From Octopus sinensis (lineage: Eukaryota): a DNA stretch of 64,000 bases. The notes under the pieces were generated by a model that did no database searches, had not been told where the DNA came from, and saw only the letters and a program-made list of their open reading frames with translations. Below are positions 1-64,000 of the stretch, one piece after another. Position 1 is the stretch's first letter; every line of letters starts with the position of its first letter. Position numbers and translations under genes: made by a program. The stretch covers positions 5,890,001 through 5,954,000 of the forward strand of contig NC_043009.1 in assembly GCF_006345805.1 (NCBI RefSeq). The letters run 5' to 3'.

Positions 1-68
1 CTTAAAACATCCTATAGTAAGAAATTGAATAATTAATGTGAGCAATATCTAATATCACTGCCAGATTC

Positions 69-471
69 TTTTCTACACTAGGCACAAGGCACGAAATCTT
101 TGGAGAGGTAGGGCAGTGAATTAGATCGACCCCATTACGCAACTGGTACTTAATATATCGACCCTGAAGGGATGAAAGGCAAAGTCGATCTCGACAGAAA
201 TTGAAATCAGAACATAACGGCAGGCGAAATACGGCCACGCATTTCGCCTGGCTTGCTAACATTTCTTATTTCTTTAAGGGAGCTAAACATAGAGGGGACA
301 AACAAGGAATAACAAATGGATTAAGTCGATTATTTCGACCCCAGTATGCAACTTGTATTTAATTTATCGACACTAAAGGGATGAAAGGAATTTGAACTCA
401 AAACGTAGCGGCAGACGAAATACCGCTAAGCATTTCGACCGATGTGCTATCGTTTCTGCCAGCTCGCCACC
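69..471 (-). mobile_element. tRNA-derived SINE family 1, two units head-to-tail
   Basis: Minus-strand head GGTGGCGAGCTGGCAGAAACG, box-B-like TGAGTTCAAATTCC, and the TCGAC-rich body present twice. Confidence 0.85.
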
Positions 472-1111
472 TTATAGTCGTACCAGATTCACGTTATAGT
501 ACCATGCTGAAGAATAATCTATAGAATGATTCATCTGTAGTAACCTCAGTGTGAAATAACTTCCTGGTTGCAGCAGTGTTAAATAACATTAAATCGAAAT
601 TTAAAGTAGGATAAATTGAATTATAACACTAATAAACAAATAACTCATATGTAGCTCAGGCTACAGGAATCGAAGAAAATAGTAGTAGTTCAAATAATTA
701 TTACGGATGTCGCAAATTGGCTTAATCTGCATGTAAATTAGAAAGTTAGATAATTACCTCAGAAGAGGGTAGAGCAGGAAATAGTGTAGTATCAAATATA
801 ATAAGCACTGATAATACCGTGACATTCACAAGCATATCACAGCAGTAATTATAATTCTTATGATATTAATCATATACATAGCAGGATTCACCTTAATAAG
901 GATGATATAATAAGAATATCAGATGTGATGATGTGGTACCAGGATAATGATTTCAAATATAGACCAGTAGTGCTGACCACTTGTTGAATTCATAAGAAAT
1001 CCGAGTGTCAGAATATCCTATTTCACAGAATGAGGTAATATGTATATGTGTGCACCTGTGAAGGTGTTTTCAGTATATATTCGTGTGTATGTATATCATA
1101 TATATATATAA

Positions 1112-1147
<36 letters not shown>

Positions 1148-1307
1148 ATGTGTGTATGTATGCAGGTGAAAGCTTGTTTCTGAACAACATGCTTCTGGCT
1201 TCAGTCACACTGCGTGGCACATTCGGCAAGGGCCTTCTAGTATAGCCTCCGTTCCGACCAGATGTTTGTAAGTTGAATTAGTAGACAGAAACTGAAAGAA
1301 GGGCCTC

Positions 1308-1350
<43 letters not shown>

Positions 1351-3019
1351 TATATATATATATACATATATATATAAAGAAAGATAGAGAGAAACAGAGA
1401 GACAGAGAAAGACGGAGCGAGACAGAGAGACAGGGAGATAAACAAGTTGCATAAATCTGGATGACAGATATGTAATTCTTCTACGTGTTGATAAAATATT
1501 TCATGCAAGAATTATGGTTTGTGATGTTTTCCTAGTATTCTATTACCCTACTTTCCATCATTATCTGATTAATTATAGCATCTTACAACTCTGTACAAGG
1601 TGCGATTAAAATACCATTCTTGCGTCTAACAAACCCAAACATTGAAACCTGTTGAAATATGATATTCACTTAACAAAAACGCACATTTTCTCTTAAGATT
1701 TTCTCTGGAGCAACCTTAATATCCATTTTTTTTTTCTTTTATACTCCTTTTTCATATTTAGTATGCATTTGTGTTATAATTCTCAGATTTCGTTCACATA
1801 ACTCTCCCCTACTTTCCTGACATTCTTATAATTGATTCACTTATTTTTTTCCCCTACTTTCGAACAGTTTATGATTTTGTTTTCCTATTGTTAAACCAAC
1901 ACAAATACATTTTAGTTCCAATAACATATTTATATTGATAATCTACAATAACTGAAATGTGATTTTTTTTTATGAACATGATAACAAATCTCATATTTGT
2001 TTTACTCATTTTGTAGCCGCTGTGTTTATATGAAACCATAATGTTTATATTACACTGTAAACCTAGCGTGTTATTGATTACGATATAATCTTTTAATCTG
2101 ACTATATTACCATACATATTTTCTTTTGCTCAATCACTGTCCTTCCTACACAAATTCCATTCAATCTATCTATCGTTCCTTTTCTAACTCTTGCGGGGAA
2201 CAATGCATTAAATTGATTCTTGGAAATGAAATCGTTGGGAAAAGAGGCAGAAAACTAGAAAGCAAAGATGATCGCTTAGTTTCAGGAAGTTCTAGGTGTC
2301 CATACTCATAATAATATAATCTAGCTTCCAAATAAATGGACAGTTTTTGGATAGAGGAATGCATTCTGAGAAGTCTCAGTGCATATGTCAAAGGCTTATG
2401 TTAGCAGATATGCGATTAATCATGTGTGAAAATGAAGCTAAATTCTTCAAGTATGAAATAAGTGGATGGGAAAATCACTGGTGTATGATAAGGAGGAAAT
2501 CCATATTTCATCAATACAACGTCTAAGCTAAGGAAAACACTGCTTACATTGCGAAAGCATGAAGGAAAAGATCAAATAAATGGAGGAATGGAAATGGAGG
2601 GATGAAATCGAGCAGTTAAGGATAGAATGAAGTGAAGAATGTATAATAAACGAAGGCAGCAGTGAATGAAATATTGAAAGAAAAATGATAAGAAAATACT
2701 AGAGAGAAGCGAGGTACGTACACCGAGTGAAGAAAGAAAGAAAGAAAGAAAGAAGGCAAGCTTGAGAAGATGAATATTAAAAAGGAAAGAAAAAAAAGCA
2801 ATAACGTTAATATGTGGAAATATACTCACACACACACACACACATACACACGCACACACACGAACAAACTCACGCACACACACGCATGGCCCACACTTGT
2901 ATATATATTTGTACGTACACGATATTTTTCATACATACATCATACATATATGCACAAATATATTCTTTATTTTAGTTATTCTTACGATTCATATAATTGT
3001 ATACATATATAAGTGTGTG

Positions 3020-3055
<36 letters not shown>

Positions 3056-4529
3056 CATGTATGTATACACACACATTCATTAGCTAATGCCCGCGCACAC
3101 ACTTATATGTGTAAATATGTAAATATATATATCTGTGTACATGCGTGTGCACATTTGCATTGAATAACAGTGAGCCCTTGCATAGAAATAATTGACGCAC
3201 AAAAGTTTTTACCAGGACAGTAAAATATATTTTTCAGATTCTAAAAGATGCTAACACCCTGAAGATGAAAGCTGATACCGTCCAAGCTGTCCCACATCTT
3301 TGGGTTTGCTGATGCTTAAACTATGAACATCACCTGTCCGCAACCGAAAAGACTATTCTAATTTGTCTTCTGAAGTCAATCTGCAACCTACTTGGAACTT
3401 ACTTCCGTATAAGTCACTCTTTACGCACGTCTCCTTTTACCAACCGCTACATTTTCTGTTACATCTTGAAATTTGTTGTTCTTGAGACTGCTTTACTTAT
3501 CGTCCGTCCTGCTGTCGCCAGCAATAATGCATCATTCTCTCAGCCCGATTACTTTATCCACTAGTTATCATAAATTATGTACAAACGTATAGCAGCTATC
3601 TTAGCCTTCCACACAACTATACCGAAACATATAGCTTCGTTGCATATTATTTAGAATTACGGTAAGATAGTTTCATATATGTACTATAAACTTAACGGCA
3701 CAAATTCTGTATTCAACATAATTCCCATTAAACCATCATTGAAATACCACAGACCACACTCTACATGCACTACATGATTTGCAGGAACAATTTATAAATC
3801 GAAAATTCATTGAGTTTGTTTCATAGAATCAGCCAAAACGAGTAAATGACTATGAGATTAAACGTTTCCAAACTTACATGATAAAGAGAAATTTAAAAAA
3901 AAACTGAAAGTATTTCAATAGAAATACATAACTACCCTGGAGACTTCGACATTACCTAAACATATAAACATATAAACATATAACTACCAAAGTAAAACTG
4001 ATAAAGAACGAAATACACAAGGTCAAAATATTTAAATAAGTGCACGGTTGAAGAGTCAAACAGTTATTGAATGTAAAAATTAATGCCAGAAATAAGATAG
4101 TAAATGGAAATAGGTTAACTCTCATAGCGATAAAGTAGAACTTCACCATAAATTTTAAATTAAGAGATTACATACAGGAAATATTTGGAAGCCATCATTC
4201 CAAAGCGGGGTGCGATAAAAATAGAAAATAGTTACACAAATTAATACTTAAAACTCACTGATATGTGTTTGTGTGTGTGTACATATATATGTATATACAT
4301 ATGTATATATTTATATTTATATTATATACACACACACATACAGTAGAAATGTATAGAAAAACAAAAGACGGAGATAGGTGTATGAAGAACAAGCAAGTGT
4401 ATTAGTTTGACTCTCGGGAAAATGAAAGTCTTTTACATTTCGAACCTGCGCTCATCAACAGAAAGGAATAAGAGAAAATGAACAGAGAGAGAATGAAAAA
4501 ACACTCATAGATTTCAGCGCTCTAGCGTG

Positions 4530-4564
<35 letters not shown>

Positions 4565-4600
4565 ATGCATGTGTGTGTGTGTATATATATGCATGTATAT

Positions 4601-4648
<48 letters not shown>

Positions 4649-4716
4649 ATATTATATATATATATACATTCATATATATATATATATATATACATTTATA
4701 TATATATATATATTAC

Positions 4717-4772
<56 letters not shown>

Positions 4773-5308
4773 TAATATATATATATATATTATATATATA
4801 TATATATTATATTCTTTTAATTCTTTTACTTGTTTCGGGCATTTGACTGTGACCATGCTGGAGCACCATTTTTAGTCGCAGAAATCGCACCCCCTCGGGA
4901 ATTATTTTTTCTAAGCCTAGAACTTATTCTATGGTACTTTTTACCCGAACCCCTAAGATGTGGGGACGTAAACTCATGAACGATGATTGTCAGGCGATGT
5001 ATGACCCTTTGGAACAGCCATATATGTCTCTCTAGTTCCGAAATCGATTTTAAAGCCCTCTCACACTCTACCGACGGCGAATAAGCTGCTGTGGGTTGAA
5101 GGACGCTATATGTATACGTTTTGGGGACATCAGATGATTGGCATACCACGTCTTGAAATGGTGTAAATGCTACATACGTTTTACAACTTCTCTTTTTACG
5201 CTTCCTCTACTCAGTTCTTTCCAAAGGGTTCTTTTTCATTGATCTGCGGTCGCTCCAGTTTACACGTAAATCATGCATGTTATATATATATATATATATA
5301 TATATTAC

Positions 5309-5351
<43 letters not shown>

Positions 5352-6002
5352 GAGTGCGTGTGGAAATATGTATGCATCTATATACAGTGAAGGATGCTTG
5401 CATAATGCAGATGTTATTGTCATGCATTATATGTCACATTAATTATTTCTCACATTACACGAAAGTCACCCAGTACATTATCGGTGATATTCCAACAGGC
5501 CCCATATATCTCATCGAGATTTTATCATGGAATGTAAAAAGCCGTAACCAAATTCAGTAAGGCGTTTAATCTGCGGTTTTCCCATTTTTGATATTCCACT
5601 TCCTTCCTCTTAAAAACAATTATACAGCTATTAATTTGACAATCAGACCTTTATCTTTCCTGATACTACATACATACACCTGTCTACATAAAGCTCTTTG
5701 GAGATATAATCATTTCATTTCGTATTGTCAAACTATGTGCGATTAACATTATATTCACAGCTCCACATTTTATTTCCGTGCATCGTACTTTTTCATCAAT
5801 TTCAAGTAACAGCAGTCCTTTTCATTAACATATCTATTGCTGTTATCTTTGTAATCCTCCCAATCTCGTATACTCGAATCACTTCTCATGAAACAGTTTT
5901 TCCCGTTCCTCATTGGCATTCTAATTTGAATAAGTTCCTTTCTTCCATACTGTATACATACGTGTTACTTCAACCATTTAGGTGAATGATGTTTGAGCTG
6001 AA

Positions 6003-6390
6003 AGGCGGCGAGCTGGCAGAAACTTTAGCACGCCGGGTGGAATGCGTAGCCGTATTTTGTCTGCCGTTACGTTCTGAGTTCAAATTCCGCCGAGGTCGAC
6101 TTTGCCTTTCCTTTCGGGGTCGATAAATTAAGTACCAGTTGCGCACTGGGGTCGATGTAATCGACTAAATCCGTCTGTTTCTCATTGTTTGTCTCCTCTG
6201 TGTTTAGCCCCTTGTGGGTAGTAAAGAAATAGGTATTTCGTCTGCCGCTACGTTCTGAGTTCATATTCCGCCGAGGTAGACTTTGCCCCGTTACGCACTG
6301 GGGTCGATATAATTGACTTTAGCAGTTTGTCTGTCCTTGTTTATCCTCTCTGTGTTTAGCACCTTGTGGGCAGTAAAAAAATAGGTATTT
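6003..6390 (+). mobile_element. SINE family 1 concatemer (full unit plus head-truncated unit)
   Basis: GGCGGCGAGCTGGCAGAAAC..GTTCTGAGTTCAAATTCCGCC; the tail CCCCTTGTGGGTAGTAAAGAAAT joins directly to internal GGTATTTCGTCTG. Confidence 0.9.
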
Positions 6391-9094
6391 TTGCTGCAAT
6401 ATCAATGGTATTTTACTGTTCCTGCGAACAAATTTAACGAATTATTTTATGTGTTTTTACTTCTAGAAATCGAAATTATTTCTCACTTTTAAGCATCAGG
6501 AAACATTCGCCTTAAAACGTAAAAGCATTTCATGCAATCGGGATTAGTTAATCCTTTGTAAACTTCGTTTTTCTGTAGTCTGCGGTAACATATAATTCTT
6601 CTAGTGTACCTACACATTAATACAAATACATATACACATGCGCAGAAATACTCACAAAAAAGACACACACACACACACATACACGTAATTCATATATGTT
6701 ACGTATAATGCTGCTGATACTTGCACCGAAAATATTTTTGTACGGAATTCCTAAGACAAAAAATCAACAGATCAATGAAAATATTAGTAGACGTATTACG
6801 TTTATTGCAAAAAGCGTGTGTTTGATTTTTTTGAATGAGAGGTAAAATAGTATATAAGTCTAGATAGGTACTTATGCGGAAAACCAAAACTAAATCAGAT
6901 TTTATGAAGTGCCGCCAACTGTAATCTTGCAGTTGATGAGTTCTGTCTACGAAGAGAAATATAACACTCCCTAATGGGAAATCTGTTTTTGCTAAAGATT
7001 TCAAATCAAGACATTTTAAGATGCTGAAGTTGTTTGATGGTTGCTAGTATGCATAAGATACATTTCCTATGGTGATACTAAACTAGAGTGTAATGGGAAA
7101 GTACTAACAGAAGTTTCTGTTCTGCTCGAAATAGGTCAACAATATATTTACTGCTAGACTACTGAATAGTAACTTATTATTTTCGTCAAGTTAAACCAAT
7201 TTTGATTCTCTTCCGACGTTACAGATTTACTTGCAACTCGTTAACTTTAGTAATTTCGTTGCTAAATATATTCAAAAATTAGATTGAGAATTTGAAAATG
7301 TTCTTAGGTTGGAAGAAAAACTAACATTGAGCCAAATTACTATTAGAGTTATCTTTGGTTTCGATATATTAATGCTGGATACTATGTGAAGCATGTTTAG
7401 AATTATAAAATTTGAAAATATTTTTAATGGAGCAGATAATTTCTGTAATATTACTGACAGAAACATCGACTTGCTCTTCGGTATCAGTTTTAACGTGCAT
7501 GCTAATGAGATATGCAGGAAATTTTTTTACGTTGTTTTGAGTTTTGAAAGAACGTTAAAGCTGGATGTGCTATGAATTCATACACGGAATCATATTTTTC
7601 GATGCAATTCAAACTTTATAACATGAAAGATAAAGGAGAAATAACTTTACTATGCAAACATTGGTGTTTACCTGTCGCACAAATATATAGTGCTAGAAGC
7701 TACATCAATTTTCCATGTTGACTTTGCAGCAATTTGACGTAAAACTATAGCATTCGAAAATGTCAGCACATATGCACGCCCGCCCATACATAAACACTAA
7801 TACTCACACATATACACAAATGCGCGCACACATTTATTCGTTACCACTTTCACTCTTATCGCACTACTAGTGCTGCGTTAAATAATCCAATATCTCCAAT
7901 GCTATGAGTGGGAACAAAAACAGTAGTGCTATAGATGAAACCTTAGTAGATTATCAATATCTGCACTTACTGAATATTAAGCAGGCTACAAAGTAAACAT
8001 CTCATGCACTGTTATTTGCCACCAATTGCGCAAATAAAATCATGCCTAAGATAATGAAATGATTACAAGTATCCTCAGCAGTGGAATAAAATGTACAAAA
8101 TCTTCAGCATTTCCAAGAGATTGTTGAAATATTCAATATGTATCTGCTGACTTGTAATATCAAGGAAAAATGAAAGGAATAGCATGCTAGATTGGTTTAA
8201 AGTGTTGTGACAAGAAGTCTTGAGATATTTCCGTTATGTGAAAGGCAGTGTTGAAAAGGGATCACGCACCAGCATCTGCTACTGTGTCTATATACATAAT
8301 ATTCCACAAAAGAAATATCGTTCTTGATTTGCGAATTTAAAATTTAATTTAAATTATATATAATAATTCCAATCAAAATTGACTAAAACGTAGGGCAAAG
8401 GTTTGGTTTATCATTTAATACGATTTGGTCATTCATAAATGATGTATTCGAACATCTATTTTACAATATTAGTTTGGTGACTGTAGAAATCTAAATTGAA
8501 ATTTGAAAGTATATAAGCTCGTAAGTATACTTAAATATAGAAATGAAATAGCAACTGTGCTTAATTCTCTCTGTGAAGCAAAAGAAATAAATGTAAAAGA
8601 TAGTGAATTAACCACGATGAAAGCTTATGTAGTATTATTAGATGTGTGAAAAGCTTCTTAAGACGTGACGTAGATAAACATAAGTAGAAGCTCCTATAAG
8701 AAGATAAAATTTGAAGATTATTGAAAATAGCTAGGCATAAATATCAAGAATTATTAGATGCTTTCGTGTCTTCAACACATAGAGTTGCAACAGAAAATTC
8801 TGCTACATGGAATTCAATGTGATATTTTATTTCCTATTTATAGATCACCGCAATTAATAACATATTGGGAGAAAATGCTCAGATAAATGAGAGTATGACA
8901 TCAATCTGAAGCGCTACAATCGGTTTATCTGTAAACTCTCAAATCAAATTTACTAACTCATTGCGAGCGGACTATTCGGATTTAGATGACAGGTGCTCAG
9001 CTCCATCAACATGCAAAACAGTTTATCCTTTGGAGGTTCAGACACACACTCACACAACTTCGCCCACATATCTGCGTATTTATATACATATAGA

Positions 9095-9134
<40 letters not shown>

Positions 9135-9265
9135 TATATATGAAATATTATATATGTGTATACATATGTACAAACATATATTTACATATATATATAATAT
9201 ATATATATATATAAATATATATATGAAATATTATATATGTGTATACATATGTACAAACATATATT

Positions 9266-9310
<45 letters not shown>

Positions 9311-9324
9311 GCTACTTTTAAAAC

Positions 9325-9497
9325 CTAGGGGGCTCATGGGCCCGGTTTCCCGGTTTGAATGGCGTATGTGTTCGCAGCATTACTCATTTTCGCCAGCTGA
9401 GTGGACCGGAGCAACGTAAAATGAAGTGTTTTGCCCAAGACCACAACGCGTCGCCCGGTCCAGGAATCGAAACCACGATCGTACGATCATGCTGCTT
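9325..9497 (-). mobile_element. Short CORE-like SINE
   Basis: Minus-strand GGCGCGTGGCTTAGTG..GGTTTCGATTCCTGG..TTGGGCAAAACACTTCATTTTACGTTGCTCCGGTCCACTCAGCTG. Confidence 0.75.
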
Positions 9498-9563
9498 ACA
9501 CCCTAAACACTAAGCCACGCGCCTCCACATACACACACGGATATATATATATGTACAGAGAGA

Positions 9564-9629
<66 letters not shown>

Positions 9630-9900
9630 ATACAGAGGGTAACAATGGTAAAAATGCTTCCGAGAATATTTTCACTTTCCTATTTAGAATCCTTATTGGA
9701 AAATTTGTAAATATGTTATTTGATGTTCGCCAAGAAATCCGTTAAATAAATCACCGACTAGTTTAGTATATATTAACTATCACAAATAATATATAATACA
9801 ACAATAGAATGGCGATGCAGAATGTACAGTTGTGAAGTGTTTATCCATACACATGACAGTCTAAAATAATTGCGTTTTAAATAATCATATCTAAATTTTG

Positions 9901-10245
9901 GTTTCAAATCTTGGTACAAAGCCTGCAGTTTGGGGGTAGTGGATAAATAAGTCGATTACATCGACTCCAGTCCTGAAGTTGTACTTATTTTGTCGACACC
10001 GAAAGGATAAAAAGCAAAGTAGACTTCAGCGGAAATTTATCTCAGAGCGTTAAGACTGACCAAATACCACCAAACATTTTGCTTGGCGCGCTAACGATTC
10101 TGCTAGTTCACCTCCGTAGTTGGATCGGATTTGTCTTTCATAGTTCTTTGGTCGAGAAAATAACTACCAGTTGATCACTCGGGTCGATGTAATCGATTTG
10201 TCTTTCCCCGAAAATACTAGCTTTGTGTCAACATATGAAACCAAC
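9901..10245. mobile_element. Diverged SINE family 1 copy (minus, 9901-10116) and fragment (plus, ~10140-10245)
   Basis: Degenerate matches to the body and head of the 6003 copy. Confidence 0.7.
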
Positions 10246-10585
10246 ATTACCATAAATAATAATCTGAAAATTGTTCTGTCACAGTCACTCAACCCGTGAG
10301 TAATTAGAGCGAAATGACCCGCAAATTGCACCAAAGATCATTAAGAAGAGAAAAAATCTCCAGCACCGAAGTACTAATTAAAACTAACTAAAGAATACAG
10401 GAGTGTGGTGAATAGAATATATATATATAAAGCCAAGGCAAAATGGTGGTCAGAGCTGTTTGAGGTAGGAATTTATAGGTTTGTTATTAATAGGTTTACT
10501 CCGTTAGCCCATTGGTCAACTGAGAGAAAATGAACGACCTAGCGAATTAATGCTTTTTCCGTCATTCCGTCAGTGTCGTTTCTGG

Positions 10586-10621
<36 letters not shown>

Positions 10622-10623
<2 letters not shown>

Positions 10624-10863
10624 CATTATTGGTGAATTGAAGAAATGGAGCTGAACGCAGATTGAACAGAAATCGTTTTATTTCATTCTACACGTGTTTC
10701 GAAAGGCACAAATTACCAAAATCCGATTGAATAATGGGACCATATTGTGTCTTTCTCATCAGGAAGAAAAAAGGAAATCCGTTGGAAACACAAAAACAGA
10801 ACAGAGGCGGAGCAAAAAACAAATCGAACTGTGCTCCTAAGAGCCCATGGCGAAACTGTTTAT
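10622..10863 (-). repeat. Inverted pseudo-LTR, left arm (242 bp)
   Basis: By eye it is the exact reverse complement of 12191-12432. The ORF track independently shows the same peptide MGPYCVFLIRKKKGNPLETQKQNRGGAKNKSNCAPKSPWRNCL on opposite strands. Confidence 0.95.
10681..10769 (-). ncRNA. Type I hammerhead ribozyme (inverted copy), predicted cleavage on the minus strand between 10689 and 10688
   Basis: Exact reverse complement of the 12285-12373 motif; TCATCAG at 10756-10762. Confidence 0.88.
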
Positions 10864-11680
10864 ACTTACTAAGACCCTATCACCTTTTTCCGGAGGCACA
10901 GCCTCTTCCGCTCCCGGTTTAATGCTCAGTAGGAATAATTATAGTAGTAATAATGAGATGAGAGCCAGTACAGTGACACATAATCTCAGCTCCAGCCAGG
11001 GAGTACCCACTAGGGGTATAGTTATAAATAGGGGTGTTGTGGTTGACGGTAATAATGGGAGTAGGGTAGAGAGCCCCATTAGCATCCCCAGCATCATTTC
11101 CCGCAATAGCAGTACCACGGGCAGTAGCAATGACAGCACTCTGATAGATAGTGGAGAATCAGGGGTTATTCCTATAGTTAATAGTGACGTAGTGGAAAAT
11201 AGAGTAGTAAGCGGCTGCAGGTCTCGGAACGAATATAGTGACAGGAACGCAGTTCTAATTTCAGAAACTAATCCTAGCAGATTAAGATTCACGTCGGCGA
11301 ACTCCAAGATCAAAAACGCCGTCTACCAATGCAAGGTTTACACGGACTCAGATGCCTTCACTTATGTAGGGGCATCATCCTCAAGATTGTCTTTGCGTGT
11401 CTCCAACCATTACGCAACTTTTCGGGACGTGAACAAGCGCCAGACCACGGGACTCAGTAAGCTAATATGGCGACTGAAGGATGCGAACTTAAGCTATAGG
11501 CTGGAATGGTCAATTTTGTCGGTGGCCCTCCCATTTGATAGGGGCAGAAGACAGTGCAACCTTTGTGTCTCCGAACTCTTCCATATTTTGTTTGCCAGAG
11601 GCTGGATGGTAAACGGGCTCTTACAGTCGGCTTTTCGATGCCCCCATTGGCGCCGTTACACTTACCTGGCCTTTAAATAG
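10847..11680 (+). CDS. 277-aa ORF: ~155-aa Ser/Asn/Val-rich low-complexity N-terminus plus C-terminal GIY-YIG endonuclease of PLE type
   Basis: Residues 156-277 (nt 11312-11680) read KNAVY(160)QCKV..TY(173)VG..R(184)VSNH(188)..TGLSKLIWRLK..LEWSIL..C(237)NLC(240)VSE(243)..VN(256)..C(265)PH(267). The GIY/YIG tyrosines, Arg, His, Glu and Asn expected of GIY-YIG nucleases are present, plus CxxC and CxH. No internal stops. The first ATG lies inside the inverted repeat; alternative ATGs are at 10922 and 10958. Confidence 0.88.
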   Translation: MAKLFILTKTLSPFSGGTASSAPGLMLSRNNYSSNNEMRASTVTHNLSSSQGVPTRGIVINRGVVVDGNNGSRVESPISIPSIISRNSSTTGSSNDSTLIDSGESGVIPIVNSDVVENRVVSGCRSRNEYSDRNAVLISETNPSRLRFTSANSKIKNAVYQCKVYTDSDAFTYVGASSSRLSLRVSNHYATFRDVNKRQTTGLSKLIWRLKDANLSYRLEWSILSVALPFDRGRRQCNLCVSELFHILFARGWMVNGLLQSAFRCPHWRRYTYLAFK

Positions 11681-12190
11681 CGTTTATAAATAGTACCGGC
11701 ACCCATAGCCCTTGGTAACAAATTCTGAAATAGCCTTTAAGATATCTACGATTAACCACTGCAAAGAGAATTACTCCTGTAAGACAAACGGGGCTTGGTT
11801 TTCTCACAGCGGGGGGTTTCCTTGACAAGGCAGGCTCAGATGAACACACACACACATAAAACATAATATATATATATTTTTTTTATTTTTTTTCTCTCTG
11901 CCACCCAACGGTTATCACGGCAGTAGCCACTGACAGCCGAACGATCAAACGCACACACGTACACAAAAAATGTTTTCTACCCCTACGCCAACACACACAT
12001 ATATAGAACAGTATACACACACACACGTCTCTAAGTAGATTTTTTCTCGCCCCTTATAAAACATCCAATATTCCTTAAATAGTCAGAACTTTATTCTCGG
12101 TCACAAAGAACATCTATACACCCTCACCCACATGATTGACCGATGCCTGACCCGTTGAATTCTTCAGCCACCGGTTCTCAACATACACTG

Positions 12191-12432
12191 ATAAACAGTT
12201 TCGCCATGGGCTCTTAGGAGCACAGTTCGATTTGTTTTTTGCTCCGCCTCTGTTCTGTTTTTGTGTTTCCAACGGATTTCCTTTTTTCTTCCTGATGAGA
12301 AAGACACAATATGGTCCCATTATTCAATCGGATTTTGGTAATTTGTGCCTTTCGAAACACGTGTAGAATGAAATAAAACGATTTCTGTTCAATCTGCGTT
12401 CAGCTCCATTTCTTCAATTCACCAATAATGTT
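12191..12432 (+). repeat. Pseudo-LTR, right arm (242 bp), sense to the ORF
   Basis: Reverse complement of 10622-10863; contains the sense hammerhead followed by AATAAA at ~12372-12377. Confidence 0.95.
12285..12373 (+). ncRNA. Type I hammerhead ribozyme, predicted GUA cleavage after 12365
   Basis: Stem I TTTCTTC/GAA(T)GAAA; core CTGATGA 12292-12298; stem II GAAAGACACAA (12299-12309) with TTGTGCCTTTC (12343-12353), 10 of 11 pairs and a 33-nt loop; GAAA 12354-12357; palindromic stem III ACACGTGT; cleavage triplet GTA. Confidence 0.88.
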
Positions 12433-12583
12433 TTAATTTCAATTGTCCGCACCAACGCACGGTTGCAACGCCAGATGGTTGTACCTCCAACCGTGCTGTT
12501 TACTGCTGTGATTTTTGCTACTAAGGTATCGGTTAAACTTTTGATTAATCTACTACAAGATTATTCATCTTTCTATTTCACAT

Positions 12584-12617
<34 letters not shown>

Positions 12618-12627
12618 TATATGTATT

Positions 12628-12736
<109 letters not shown>

Positions 12737-12788
12737 ATATATATATATAATATATAATATATATATATATATATATAATATATATATA

Positions 12789-12834
<46 letters not shown>

Positions 12835-14840
12835 ATAGGTGAACACGCAAGCACACACGCATAAACATACGTATGTGTGTATGTGAGTTTGAATGTACGT
12901 GCACGCGCGCGTGTCTACAAGTTAAGGTATAAGTTAACTGTGATTTTGACCATCTGGTGCGTGGGGGCTTGGTTAAACTGCAGAATATTTTTTATGATTC
13001 CAGCTGTTTTACATGCTTTCCTTCATCGAGCTGGCTGGCACCAGCAATATTGAAGGAACGATTAGCTAATGAATTTGACGATAGTACAAGACCGGTACGT
13101 TATTTCACCAAATTCATTAGGGTGAAAGCAAATTTGAGCTGATCACAGCGTGAACACAGAATGTAAAGCGTTGGAAGAAATATGACAAAGCATTAACAGT
13201 TTAGTGAACATACTTGTGTAAACCACCCCAAAGTGACTTGTATTGGTCTGGCAAGAATTATAGCATTTAGTAAAATGGACTGAATGAGTACAGTGAATTT
13301 GACATTCTCCACAGTAAGTTAAATGTACTCTATTTATTGCCCATTTTAGTAGTTAATGACCTATGGAAGAGGAGGATTGATCTGAAGATAGAAACAGAAG
13401 CATATGCTCAGCACAAGCACAAATATAGATTATAAGAGAGTAGAGTTTGTGATGTGCGTATTTATCTATACAAAAAAAGAACTCCATTTTTCTATTTAAA
13501 ATTTAATTATTAAAAAAAATACTTACATACAAACAATCGTAGGAATCTGTGCACCACATGTGTATTCATACAATGAAATTAATTCATCTCAATGTTGGTT
13601 TTTTGAAGCTTGAAGCATTTAGTCTAATTATAAACGTAGAAATTACATATCATACAAAGTGAATCAGTCAATACGGTACTTGTCATACATGCTGAATGAT
13701 AGAGAGGACGAAAAAAAGAGAGAAGCGAATGTGTTAGCATTACCGAGCCTCCTCAAGTTCTTTATCTATAATACTTTCATTGAATTAAACGGATTTTTGA
13801 AGAACTTTGTCGATTGAAGAGGAATAGACACACATGCTTGAACTACGCTACGGAGAGCCAATGGGCATTTTGGTGATGCTTTTTTGGATCTGCTAATCGA
13901 AGAAAGGATGCTTTCTCAATATTATCAACTGACCAAATGTATGAGCAATAAATGCTTCGATATTGCTCAATTTTATCAAATGAATGACCATGAGCGATTA
14001 AAAAAAAAGAAAATACTCACCCGCATGTCCTATCCACATCTTTTAATAACTAACCGTAACGTGAATTTAGAGTGAGCCGAGCTAGCATACTTATCTATGT
14101 ACACAAAACAAAACACACACACGTACACATATACACAAAACAGGCATACACACATATATAATTATATGCATGCACATATATAAATTTACGCATTTATATG
14201 CTTGTAATTTTATTTCTATTGACGTATATGCGTGTGCGGGGGTGCGTAAGAGTGTGCTTCTGAATGAATGTATTTGTATATATGTGTGCGTGTATGTATA
14301 GGCATATATATTTTCCTATGTACATATATTTTACGATGGAGGACAAAACAAGTTCATGAAAATTTCTCGTGAAAATTTGCATGTCAAACAGTTTTTAGAT
14401 TTATTCTCTAGAATCGTGACTAAGAGACATTATATAATAACGATTTTATGCATAAGAAGCTAGACTATTGTTAAATGATATTACCTACGGTATAATTTAC
14501 TCGTTTATAACGGATATATTAACACTATGTACTTTTTCTTTCCCTTAAGCTTCTTTTGTTCAAAGCGCTGCACATTGCTTACCATATGAAATGAGCATAT
14601 AAAAATTGATTTCGTTTAAAATCGTATAAACACAAACTAAAGAGAACGAATAAAAGACAACCTGAATATATTCCAAGTTAGCATATAATAACAGGGAATC
14701 AAAAGAAGTAAATATATCGATAATATACATCAATATTAGAAAAATTTTCACACATACATATACAGGCGCATATATATATATATGCGTGTATGTGCAGTGT
14801 GTGTTTTTTGCGTGTGTGTTTGATTAAGCATGCATATACA

Positions 14841-14933
<93 letters not shown>

Positions 14934-15764
14934 TAGAGAGAGCGGTTGTGTATTAATATATATATATATACATGTTGGGTGTGTGTATGTGTACACATAC
15001 ATTCACGCATATACATGTATGTCAATCTATGTTACACGTATATTGATAAATGTATGCACTGTCTCTGTCTTTCTCCGTATCTCTCAATCTCTCTCTCTCT
15101 GACGCTTACATGCATATCAACAATCTGTGTGTGTGTTTATGTGTACACAATCACACACATATATATATATATATACATGTATATTAACATCGTGTGTGTA
15201 TGTTTGTGTGTACAAACGACAAAAACACTCAACAATTACCGTGGACTTTAAATATTTGTATTAACATAATCTTGTGTACATTTAGTCTTAATATGTTCCT
15301 GTACACTGAAAGGTGAATGGCATTCGCTGCGGGATTTTGTTTGGAAGGATATGTTTGTGAGTGCCTTTTCCTTCCTTCACTTTGCGTATAAAAGCTCTCA
15401 AAACTCCAAAGGACGTCAGAAGACTGATTTTGGTATGATTTCGTCCCCTCAGTATTTATACTGGAACTGCATTCATTGCTTGATTCAGAACTGCAATGTT
15501 TGCAAATTATAAAGCAAAATAAGAAAAAAGGCTGAATCTTTCAAGTGTTTGCATTCGATCCTTGGAGGGGTCGCATCATCTTTATACCTCTTATTAGTGT
15601 AGATACAGCATTTGATTCCTTCTCGTAGGCAGTATCGTTATTTCAATGTTTGCTGGTTATTGCTCAATAAAACCTAATTGATGTTAGATGAATAACTTTA
15701 TTATATTTTTCTTTGATTAGCCTTTTCCATAATATTCAGCTTGATCTAATCTTCTTCCATGTGT

Positions 15765-16140
15765 TTCCCTGCGCCTTAGCGAAGCCGGAGGTATTGTTTT
15801 CTGTCGCGTTTGTTTGTTTGTTTCTTTGACCCTAGACAAGGTATCTCAGGAACCACGGGATTTATTTGGATGAAACTTTTAGGGATGTTTGGTCTCGTGG
15901 CTGGCACGAACTCATTACATTTTGGGATCAATCGGGTATCGGACAAGGATTCTATATTATTTTTGTTTTTTTTTTTTACTTAAGTTTTGTGAGCGGTCGG
16001 GTTTGTTTTTAGTATTCTCGTTTGTGAGAGCAGTCGAGTTCATTTCAGATATTATCATTTTAAACATCGTCTTCGGCTAATCGTTGAGATAACGTTTTTT
16101 GTTGCATTGGCGGAGGTTTGCGCTCTCTGAGTTCTCTTGT
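15765..16140 (+). mobile_element. Non-autonomous Helentron/HINE-like rolling-circle element
   Basis: 5' CCTGCGCC..GGAGG hairpin followed by (GTTT)n; 3' subterminal inverted GGCGGAGG at 16109-16116 and a terminal GCGCTCTCTGAGTTC hairpin. This layout is typical of HINE/DINE-1-like elements. Confidence 0.7.
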
Positions 16141-16449
16141 TTTCATAAAAAAAAAAACATTGACATCGCGATACAGTGTTAAAACACATAGTGGAGAGGA
16201 GGTATTTGCTTGCACAATTCCATTTCTTTAACAGAGGATTTTCATTTTGACACGCTATTATTGGTATTTTATGGAGAGTGAAAAAATCAGTCATCTGGCT
16301 CTTGATATCCTTATAATCGCCAGTCCATAAAATCACCATTAGGAAATTGTCCGGGTATGGATGTTTGTCCGGTGGCAAGAAAATTTATTCGAACATCCCA
16401 AGGAGTGAAACTATTAATGCTACATACCTTTGAACTCTGTACGTAGATT

Positions 16450-16712
16450 CTCTGCCTTAGTTTAAAGACTTGAAAATGCTACCAGTGTTCCCCTCATTTG
16501 CATTGTTATCCTTCCGTATATTCTCTGTTCTAGAGTCTGGTCTATGTCTAAAGACTTGAACATGCTAGCAGTGATCCTTGCAATTTCGATATTTTATCCT
16601 GAAAAAAAAAACTTGGTTCTAGAATCTGATTTTGTCTAAAGACTTCAAAATGCTACCAGTGTTCCCCGTAATTGCATTAATTTATCGTTACAAACTATTC
16701 TCTGTTCTATTG
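16450..16712. repeat. Minisatellite, about 3 diverged copies of an 86-88-bp unit
   Basis: TAAAGACTT(G/C)AA(A/C)ATGCTA(C/G)CAGTG recurs at 16463, 16549 and 16637; TTCT..CTA recurs near each unit end. Confidence 0.85.
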
Positions 16713-17282
16713 ATAAATTAAAGGAACAAACCTAGCAGTAATTATCACAACACAAATGACACTGAGATCTAAACAAGCTGCAGAGCAATGCTGTATGATA
16801 CAAACATCGTACAGTAGCCAGCTGCTAAGATTACAAATTAAACATAATTATCTATTGAATTGTAAATACTATGGCATGTTTAATAAGTGTCTGCCATGCA
16901 ATTTCTAATTGTAATAATGAGCAGGAATCTATGAAAATTAAACTTACATCACCAGTAAATTACCTACACATAATCCCATGGGCATATTCCACAAAACACC
17001 TGTTTGGAGAGGCATTAGTTTATATTTTGTATTTTTATAACCGCCTTCTAAGGTGTTTGTAATTAGTTTGAATATACGAACGAGAACTCTCACAATTTTT
17101 AAAAATATAATGATATTAATAATGATAACTAATATATCGGTTTTGATAGTAATTATGGTTTATGATGTTGACGATAGGGATGAGGAAGATTGAGAGATTT
17201 ATAAGGATCTTATACGACAAAAATTGTTTAACGGTAATAAATAAATATTTTTTATTGATGAGGATGTGTAAAATAGTAATAC

Positions 17283-17329
17283 TAATAATGATGATGATGA
17301 TGTTGGTGATGATGATGATGATGATAATG

Positions 17330-17371
<42 letters not shown>

Positions 17372-17376
17372 TAATG

Positions 17377-17434
<58 letters not shown>

Positions 17435-17520
17435 TATAATAATAATAATGATAATAATAATAATATAATAATATAATATAATAATAATAATATAATAATA
17501 ATAATATGATAATAATAATA

Positions 17521-17553
<33 letters not shown>

Positions 17554-17616
17554 TAATAATAATAATAATATAATAATAATAATAATAATAATAACGATGA
17601 TGATAATAATAATAAC

Positions 17617-17671
<55 letters not shown>

Positions 17672-17673
17672 TG

Positions 17674-17735
<62 letters not shown>
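17283..17735. repeat. (TGA)n/(TAA)n microsatellite
   Basis: Direct inspection. Confidence 0.98.
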
Positions 17736-17736
<1 letters not shown>

Positions 17737-18299
17737 TTCTGCTAAAGGTACAAAGCCTGAAATTTGGTAAGAAATATAAGATATGGAATTCCATGCGGAA
17801 TAGAGTTTCTTCTCCTTCGTTGGCTATTCGAGATCGGAATTCATCAGCATTCTCAAGTCCATTTTTTAAAAAATCCTTCTGCATTAGCAGTATACTGTAG
17901 CAGTTCTTGTATTTACCAAATATTCTGCCGTTTTCTTAGTACACTGTTGACGTAATCCCATACACTAATCAGCCCACGTCCATCTTTAAACCTCTTCGTG
18001 TAGAGTTTGTATACGTTCGCTTAAGGGTGGAGGACACCATGCATCATCATCGTCTTTCGGATAGTGTTATCGAATTGGTTAATCTCCGCTCCTCTCCCTT
18101 TCAGTATGGGTACACTATAACGGCGTGCATCGGCAAATAACGTACGTACGTATGTGTTTGTGTGTGTAAGTCTGTGAACATGCCCATAGAGTATAAATAG
18201 GTGTGTTTCAATAATATATTACTGGGATGTGAAGATCTCGACCTTCGCGTGGTATCTTTCGTCTTAAAATACGTTGATTTAAATGAACCTTACAAATAC

Positions 18300-18695
18300 C
18301 TTAGTGGTTAGAGAGTCAAGTTTAGGATCGTAACGTTGCGAGTTCGATTTCCGAACTGTGTTGTGTGTTGTATTCTTCAGCAAGACACGTTATTTCACGC
18401 TGCTCCAGTTCACTCAGCTGCAGAAATGAGCTCCGACGGCTGTAGAAATGAGTTGGATTATTGAAGCACACCTGTATATACTCCTGCAGCGATGTACATG
18501 TTCAAAGACTTACACACACAGGCAGCCAAGGTGTATCTGCCCTTGCCTTTCCCTTGAAAATCATTGATGTGGAGAGGGGAGATGGTATGAACGGGCGACT
18601 TCTGGTTTTCCTCAAACAACCTTGCCCGGACTTGTGACTAGGAGGGTAACATCCCAGGTGCTACATTATGGTCGTTCGTCACCGAAGATGGTCTG
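18300..18695 (+). mobile_element. tRNA-derived SINE with CORE-like central domain
   Basis: GTGGTTAG..GAGTTCGATTTCC head, then GCAAGACAC..TTTCAC..GCTCCAGTTCACTCAGCTG. The 3' part matches 49981-50224 in reverse complement. Confidence 0.75.
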
Positions 18696-18933
18696 ATATA
18701 TATGCGTGTAAGTGTGAGTCCATGTATGTATAGTCACAGAAAAGAGAAATGCACTAATTTTGAATTTTAATGTAAGACTCACCATATGCGTGCAAATTTG
18801 CGCATAGGATGACGTTAGCGATATTTTCTTGCATAAAGAACTAGAAAACTATTTTCATAATCTATTCTACATGTCGATTGCATTTTTACAAACCCATTAG
18901 CATATCTTTTCACAAACCACCTCATGAAACCAA

Positions 18934-18966
<33 letters not shown>

Positions 18967-19069
18967 TCTTCCATTATCTCACATTTTAACATACCGAACT
19001 ACTTGGTAAAATTATTAATTATTGATTAAATAATTAATTAATTTTACCCTTTATTATTATCTAGCTAGC

Positions 19070-19350
19070 TAGCTATCTGTCTGTCTGTCTATCAATCTAT
19101 CTATCTAGCTATCTAGCCAGCTACTTACTTACCTACCTATCTACCTACCTACCTACCTACCTACCTATCTACCTACCTACCTACCTACCTACCTACCTAC
19201 CTACCTACCTACCTATCTACCTACCTACCTACCTACCTACCTACCTACCTACCTACCTACCTACCTACCTACCTACCTACCTACCTATCTACCTACCTAC
19301 CTACCTACCTACCTACCTATCTAACTACCTACCAACCTATCTATCTACCT
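19070..19350. repeat. (CTAG)/(CTAC)n/(CTAT)n tetranucleotide array
   Basis: Direct inspection. Confidence 0.97.
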
Positions 19351-20376
19351 GTCTCTCCGTCTTTTTATCTACACGTTTGTCTGTCTGTTTGTCTGTGTGC
19401 GTATTAATATATGCTTGTGTATATCAACTCTCTACACGAATTCGTCGACCATAACTTTTTCCATATTATGTGTGTGTGTGTTTATGTGTGAGCGTCTGAG
19501 TGTGCGTGTGTGTATGTGTGTATGTGTGTGCGTGTGTGTGTGTGTGTGTGTTTGTGTGTACGTGCATGGCTGTAAATATGCACGTGTGAGTTTGGGATGT
19601 GAATGTTGTTAGCTGAAATTTGTGTAAAATGTTGATAGCTATCGGATCGAAATTCCTAAGTGTAAATGAAAATTCTTTTAGAAAGGGATAATCCACTTAA
19701 CTGAGAAATTAAATTCACTAACAATTAAAATGCGATGCATAACGAATGCGTTTCAATATTGGGTGGTAATACGTAAATATATTGGTTCGCTAAACATTTA
19801 CATTTCGTCCACATCACATTCTGGCGGTCTTGAATGCCTAATGTTTCAAAAGACAACTCTATGATATTAAAAATATAACTACAGACACTAATATCTACAC
19901 ACGCACATTATCATGCATTTACACGGATATATATGTGAGTGTCTCTGTGTGCATCTGTGTGTTTATTGGTACAAATGCGTCAGTGTTTTGCGTGTGACTC
20001 ATATTTGGTATACTGCTGTGAATCATATATACATGTGTAACTTGTTCTCGTGCATTCAAACCAATTTTGTTTTATACGCAAACACATTTTCCTATATACA
20101 TCTAAAAAAAGGAGATTAAATTATATTTTACATTTCATATCTAATAGAGATGTTTTTTTCGAAATACCTACCTTCAAGCATCGAGTTGTAGGGATTCTAT
20201 AATAAATTTGTAATTTCAAGGTAGCATTAAAGTCATATACTAGAAGAAATTTAAGATGGAACTTGAAAAATGTTGATATCATAATATTTGTATTAGGTTG
20301 CTCTTATGTCTCTCTCTCTTTCCCTCTCTCTCTCTCTCTGTCTTCTCTCCCTTTCTCTCGATGCATACACAAGCGG

Positions 20377-20445
<69 letters not shown>

Positions 20446-20456
20446 CTATCTATCTA

Positions 20457-20493
<37 letters not shown>

Positions 20494-21344
20494 GTACTCA
20501 CATGCAGATTTTTATATAAAATTTTATAAACTTTGCATTTATATATGAACAAATTCAAGCCTCATGTTCAGGTATTGCAGTATTTTGAATTAGCTTGGCT
20601 CTCGTTCAAAATTTTGCATGTTCTATTTGCGAGAAGAAGCGAAAAAATATCGAGAATGAAGCGAGGTGATATTACGATGTGGGGAAAATGTATGGTAATT
20701 GTCTTCCTGAAACCTGTAATATATTACTACCTTGCATGAATCCGCATACCTGCCCACTTAATAAGGCTAGTATGGTTAGGAAACACTTCTATGAAGCTGA
20801 GGTTAAACATATTCGGCCATATAAGTGAACCGAAGGGAAAGATATAACGGGCTGCGGTAAAGATTGTTCAAAATATGAATGTAGGTGAGTAAATGGCAAA
20901 TGTAGCAAATTATATCCAGGAATGAAGGACGGCACCGTAAAACATATCATGATGTGGAGAATCATAGATAGATCTGGGCCATTGATCTACATAATGCCAG
21001 CGGTTTGTGGCTGAAAGAACGCTCATCGAAGAACTGAACCAACTTTCTAAATTCAAAATCAGCTTTTCGCTTTAGATGTGAGCATTTAGAAGAGTTTCTG
21101 CTATCGAACTGGATGACAATTACAAGTTCGCTGATTATACATACAGTTTACTAAACCTTAGCATTTCCTCCACTCGGTTATCCTTGTTGGCCTCTTTGCA
21201 ATCTTAGACGTGAACACACGACAATAAAAGATATTCTTCACGTAAATTTAAAGAGTTACTACTGTTAATCCCATTTTTCTCCTTCGAATTTTCTTCTTCA
21301 TTTCACGCTCTTATCTTTCTTTTTTCTTCTCTTAATTCTCTTAT

Positions 21345-21353
21345 TTCTTCTTA

Positions 21354-21388
<35 letters not shown>

Positions 21389-21592
21389 CTTCTTCTTCTT
21401 CTTCTTCTTCTTCTTCTTCTTTCTTCTTCTTCTTCTTCTTCTTCTTCTCTTCTTCTTTCTCCTTCTTCTTCTCGCTTCTTCGTCTCCTCTTCTTCTTTCT
21501 CTCTTCTTCTTCTCCTCTTCTTTTCTTCTTCTTCTTTTCTACTCCTTCTTCTTCTTTTCTCTTTTCTTCTTCTTCTTCTTCTTCTTCTTTCT
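21345..21592. repeat. (TTC)n polypyrimidine tract
   Basis: Direct inspection. Confidence 0.97.
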
Positions 21593-22399
21593 TTTTATTT
21601 TGTACATGCAAACAAGTGTGCGCTTCTAATTAGGACACTTTAATTTACTACTTCATATACTGACGAGGAAAAACGCATTCATCTCTGACATGGCTTTCAT
21701 CGCCGTATATATCTTTACCCAGAATTCATTTGAATGTCGTATACGCGAGGAAAAGTGCGTTTGCGTGTGATGCAGCGTCATCTGAAAGTCATTTCTACGT
21801 TTCTTCATAGGATGTGAAAAGTGGAAAGAACAGAAGGAATTTGGCACAGGAAAAGAGTGACAACACCAGTAAAAGTTGACGTGCAGTTTTTAGCGAGTAG
21901 GAATATGGATGCAGTTTCTGTTTTGCTACCGTATACATCACCGGTAGCCTTACCTATTTCTTTACTACCTTCAAGGGGCTAAACACAGAGAGGACAAACA
22001 AGGACGACAAATGATTAAGTTGACATATATCGACCCCAGGGCGCTAACTGGTACTATATAATCGACCCGAAAGTATTGAAAGGCAAAGTCCACCTAAGGG
22101 AATATGAACCTAACGGCAGTCGAGATACTGCTAAGCATTTCGCCCTCTAACGTGCCTAAATTCTTTTTTTCCTTTTTTCTTCTTTTCTGCCAGCTCACCG
22201 AGTATATCTCTTACCGTCGATTAAAATGCCACAAGCAAGCAGAACAGATTATGCTTAATCATAAGAAGCGATGGGCCTGTCATGCTACCAAGTAGCGTAA
22301 CATCTCTAAACAGTCACTGCTCCGGGAGTCCACATAGCAGTTTCAAACGAATCGTCTTGTGATGCTATATAGATGATTTACTACTGCCAAAAATGATTT

Positions 22400-22815
22400 A
22401 AAAATGGTGGGAACACAAACCACCTCCACTGACTTGAAAATGATCACTTCTCACTGATCTGCGAACTACACGATCAACCTGACAAAAGATAGATGCGAAT
22501 AGGCCAGACATTATATTGAAAGACTTCAACAAAAGACATGCCTCCACATTGATATGACTGACCCCAAATGACGTAATGTATCTGACAAGAAACCTACCCA
22601 AAACACTGAACCAATATAAAAGATCTTGAATAGAAATCAGCAAAATGTGGAACTGAAGACTAAAACAATACCTTTGTCAAAGGTTGCCCTAGGGATGATA
22701 ACAGAAGAGCTGATTCCTACCTAAGCCTCCAATACCAACAAATTCCAATGGCAGAAATTCAGAAGGTAGTGATCATGGGAACTGCCCCTATCCTACGTAA
22801 ATGTCTGTCTATGTA
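22400..22815 (+). pseudogene. Indel-riddled second copy of the same Dong/R4 RLE fragment
   Basis: Near-identical to 23460-23884 but with many single-base indels; lies inside the block duplicated across the N gap. Confidence 0.75.
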
Positions 22816-22876
22816 ATCTCAAACTTAAATACAAACTCTTAATTTTCTTATGGTTTCTTAAACATTCTCTGGGAAC

Positions 22877-22976
22877 NNNNNNNNNNNNNNNNNNNNNNNN
22901 NNNNNNNNNNNNNNNNNNNNNNNNNNNNNNNNNNNNNNNNNNNNNNNNNNNNNNNNNNNNNNNNNNNNNNNNNNNN
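22877..22976. other. Assembly gap of 100 N
   Basis: Run of N; the flanks ~21890-22876 and ~22978-23942 duplicate each other. Confidence 0.99.
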
Positions 22977-23049
22977 CGTGCAGTTTTTAGCGTGGTGGAA
23001 TATGGATGCAGTTTCTGTTTCTGCTACCGATATGACATCACCGGTAGCC

Positions 23050-23277
23050 TTACCTATTTCTTTACTACCCACAAGGGGCTAAACACAGAGAGGACAAACA
23101 AGGACAGACAAATGGATTAAGTTGACTATATCGACCCCAGGGCGTAACTGGTACTTATTTAATCGACCCCGAAAGTATGAAAGGCAAAGTCCACCTCAGC
23201 GGAATTTGAACCTAACGGCAGTCGAGATACTGCTAAGCATTTCGCCCGGCGTGCTAAAGTTTCTGCCAGCTCACCGG
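23050..23277 (-). mobile_element. SINE family 1 (duplicated at ~21955-22200)
   Basis: Same body, head and CCCCTTGTGGG tail module as the 6003 copy. Confidence 0.85.
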
Positions 23278-23467
23278 TAGCCTTACCGTCGATTAAAATG
23301 CAAGCAAGGAACAGATTTCTGCTTAATCCTAAGAAGCGAATGGCCTGTCATGAAACCAAGTAGCGTAACATCTCTAAACAGTCACTGTCCGGGAGTCCAC
23401 ATAGCAGTTTCAACGAATCGTCTTGTGATGCTATATAGATGATTTACTACTGCAAAAATGATTTTAA

Positions 23468-23884
23468 AAATGGTGGGAACACAAACCACCTCCACTGCTT
23501 GAAAATGATCACTTCTCACTGATCTGGAACTACACGATTCAAACTGACAGAAAGATAGATGCGAATAGGCCAGACATTATATTGAAAGACTTCAAACAAA
23601 AGACATGCCTCCACATTGATATGACTGACCCAAAGGACATAAATGTATCTGACAAGAAGACCTACCCAAAACTGAACAAATATAAAGATCTTGAAATAGA
23701 AATCAGCAAAATGTGGAACCTGAAGACTAAAACAATACCTGTTGTCAAAGGTGCCCTAGGGATGATAACAGAAGGAGCTGATTCCTACCTAGCTCCAATA
23801 CCAACAAATCTCCAAATGGCAGAAATTCAGAAGGTAGTGATCATGGGAACTGCCCATATCCTAAGTAAATGTCTGTCTATGTAA
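23468..23884 (+). pseudogene. C-terminal restriction-like (PD-(D/E)xK) endonuclease of a 5'-truncated Dong/R4-type non-LTR retrotransposon
   Basis: In-frame KWWEHKPPPLLENDHFSLIWNYTIQTDRKIDANRPDIILKDFKQKTCLHIDMTDP..KLNKYKDLEIEISKMWNLKTKTIPVVKGALG matches the RPDI..ID..P..K..KY.DL..VV.GALG pattern of R4/Dong RLE domains. A 3' UTR to ~24052 runs into a TGA/TAA trinucleotide tract. Confidence 0.85.
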
Positions 23885-25438
23885 TCTCAAACTTAAATAC
23901 AAACTCTTAATTTTCTTATGGTTTCTTAAATATTCTCTGGAACAATGCTATGTGAAGAACCAAATACATGACACCAATTCTAACTTCTCTCTTGAGGTCT
24001 CCGGTTGAGACTTGGAACCAAGTTGTACAAATACAAAGCAAAAGTCAAAAAAGTAATGATGATGATAATGATGATGATGATGATGATCATGATCATGATG
24101 AAGATGATGATGATGATCATAATGGTGGTGGTGGTGATGATGATAATAGCAATAACAATAATAGTAATATTAATGATGGTTATGGATATTATTAATATTA
24201 ATGTTATTATCATTATCACCATCACCGTCATTGTCATCGTCGTCTTCATCGTTATTATTATTATTATTACTGTACCGACATTATTATTATCTTCCGCATC
24301 CTTGCTTTTATATCACCATCATTATTAGAATCATCATCGATGAGATCCGTAGAGCGACTGAGATGAAACTTTGTTCAATAATGATTACAGATTATGTATT
24401 GCATCGGATAAAACGGGTTATTAACCACATTGTGGTGTAAGGCAACTTTCTATTTCTCCCTCTTTCTGTACATGTATACATCTGCTTTAGTCTCTTTCTT
24501 TATCGCTCAACGTCTGTCTCTCTCTCAATCTCTATATCATTATTTTCTCTGTGTTTCATTTAATCAGTTTCTTTCACTCTTTCCTTCTCCCTCTTTTTTC
24601 TTACTCGCACACTCTCACTTCTTTTCTTTTACTTCGTTCAATGCTTTTCAACCTTTAAGAAAGAATGTGTGAAAGAAGCAGCCATATGATTAAGGGTGGA
24701 GGAAATGAAGAAATCGCAAGAGAAATAAATAGAATGAAGAATACTGCGACCATTCGCAGAACAATAGCAACCGGTCGATTGCTTTTGTTGCGAATTTTAT
24801 CATCTACAGACTGATATCATTAACATTGGCCTGTAAATTCAAGTGGATTAACCTAGGAGAATGGCTTTGTCCCGGAATAAACGGCTTTACTTTCGAATCG
24901 AACAAACTGTAATAAAAGTTATTCTAGCATAATTCAGCCGGAACATGGGCAATGGAATCGGTTAGAAAAGCCCTGGGCCATGTTGCACCATTTCCGGATT
25001 AAAGAAACACTATAAATCCGGATAGTATCCGCTCGATTGTTATTTTTGCTCTTCTTCTCCTCCACTAAGAAATATGATGGCTTGTACAGTCGGAAATGCC
25101 CGAGGAAGAATCTTCTGTAGTCACAGGTGAAGATTTTAACGAAATCACTTCCATATGCTCTGTAATTCCATTCGTCGTGCCTAAACTATATCAGCTTCTC
25201 CCTCCTCTTCTCTCTTTCTCTCCCTCTCCACCACCATCTCTATATATAATATTCATTTCCCCCCTTCATACATAAATACGTAGACGTATATACTATTTAC
25301 ATACATATACGAATACATATAATCGTGTATAAACGCAGAAACACCCACGTATACGTCTGTGCATTTCATGTACGATGTGTGTGTATATGTATATGTATAT
25401 ACATATATGTATATGTATATAATTATATATATATATAT

Positions 25439-25470
<32 letters not shown>

Positions 25471-26650
25471 CTTTTCATGTATTTAAAGGTACGTGTATTT
25501 AAGTCATTATTTACCCACACTGACAAACACACACCGATGCACATTCAATAAGACGCAAACGCACACATGCATACACATAGCTGGACAAACTCATAATCTC
25601 AGTATACACATCGATACACATTCCTTTTGAAAGGCTGTTAATCGCCTCAGTTTGCTATCATACCTCAGGCCGTTATCTTAAACCCCAAGCAGCATAAGGG
25701 TGTATAGTAAATGTGCTATTTGTTCGTTCTGATCGTTAAACGTAAATTTAATCCTGTCATTCTGCATTGTTATTGTTAGCGCTGTGTGCCTTCCTTGAAA
25801 GCCAACGGCTCCCTCTCTACCCCAACTCTGTCTACCCGCCCCCTTTACTTACTCTTACCACGATTTCTTCCTCATCCCATCTTATAATTGTCATTAAGAC
25901 ATTTTACTTTCCCATAGAATTATTTTCAATTCGTTTTTCACTTCCCTTTGTCATCCGTACAATTATTTGCAGACTTGGACTGATCCACTCTGATTTGTCT
26001 CCTTTCACGCTTATGCATCCAGCCACACATAGATAACTTGCGCATACAGTTGAATATATATATATATATATTTGCTTATGTGGTAGTGCTTGTGTAACGC
26101 AATACGTCTACAGACATTAACATACCTACGTGCATTTATGAAATATGGTATATTTAGAGATATGTGTATAAGCAAATTGTCTAATGGGGAACAATTTAAA
26201 TTCCTGAAATAATAATAGAATGCCCCAAAACATATAAATGCTGGGGCATCACTTACTGAAGACTTTATTGTCGAATTAGAATTTTTATTCAGATTGATTA
26301 TTATTAATTCATATTTATTCCTACACACACACCCACACATACACACATACACATACAAACACACGCTCAAATATATATACATAATAACAATAAGCCTTGG
26401 ATGGAATTTATAAACCTTTAATGCACCGCTCTACGCGCGTTTCCACAAATCACGTAACTCTTAAGATCACAGTCCGTAGACAGTAGTATAGACTGTAGAA
26501 ACCACGTGCATCTGCTTGATTATCATCATTGAAGAATACTATTGTAATTATCCTACATTATATAAACACAAATTTAATGAAAGCCCGATAAACTGGATCG
26601 CTAGGCAACATCATTAGAGGGTGGCAGGCATAATGGAAAAGGAGCATATT

Positions 26651-26731
<81 letters not shown>

Positions 26732-26787
26732 TTTACTCGTTTCAGTCATTTGACTACAGCATTTCTGAAGCACCGCCTTTTAGTCGA

Positions 26788-26994
26788 GGGTCTAAACATG
26801 AAGGGGACAAACAAGGGCAGACAAAGGGATTAAGTCGATTACATCGACTCCAGTACATAACTGGTACTTAATTTATCGACCTCGAAAGGATGAAAGGCAA
26901 CGTCGACCTCGGCGGAATTTGAACTCAGAAAGTAAAGACAGACGAAATACTGCTGAGTATTTCGCCCGGCGTGCTAACGATTCTGCCAGCTCGA
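26788..26994 (-). mobile_element. SINE family 1, left member of an inverted pair
   Basis: Full body and head on the minus strand. Confidence 0.9.
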
Positions 26995-27039
26995 CGTCTA
27001 TTGGACAAGATACCTTTACATTATTTAGTCACTGCCGCA

Positions 27040-27260
27040 GGTGGCAAACTGGCAGAATCGTTAGTACACCGGTATTTCGTCTGCCGTTACGTTCTGAGTT
27101 CAAATTCCGCTGAGGTCGTCTTTGCCTTCATCCTTTCGGGGTCGATAAATTAAGTACCAGTTACGCACTTGGGTCGATGTAATCGACTTAATCCCTCTGT
27201 CTGTCCTTGTTTGTCCCCTCTATGTTTAGCCCCTTGTGGGCAATAAAGAAATCGTTAGCA
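27040..27260 (+). mobile_element. SINE family 1, right member of an inverted pair
   Basis: GGTGGCAAACTGGCAGAATCGTTAG..GTTCTGAGTTCAAATTCCGC through the tail. Confidence 0.9.
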
Positions 27261-29705
27261 TGCTAATCAAAGTACTTAACTGAATTTTGTCTGTCTTTAT
27301 ACCGTTGAAATTCCATAGACGTCGACTTTGCCTTTTATCATTTCGAGGGCAATATAATGAAGTAGACCCTGTCCCAAAATACCAGGCCTTGAGCCTATAT
27401 TACAATGAATTACTTAGTTACAATAATTTATGCTTTAAATTTGAATTCTGCAGGGGTTGATATTGCAATTTAATTATTGCCAAGTCGATAGAAGTGAAAG
27501 ACTACTTACATAGAGTAATTGATATTTCGCCGCTCACAGAAAAATATAATATTAAAGTGAAAAAAAAATGGCCATTTGCTTATGTTAGAAATATTATTAG
27601 CATTAATCTTGTCGCTACCCTTGATAATTCAAATAGAAATAACATAACTCATGCGATTTACATTGTCAGGTTACACATTAACATATTGTTGATGGCAATG
27701 TTAACATGATTTCCTCTCGTTATTTTCATCTTACATTCATATTAAGCGGAAAATAATAATTAAAATCTATTATCTCTGAAAACACAGGGACAATTTATTG
27801 AGATATTTGACATTAGAAGACTTGCATTGCATAAATCATTACATTAATTGGTTTTCATAAACATTTGTCATATCCTTATTAAATTGAATTTGTCAACTTG
27901 TTATAGCACCTAATTCCAGTGAAATGATTGAAAGATTGTAATACTCGTACGTACATACATAGGGTTTCGGCGATTTTCTTGGTACCTGATCCATACATAA
28001 TATTGCTCAACATTATTGAAAATCTATCTCTATTTATTGGTCACACATTAAATTTAATATACGTGATGTTGTTGTTGTTTTCGTCGATGATGATGGCGGC
28101 AGTGGTGGTTGTGGCGGTAATGATGATAATGGTGATGATGATGAAGATTATGCAGTTGTAGTTGTTCTCAGAAAACGTAAAGGGCCGTACATAAATGATG
28201 CAAGGGGTTCTAATGTGGTTTTAATTCTGATTCTCTGTCACTTGGGTTCAAATTTCCGTCGATGCAATCCTTGGCCTTCATCCCTTGCAGCTTTCATTTC
28301 ACACGAAAACGAAAAAAGAAATGAAATTATAATTAATTAATTAATAAAGCATCCATTGATAGGAAGGAGGGATTGACGCATGTGTAAGAAAGTAGGACTC
28401 GATGCCTCGCACTATGTCTTTGGGATTTTGCATTCTGAGCTGAAATCTCGCCACGGCTTTCTTGTGTATCAAACACAACCTATTGCCTAGTTCAATGCCA
28501 CCAGCTGATATTTTGGGTACGTTCCGTATAAAATACACTCCGTTACAAGCTCTTTGGCTAGTTTTCCGATTTAATGAGAACTTCCAATCACACGGTGTGG
28601 GACGTCCCATAAAAGGTGATAAGTACTGGCTACATTCGTGACTAAAATACTAAAAGACGAACTCCGACAATCGAATCTTTTTGTCCAATCTACTACTCTT
28701 CGTGTTACTGAAATGAGTGGGATGGACCATGATAGTGAAACCTAATAAGAGCACAAGGCCCAAATTATTCTTGATGGAGTATGGCTGATTGATCGAACTT
28801 ACTGTTTGAAGACTACTCATGTGTACCAATCAACCATAAAATTATAATAAGGCAAACCTTGATATTTTCTTGAAATAAAACTAAGCTGATGTAATCAACT
28901 AGCCCCCAATCCCCTGAAATTGCAGTCCTTGTACATATAATAGAAAACATTATAATGAGTACCATTAAAACTCCCGCAGCTAATGCTACCCCCACAATCA
29001 CCATGACCACCACCCACTCCAAATACTACCAAACCTAACTAACACTATTTCTACTCCCACCACCAACACCATTAACACCACTGAGATTTCTAGTTTTACT
29101 CTTTCTACTACTTTTGTTTTGTTCAATAATGTCTTAACTGCGTGATATAAAACTTTCTGTCATAGGCCCAAGTTCTAGAATTTTATGGGTCGACGTTAAT
29201 ACTCAACTAGTAACAGGTATCGCTACTATGGGTGCTCCTATTGTTGGGTGGTGCTAGTGTAGCTCCGATCTAGCAGAACTACAAACCTAATTCGTTGTTC
29301 TTGAGTATCACAATATGCTTTCCAAGATGAAATGCATTTGCAGTGTAATATAGTTGCTTCGCTATGTGTAAGTCTAACTCAAAAATCTTGACCGTTGCTC
29401 ACCAATTAACACATTATTCGTTGTAAGTATATCGGGTTAGGACGCACAAGGGTGAAGTAGGCGAGTCGATTGCAGAGATTTTTAATTTAAAACAAATCTA
29501 TCTGAATTGGTGAATTTAGTTGATTCTGCATTCAGCACATTTGGTTTCTGCTGTCATTTAATTCCATAGCGATATGTGGGGAATTAAATCACAGCATTGT
29601 TTTAAAAATTAATTTATGCAGAATCAGCTATGAAAATTTTTTTGTGTGATAATCTGGCTTTATCTCATAGTCATCGGCACCAAACCTTCTATACAGCTAC
29701 TGCTG

Positions 29706-29728
29706 TATCTACTACTACTACTACTACA

Positions 29729-29797
<69 letters not shown>

Positions 29798-29830
29798 GCC
29801 GCTGCTGCTGCTGCTACTACTGCTACTACT
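29706..29830. repeat. (CTA)n/(CTG)n microsatellite
   Basis: Direct inspection. Confidence 0.97.
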
Positions 29831-29971
29831 AAAATACCTGCAAAATGTTCTTTGTTCAATGCAATATTTATTACCTTATAAAAATTGTCCTTGCTTATCC
29901 ACATGTTGGACATAACGTAACACGTACTGCCATCTATATGTAGAAGTAATAATAAATAGATACATACATAC

Positions 29972-30064
<93 letters not shown>
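29972..30064. repeat. (GATA)n microsatellite; (TATC)n also at ~20379-20460
   Basis: Direct inspection. Confidence 0.97.
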
Positions 30065-30065
<1 letters not shown>

Positions 30066-30155
30066 ATGCCTTCAAGCTTTGGTTTATACTTCGATTATTG
30101 CCTTGTCCGATATTTATCTGTGGTCCTTTCTACAGCAACATGTTTATTCTATGAA

Positions 30156-30320
30156 ATGCGGTGAGCTGGCAGAAACGTTAGTACGCCATGTGAAATGCTT
30201 GCCTTTCATCCTTTTAGGGTGGAAAAATTGAGTACCAGTTGCCTACTGGGGTCGATCTAATCGACTGCCCCTTCTCCAAAGATTTCGGGCCTTGTGCCTA
30301 GAGTAAGCAAGAAAGTTAAA
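30156..30320 (+). mobile_element. SINE family 1 with internal deletion
   Basis: GCGGTGAGCTGGCAGAAACGTTAG joined to GCCTTTCATCC..GGGGTCGATCTAATCGAC..GGGCCTTGTGCCTAGAG. Confidence 0.8.
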
Positions 30321-31384
30321 ACCATGATATACACACTTCTTGTTTTAAAGCGATCCAAATTAAAATTTGACATCAAAATTAATCGTAAATTTATTGCACC
30401 AAAGATTAGTTCAATGATGACAAAATTATTTCACTCTGAATTCATTGTAATTTAAATTTACTTGAAACAAGATTCGAAAGAAATACAGCAAGAAATAAGA
30501 AAAAGAATAAGCATTACCATAAATATATTCATCAATGAAAATATTCAATCGATAATAGCCGTTCGTCCCTACAGTGTTTATATTTTCTGCATAAAGAGCT
30601 GAATAGTTGAAAATATAGTTTTTCCGTATTTGTATGGATGGAAATATCACGTGTTTCTTAACAAGTTTAGGTGATGATGGACCTGTAACACGTTTATGCG
30701 ACAAAGGAAAGAATTTCGTTGTATTGTCAAAGAGGTATACATCAATGTGTTATTAAAAGTATTATCTATCTTATATATTGTCACGTTTCTTGTTTGACAA
30801 TGGAGTTTCACAATGTACAGAAAAGTTTTCCCGCTGTTATATCAAATTACATGTTTCCAGTTATGCAATAGCAACGCACGCAGATTTCAGCTGCTAAGAA
30901 TAAAATTAATGAAAGTTATAGAGAATATGGTCTAATATATTCAAGCCTTTTAACCCAGTTTGTGAATGTGTGGGAGCATATTATATACACATATACAAAC
31001 AAGCACTCATAGAAGCAAAAACCTACATCAACGTATGAAAATATACGTGAAGTTGCAACCGTGTTTGCATAGACTACCGACACCTTGCTTCGAGTTCAGT
31101 CCCATTGCCTGGCGTCTAAGAGATTTGAGTGGAGACCCTGACTGACAAATGAGTCGTGAGTAAATTTAGTGGACGTAGATTCAGAAGAAGCATTGTATAC
31201 ATATACACAACATCACAGATACATACATGTACACACACACATGCGAACACACAAACACACACACTATAATTACCCAAACACATACGCACACCCTCAATCA
31301 TATGATCACCGTGACCGACCAGGCTATCATATGTTGCTAGACATTGATGGTCACAATGCGCTTCGCATTGTTTTAGCCTTCAAA

Positions 31385-31570
31385 TGACGCCACCCCGCTG
31401 GCTAAGCGAGCAGGCCAACAGAAGAAAGAGTGAGAGAAAGTTGTGGCGAAAGAGTACCACCCCTGCTGGAGCCCCGTGGAGCTTTAGGTGTTTTCACTCA
31501 ATAAACACTCGCAACGCCCGGTCTGGGAATCGAAACCGCGAGTCTGCTGCCCTAACCACTGGCCATTGCT
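31385..31570 (-). mobile_element. SINE family 3 variant
   Basis: Minus-strand TGGCCAGTGGTTAG..GGTTTCGATTCCCAGACCGG..AACACCTAAAGCTCC, as in the 53196 copy. Confidence 0.75.
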
Positions 31571-31594
31571 CTCTCACAACACACACATACATAC

Positions 31595-31637
<43 letters not shown>

Positions 31638-32053
31638 TATATACGTTTAAATATTTGTTGTGCAACATTTTTTATGTGAAGCTGTGTGTTGAAACAGATA
31701 TTTAGGAATGGTCATTTTGCCAGTTTAGCCAATAAAAACACACGCACTATATATTTGGCGTTACCTTGCTTCAGTGTTATTTATTTTTTACATTTTTTAC
31801 ATGATTTGTGTCTCTCCTTACTAACTGTAAGTAAGGAGAGACAAATAAGTAAGAAGAAAACAAAGGACCACTGATGCGGTCACAGGAGTGTGACGAAATA
31901 AGATTAAGATTAATGTAAAAAATAAATAACACTGAAGCAAGTAACACCAAATATATAGTGCGTGTGTGTTTTTATTGGGTAAACCAGGTGGTGCTATTAA
32001 GTTAGACATGGCCTGGGCCAATAATGGCCGAAACCTATCAAAGTATCAAAGTA

Positions 32054-32184
<131 letters not shown>

Positions 32185-32441
32185 TGGTTGTGCGGCATAC
32201 GCACACACTCACAAACCTTTGTATATCTACTACATATTTGTGAAAAGGGCAGATGTCTCACAATCAGTTGTGAGACAAAAGTTTTCGGATTGACCTGAAA
32301 ATTTGCACATCTATGTTAAAAGTGCTGGGGAGTTTGCATAGCAATTTTGAATTTGCTCAATTGAAAGGAATGGCATGTAGATCCAAATCCTCATCGTTAA
32401 AATGTGACCCGAGTAGACCCGACTGAAATCGGGTTATAATA

Positions 32442-32542
<101 letters not shown>

Positions 32543-33191
32543 ACATGAAAACACAAGAGAAAATACAACAACGCGAGAACGTGGAACAAATATAGTATTA
32601 TTGGATGCACAGGAAATAAGGAAAGGAGGAAAGAAGGAGGGTTTAACGTTTTGAGCGGAGCTCTTCGTTAGATACACAGGAAAAGGAAAGATCCAAAGAA
32701 TGGAAAACGGAAGAAAAATAATCGCCAACGGTGCACACACGGTCACGTTTTGAATGTATATATATTGTGTGTGTGTGGTTGGGGATTAAGAATTTTGTTT
32801 CCTAAACACATGGCTGCGTGTACCTGAGGTAAGACAGTTCTACGATGAACATGGAACAAGGAAACCCTTTTGAGTCGAATTCGTTGACTGTGACGCAAAG
32901 GAACCCAGTCTCCCTCATCGCTCTCCCTCACTTCTTCCTTCTCCTTCTTACATTCCTATATATGGCTGAAGAAAATCAGGCAGCGTTTGGCATTGATTTC
33001 GAAATGATAATATCAAATCAACCAGCTTTACTTTTGCTTATCTAGCGGAGGTAAGACAATATCACTGTCCACTGAACGATACGATAATTATCAAACTTTA
33101 ATTTTGTGACTATTCTTTGGAATCGAAGAATTTTTTACTTCTATTTTTAGCGAAGCCGGTGCTCATATATTACCCTTGTTTATATATATAT

Positions 33192-33282
<91 letters not shown>

Positions 33283-33309
33283 TATCATATGTGTATACAT
33301 ATATATATA

Positions 33310-33745
33310 TGTATAAGGGTGAAAAGGAACACACGAGTTGATATATATGAAAAAACAAGTCAAAAATAGAAAATGCTAAAATAATTTTATAGTGAACATT
33401 TCAGTACCGGTTTCGGTCATTTTGAGACCTTTTCAACTGTAACGATTAAATAATTAAATTTAGAAAAATTAGAAGAAAAGTTTTTTTGAAGGAATATTTC
33501 TATAGTAGTGTTCAGATTTAAGTGGCATTCTGCCTTTCTCTGACTCCCTTGTTTGCACTTGTGTGTTGGAGGTCGTTGTGAGTTCTTGGCAGGGTAGTAG
33601 AGGAAGAAGGCTGGTGAGGAAGGGGGTTGGGAGAATCTGGGAGTGCCCTGATGGTCGTATTTTGAATGGTCAGTGGCCGCTGGCAGTCGCAGTTCAATTC
33701 AGGAGAATATTTATATTGACAGGCTTGTTTATAGAATTTGCGTAA
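33310..33745 (-). mobile_element. 3' end (pLTR region) of a second Penelope-like element
   Basis: The minus strand reads LRKFYKQACQYKYSPELN then a low-complexity tail, resembling the C-terminal (E)xxxIxxYxPxLN of PLE GIY-YIG domains. It is followed by a minimal hammerhead and then a (TA)n tract at ~33180-33310. Confidence 0.65.
33402..33439 (-). ncRNA. Minimal type I hammerhead ribozyme with U3-A8 core variant
   Basis: Minus strand CAG-TTGAAAA-GGTC-TCAAAAT-GACC-GAAA-CCGG-TA-CTG: stem I CAG/CTG, stem II GGTC/GACC, palindromic stem III ACCGGT, GUA triplet. Confidence 0.8.
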
Positions 33746-34481
33746 GTGTTATACTAAAAAACATTAGTGACAAAGTTAAGGGGTAGGGGGTGGAGAAGTA
33801 GAAGAAGAAGAAGAAGAAGAAGAAGAAGAAGAAGAAGAAGGAGAAGGAGAAGATGACGATGATGGTGATGGTGGTGATGATTATGACGACGATGATGATG
33901 ATAATGATGATGATGAAGAAGAAGAGGAAGAAGAAGAAAAAACAGAGAAGGGAGAATATGAATGGGTTAAAGTAGTGAGGTGTTGTATGACTTGAAGTTG
34001 GTATGTTATGGATTATAGCTGTGATTTTAGCTGTGATTAGTAATGGATTCTTATATACATATATACGTATACCTATATATATACACATATATAGACCTAA
34101 ATATACATATATACATATACACACATATATACATGTACATATATACAATAATGTACGTATATACGTGTGTATGTGTGTTTTGTGTGTGTTTGTGTGTGTT
34201 TGTGTGCCTTGTTTGCCCCCGCACCCCACCGACATCATCGCATGAAAACCGCTGTGTCTTGTTTCCCACCAAAACCACCACTATCGCTTGACAACCGATG
34301 TTGGTGTGTTTATATCCCCGAAAGCTAGCGGTTCGACAAAAGACACTGATGGGTTACGTACTAAGTTTACAAAGAACAAGTCTAGTATCGATTTTTTCGA
34401 CTAAAGGCGGTGCTCCACCATGGCCGCAGTCAAAAAATGAAACGTTTAAAATACTAAAAGTGTATGTGTGTGTTTGTGTGT

Positions 34482-34530
<49 letters not shown>

Positions 34531-35421
34531 GAGCGGGCCTCTTTGTCTTTTTGATTGTCCTGTAATGCCGCTTGAAAACCGGCGTTTATTTGCATCCATG
34601 TGATTGAGCATTTCGGCACAAGACAACGATAGGATAAGTATCAGACTTATAAAATAAATTATTGAATCAATGAATGAATAAATAAAGAAATATATAAGTA
34701 TTGAGATCCAATTCGTCAATAAAACATTTTAAGGTGGTACGCTAGCATAGCTACAGTTCAATGACTATAACTTAAAAAAGAAAAAAAGATTAAAGGAAGG
34801 TATCCATAGCTAATTTATCCCGGGTAGCTGAATGAAAGAGTTAGCTGGAGAGATTTAATAAAGGGGAAACATGCTCATTGCAATTACCACTTGATTTTTA
34901 AAGGCTATATATAACAACCAATTATTTTGATGATCAGACATAATAGTAGATATCAACTTTACTCATGTGTTTTATATTTTAACCTCATACTGAGGGAGCT
35001 ATCTCTCATGCATGTAACTAGGATATCTGTGTGTGTGTGTGTGTGTGTATACATACACATATATACACACATGCATATATATTTATATATACATTCATTT
35101 GTTTGCATGTATGTGTGTGTTTGAGTGTGTGCGTATACTTTGATTTTCAGCAGCTCCCTATTTTGTGTCGTTTCACCACTCCATGCAAAGAAAATCTATA
35201 TATCTTCTGTGTGTGTGTGTCTATGTATGTATGAATGTATCTGTGTATGCATCAATAACTATACACATATGTAGATTTATAGAAGAAGAGATAAATAAAT
35301 AAATGGACAGATAATTACACACAAAAATATAACTATTTGTACATCTGCAGTTTTCTGCCTACACAGACACCTGCGTGTATTCGTTCTGGAGTTCAATTTT
35401 AAGTTATTTCATATATATATA

Positions 35422-35464
<43 letters not shown>

Positions 35465-36150
35465 TATAGATATAGATACAGATATAGATATGTTCGCCAG
35501 GAATATGAGTAAGAGATTAAAGATCAAGAAGGGAAAAAGCAGTGACCTTATAAATTGCCTAGCATATGACCAAATCTGAATAACAAAACTGTAAAAAAAA
35601 AATGTCTTAAAATGTATAACAGAGAAAAAAAAAGCATCATATCTTATGATAAATAAGTAAATAAATGTTTTATACATTAATGAATGCTGACATTAAAGAA
35701 ATATGTTTTCCTACGAATATGTATACTTGCCTTTACCAATTAAGGATCACGATAAAATAACGAGAAAGCATGTTCATCGTAATATACTCCACAGCAATCA
35801 TAAGCATTCTGAGAGGCAGATATATTCATTTAAACTTGAAATTACATATATATGTATGTACACCAATGTATATATATTTTTATCTAACTATGCATATATC
35901 CATAAATGCATACGGTTATATAAGTGCTGGTGTATGTATGTATATATGTATGCATGTATGTATATATGAACCTACATATAGGGATATGTACATATATGCA
36001 TGCATACATAACTACATATACACTCACATATATATGTATGTAGGTAGCTATATTTATATATATATATATATTTCTGTGTACGACTGCATCGTTTATGCAT
36101 GTACACCAACATCACTACATTTAGCTAGTTACATGAAATATGTACGTGCA

Positions 36151-36204
<54 letters not shown>

Positions 36205-36660
36205 CGTGTGCGCGCGCTTGTCTATGAAAGTGTGTGTGCGTGATTATCTAATAAGTGACAAACTGCATGTAAACCCTGTATATCTTTCCTCTGTAATTTC
36301 AAGTGACAATTGAGGAACGTAAAACAAGACAAACAAAACAAAACAAAAAAACAGATATCATATAAACGTATATATATGCATGTTCCAAAGCGTGATGTCG
36401 GTGAAAGCCACGTGTTAATTCCTCCATTAAGTAAAAATGAGGGTTCTTAAAAAATAAAAAAAGAAGAGGAAAAGACAGTAATAAATAAGCGAAAACGAAA
36501 ATATGTGACATGTTCAGACCTTTTTGTGTGCTTAAGTAAACACTTGTGATTCATACAATATTGCATATAATAACATAGGCGCACATTTATGTATAACTGT
36601 GCGTTCAATATTTCATATTTTCAATGTGGTACACCATGTTGCAAATTATATATACATACA

Positions 36661-36697
<37 letters not shown>

Positions 36698-36699
36698 TA

Positions 36700-36746
<47 letters not shown>

Positions 36747-36821
36747 CACATATATGTATATATATATATATATACATACATATATATATACATATATATA
36801 TATATTATATATACATCTATG

Positions 36822-36890
<69 letters not shown>

Positions 36891-37529
36891 ATTGTATGTG
36901 TGTGTGTGTTTATTTGTTTTAGTTTGTCTTAAATGATTCGTATTTATAATCTTCTGTAGACTCTGGCACGAACATATAATCATATGAACAGAAATAAGAT
37001 TAGATATATATGAAAATACACCAAAACCTGTAGACTCGTATATATGTATGTGTGTACATTTATATATGTAATTCTATATCTATAAATAAAATAAGCTACA
37101 CATGTACTTATACATACATACACATATATATATATACTCTTTTTTATATATATACATATACAAAAGTACATATATATGCATATGTACATACATATATGTA
37201 ACTATATATTTATGTGTATATATACATATGTATTTCTGTATATATATGTATATTTACATATTTATATACACATACCCACATATATATATATATGTCTTTA
37301 TGTGTGTGTGTGCGTGTGTATATATACACATATACATATGTGTGTGCATGTATATCCATATATGCATACACATGCATAGCCGCACAGACACACACACAGG
37401 TATACATTTATATGTATACATATACATACATACATATATGTATATATATATATAATATATATATATATATCTATATTATATATATTTATCTATATCTATA
37501 TATATATATTATGTATATATATATAATAT

Positions 37530-37560
<31 letters not shown>

Positions 37561-38066
37561 TATAATATATACATATGAATATCAATTATATTTCACATAT
37601 CACATATGTGCTTACATACAATTTGATGGCTGCCATCTGTTGAGTGTAGAGTTCTCTGACGCCGGATAACTGAACCCTAATCGAATCTCTGCATATGTAC
37701 AGGATAATTACTTTTGCAATTACCTCACGATAAATAGAGAAATGTGTCCTAATTCCTAATTGCTGAAGTTAGAAAGTCAAAGTAATTCGGTAGAACTTTC
37801 ATTAGAAATGATTAAAGATGGAAAATATCACGTCATTTGGTGGAAAAAAATATGTCACATATATCGAAATTAATTTACTGGAAGTAATACCAGTTTTATG
37901 ACTATAATTTCTACGTGAAAATATATATCCAGCCCCACATTTACACACTCCTAATCCTCCGTTCAGAGACACACCCATACTCACATACACACATATATGT
38001 GCGAAAGAGATTTCCTGTCGATCAGTTGCATTGCGTCCCTGAGTGTGCGCGTAAGTATACACACCA

Positions 38067-38158
<92 letters not shown>

Positions 38159-38159
<1 letters not shown>

Positions 38160-38561
38160 GGCGTAGCAGTGGCTGTGTGGTAAGTGGCTTGCTTAAGAAC
38201 CACAGGGTTCAGGGTTCAGTCCCACTGCGTGGCACAATGGGCAAGTGTCTTCTGCTATAGCCTCGGGTCGACCAAAGCATTGTGAGTGGATTTCGTAGAC
38301 GGAAACTGAAACGAAGCCCGTCGTGTATACGTCTATATATATGAATGTGTTTGTATATGTTTGTGTGTCTGTGCTTGTACCCCAACATCGCTTGACAACT
38401 GATGCTGGTGTGTTTACGTCCCCGTAACATAGCGGTTCGGCAAAAGAAACCGATGGAATAAGTACTAGGCTTACAAAGAATAAGTCGTGGGGTCGATTTG
38501 CTAGACCAAAGGCGTTGCTCTATCATTACTTTAGACTAAAACAAGTAAAAGAGTAAAAAGT
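38159..38561 (+). mobile_element. Full-length tRNA-derived SINE family 2 with internal (TA/TG)n
   Basis: Head GGCTGTGTGGTAAG..GGGTTCAGTCCCACTGCGTGGCAC..GGGCAAGTGTCTTCT, internal microsatellite, 3' half ..GGGGTCGATTTG..AAAGGCG.. and an AAAAGAGTAAAA tail. Confidence 0.88.
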
Positions 38562-39575
38562 ATACACACTCACACCCATACTAACACACACACACACACA
38601 CACACGTATATATTACGAAAAAAAAAAGACGAAGACAGTTGGTGTACAAAACAAACAGATGTATTAGTATAACGCTCAGGAATAGAAAAATGGATTTTAC
38701 GTTTTGAACCTACGCTCTTCTACAGAAAGGATCACAGAAAAAAACAAGGAGAGAAACAAGGAGAGAAAATATGTGTGTAGTGGCTAACTATATATAGTGC
38801 CGGACAGAAGGTTCAAACACGAGGAGTAAAGTAGGGGAGATAACAAGGTAAAGATGACTCCCAACACAAAGGTGTGCTTGTATATAAAAGAGAGTATGTA
38901 TGTGTGTGTGAAAGAGGGCTGGTGTACTGGATGCGTGCTTGTATGTATGTGTAGCTTTGAAAATATGGTGATGAGTGTGCGGGTGGTGTGTTGAGATGTG
39001 TAATGTTGTATGATGTAGTGTGGTGCGGTGTCATGTTGTTGGCAGGTGGGGGAGGCGAGAATTGGGAAAGCACGGGTGGGTTGTGTGTTCGGCTGGGGGT
39101 TGGGTTAGAGTTGGTCCTTGTGGGTAGGCAGAGGGTGGGGTATGTGGGGTGGCTGTTTGGTAAGAAACTTGTTTCCCACCCACATGGTTCCGATTTCAGT
39201 CGCACTGGGTTAGGCTTTGGACAAGTGCCTTCCATTGTAGGTTCGTACCAACTAAAGGCATGTGAGTGCATTTGATGGACAGAACATGAAAGAAACCTAT
39301 CATGTATACGTATGTATATATTTATATGATTCTATATTTCTGTGTGTGTTCCTCCACCATCGTTTTACAACCGATATTGGTGCCTTTATATTCCCCTATC
39401 TTGGCGGAATCCAAAGAATAAGCCTTTGATTTCTTCGACCAAAGGCGGTGCTCTAGCAGGTCTGCTTTTAGTCGAGCCTAGTACTTATTCCATCGACATT
39501 TTTGCCAAACCGCTAGATTACAGGGACATAACTACACAAGTATTGGTCGTTAAGCGACCTTGGGTGGGGAAGACA

Positions 39576-39606
<31 letters not shown>

Positions 39607-40385
39607 CGTACATGTATAAACGACGGTCTTCTTTCAGTTTCTGCCTACGAAATCTACTCACAAGTCTCTCTGGTCGTGTCGAGGCTATAGTATAAAATAT
39701 TTACCCAGTGTGCCACTCAGAGGGAAGAAATATGGAACCATGTGGTTGGTTAACAACTTACCACACAGCCATTCCTGCGCCTATATAGAGGTAATTTAAA
39801 TTGCAAACATACTGTTTCTCCTTACCTTAGCTTTGTGATGAATAACGAAATTCTATAGGTCATAAAACTCTCTCTTTCACTCTCACTTTCTCTCCCTCAC
39901 TCTCTGTTTCTCACTCTTTCTCACTCTTTCTCTCTGTCTCTATGCCTCTCTATGTCTCTCTACCAATCACTATCTTTGCATTCATCTGCCTGGCAGATAT
40001 ATGTGTGCATATGTAGATGTGCTTTTTTATCTATCTATCTGTATTGTTCTCGTTCTCTCTCTCTATCTCTCTCTCTCTGTGTCTCTGCCTCTGTCTCTGT
40101 CTCTCCGACCCCTATCTCTCTCAGTCTCTCTCTCTCGCGATATATATATATTTACACATGTAGAAATAGGTAGGTAAGACACAGTGATTCAAGTGTAGGG
40201 TATTTCTTAGCTTCAAACGATTAGGCAGCTAGTACAGATGAGAAAACGTGGACAATATACAAATAACAAGTACATATATTTGTTAACATCTTAAGTTACA
40301 TACGTCTTCCCATCAATATAGGAAGTAAAAAGAGATAAGAATTATAAAGAGATTTCGACAAGCTGATGATCATCATACACCACTT

Positions 40386-40428
<43 letters not shown>

Positions 40429-40921
40429 AGTGAGAAAACGGTATGGACGGATTTTTGGAGTCCAATAACACCCTGTACGTCTATTTGATTATGAAGATTT
40501 ACAAACATAATTTCCCAGTGATTCTCAGTTTACCTACCATTATAAATAATACCAAATGTTCTTTCTCAAACCTTTCATAACGTGATACATGTCTTTCGTG
40601 TAGCAATTGCATGCGGCTGAAGAGGGCTCTTAAACTATCTGTTATGTCGATTATACATTGATGTAAGAATAAGTTGTTTTATAAAACTCGAAACATGTGT
40701 ACCCCGACATCCTTTGTGTCCTGTTTTTCATTTTATTTCATTAGATACACACACACACACACATTATTATATTATTATATTATATGTAGAAAAATACAAA
40801 ACTGGGACAAGAATGTAAAACATTTAGAAGACGATACAAAAAACACGGATGGGACATTCGAAGCCTTCAATCTTCAGTCAAGAACCAATCATCCTATCAA
40901 TTTCGGCATATATATATATAT

Positions 40922-40957
<36 letters not shown>

Positions 40958-41625
40958 GTATATATTATATATTATATATATATATATACTTTTTAACATT
41001 ATCTCAAATAAATGAAATAGTATATGAATAAATATATGTGTGTGTGTGTGTGTGTGTTTGTGTATGAGTGTTTGCCTGTAGAAATAAAGAGAGAGGGAGA
41101 TTGAGAGAGACAGAATGACAAGAAAATAGATAGAGAAGTGAGGTACAGAATAGGGGGATAGAAATGATGTCTACGATTTGCAAAACGAAAAAGTACTAAG
41201 ATTATGAGCATTCACAATATATGTTGTTGGCGTTAAGAGATAAATGTGTTTGAAAGAATAGATAATAAATCCCATAGCTTATACATACATCATTAAAATA
41301 AGAACTTAGGAACGAAAGGTGGAAATTAACATGATTAAACGACAAGACATAATGAGAAGTATTATTAAATGATAAATTAATTAACGAAAATGTTTGGTAA
41401 CAAAGACATTGGATATATTAACTGAGAACTTATTTTATGGAATTGTGACGTGCATAATTAGGGTTATTAAATATTAACAGAAAATATCGAAGGATCTTTT
41501 AGTAAGCATTTTTCAGAACATAATTGTAGGATGCTGCAGATTACGCGAAATATATTAAAATATAGATGTAGATAATCGATAGCTGATTAATAGATAAGTA
41601 GATTTATTCTGACACAATAAATATT

Positions 41626-41659
<34 letters not shown>

Positions 41660-41725
41660 ATGTATATATATACATATATATGTACATTTATATATGTATG
41701 CATATGTATATATATTATATATATT

Positions 41726-41764
<39 letters not shown>

Positions 41765-42012
41765 ATATATATCATACAAGTATGTATATGCGGTGTTTCA
41801 AACGGGACAACCAAATAAGGGGAATATTCCTTGCGTTGTATGTCTTGTTCTCTGTTTTTTTTCGTTGTTTGAAAAAAAAGTTCCTTTCTATGTTTTTGTT
41901 TTTATGTTTTCGTTTCTCATTGTGTTCAACGTTTTTTTTATGTCCTGTACCCATATATGCATGTATATATAAATATAGATGTAGGTATGTACATATATGT
42001 ATGTATAGATGC

Positions 42013-42049
<37 letters not shown>

Positions 42050-42163
42050 ATATAATATATATATATACATATATATACAATATCAATAATACAGTGATTG
42101 TTCTTGTCAGAACAAAAAGATTAATAGGACTGCTATAGAAGTGCTCTATTGAGAGAGACAAAA

Positions 42164-42224
42164 ATATCAAACTAAAATTATTGAACAAAAATTATTTGCT
42201 TGTTCAATAATTTTAGTTTGATAT
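42164..42224. repeat. Perfect 25-bp hairpin with 11-nt loop
   Basis: ATATCAAACTAAAATTATTGAACAA (42164-42188) with TTGTTCAATAATTTTAGTTTGATAT (42200-42224). Confidence 0.95.
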
Positions 42225-43010
42225 ATATATATATATATTTATATCCTGTACCCATATATGCATGTATATATACATATAGATGTAGGTATGTACATTGATT
42301 TCTAAAACAACTTCGAGAGGGCTAAGTTTCAATTGAGATGTAGTAAATTAAAGTCGAATTCACTAATTAACTACTGCTAAATGTATACATAGAAGGATCA
42401 TTAAAGGTGGCCTGGACAACGATGGAACGGAACCGGGATTATTAGTACCACACCTTAGTTTGTCCGCTGCATTTGCTACTCCCCAAATTTTCCGCTCACT
42501 AGCTAAACTGATATTGCCAGAGTAAAGGTTTCCTTTATATATTTGTTTTGAATTTCAAGTAAACTCTCTCATCTTACATAATATAATTTTGCAAAGTAAG
42601 CATGAATTCATGACACTACATAGTGAAGGAGAAAAGTTAACCTTCAAATTGATGACAAGGGCGATGTATATATATATAAGATAGTATATATTAGATTCCC
42701 ATATTGATTATTTATATTCATTTTAAGGTTCCGGTTGATAAATACACAAACGGAGATATTGTTAGTATAGACAATGACACATATACAGAAAAAGGAAGTT
42801 GATATATTCATTTCTAACTTCAGCATGTTAAATTCGAGAGTCTGAATAGTGGTTGTGGTGCGACTGGTAATATCGTATGTAAATAAACACTCGCTGAAAT
42901 ACATGAAGAATTAACAGATACCAGATGATCGTAAATAGGGTTTGTATAAATGTATGCATGCTACATAACACACACACACACACATACATGTATATGTGTA
43001 TATATATTTA

Positions 43011-43048
<38 letters not shown>

Positions 43049-43058
43049 TATATTTATA

Positions 43059-43442
43059 CGAGCAAAACGCCCCCGTCCGATGGACGGTGCTGAGTTGTCA
43101 AACATTTGAACCAAATTTTCTCAAAACAACTTTTCCGACCATCTCATAGCCTCCCCCCACACACACTTTGAGAAACACTGATTTAACCTAAATTTGAGAC
43201 ACCATCAAAAGAAGAAATAAAGAGAGACTTTCTTTCTATTCCCCCCACAAAAAAAGATTTTATTCAATTTATCGATCACGTACTCACCTGGAATCGATTT
43301 TTGCAATCAATTTTTTCAAGACTTATATCCGCCCTGATACCGTCGGTATCTACATATCAAATTTGAGTGCAATCGGATGGAGGATACCCAAGATCCTAGG
43401 AGACACACACACAGACAGACAGAACGGATTTTATATAATAGA
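43059..43442 (-). mobile_element. Non-autonomous Helitron
   Basis: The minus strand starts A|TCTATTATATAAAA, then (TCTG)n/(TG)n. There is a subterminal hairpin CCGTCC-ATC-GGACGG (43073-43087) and the end reads CTCG|T (cf. CTRR|T). Confidence 0.75.
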
Positions 43443-43698
43443 TATGTGCACACACATACATATCCATGTGTGCGTTTGTATACATGGATATATATACGCA
43501 TGTGTGTATGTATGTATGTACGTATGAGTTTGTGTTTGTATGTATTTTGTGCTATATACATAGATAAAAATAAATGACAGGAAGCCATTTTGTTAGTCAG
43601 ATAGGTAGCTAGCTAGTTAAAAAAAAATTAATAGAAAGAAATGACAGTCCATGTGTCTTTGTATGTATATGAATCTGGGAAACATCTATATACACACG

Positions 43699-44057
43699 CT
43701 AAATGCCAGCATATAGTGGGACATATATTTGTCCCCTAACACATATTTGAAACGCTACATTTATCCCATTTCCGTGAGCTGGCCATGACATATCTAACTG
43801 TAGAATTTCTGATGTGTGTAGCACCTCAGACAGAGGATCATATGTCCGAGCGATCATATTTTTGCCGTTTATCGTATTTGAGCGATGATTCAAGGATATA
43901 CGAATTGCATTTGACCAAGAATAGTCTGTATATCTCATCCTCACTTTGTGTCTGAAACCATATGAAAAACCAGGACATTGAAGGCTTCTGGGTTTTAGCA
44001 TATCTATTGCATACGGTCCATTTCTCACACCATCCATCAGTCTGAATATATAGACTG
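43699..44057 (-). other. Candidate host-gene coding exon of unknown product
   Basis: Non-repetitive island of more balanced base composition with two long open frames on the minus strand, candidate acceptors (GTGTCTTCAG, TATATTCAG) and donor-like AAA|GTGAGG and GAG|GTGCTA. No family recognised. Confidence 0.35.
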
Positions 44058-44544
44058 CTCTGAAGACACATGCTTTTTATTGAGGTTGAGATATCTCTAT
44101 ATAAGGATAGTTGGTAAATATGTTTATCTAATCAAAATATAATTACAAAAATGTATAAATATAAGAAATGTTGGCTGATTGCAAATACTATACTTGTTGG
44201 CAGACAATCATTCAAATAATTCTATTTACGCGGAAACATATAATCTCTCAGGGAGAGACAGAAATTTGGAGTAGGAACAGAAATTTCCCTCCTTTCTTTT
44301 TCTTTTTTTTTTGTAAATTAGCGTCCAGAAATTTAACGAAATTTGTTGTACATTGATTGTGTATGGCATCGTGCATTGTAGCGGAAGTATATTTCCAAAG
44401 TCTCTCGTCATTAAAAGGGTAACACTTTAGGGCCTTAGCTTTGTGAGTTTTTTTATAATTGTAGAACAAATTATGATTGTTAGGTATCTTAAGTTGTATG
44501 TTGTGGATATTATTTATTTATAAATTTAGCTTTTTTTGCATTCT

Positions 44545-44945
44545 CAGATGCGCAGGTCTGTCGTGGCTGGGTGGTAAGAAGCTTGCTTTCCATCCACATT
44601 ATTCCGGGCCACGTTGCATTGCATGGAACCTTGTTCAAGTGTTGTTTTTCTTGTTACTATAGCCTTGGGCCAACCGAAGCCTTGCGGGTGGAATTTGTAG
44701 GCGGAAACAGAAAGAAGCCCGTCGTATATACGAATATATATATCTATGTGTGTCTGTCTGGATTTGCGCCCCCCATCACTGCTTGACAACAACTGTTTCT
44801 GTATCTATGTTCCCGTAACATAGCGGTTCGCCCAAAAGGCCGATATATTAAATATTACGCTTTAAAAGGTAGTAAGCCTTGGTGTCAATTTGTTTCACGA
44901 ACTTTGACTAAAATCCTCCAAATGACTGAAAAAAGTAAAAGATAA
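44545..44945 (+). mobile_element. SINE family 2, diverged full-length
   Basis: Colinear with 38159-38561. Partial copies also at ~1161-1310(+), 4815-5005(-), 26731-26787(-), 34255-34460(+), 39160-39440(+), 39470-39780(-), 50700-50960(-), 54185-54395(-) and 58905-58950(+). Confidence 0.8.
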
Positions 44946-45372
44946 AAGATATCTATACATTTGTATAGAGCAGTCCTGAAAGCTTAGTGTCAAGATACTA
45001 TTAGCCTTTTTTCGTGCTATCACGGCGATGATATAGGGGGCTTTCAGCATTTGAACTATCGTAACACACTCATACAGGAAACGTAATGCTTAGTTAACAT
45101 CAAGTTTTCTAGGGTCGATTGTAGCCTGAAGACGCTTGATGTGAGGTATCGAAAGCTTGTGACGATTCGTGGCACCGTTACCAGCCTGGTGCATAAGTGT
45201 GGTCAAATTTCTATGGCAGATACCAAGCTTTGTCCCCATGTTCTAAAGAGCTCAGAGTACTGCGCTTATTCACCTATCCTTGTTTTCTTTGTATCGTCTA
45301 TCTGGAATATTTTGTTCCATTTTTGTATCACCTAACTGTCCAGATGTTTTGCGTTCTTGTCCCATGTTGTAT

Positions 45373-45445
<73 letters not shown>

Positions 45446-45461
45446 ATATATATATACATAT

Positions 45462-45535
45462 AAGAAAGAAAGAAAGAAGAAAGAAAGAAAGAAAGAAAGA
45501 AGAAAGGAAGAAAAAGAAAGAAAGAAAGAAAGAAA

Positions 45536-45595
<60 letters not shown>
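45462..45595. repeat. (AAAG)n microsatellite
   Basis: Direct inspection. Dozens of (TA)n, (TG)n and (AG)n tracts elsewhere are not listed individually. Confidence 0.97.
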
Positions 45596-47578
45596 CCGTA
45601 CGAATGATCACGTCTATATGTGGAAATGGCGAAAAGCATGAATTTGGCTCGGCAAAAGCACTTTCAAAGACCTTTCCACACGCTTCTAGAGCCCTTATTG
45701 TCATGATGTTGCTCGCACATTTCTATTTCTATCTGTTTTGTTATAAACATCGAATCGATCCTGTCCCATCTTTTGTTGCATGATACTGATTTACCCAGTA
45801 TTTTGCCTATAACCATGGGTGGAAGGCATGAATTTAGAGATTGTGATGTTCTTCGCCTGCATTCATCCTGTGACGTGTGTATTCCTGGCTCTGTCTTTCT
45901 GTTGCTTGGTGATGAAGCACAATTTTGCAGAATTAACAGTCTTCAGTCATGGCCTCAGCTGGCTTGCTGTCTTACCTGAGGGTAAACGGGTTTTACCGTT
46001 TGATGATAGCTCTAATTAAAGGAAAAATTGGTATCACTTAAAGGAGATCGATAACAACCTTTTCTACTCCGGGTACTGGTTTATTTCGGTATACGATCTG
46101 CTCAGTTGACTTTCTGTCGCACTCTATTATACGTGGTAGAGATTTTAACAGAGAGTGTCGTCTGATTACTCCACTATTTTACATACGTAAGATATTATTT
46201 GCTGCGTAATAAATCTTCTTTTCCTCGTGAGTTTCTGCTAGTATTTGCTTTTCATGACATTTGTGAACATTGATATTTCAGATAGTAGAAAAAAATTTCC
46301 TTCATGACATCGACTCCTTCGAAAAGAGACGAAGTGGAGAAAATTATTTATTAATCTTATTCAACAATACAACTGAAAAGGCGAAGTAAATTGACATTCA
46401 GGAATAATGAAGAACTAAAGAACATGCGGAAAAGCATCTATAACCTGTGTCTGGACTTTAACCTAAAGAACCAGAAAATCTTTGCCAACATACTTCAAGA
46501 TTTCTCCATAATACTCCGCGAGAAAGGAGAAAATGCCATAGAAAAACATTTAATAGTGAAAAGAAAAGTTGAGCTTAACCATTTTCAATAGAGAGAAGTA
46601 CGAAAAACTACATACAAAGAGAATAAATTGCAAAGTTGTTAAAAATAAATGAAGAAACTATTGAGCATATAGCAATTTCTAAGAAATTATGAATTTTATA
46701 GAACAGAAAAGAATATTTTCACATTATTAGCCCCCATATGAAACATATTTTACACAAAACTTACAGAGATATCCGAAATGACAAACAGGTATGAAAAACA
46801 AAGAATAATGATAAGGAACTGTCAATAAATTCGAGCGTCTTATACAAGAAAACATTAGCCACGCCAAAATTAAAAAAAACCCAACTACTCAACATATATT
46901 ATGCCACCGTTTCAGCAGTATGGCGATTCTAAAAGAGAATGGGAAGGGAAGAAACACAAGGTATAAATTATAAGCATATATATCAACCTGAAATACAGGT
47001 AGTATTTTACTTAACACGACTTTTGTAATATATTATAACTGTTATTACAAACGTGTTCTACGATGAAGCGTTACTAATAAAGACATCTCTAGCGCACAGC
47101 TTTCAATGTCAGTGTAAATGAAATGGAAAGATTTTTAGCGATTTTTGTTTTGTATTTAATATTGTCGTTTGGAATTATGTGTAAAATAAACATGGCACTT
47201 TGTAATTCATTATGCAAAAACATTTACTTAGGTTTCGGCGTATACTTTTCACATATGATTTAATTTTACGAATATTTAAAACTTTCGCATCTTTCACACT
47301 GCCTATTTGTTTCCATCAATCTCTGTCTCTCTCTGCCTGTTTCCATGTCTCTCTGTCTATCTCCTACTCTCTCTGTTTCTGTCTCCCTCTCTCCCTTTCT
47401 CAATAATTACACATACTCACACACATACATATATATATATATAAATATATAAATATAGAGAGGTAGATACTTAGATAGATAGTTATATAGATACACAGAT
47501 AGATGGATGGATAGATAGACATGTATATCTATCCAGCTATCATTATACGCATTGTATAATGTACGTATGCAAACAGGC

Positions 47579-47617
<39 letters not shown>

Positions 47618-47646
47618 GTGTTTGTATGTGTGTGCGTGTGTATATA

Positions 47647-47692
<46 letters not shown>

Positions 47693-48079
47693 AGGACTTA
47701 TGTATGTAGGTTTGACAGGTATGTATATATGCATGTATTTATGTATGTATGATTGTGTATCTCTACGTGTAAATGTATGTACGTAACCATCATGATACAA
47801 GCAGATACCTAAGTACGTGTACATGTGCTCATTAAAAGACAGAAACAATTGAAATATTATCTCTCAATTATAGATCTTGAGCAAACACAATATATTTAGA
47901 TGTCACTTCTCATGTCAGAAAATTGCGAAATATCGAACACAAAGAATATATATGTTATGCATGTATGTATATTTTCATACATACATGCATACATACATAC
48001 ATAACCACATGTGTACACATATATTATATGCATATTTTTCTTTAATATATATATATATACATATATATGTGTGTTTGTG

Positions 48080-48112
<33 letters not shown>

Positions 48113-49443
48113 TATTATATAATTATATATATATATATATAATATATATATATATACATATATATATATAATACATATATATATATACATATATATATAT
48201 ACATATATATATAATATATATATATATACATATATATATATTATATTATATATATATATGTATATATATAAAATGTATGTGTGCATATATGAATGTATTG
48301 TTATAAAACATTCTCCAAATTGAAATTATACGCAATGACATCGGCAAACACACTAAGAGAATTATATAATGCCGTTACTCTTTTCTTTATAAAATATGTA
48401 TTCAAATATTCTGAAATTTGGTATTAAATTTTGACATTAATGTACATCCTTTCATCTTGAACAGCATTGCTAATATCTATCTAAATGTGTACAGACTTAA
48501 AGCTGCCACGCATAAATTGAAGTACACCATACATACATTCGCACTCGCGCATACATATAAACACACAGACACACACACATACACACACGCTGGCACGAAA
48601 TCAGACACAAAGTCAGACACACTCACTCATATAAGCATACAAACACACACAAACACACATATATATTATATATGAGTGTTTGCATGTGTATGTATATTTG
48701 TATATGCATTTATGTATGTATTGGAAGCATACACAGACTTAATTTCGCACAAACATACATATTCATTCATACATAACGTACGTTCGAATCTTCTTAATTC
48801 GACTTTTATAGACGAACACTGTAATACGATTATAATAATAATCTGGAATTCTCTTTATTTTCCGAAATGTCAAATTAACGTTTCATTATTTTCAAATATA
48901 TGTCACAATAGAAACATTTCGCTGACTATAAATTTAAGTCCATCTTAATAAATTTCGTATAAGCATTGTAACCAGACAATTTACTCGTTGTAAACGTTAC
49001 TTCATTTTGCATCAGTCTTGTAGCTATTAAGCAACGTATTACAACATTATTAAATGAAAAGTTTAAAGCTTGTTTCCTGTTTTATCGACCACAAATTATT
49101 TATCGCATATAGTTATCAGAAATACATAAGTGAAAGCAGTGTACTATTTGATACAAGTTGAAAGTATACTCTTGAAATTACGTATATTAGATTATAAACA
49201 TTTACATGAATGTACATCACAGCATGAATATATATGGGGTAAATAATATACAACTAACGATTGGAACTAACAGAATGCAAGCAGACGGGTAACGTATACA
49301 ATGGAGATTTAATGCAAAAGTATATAAACGATCTTTTTAAATTATTCACTATTCATTTGTTTATTTACTACACATGTTTTGGTGGAAGTATATACATAGG
49401 TATGTCACATTTTCCGTTACATGTCATGTTATTTAATCCTGAA

Positions 49444-49471
<28 letters not shown>

Positions 49472-49474
<3 letters not shown>

Positions 49475-49780
49475 CAAAATAAGAAAATGGAGGAATAGAT
49501 TCCTTACAATCATCAGCTAACAGATAATACCAATTCATATAATTTATTAACTAATTGAATAATTAAATAGGAACATAAAAATAATACCATAAAAATAATA
49601 TATGTACTATTTTTATGGTATTATCTTACTTATTGATGTATATTGTTTTATTCTGTTTTGCTCTGTTGGATTTAGATGTTCCTATTTAATTATTTAATTA
49701 GATAATAAATTATATGAATTGGTATTATCTGTAAGTTGATGATTGTACGGAATCTATTCCTCCATTTTCTTATTTTGTAT
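49472..49780. repeat. Foldback: 105-bp inverted repeat plus inner 17-bp inverted repeat
   Basis: 49472-49576 versus 49676-49780, 5 mismatches by eye; 49581-49597 versus 49608-49624 perfect. Confidence 0.92.
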
Positions 49781-49980
49781 TATGAATTTGAGGTAAAACA
49801 TTTACCTTCGCCCATCTAATAGAATAAATGAACTAATTGCATTGCAATTGTAAGCATTTATGTATTAGTCTTTTGGGTACTTCACTGGCAGTATATTGGA
49901 TAAATGATATCCCATAGTGGGTTACACTCATAACCCCTATCTCACTTTGTACTTTGTATATATATATATATATATTATAT

Positions 49981-50224
49981 GGGACCCCCTTCGGTCACGA
50001 GCTGACCATGGGATTGCACCAAGAAAGTTACCCTCCCAGGCACAAGTCCGGTCAAGGTTATTTATGGAAGACCAGCAGTCACCCATGCATACCGGACTCC
50101 CCTCTCCACGCCACCATTGTTATCCAAGGGAAAGGCAGCAGCCGATACGGCACCCGTGACGTCACAACTCATTTCTACCAGCGTAGTGAACTGGAGTAAT
50201 GTGAAATAAAGTGTCTTGCTCAAG
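49981..50224 (-). mobile_element. Same CORE-like SINE, head missing
   Basis: Reverse complement of the 18370-18695 region. Confidence 0.75.
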
Positions 50225-51130
50225 TCAATTAAAAAAACACAGTGAAAAAGGAAAACGGAAAAGAAAATGTCGATCTAGAACAACAAAGTATTAATAGGAC
50301 ACAGAAAGAAGGAAAAGAGAAGTAATTTTATGTTTCGAGCATTACTCTTCTTCGGAAACAGGAAAAACAGGAGATCAAGACAAAGGAGAAAAACAATCGC
50401 CAACAATAAGAGGTAGCTACATTTTTAACGTGACTGGAAGTAGAAAAATTAAGAGAATGTGCATTCTGGAACAGGAAAGGGCGAATATGGTCAGAATATA
50501 TATATATTTATAAGTGTGTATGTGTAACGAGGGGTTGGGAGCAGTACCTCGCTTTGGGTAAAAGAATATATTATTCAATGTATTCCCCTCTCAATCCCTC
50601 AAATTTTCTAACATTTGTAAACCCCGGACGGCTGAGACTCCATCCAGTTATTTTCAATATACTCTTAAAGCCGGGAACTTTTCAGCACCCTTCGTGTGTC
50701 TGTATATATATTCTGTTATTTGTTGCAGTCATCAAGCGAGGGTGGAAGGACAAACACAAACACACAAACATAGATATATATTTATACATATATATATATC
50801 TACGACATGATTCTTTCAGTTTCCATCAACCAAATCCACTCACTAGGTTTGATCAGCCCAAGGCTATGGTAAAATACATTTGCCCGAGATGCCACGCACA
50901 GGGACTGGACCCGGAACCATATGGTTGGTAAGCAAGCAACTTACCACACAACCACTTCTACAACTATATATATATATAAAATATATATATTTATATATAT
51001 GTTTGTGTATGTGTGTATGTGTGTGTGTTTGTGTGTGTGTGTGTCCGTGTGTGTATAAGTATATATGTGTATATGTGTGTATATATGCATATATATATAT
51101 ATATATATAATATATATATATTATATAATA

Positions 51131-51170
<40 letters not shown>

Positions 51171-52094
51171 TCTACATATATATGTGTATGTATATATATA
51201 TATGCATACAATCGTCCTGTCATATAGCTTGCTATACCATGTGGGCAGAGCCTAGGGATTGCAGAAAAGCACTAGACCTGTTATAAAATACTAACTTTTT
51301 TTCATCGCATGAAACTATTAGTAGCTCATGAAAAGTACATACTCTGTTTAATAAATAATTATATCTATACATAATATCAGAGAGAAAAGCGGATTAATAG
51401 TCCAAGTGAAATAGTGCATTTATGAAGCTCAACGTAAATTAAGATACCAGGCTAACCAATACGTCCTGTTACAGATGATCCGACTGCAGTTAATCCGAAT
51501 TCAACCGGCGGACACTAGACAGATTTGTAAATTCACCTGATGGTTAACAACAGTGATACAGGAAGCACGGACAATGGATTTTAATCATTTATTAAGGATA
51601 TACATATATTTCCGACAAACATTAGAGTGGTCTAGTTCCATATTTAACCGTATTAATCAATCGATCGCGAGTCGATCGGCAGAAAAAAGGAGAGCTGACA
51701 ATTTTCAATGCCTTCATCACAGTCACAAAAATCTAATAACCAAAAGACAACACATTGAAACAAACGGTGGTATTTGAAAAACTAAGTCATTGTATTAGGC
51801 ATTTTTTTCTGACCAGTACTACACAGGCAAGAGGAAAAGCGAGCTGTAATAATAGAAAATTGTGAGTCTGATCATGAAAAGAAGTGATATCTGCTATCTT
51901 CGTACATTGTGCGGGGTTGTTGCAGAGAAAGGGGGACAGTGTATTGAAAGTTAATATTGGTTCAGGCAAGGATCATATGCTATGACAAGAAAGCATTGGC
52001 AGATTGAAGACGGCTGAATAATTTAAACAGAAAGAACTATTCACAATTTAGTATATTTTAAATCTATCAGCTTCCAGTAATTGAAACAGATAAG

Positions 52095-52290
52095 AACATT
52101 GGTTTCAAATTTTGGTACTTTGGAAGTGCATAGTCGACTATATCCACTCCGGTGCCCAACTGGTACTATCGACCCTGGAGACTGATTTAAGGCAAAGTCG
52201 ACCTCTAGAGAATTTAAACTAAGATCATGAAGACGGACGAAATGCTGTTAGCACTATATCGGGTGAGCTAACTATTCTGCTAAATCACCT
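52095..52290 (-). mobile_element. Diverged SINE family 1
   Basis: Degenerate body and head. Confidence 0.7.
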
Positions 52291-52369
52291 CCTCAATACA
52301 GATATGAATATTGATAATCAGAATTCACGAAGAAGTCATAATGTATATATATGAGGAGAGTTTACAAAA

Positions 52370-52560
52370 AACAAAAAAGATGAAGACAGGTGGTGTACAA
52401 AACAAACAGATGTATTAGCATAACGATCAGGAATATAAAATGTCTTTTACGTTTCGAGCCTACGCTTTTCTACAGAAAGGGACACAGAAATAAATGAGGA
52501 GAGAAACAGGGAGAGTAAAAAAAATTGTATGTAGTGGCTAACGATCTGTCATGGCGATAA
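52370..52560 (-). repeat. Short microsatellite-anchored interspersed repeat (probable pLTR remnant) with degenerate hammerhead
   Basis: Highly similar to 38620-38790 and more distantly to 4340-4520; related motifs at 32540-32750 and 50290-50490. Confidence 0.65.
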
Positions 52561-53195
52561 TCAATATATATATTATATATATATAATGAAATATAGTATG
52601 GGAACAGGAGGAAAACTAAATTGGTGCTACGTAAAAAGTGGATAAGGATTATAAATACAATGAATAAAGAATAATCCGGAAAACGGGGGGAATTTAACGT
52701 GAAGTTCTCGTATATATAAGTAGAAAGGAAGAATAGAGAAGACCACTGGAATTCTGAGTCAATCAATATATTAATTTCTCAAGTTATTCTTTTTAAGAGA
52801 ATGATTCACTTCTCTTGTTCAAAATATTACACTCTGACGTAAGGGGAATATTGACTGATTCATGCATTTCGTATTGCTACTTTGTGCTCCCATATAAAAA
52901 AGTTATTAAGTCCATCCTTCCAACTTCAATAATTGCCTTCAAATTCAATAATCATCTCCCTAGCTTCTAATATTTATATCAATTTCGTTCCTAGATAAGA
53001 GAGCGGTTTTCATCCAAAATACCTTATTTTGTAAATATTAGTATAAAGTTTCGCTAGTGGTTAGAAATATCTATATAGATGAATTTATTTTTTTTTTTTT
53101 ATTCTTAACAGCAGTAACCCATTCTAAATCCCTAAGGGAATTTGACTATAGATTCAATTTAACTATTTGATTATGTATAGGTAAATATCTCTCTG

Positions 53196-53495
53196 TGGAG
53201 GCACATGGCCGAATGGTTAGAGAAGCGAAATCGCGGTCGAGGGATCGAGGCTTCGAATCTCAGACCGGACGGTGTTTGCATTTATGAGCGAAACACCTAA
53301 GCTCCTCGCGGCTCCGGCAGAAGGTAATAGCGAAACTTCTGCTGACACATCGCCACAGCTTTCTCTCGCTCTTTTCTACTGCATCTTGCAGCTCACCTGC
53401 GATGGACCGGCGTCCCATCCAGGTGGGGAACCTATACGCCAAGAAACCGGCCCTTGTGAGCCAGGCATAGCTCGAGAAGGAACAAACAAAATATT
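53196..53495 (+). mobile_element. tRNA-derived SINE family 3
   Basis: GGAGGCACATGGCCGAATGGTTAGAG (box A) and TTCGAATC (box B), ending CCTGCGATGGACCGGCGTCCCATCCAGG..AACAAACAAAA. It shares head and middle with 31385-31570(-), which has a different 3' end. Confidence 0.8.
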
Positions 53496-54870
53496 TCTCC
53501 ATAATTTATGTACTTTCTCTCATTAAGTTATACCCATATTGAGGGACTGGTTATAAAGTTCAACTGATATTTCTAGTAAATTTGGGATGATACAACGAGA
53601 AGAAAGATAAAAGCCGTATATTCTAATCGCGACGCATTTCGACCTTCAACCCACATCTTACGGGCGTCGAGAGGAAATGTGAAGCATCGTTAAGAACATC
53701 GAATTACAGGAATGTAATCTGTGAAGAAATGTGCATTTAAGAAATCTGTACCTCTTATCTATGGAACTTGGGAAAAAAAGTGGGAATTATTTTATATGTA
53801 CACAAGACTGGAAATATCTGCAATTTGGATTATGATACTTATAAGAACCGTATCAACAAGGAAATACTGAGAGACTTGAGGATGACCTCTAAGAATACCT
53901 TATTTAGTATTAATAAAATTGGGAAGAATAGTAAGTAAACTCGATTCGAAAACACAGAGCAGAAACTAATACCCTCAGTGTACTCAGAAATATACCCAGG
54001 TATCTTTGTAGCATAGAAGGGACATAGCTAGTCCAAATACATAAACTTTGCCATGTAGAAAAGTCTACGTGTCAAGATAATTTTCATATAAAAAAACTCC
54101 CTAAATCTTCGCAGCATCACGTTCATATTTCCGCGTATGTTACGTTTCTCAGGTAACGTTGGATTTCACATATATGAAGTTGTCTTTACTCTTTTACTCT
54201 TTTACTTGTTTCAGTCATTTGACTGTGGCCATGATGGAGCACCGCCTATAGCCGAGCAAATCGACCCCAGAACTTATTGTTTGTTAGCCTAGTAAATTTT
54301 TCTATCGGTCTCTTTTGCAGAACCGCTAATTTACGGGGACGTAAACACACCAGCGTCGGTTGTCAAGCGCTGTTGAGGGGACAAACACAGACACACAAAC
54401 ATACACACACACACACACATCTCAATTTATTTCTCTGTGTTTAGTTTCACTTTCCATCTCAATTTATTACTCTTTGTTTAGTTTCACTTTCCATTCGCAT
54501 TTATATATTCCTATAGATTTACTTTTCCAAAATACCAAGTTTTATAATATAATATACAGAGCTGATATAATTACGTTTTCATGAAAATGACACTAATATA
54601 AAATTTATAATTAAATAATTCTAAATGTGTATTTGTTGGTTATTGTTATTGCTCATAAATCAATATTTCTAATATTGTTCATTTCCATATGTGACTTTTC
54701 CTTCATGTATATGAGTATAATTCTGGTAATATATAATTTACCAAACTATAATTCGAGACAATCCAATTCAAATTTTCATGACGTAGACTGGTCATCATTA
54801 CATATTGTGCAACTCCTTCCATTTGATGTGAAATGACTACAAATTAATACCTGGTTTATAAAAAACATAG

Positions 54871-54933
<63 letters not shown>

Positions 54934-54954
54934 GTTTGGTGTGTATGTATATGC

Positions 54955-54994
<40 letters not shown>

Positions 54995-55784
54995 ACACAA
55001 ACAAAAACACAGGTATATGATTTTTTTTACGTCATCAGTTATTTATCGTATCTCCGTATTTTTTTTTTGGTTCACAATAAAGGCTCTCCTCACACTATAA
55101 ACATACCAATGGCCGCTGAATGATGTAATAATAGTCGCAAACTTCTTACTTGTATTTCTGGCAAGATCTTTTGATATGTTCTTCATCGTTCACATACAAG
55201 TCTTTTTTTGTGAAAACAGTATAACTGTTCTATATGGTATAACTGTTCTAAAAATGTCGTTAAAGTTAACAACCATGAAGCCTGGAACTGGCAATCCAGA
55301 CACTTATACAGGCAAAAAACAGGCGTCAAACAGGATATTTCGTCCTATTACAATATACTTTAAAATTGATGCTGATGTTGTTGTAAAAAACAAAATGACT
55401 AGTATAGTCTTTAGTATATTAGTATATTAGTAGATGTAGATGACGTAGTTTATGAATTCTAACGCTACTTATTCATTTACGTTCTTTCCACGTGATCAAA
55501 GTGCTTTAGTTAGAAAATTGTAAACCCGCCCACGGCACATGAATTGTAAAACGTATTACATCAACTTAGGATTTTTTTGCATCGTGCATTACTGCTTCCT
55601 ATTTACGTCAAAGTACTGACACCAAACGCACCTAATGTAACAGTAACGAATAACCAATAACTTTGTTTAGATTACACACTCACACGTACATACACACCAC
55701 ACACATAAATATAAATATATATATATATAATATATATATATATATTATATATATAATAACACATATAGGATAAGACGCAAAACA

Positions 55785-55960
55785 TCCGGAGTGTTAGGTG
55801 ATACAAACATGAGACAAAAGACATCCAGATAGACAATAAAAAGAAAACAAGGAGGGAAGGGGGGTCATTCGGAGTTTTCTGTCCTCAATCAAGTACCAGA
55901 TTATCTTCGCAATTACGGCTGAATCATCCATCTTGATGTTTTCCTGTCTCGATTTTGTAT
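55785..55960. repeat. Second short TA-anchored interspersed repeat family
   Basis: Shared GACAAGA..GCAAAACATC..TTAGGTGATACAAA..CCAGATAGAC motif with 40790-40905, 45250-45375 (inverted) and a fragment at ~59040-59090. Confidence 0.6.
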
Positions 55961-56077
55961 TTTATATATATATATATACACATAGATAGCGGCGTACGTA
56001 CACTTGCCTCTATCTCTCTCTCTCCCTCTGTATATATATATATCTATATATATCACTCGTATGCACCTACACATATA

Positions 56078-56140
<63 letters not shown>

Positions 56141-56143
<3 letters not shown>

Positions 56144-57063
56144 TAGATCATCCTATTGATAATGCGCTTTTTTCAATCCATGAACTAAAAGACGGTGGGG
56201 GAGGGAATATACTACCTGCATCAACTAGCTATGAAAGCAAGTAGTAATTTTACCTTGTGCTTATTGTTAGTGCAAGTTTTGAAGAGTGCAGTCCGGTTTG
56301 AACAGCTATTTTTTCAAACCTACACTGGAAGTGGCAAAGAAGCACATTCAACATAGTCTGCTTCATGTGTTCAATAAAAGCAACAATACAACGGAAAATG
56401 CAAGGAAAGTTAATGCAGTATATGGGGATTGGACTATAAGCGTAAGCCAGCATCAACGGTGGATCCAGAAATTCCGAGCCGGAAACTACAGACTAGAATA
56501 TTAGCAGCGTCCTCGAAGTTCTATAGATCTCGACGAGGATATTCTGCAAACCCTAGTGGAACAAAGTATCATTGTAACTCTGGTGGAATTAGTAGAGAAG
56601 CTTGGATTTGGTCATTCAACCATTCATCGAGACCAGCGCTAGAAGAAATACGACAACCAACTTTGGTTAGAAGACGAAAGGTGTTCTTCCACCACTGTAT
56701 AATGCTCGACCATATACAGCGAGGATGATATTCCAAAAGCTAGAGAAGTCTGTATGGGAAATTATGACCCTCCCAACATATTCGCCGCACATAGCTCCAT
56801 CTGATTATCATTTATTTCGCAGTCTTTAAATCGTTTTGACGGAAAAATGATGAATTCTGTAGACGAGGTCAGAACAGTACTGTAGGAGTATTTTTCGTCG
56901 CGGACAAATGAGCTTTGGAAGAGGGGCCTTCAAAAACCACCAGATACATGGAAGAGCATTCTAGAAAATGAAGGAATATACATTTTAGACTAAAAAAGAA
57001 TTTGTTTATTTAATTGAAAAGTAGAACGAGTATTAAACCAAAACGCATTACTTGAGGGATGAC

Positions 57064-57068
<5 letters not shown>
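56141..57068 (+). mobile_element. Decayed, internally deleted mariner (Tc1/mariner) DNA transposon
   Basis: HTH-like HIQHSLLHVFNKSNNTTENARKVNAVYG..QRWIQKFRAG (56286-56504); DEDILQTLVEQ..LVEKLGFGHSTIHR; YNARPY (cf. HDNARPH); YSPHIAPSDYHLFRSL at ~56779 (cf. YSPDLAPSDYHLF). Degenerate TIRs: TAGATCATCC..TAATGCG at ~56144 and CGCATTA..GGATGACCCA at ~57044-57066. TA tracts on both sides. Confidence 0.9.
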
Positions 57069-57125
<57 letters not shown>

Positions 57126-57586
57126 ATATATAATATATTATATGTCATGGGTTAGTTGTCCAAAACTGCTAGAATCAAATTTTAAAATCTTCTCAGATAT
57201 AATTGAAGTAATTAGGTATCTTCTCCATGCCCGGCCAGTAAGTTAACATTCGTTTCGTAACTATAAAGGCATTACCCAATGATAGGAGATCTCTCAGACG
57301 CGCTGGCCGGAGACACATAACTTCTCTAATAAAGGCACACAGACACACACACTCACACACAAACACATATACATACTCACACATAAGCATACACACACAT
57401 AAACACAGGCAGGCAACTTAGTAATATCCTCCCTTTAGATGCATAAATGTATTTCGTCTATATTGTTAAAGTTTCGAAATAACAACCACAGTCGGACGCA
57501 GACACACAACATACACATATATATCTATACACGCCTAACTTTATATATATATATAGAGATATATATATATATATAAACTATATCTG

Positions 57587-57621
<35 letters not shown>

Positions 57622-57691
57622 ATATATATATATATATTATACATCAATATATCTGTATCTATCTATTATTATATATAATATATTATATTAT

Positions 57692-57745
<54 letters not shown>

Positions 57746-57828
57746 CAATATATCTGTATCTATCTATCTATATATATATATATATATAAATATACATGCA
57801 TACATACACACACACACACTATATATAT

Positions 57829-57872
<44 letters not shown>

Positions 57873-57875
57873 TTG

Positions 57876-57909
<34 letters not shown>

Positions 57910-58596
57910 ATATATATATATATACTATTATATTCAGTAGTGCATTGATTTCTTCTCCTTACTCTCTGACAGTCTATACATTTATTTATTTGAAATTATA
58001 AACAAAGATTGAACGATCATAAGAAATTTCTCGTAGAAAGTTCATGAATAACCGATTCTGCATGCGTCCACTTATGTATGAATATTAATTTAAGACCACA
58101 AAACTGACTAAGACATTTATTCAATACAAATTGAATTTTACAATAATGAATGGCTCATATAAAACCCGAAATTCATGGGGAAAATTGTGTAAGCTCTTTA
58201 GAAGTCGGCCTATAAAATAATTGCTTATCATAATTAAGTAGATATAGAACAGAAAACATCGGCAATCGTAAGGACTAGTACAATATTAAAGCGATCGATA
58301 TTGTCTATGAAGCTTGTTATTGTCTAACTCATTAATATGATGATCAGCAAAAGTAAGCGAGATAGATAGAGACGAAAACTATTGGAAAAAGTGGCAGGAA
58401 ATATGGCGTCAATGATATATATGTAATCGAACAATTTGCGAAGCTTATATATTGCAAGATATATTTAGGTTCGTACGTCTATGTATGCTTATCTAACTAT
58501 CAGTATCTTAATCTGTGGTTCATAATATACACACGACATACATACACAGGCAGACAGACAAATACCACACACACATTCACGCCTATATATATATAG

Positions 58597-58627
<31 letters not shown>

Positions 58628-58774
58628 AATATATATATATACATACATATATACATAATACATATATGTGTACTTATATATATATGATTACACGTAAATA
58701 TGTTTGTGTGTCTATATACTGATATTATATATATATATACATATATATATATATAGATATATAGATATATATAC

Positions 58775-58812
<38 letters not shown>

Positions 58813-59117
58813 CGTGTCACTATTTTTATGTACATATAAGTATATGTATACATGCATACACACCGCTATATGTATTTTTACGTGGGTGTGTCTTTGTCCC
58901 ACTACTATCGCTTGACAAACGATGGTGGTGTGTTTACGTCCCCGTAACTTAAAATTTCTTCATGTAATATGTAATGAAATATTTTGCAAACCTTATATAT
59001 TTTAGGAAATATTTTGGTCGTACGTATATGTATGTTTATATCTAACTCTGCGTATCCGGAGTGAAAATATACAAACTTACGAACATACATACTACGTACA
59101 TCTATATATATATATAT

Positions 59118-59172
<55 letters not shown>

Positions 59173-59249
59173 AAATCTATATATACATACATACATACAT
59201 ACACATATATATATATATAACATACACACACACACACATATATATATAT

Positions 59250-59282
<33 letters not shown>

Positions 59283-59363
59283 CATACATACATACGTACA
59301 TATATACATATTAATTATATATATATATAATATATATAAATATATATATATATATATACATAC

Positions 59364-59412
<49 letters not shown>

Positions 59413-59460
59413 TATATATATTATATACATACATACATAATATATAATATATATATAATT

Positions 59461-59549
<89 letters not shown>

Positions 59550-60269
59550 CGGACAGTGGTACAACAATGCACCAATATTTACTGGAAATTGCAGACGATA
59601 ATACACGACGCTATAGTAAAGCTTCACTGTATATATTTTCTGGCAAAGACGTTGGCGGGTGGTGGACATAAAGAAATTTATCTTGCCTGTAGGAAAACAT
59701 TAAATAAATGGGTAACCCCATGTGGATAATATAGGATCTAGATTTCGAACTTTCCAAATTACGTTTGTTAACGTAAATTTGATTAGCTCTGTTCGGTTAC
59801 ATTCATTTTGACAAAGTTTCAAATGTCGCTACACGAACGCCAGTACTACATGTGTTAACGCCTAGTCGTTAACAGACCGAGAACAGTGAAAATGTTTTCA
59901 CAGCAAAAAATATTAAATAGTGCAATGTATTAGTATTGCTTCCCTGTAAAACAAAGCACCATCATGTTAAAGTATAAATATAGGATATTGGTACAACAAT
60001 TCACTACATTACATAGTTTTTATATATTTTTTCATATATTCTATATTGTGTTTGTCGAGCGGTTTCGCTTTGCTAATCATGACATTGAAATGTTTGTAAT
60101 TTTATATTTTCTTAAGAAAATGTTAGTCCATGGTGTATGAATATATGATTTATGATTATGAATAAATGATTTAACAAGTACAAAAATCTAAGGGTAGGTA
60201 ATTGATAATCTTTACTCTTGGGGACAGGGGAAGTAATTGTTTAAAAGCATTACCCAAACGAGCTCAACA

Positions 60270-60620
60270 GTAGTTTCAGAACTCATCCAAGGCTTAGATC
60301 ACAGGCCACACGTTCCCTACCAGTTCAGGATCACAACATATAAATATAATGCAGCACTATTTCTTTTCCTCAACTGGCCCTTCTGTTTAACAGGGTCCCG
60401 AATCAGATCAAAGAGGAAAAGGATCTCATCATATTTAAACAGAATCTGGACAAATTTCGTCAAGTAAAACCAGATAACCCAGCTATACCTAGAAACAACT
60501 CACTCAACAAGAACTCTCTACTCGAATAGAACATGATACCACAAGACTTGACTTAAAAAGGAGGTAGCTAATCCTATGAGGTCGTGCTCTTAAATTATAC
60601 AGTGCCTGACCCAATCTATG
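60270..60620 (+). mobile_element. 3' remnant of a CR1/L2-group LINE
   Basis: 60383-60529 translates LFNRVPNQIKEEKDLIIFKQNLDKFRQVKPDNPAIPRNNSLNKNSLLE*, resembling the LFN.LP..I...FK..LD.F..PD.P C-terminus of CR1-like ORF2; upstream sequence is frameshifted. Confidence 0.7.
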
Positions 60621-61051
60621 ATCGAACATATATAAGTTATATGTGTTTGTGTATAGATATATATATATATATAATTAAGGGCATATAAGAGATATCCCCA
60701 TGCTAGAGATAGCAGCCAAAATTTGATTCTAAAACGACATTAAATGTTTATACAGTAGCAGGAGAGAAGACAAAGAGACAAAGTAAACTAGCCAAAAATA
60801 AATTATTGGATTATTGAATATTTGTTAGTTTATTTTGCCTGTTTATCTTGTTTCCTGGAGCTGTATGAACATATAATGTGGTTTTAGAGTCAAGATTTGG
60901 CTGCCATATCTAGCATGGTGGTATATTTTAGATACCTTTAATTATAATTTAATAATAATTATTACCTATGAGGCTTTTATTCCAATGCAGGCCACCTGAT
61001 ATGATCGGTGTTTTAAATAACGATCTTATCCTTATTGATATAAATTTATAT

Positions 61052-61135
<84 letters not shown>

Positions 61136-61700
61136 ATGTGTGTGTGTGTGTGTTGTTTGTGTGTATGTCTGTGCCTGTGTGTGTGTATGTGTGTGTATCA
61201 AATCCATGTCCATGGGCTTGCAAATCAAGGATTTTCAACAGCGCACTACTACGTGATAAGATTTAGCGGAGAAATTCCATTTCCCTTAAGGAAAAAGTTT
61301 GCATTTTTAGTACAAACTGTCCTGAAAATCGTGTATAACATATCTTGTAATCATGAAAACCACAACAAACCTTGTAAAACACACAAACGAAACCTCTTTC
61401 AGCCACTCTTTATTTCTTTTTTGTTTTCTTTCTTTATTTCTGTATTTATTTATCTATTTATTTATCTCCATAGTCCCTCTCTCTGTCCCCTCCCTCCCAC
61501 ACATACACTCAAAGGTTGAAACACATAATCTCTCACACACACACATAAATCTATATATATATATATATATATGAATAAGATATAAAGATTTTATGTCATT
61601 TATATATATATAGAGAGAAAGAGTGTGTGTGTGTGTGAGAGAGAGAGATAGATAAATAGATACAGATATAGATATATAGATATATGTGTGTGTATATATA

Positions 61701-61740
<40 letters not shown>

Positions 61741-63404
61741 TAGATATTGATATAGATAGATAGATATATGTTATAAACGTGCATACTATACACATTTGTT
61801 TACACTATGTCTTTGATTCTACAGGTTTGTATACATTTCTGTACAACTATGTATGTTACTGGCATTTCTCATATGCGAAACGAAATACGCAATATTTATT
61901 TTTCTCTTTGGAAGGTGCTCTTCATGACAGCTGCAATAACACAACCTCAGTTTAATAGCAGTTCGTTTTTCACCATTGTTCTACAACGTTAAGATTTGAA
62001 AATCTAGAGCGTAAAATTTGGTTTTGTTCCATCTGAGTTCATATAATAAATGTTAGTGATATGTTGACGACAATAAATTCCATAATAGATAAGATTTGAA
62101 GTAAGAGACTAAATAAAATATTTTCTATTGTAAATAGCAATTAATTAACAGAAATATTCTATTCATCTAAGTTCTCTGTTGGATTTATCAACGAATCAAA
62201 AGCAGTAAATATTTGGCATCTCTATTATCTTAAAGTAATAATGATTTTTTAAATACAACAATATGGAATTGAACAGTAATAATTCAAATCTGGAAGAATG
62301 AACTGTCATGGAGATAATATCATTTTTTTTTATTGCAAATCATAATTCTTTCAAAATATTTAGATTAAGATATTCTGATATAATAGGGGAATTATAACAC
62401 ACTTGCAGAAATAGAGGAAGAACATATTCATTGACTTGAGGCAAAACTTTTAATCCATCATTTGCGTAATCAAATTCTAGTATTTCAGTCATTATTATTA
62501 TTCCATCGAATAATCATTTTATGATAAACCACCAATTTCACAGATTTATATCGTTATTTATAAAAGGTGATATAAGACCACACATTTCTTCAGGGCTTTC
62601 TAATTTAAATTAATCTGATCGAATATGTAGCATTTTATATCTAGTGCAGCCATGCTTTGAAATTTTCCAGGTGTGATCAAAACATCACTGTTCGCAAATG
62701 AAATATCTACATCATTTAACGCGTGTTTCCTTATGAAGTAATCGGGTAATATTTGCTAGTAGTGGTTGGTGGTTATTATGTAGACATTTGAGCGTCGGAT
62801 CAAAGTTGACCGTAGAAAATATATGCTTCGAAGTGTGAAATGAGATCCGAAACTAAAAGGCTTGACCTTTACATTTGTCGTGTATGTGTGTGGGTATTTG
62901 TCTCTTTCTGTGTGCACGTTTGTTTGTATGTGTATCTGTGTGTAAGCGCTTGCGTGTGTGTGTGTGTGTGTTTCGAGATATTCTACTGGCACTAACTTTG
63001 GTGAAAAATTACTTGTAAGAGAAAAATAGACAAAGGAATCATCATTGTTCTTGCGGCATATTGAACGCTTCTACGTAATTATCTCATGCAACTGGTCGAT
63101 GGTTTTCTCTGACTTATTTAAGACATTTTGAATTAAAATGAAGCTTCTTGATATTCTCTGAACAGAAACAGTTTATTGAATTATAAACCGATTTAATGTT
63201 TTCATATGCCATGTCCATGATATAACAACGATATATGCAGGCTACATAACTGTGAATATTATAAGTAATATTACAAATTGCAAAGATTATCTAACATCAA
63301 CTTTGTAGGCTCAGCGAATAAATATTAGAGTTATTATGATGCCTATGTTAAGGTTATTTTATCAAAATTATTTTGTTTGGATATAGTGTTGTGTTTCAAT
63401 ATTC

Positions 63405-63820
63405 TTTTCTACTCTAGGCATGAGGCCCGAAATTTTGGGGAGGGGGCAAGTCGATTAGATCGATCCAATAGGTAACTGGTACTTAATTTACCGACCTCGA
63501 AAGGATGAAAGGCAAAGTTGACCTCGGCAGAATTTGAACTAGAACGTAAAAACAGACGAGATACTTATTTCTTTACTACCCACAAGGGGCTAAACACAGA
63601 GAGGACAAACAAGGACAGACAAACGGATTAAGTCGATTATATCGACCCCAGTGCGTAACTGGTACTTAATTTATCGACCCCGAAAGGATGAAAGGCAAAG
63701 TCGACGTGACTTTGCCTTTCATCCTCTGTCGGCAAAATTTGAACTCAGAACGTAAAAACAGACGAAATACTGTTAAGCATTTCGCCCGGCATGCTAACAT
63801 TACTGTCAGCTCGCCACCTT
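63405..63820 (-). mobile_element. SINE family 1 concatemer, with a plus-strand fragment at ~63895-64000
   Basis: Two bodies joined through the AAAGAAAT tail junction at ~63565. Confidence 0.85.
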
Positions 63821-64000
63821 TGTTGTGTTTCAATATTAATACACACAAGGCCGTTGAGCTTTCATAATCTTTACTGCGCGGGAAAAATGCCTATCGGAGT
63901 TATGCCCGTCTTTAGGTTCTGAGTTCAAATTCTGCCGAGATCTACTTTGCCTTTTAATTTTCGGGGTAGATAAGATGAGTACCAGTTGATCAGTGGGGTT

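What the first reader, a model, noticed from the sequence alone, without database searches (positions are those of the whole stretch)
10622..12582. Young endonuclease-only Penelope-like element with an intact GIY-YIG ORF, no RT and hammerhead-bearing inverted pLTRs
Seen: one uninterrupted 277-aa ORF whose last ~120 aa are a GIY-YIG domain with the expected catalytic residues and CxxC/CxH motifs, an identical 242-bp inverted repeat around it, and a hammerhead in each arm. Established: autonomous PLEs encode RT and EN in one ORF. As I recall, ENs with this CNLCxxE..LN..CxH signature are of the Naiad/Chlamys type and normally sit directly behind the RT thumb and a CxC..CPxxxxC knuckle. Here the ~140 aa between the inversion junction (10863/10864) and the EN are Ser/Asn/Val-rich low complexity with no RT or knuckle remnant. 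Inference: this may be an RT-less, EN-encoding non-autonomous PLE family mobilised by an RT in trans, or an element with an unusually long RT-EN linker cut by 5' inversion. Zero divergence between the arms implies a very recent event.
Basis: partly seen in the sequence, partly recalled or inferred. Interest (0 to 1): 0.9.

Follow-up and report, generated by a model that had tools for sequence, protein, structure and literature searches.

The report
Truncated octopus Penelope-like retrotransposon copy
This is a young, 5'-cut-off copy of a known kind of jumping gene (a Hydra-clade Penelope-like retrotransposon) inserted in a TA microsatellite of an octopus-like genome; it is not a new reverse-transcriptase-less element, because close relatives continue upstream into a telomerase-like reverse transcriptase.

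Summary
There is an exact 242-bp inverted repeat (10622-10863 / 12191-12432), one 277-aa ORF (10847-11680) ending in a GIY-YIG nuclease domain, a type-I hammerhead in each arm, and (TA)n on both flanks.

The headline interpretation, an RT-less endonuclease-only PLE family, is not supported. The ORF's ATG and first 17 nt come from the inverted arm. From the junction onward the ORF aligns with Octopus sinensis copies. These continue upstream, on the same strand, through the conserved 'YIWFVIPFGKQ...HNNKLL' block into a full RT (L004: 667-aa RT-linker ORF, one frameshift, then the EN). A full-length family member models confidently (pLDDT 91) and its best structural match is telomerase RT.

The motif set (DKT, RWK, no CCHH, CxxC..E..N..CxH, hammerhead, (TA)n targets) is that of the Hydra clade of Craig et al. 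2021. Naiad/Chlamys have an N-terminal EN.

Three lineage features are mildly new. A 130-150-aa Ser/Asn-rich insert sits between RT and EN. The CxCX5C knuckle cysteines are lost while (TA)n insertion persists. A conserved 150-bp 3' tail follows the body. Interest is low.

The parts
10590..10621 (.). (TA)n microsatellite, left flank (target site)
   Evidence: Read directly. The arm starts immediately after it.
10622..10863 (-). Inverted fragment of the element body's 3' end (pLTR part), the reverse complement of 12191-12432
   Evidence: Exact 242-bp inverted repeat. Its outer end coincides with the body 3' end as defined by L001 and by the L004 inverted fragment.
10681..10770 (-). Hammerhead ribozyme motif, inverted-arm copy
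   Evidence: Mirror image of 12284-12373. The core matches at 10762-10696 on the minus strand.
10864..12432 (+). 5'-truncated body of a Hydra-clade PLE (1,569 bp): end of the RT-EN linker, EN, 3' UTR and pLTR part
   Evidence: Collinear with L003 and L004 at protein and DNA level. About 1.9 kb (5' UTR, N-terminal domain, RT, thumb, 'YIWF..HNNKLL' block) is missing relative to L004.
10847..11680 (+). 277-aa ORF. Its ATG and first 17 nt lie in the inverted arm, so the start codon is fortuitous
   Evidence: An in-frame stop lies 3 codons upstream of the ATG.
10865..11251 (+). Ser/Asn/Val-rich low-complexity linker (ORF aa 7-135), a lineage-specific insert between the 'HNxKLL' block and the EN
   Evidence: Alignment A1. 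It is homologous to the L003/L004/P0001 tracts. 30% aa identity to L003, dN 0.61 / dS 1.25. Composition.
11252..11677 (+). GIY-YIG endonuclease domain with a degenerate, cysteine-less knuckle (ORF aa 136-277)
   Evidence: 66-68% aa identity to L003/L004; dN 0.22-0.23 with dS saturated.
11681..12190 (+). 3' untranslated region between the stop codon and the repeated arm
   Evidence: Read directly. It has no ORF or homology beyond L003/L004 collinearity.
12191..12432 (+). Right arm, the last 242 bp of the element body (pLTR part)
12284..12373 (+). Type-I hammerhead. Helix I is 12284-12291/12366-12373, CUGAUGA is 12292-12298, and helix II is 12299-12309/12343-12353. GAAA is 12354-12357. Helix III is 12357-12358/12363-12364 with the palindromic loop ACGU. 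The predicted cleavage site is after A12365.
   Evidence: The architecture is as described for metazoan and PLE hammerheads in PMC4209133.
12433..12582 (+). 150-bp 3' 'tail', present only at the right end and conserved in L003 and L004
   Evidence: In L003/L004 a (TA)3 separates it from the body. It is absent from the inverted arm and from L001.
12583..12840 (.). (TA)n-rich microsatellite, right flank (target site)

Best explanation
The feature is a single, recent, dead-on-arrival insertion of an autonomous Hydra-clade Penelope-like retrotransposon into a (TA)n microsatellite of an octopod genome.

Shown:
- The direct part (10864-12582) is the 3' 1.7 kb of an element whose full-length relatives are about 3.5 kb. 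[quoted passage not shown]
- The copy is cut immediately after the HNxKLL block and joined head-to-head to a 242-bp inverted copy of the body's own 3' end.
- The ORF's ATG is supplied by that inverted piece.
- The long Ser/Asn-rich stretch is a lineage-specific linker insert shared with Octopus sinensis copies. It is not the N-terminus of an EN-only protein.

Inferred:
- The parent element's EN nicked the (TA)n, and target-primed reverse transcription started at the RNA 3' end (the tail) and stopped early at 10864.
- A second short cDNA, primed from the opposite target strand at the TA-rich body/tail boundary, gave the inverted arm. This resembles twin priming and is the usual PLE 'inverted 5'-truncated copy'.
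- The hammerhead in the pLTR belongs to the parent's RNA processing and is active as a dimer. It has no role in this dead copy.
- The intact ORF and identical arms reflect youth, not selection on this copy.
For: (1) Window ORF aa 6-277 aligns end-to-end with L003 (46% identity) and aa 87-276 with L004 (60.5%). DNA identity is 68-74% through the EN, pLTR and tail.

(2) In alignment A1 the window sequence enters right after the conserved HNxKLL block. L003's 377-aa ORF and P0151 (351 aa) run in frame from that point upstream into 'YIWFVIPFGKQ' and the RT thumb.

(3) L004 has a 667-aa ORF with DKT (aa 57), FYPSV (198), YRDD (287), the thumb, YIWFVIPF (495) and HNNKLL (552). The N/S tract follows, with one frameshift, and then a 161-aa EN ORF.

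(4) A search with the L004 RT region found 555 homologs. Those listed are mostly about 700 aa on about 2.5-kb contigs, and the ones read (e.g. P0160) carry RT plus EN.

(5) The P0160 model has pLDDT 91.4. Its best PDB match is TERT 3du5 (E 9.8e-9), followed by other RTs.

(6) The diagnostic motifs match the published Hydra-clade description.

(7) L004's full-length copy also carries an inverted pLTR fragment (42 bp, 100% identical). Its outer end falls at the same pLTR position and abuts (TA)n. L001's copy ends at that same position against (TA)n.

(8) An inverted 5'-truncated copy adjacent to the 5' end, a one-sided tail and (TA)n targeting are published PLE/Hydra traits.

(9) The ATG lies in the arm, with an in-frame stop 3 codons upstream.
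Against: - The RT-bearing relatives are a sister lineage from another species (60-68% aa identity in the EN), not the same family in the same genome. I could not search the source genome, so a same-family full-length copy was not seen.
- No sequence-based tool recognises the RT. The RT call rests on motifs, one precomputed RVT_1 hit (P0233) and the structure comparison.
- The tail is 150 bp, against the 30-40 bp described for PLEs.
- The two-cDNA origin of the inverted arm is inference only.
Confidence: 0.85

Rival explanations
1. One reading: an RT-less, EN-encoding non-autonomous PLE family whose 277-aa protein is made and which is mobilised by an RT supplied in trans.
For: The ORF is uninterrupted and the EN residues are intact. 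The arms are identical, so the copy is young. Most database relatives are short EN-only protein models, although these look like gene calls on truncated copies.
Against: - The ORF start is chimeric: the ATG lies in the inverted arm.
- The junction falls inside coding sequence that in relatives continues upstream into the linker block and RT.
- The adjacent pLTR fragment points away from the ORF, so no sense-oriented pLTR precedes it.
- The window holds no second copy.
- No identical or near-identical protein is on record.
Confidence: 0.05
2. The inverted arm is not part of the insertion event. It would be either an assembly artefact (a fold-back chimera in long reads) or a later local inverted duplication.
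For: 100% identity over 242 bp is what an artefact would also give. The region is flanked by long (TA)n tracts that are hard to assemble.
Against: An independent O. sinensis copy (L004) has the same kind of inverted fragment, with its outer end at the same pLTR position against (TA)n. The window arm's outer end coincides exactly with the body end as defined by L001. Such inverted copies are a documented PLE trait.
Confidence: 0.07
3. A Naiad/Chlamys-type element (N-terminal EN) that lost its downstream RT by internal deletion.
For: The stop codon directly after the EN and the absence of an RT downstream would fit a deleted N-terminal-EN element.
Against: In all relatives the EN is C-terminal to the RT. 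There is no CCHH and no CxC-KR linker after the EN. A canonical hammerhead is present, which Naiad/Chlamys lack.
Confidence: 0.01

Closest known systems
Hydra clade of C-terminal EN+ Penelope-like elements (Craig, Yushenova, Rodriguez, Arkhipova 2021, PMC8557442)
   Same: - Single ORF with RT followed by a C-terminal GIY-YIG EN.
- No CCHH between GIY and YIG.
- CxxC and CxH flank the conserved E and N.
- DKT replaces DKG, and an RW(K) motif is present.
- Hammerhead in the pLTR.
- Insertions in (TA)n.
- Already reported in Mollusca.
   Different: - The Octopus copies (window, L001, L003, L004) have lost every cysteine of the CxCX5C knuckle.
- They carry a 130-150-aa Ser/Asn-rich insert at that site.
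- The unit is about 3.5 kb rather than <3 kb.
- The one-sided tail is about 130-150 bp rather than 30-40 bp.
- Argonauta (P0017) and P0155 have the N-rich insert but keep the knuckle.
Penelope/Poseidon, Neptune and Nematis PLEs
   Same: TERT-like RT plus a C-terminal GIY-YIG EN. pLTRs with hammerheads. Frequent 5' truncation with an inverted upstream copy.
   Different: Those clades have the CCHH motif inside the EN and DKG rather than DKT. This lineage has neither.
Naiad/Chlamys PLEs
   Same: PLE-type RT and GIY-YIG EN, a bias for microsatellite targets, and pLTRs with tails.
   Different: The EN is N-terminal and followed by a CxC linker and an IFD-containing RT. There are no canonical hammerheads, and Naiads keep CCHH. 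None of this applies here.
L1 'twin-priming' 5' inversions (my own knowledge: Ostertag and Kazazian 2001)
   Same: A 5'-truncated retrotransposon copy joined to an inverted segment made in the same integration event.
   Different: In L1 the inverted segment is the sequence upstream of the direct part. Here it duplicates part of the direct copy's own 3' end, which needs two templates or template re-use.
Non-LTR retrozymes (hammerhead-bearing non-autonomous PLE derivatives; PMC7229834, bioRxiv 10.64898/2026.07.22.740005)
   Same: Type-I hammerheads with a short helix III and a palindromic loop, related to PLE pLTRs.
   Different: Retrozymes are small, non-coding tandem units. This is a coding, truncated copy of the autonomous element.

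Membership tests
Penelope-like elements (PLE) | Homology to a full-length element that encodes a TERT-related RT | tested here: met
   The window copy is collinear with L004, whose 667-aa ORF has RT motifs. The family model's best PDB match is TERT 3du5, E 9.8e-9.
Penelope-like elements (PLE) | RT encoded by this copy itself (autonomy) | tested here: not met
   tblastn with RT-bearing relatives hits only the EN in the window. The copy is truncated about 1.9 kb from the 5' end. It is therefore a defective copy, not an autonomous element.
Penelope-like elements (PLE) | GIY-YIG endonuclease domain | tested here: met
   Support is at family level: Pfam hits in 12/52 members, an AF2 model whose nearest folds are EndoII, Hpy188I and I-TevI, and conserved Y, YxG, R, H, E and N. 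The window ORF alone is below Pfam detection.
Penelope-like elements (PLE) | pLTR / inverted 5'-truncated copy / one-sided tail architecture | tested here: met
   with the description in PMC8557442. The tail is longer than described.
Penelope-like elements (PLE) | Hammerhead ribozyme in the pLTR | tested here: met
   The core occurs 2 times versus 0.02 expected. Pairing and covariation on 4 copies support the fold. There is NO Rfam hit, and the monomer MFE fold is not better than shuffles. Self-cleavage was not tested.
Hydra clade | EN C-terminal to the RT, no CCHH, CxxC and CxH around E and N | tested here: met
   Window: C237xxC240, E243, N256, C265xH267, with only one Cys between GIY and YIG. 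The domain order is seen in L004 and P0160.
Hydra clade | CxCX5C linker knuckle | tested here: not met
   All knuckle cysteines are replaced in the window, L001, L003 and L004. They are present in the rest of the family, including Argonauta P0017 and P0155. I read this as a secondary loss in an Octopus sublineage.
Hydra clade | DKT instead of DKG; RWK motif | tested here: met
   Not present in the window copy because it is truncated. L004 has 'QSDKTRN', its second copy has 'RIRWLAFF', and P0160 has 'RMRWKAHFF' and 'ADKTRN'.
Hydra clade | Insertion into (TA)n | tested here: met
   The window has (TA)n on both flanks. L001, L003 and L004 ends abut (TA)n.
Hydra clade | Generally short (<3 kb) | tested here: not met
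   The L004 body is 3,468 bp, or 3,599 bp with the tail. The excess is largely the linker insert and the tail. Other family members sit on about 2.5-kb contigs.
Naiad/Chlamys | N-terminal EN followed by a CxC linker and an IFD-containing RT; no canonical hammerhead | tested here: not met
   The domain order is RT then EN, and a hammerhead is present.

The most novel reading that the evidence does not exclude
The most novel reading not excluded is that the source genome holds a family of such RT-less copies, that the chimeric 277-aa ORF is expressed, and that it supplies a free-standing GIY-YIG nuclease, mobilised or used in trans. A more modest and much more likely novelty is that an active Octopus sublineage of Hydra PLEs has lost the CxCX5C zinc knuckle yet still inserts into (TA)n. 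That would argue against the proposal that this knuckle directs (TA)n targeting. I put its probability at about 0.5 and its interest at about 0.35.
Probability: 0.04. Interest if true: 0.7.

Novelty: new variant of a known kind. Interest (0 to 1): 0.2.

Why it matters
The evidence shows an ordinary truncated copy instead, so that claim should be dropped.

Three things of modest value remain:
- It documents Hydra-clade PLEs as recently active in octopods.
- It gives a natural test of the idea that the EN-proximal zinc knuckle directs (TA)n targeting. The Octopus sublineage has lost every knuckle cysteine and gained a long disordered linker, yet all four copies examined still sit in (TA)n.
- It shows that current curated models (Rfam hammerheads, Pfam RVT_1 and GIY-YIG) miss this clade entirely. 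As a result its fragments are annotated as 'myb-like', 'GATA zinc finger' or even bacterial proteins.

Tried and rejected
- Rfam, three ways (E<=1 on 5 kb, E<=10 on the arm, gathering score on the whole window), found no hammerhead. I therefore used core-motif statistics and covariation instead.
- The single-strand MFE fold of the hammerhead region is no better than shuffles (z = 0.54). This is compatible with a dimer-type ribozyme but is not support.
- Pfam and PDB sequence searches on the window ORF, on the L004 RT, and with family profiles found nothing significant.
- An exact-protein look-up of the window ORF found nothing on record, so neither the source genome nor same-family copies could be retrieved.
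- The supplements of Craig et al. are not held as text, so I could not compare directly with their Hydra consensus sequences.
- I looked for similarity between the 150-bp tail and the 5' end of full-length L004 copies, in both orientations. Only a roughly 12-nt palindromic match (GGTATCGGTTA / TAACCGATACC) turned up, below significance.
- The consensus fold of the tail, with 3 sequences, shows a conserved 3' hairpin but no informative covariation.
- dN/dS on the low-complexity linker (about 0.5) is unreliable because of the alignment, and dS in the EN is saturated.
- I rejected Naiad/Chlamys, retrozyme and domesticated-gene readings (see rivals).
Full report
**1. What is in the sequence**

Base-by-base extension gives an exact 242-bp inverted repeat, 10622-10863 and 12191-12432, with no mismatch. 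The repeat tool's 245 nt adds three flanking bases, one of them mismatched. The left arm starts directly after a (TA)n run (10590-10621). To the right, 150 bp of unique sequence (12433-12582) lie between the arm and a long (TA)n tract.

One ORF of 277 aa runs from 10847 to 11680 on the + strand. It is the only ORF of >=130 aa in the 64-kb window that is not microsatellite translation. Its ATG and first 17 nt lie inside the left arm, and an in-frame stop sits three codons upstream. The window has no second copy.

**2. The endonuclease**

Curated models do not recognise the ORF. Pfam gives nothing at E<=10, and PDB sequences give nothing relevant.

An exhaustive HMMER search finds 2,288 representative clusters at E<=1e-3 and 290 at E<=1e-10. 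In the best 150 listed, all matches fall in the ORF's C-terminal part except the closest relatives P0001 and P0002, which also reach into the linker. Among 52 aligned relatives, PF01541 (GIY-YIG) is the only Pfam family that recurs (12 members, best E 1.2e-4).

An AlphaFold model of window aa 150-277 built on that alignment is confident (pLDDT 87.8, pTM 0.79) and has beta-beta-alpha-alpha-beta-alpha topology. Its nearest solved folds are three GIY-YIG nucleases: T4 EndoII, Hpy188I and I-TevI. The Foldseek E-values are weak (0.14-1.8) and TMt reaches 0.60.

The conserved columns are Y160, Y173-x-G175, R184, H188, C237xxC240, E243, N256 and C265xH267. The GIY-YIG call stands at family level.

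**3. The hammerhead**

Rfam finds no hammerhead under any setting, and the monomer does not fold better than shuffled sequence. Other evidence supports the motif:
- CUGAUGAG...CGAAAC occurs once in each arm, against 0.02 expected per window.
- On an alignment of four octopus pLTRs (window, L001, L003, L004), a standard type-I model is 85.7% paired, against 35-51% when the partners are slid.
- Six pairs have changes on both sides, four of them in helix II.
- Helix III is 2 bp closed by a palindromic tetraloop (ACGU, AUAU or AUGU), and G10.1-C11.1 is present in the window and L001.

This is the architecture described for metazoan and PLE hammerheads that act as dimers (PMC4209133). The predicted cleavage site is after A12365. 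Self-cleavage itself is inferred, not shown.

**4. What the ORF's N-terminal part is**

The closest database proteins are Octopus sinensis gene models. Their loci show the following.

L003 has a 377-aa ORF to which window aa 6-277 align end-to-end (46% identity). DNA identity is 72-74% in the EN, the pLTR and the last 150 bp.

In the family alignment the window sequence enters exactly after a conserved block '...IIxxHNxKLL'. The window's 'LTKTLSPFSGG' corresponds to L003's 'LNKTLSPMSGD' and P0151's 'LNKTLSPTFGD'. Upstream of that point, L003 and P0151 continue in frame into 'YIWFVIPFGKQIRSNLPLQF...' and the RT thumb ('NFLDVTLNL..YCPYHKP..SNH').

L004 is nearly intact. Its 667-aa ORF (9053-11056) contains DKT (aa 57), FDIASFYPSV (198), GLYRDDCLF (287), the thumb, YIWFVIPF (495), HNNKLL (552) and the Ser/Asn tract. 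A single frameshift inside the tract is followed by a 161-aa EN ORF.

The Ser/Asn/Val-rich 130 aa of the window ORF are therefore a lineage-specific insert in the RT-EN linker. They are shared by all Octopus copies, and the window copy is cut about 1.9 kb from the 5' end.

**5. Which family**

Using the L004 RT region as query gives 555 homologs. Those listed are mostly about 700 aa on about 2.5-kb contigs. P0160 (706 aa) shows the whole architecture:
- 'RMRWKAHFF'
- 'ADKTRN'
- an RT core with 'YRDDG'
- the thumb
- 'IIWFNPPYS..KHF..SYSC..HNAKLL'
- 'CNCRNKETCP' (CxCX5C)
- an EN without cysteines between GIY and YIG, and with CRLC..E..N..CRH

Sequence methods do not recognise the RT, which fits the published remark that this clade's RT is unusually divergent. 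However, an AlphaFold model of P0160 is very confident (pLDDT 91.4, pTM 0.88). Its best PDB matches are telomerase RTs (3du5, E 9.8e-9), followed by DRT9/DRT2, LINE-1 ORF2p, R2 and retron RTs.

A TERT-like RT fused to a C-terminal GIY-YIG EN makes this a PLE. The combination of DKT, RWK, no CCHH, CxCX5C, CxxC/CxH, canonical hammerheads and (TA)n targets is the definition of the Hydra clade in Craig et al. 2021, already reported from Mollusca.

**6. Ends and the inverted arm**

Comparison of right ends shows that the element body ends at window 12432 ('...CACCAATAATGTT'). At that homologous position the L001 copy, the L004 inverted fragment and the window's left arm all abut (TA)n. The 150 bp at 12433-12582 are a conserved 'tail' (about 73% identical in L003 and L004). 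In L003 and L004 a (TA)3 separates the tail from the body, and (TA)n follows it.

L004's full-length copy also starts with an inverted pLTR fragment. It is 42 bp, 100% identical to its own 3' pLTR, and lies next to (TA)n. Inverted 5'-truncated copies and a one-sided tail are published PLE traits. Here the tail is longer than the 30-40 bp described.

I infer that one cDNA was primed at the RNA 3' end (the tail) and aborted at 10864. A second, 242-nt cDNA was primed from the other target strand at the TA-rich body/tail boundary, and the two were joined. This is inference. The sequence itself shows only that both arms came from one event and that the pattern recurs.

**7. Age and selection**

No difference in 242 bp means the arms were made recently, or are homogenised. 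The intact ORF is then expected without selection on this copy. Between lineages the EN has dN of about 0.22 with saturated dS. The linker has dN 0.61 and dS 1.25, but its alignment is unreliable. This fits long-term constraint on the EN of an autonomous element and a fast-evolving linker.

**8. What is mildly new**

All four Octopus copies have replaced every cysteine of the CxCX5C knuckle and carry the 130-150-aa Ser/Asn insert. Argonauta hians P0017 and P0155 have an N-rich insert at the same site but keep the knuckle. All four knuckle-less copies still lie in (TA)n. Craig et al. suggested that this linker is associated with (TA)n targeting. If the knuckle-less lineage is active, as the identical arms here and the near-intact L004 suggest, the knuckle is not required for that preference.

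**9. Context**

The window shares 114 dispersed-repeat matches (75-91% identity) with the O. sinensis loci and is otherwise microsatellite-rich non-coding DNA without tRNA or Rfam hits. An octopod source is likely, but the species is not identified.

**10. Verdict**

The interpretation as an RT-less endonuclease-only PLE is not supported. The feature is an ordinary young 5'-truncated/inverted insertion of a Hydra-clade PLE, from an Octopus sublineage that deviates from the clade description in its linker, knuckle and tail. Confidence is 0.85 and interest is 0.2.

Noticed in passing
window 40617-40694 (+), with (TA)n at 40400-40427: A second hammerhead-like motif (CTGAAGAG...CGAAAC-ATGT-GTA) has the same helix III/loop pattern as the L001 copy, but its helix II is weak. 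It has no similarity to L001-L004 or to the element. It may be a degenerate pLTR or retrozyme-like remnant of another PLE family.
   Followed up: partly
window, e.g. 6005-6232, 23054-23276, 9298-9538; L003 505-734, 7554-7821; L004 346-574: The window shares 114 matches to short dispersed repeats (SINE-like, 150-230 bp, 75-91% identity) with Octopus sinensis loci. This points to an octopod source genome.
   Followed up: partly
L004 8843-12441 and 12502-13442; L001 6929-8083 (-) and 9908-10954 (+): Hydra-clade PLE copies cluster at the same (TA)n sites. In L004, two copies 78% identical lie one after the other around one (TA)n. In L001, two copies lie head-to-head.
   Followed up: partly
window 12433-12582; L003 11552-11698; L004 12311-12441: The 150-bp tail has a conserved 3'-proximal hairpin (GAUUAAUCU...AGAUUAUUC) and, in the window and L004, a GCACGGUUG/CAACCGUGC stem. 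The window tail folds somewhat better than shuffles (z = -1.98), but three sequences give no covariation.
   Followed up: partly
P0151, P0001 (O. sinensis), P0159 (Argonauta hians); P0206, P0259: Public annotations of fragments of this PLE are misleading: 'myb-like protein I', 'DDB_G0288805-like' and 'GATA zinc finger domain-containing protein 14-like', all driven by the N-rich tract. Two family members are filed as proteins of bacterial MAGs, which is probably eukaryotic TE DNA in metagenome bins.
   Followed up: no
P0017 (Argonauta hians), P0155 (Logan assembly): Related octopod or unknown-host elements carry an Asn-rich low-complexity insert at the same linker position but keep the CxCX5C knuckle. 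The insert therefore seems to predate the loss of the knuckle in the Octopus copies.
   Followed up: partly
table (PF26215.1, PF28514.1): Many full-length family members carry precomputed hits to Pfam PF26215 and PF28514. The Pfam copy available here did not report these families, so I could not establish what they describe.
   Followed up: no
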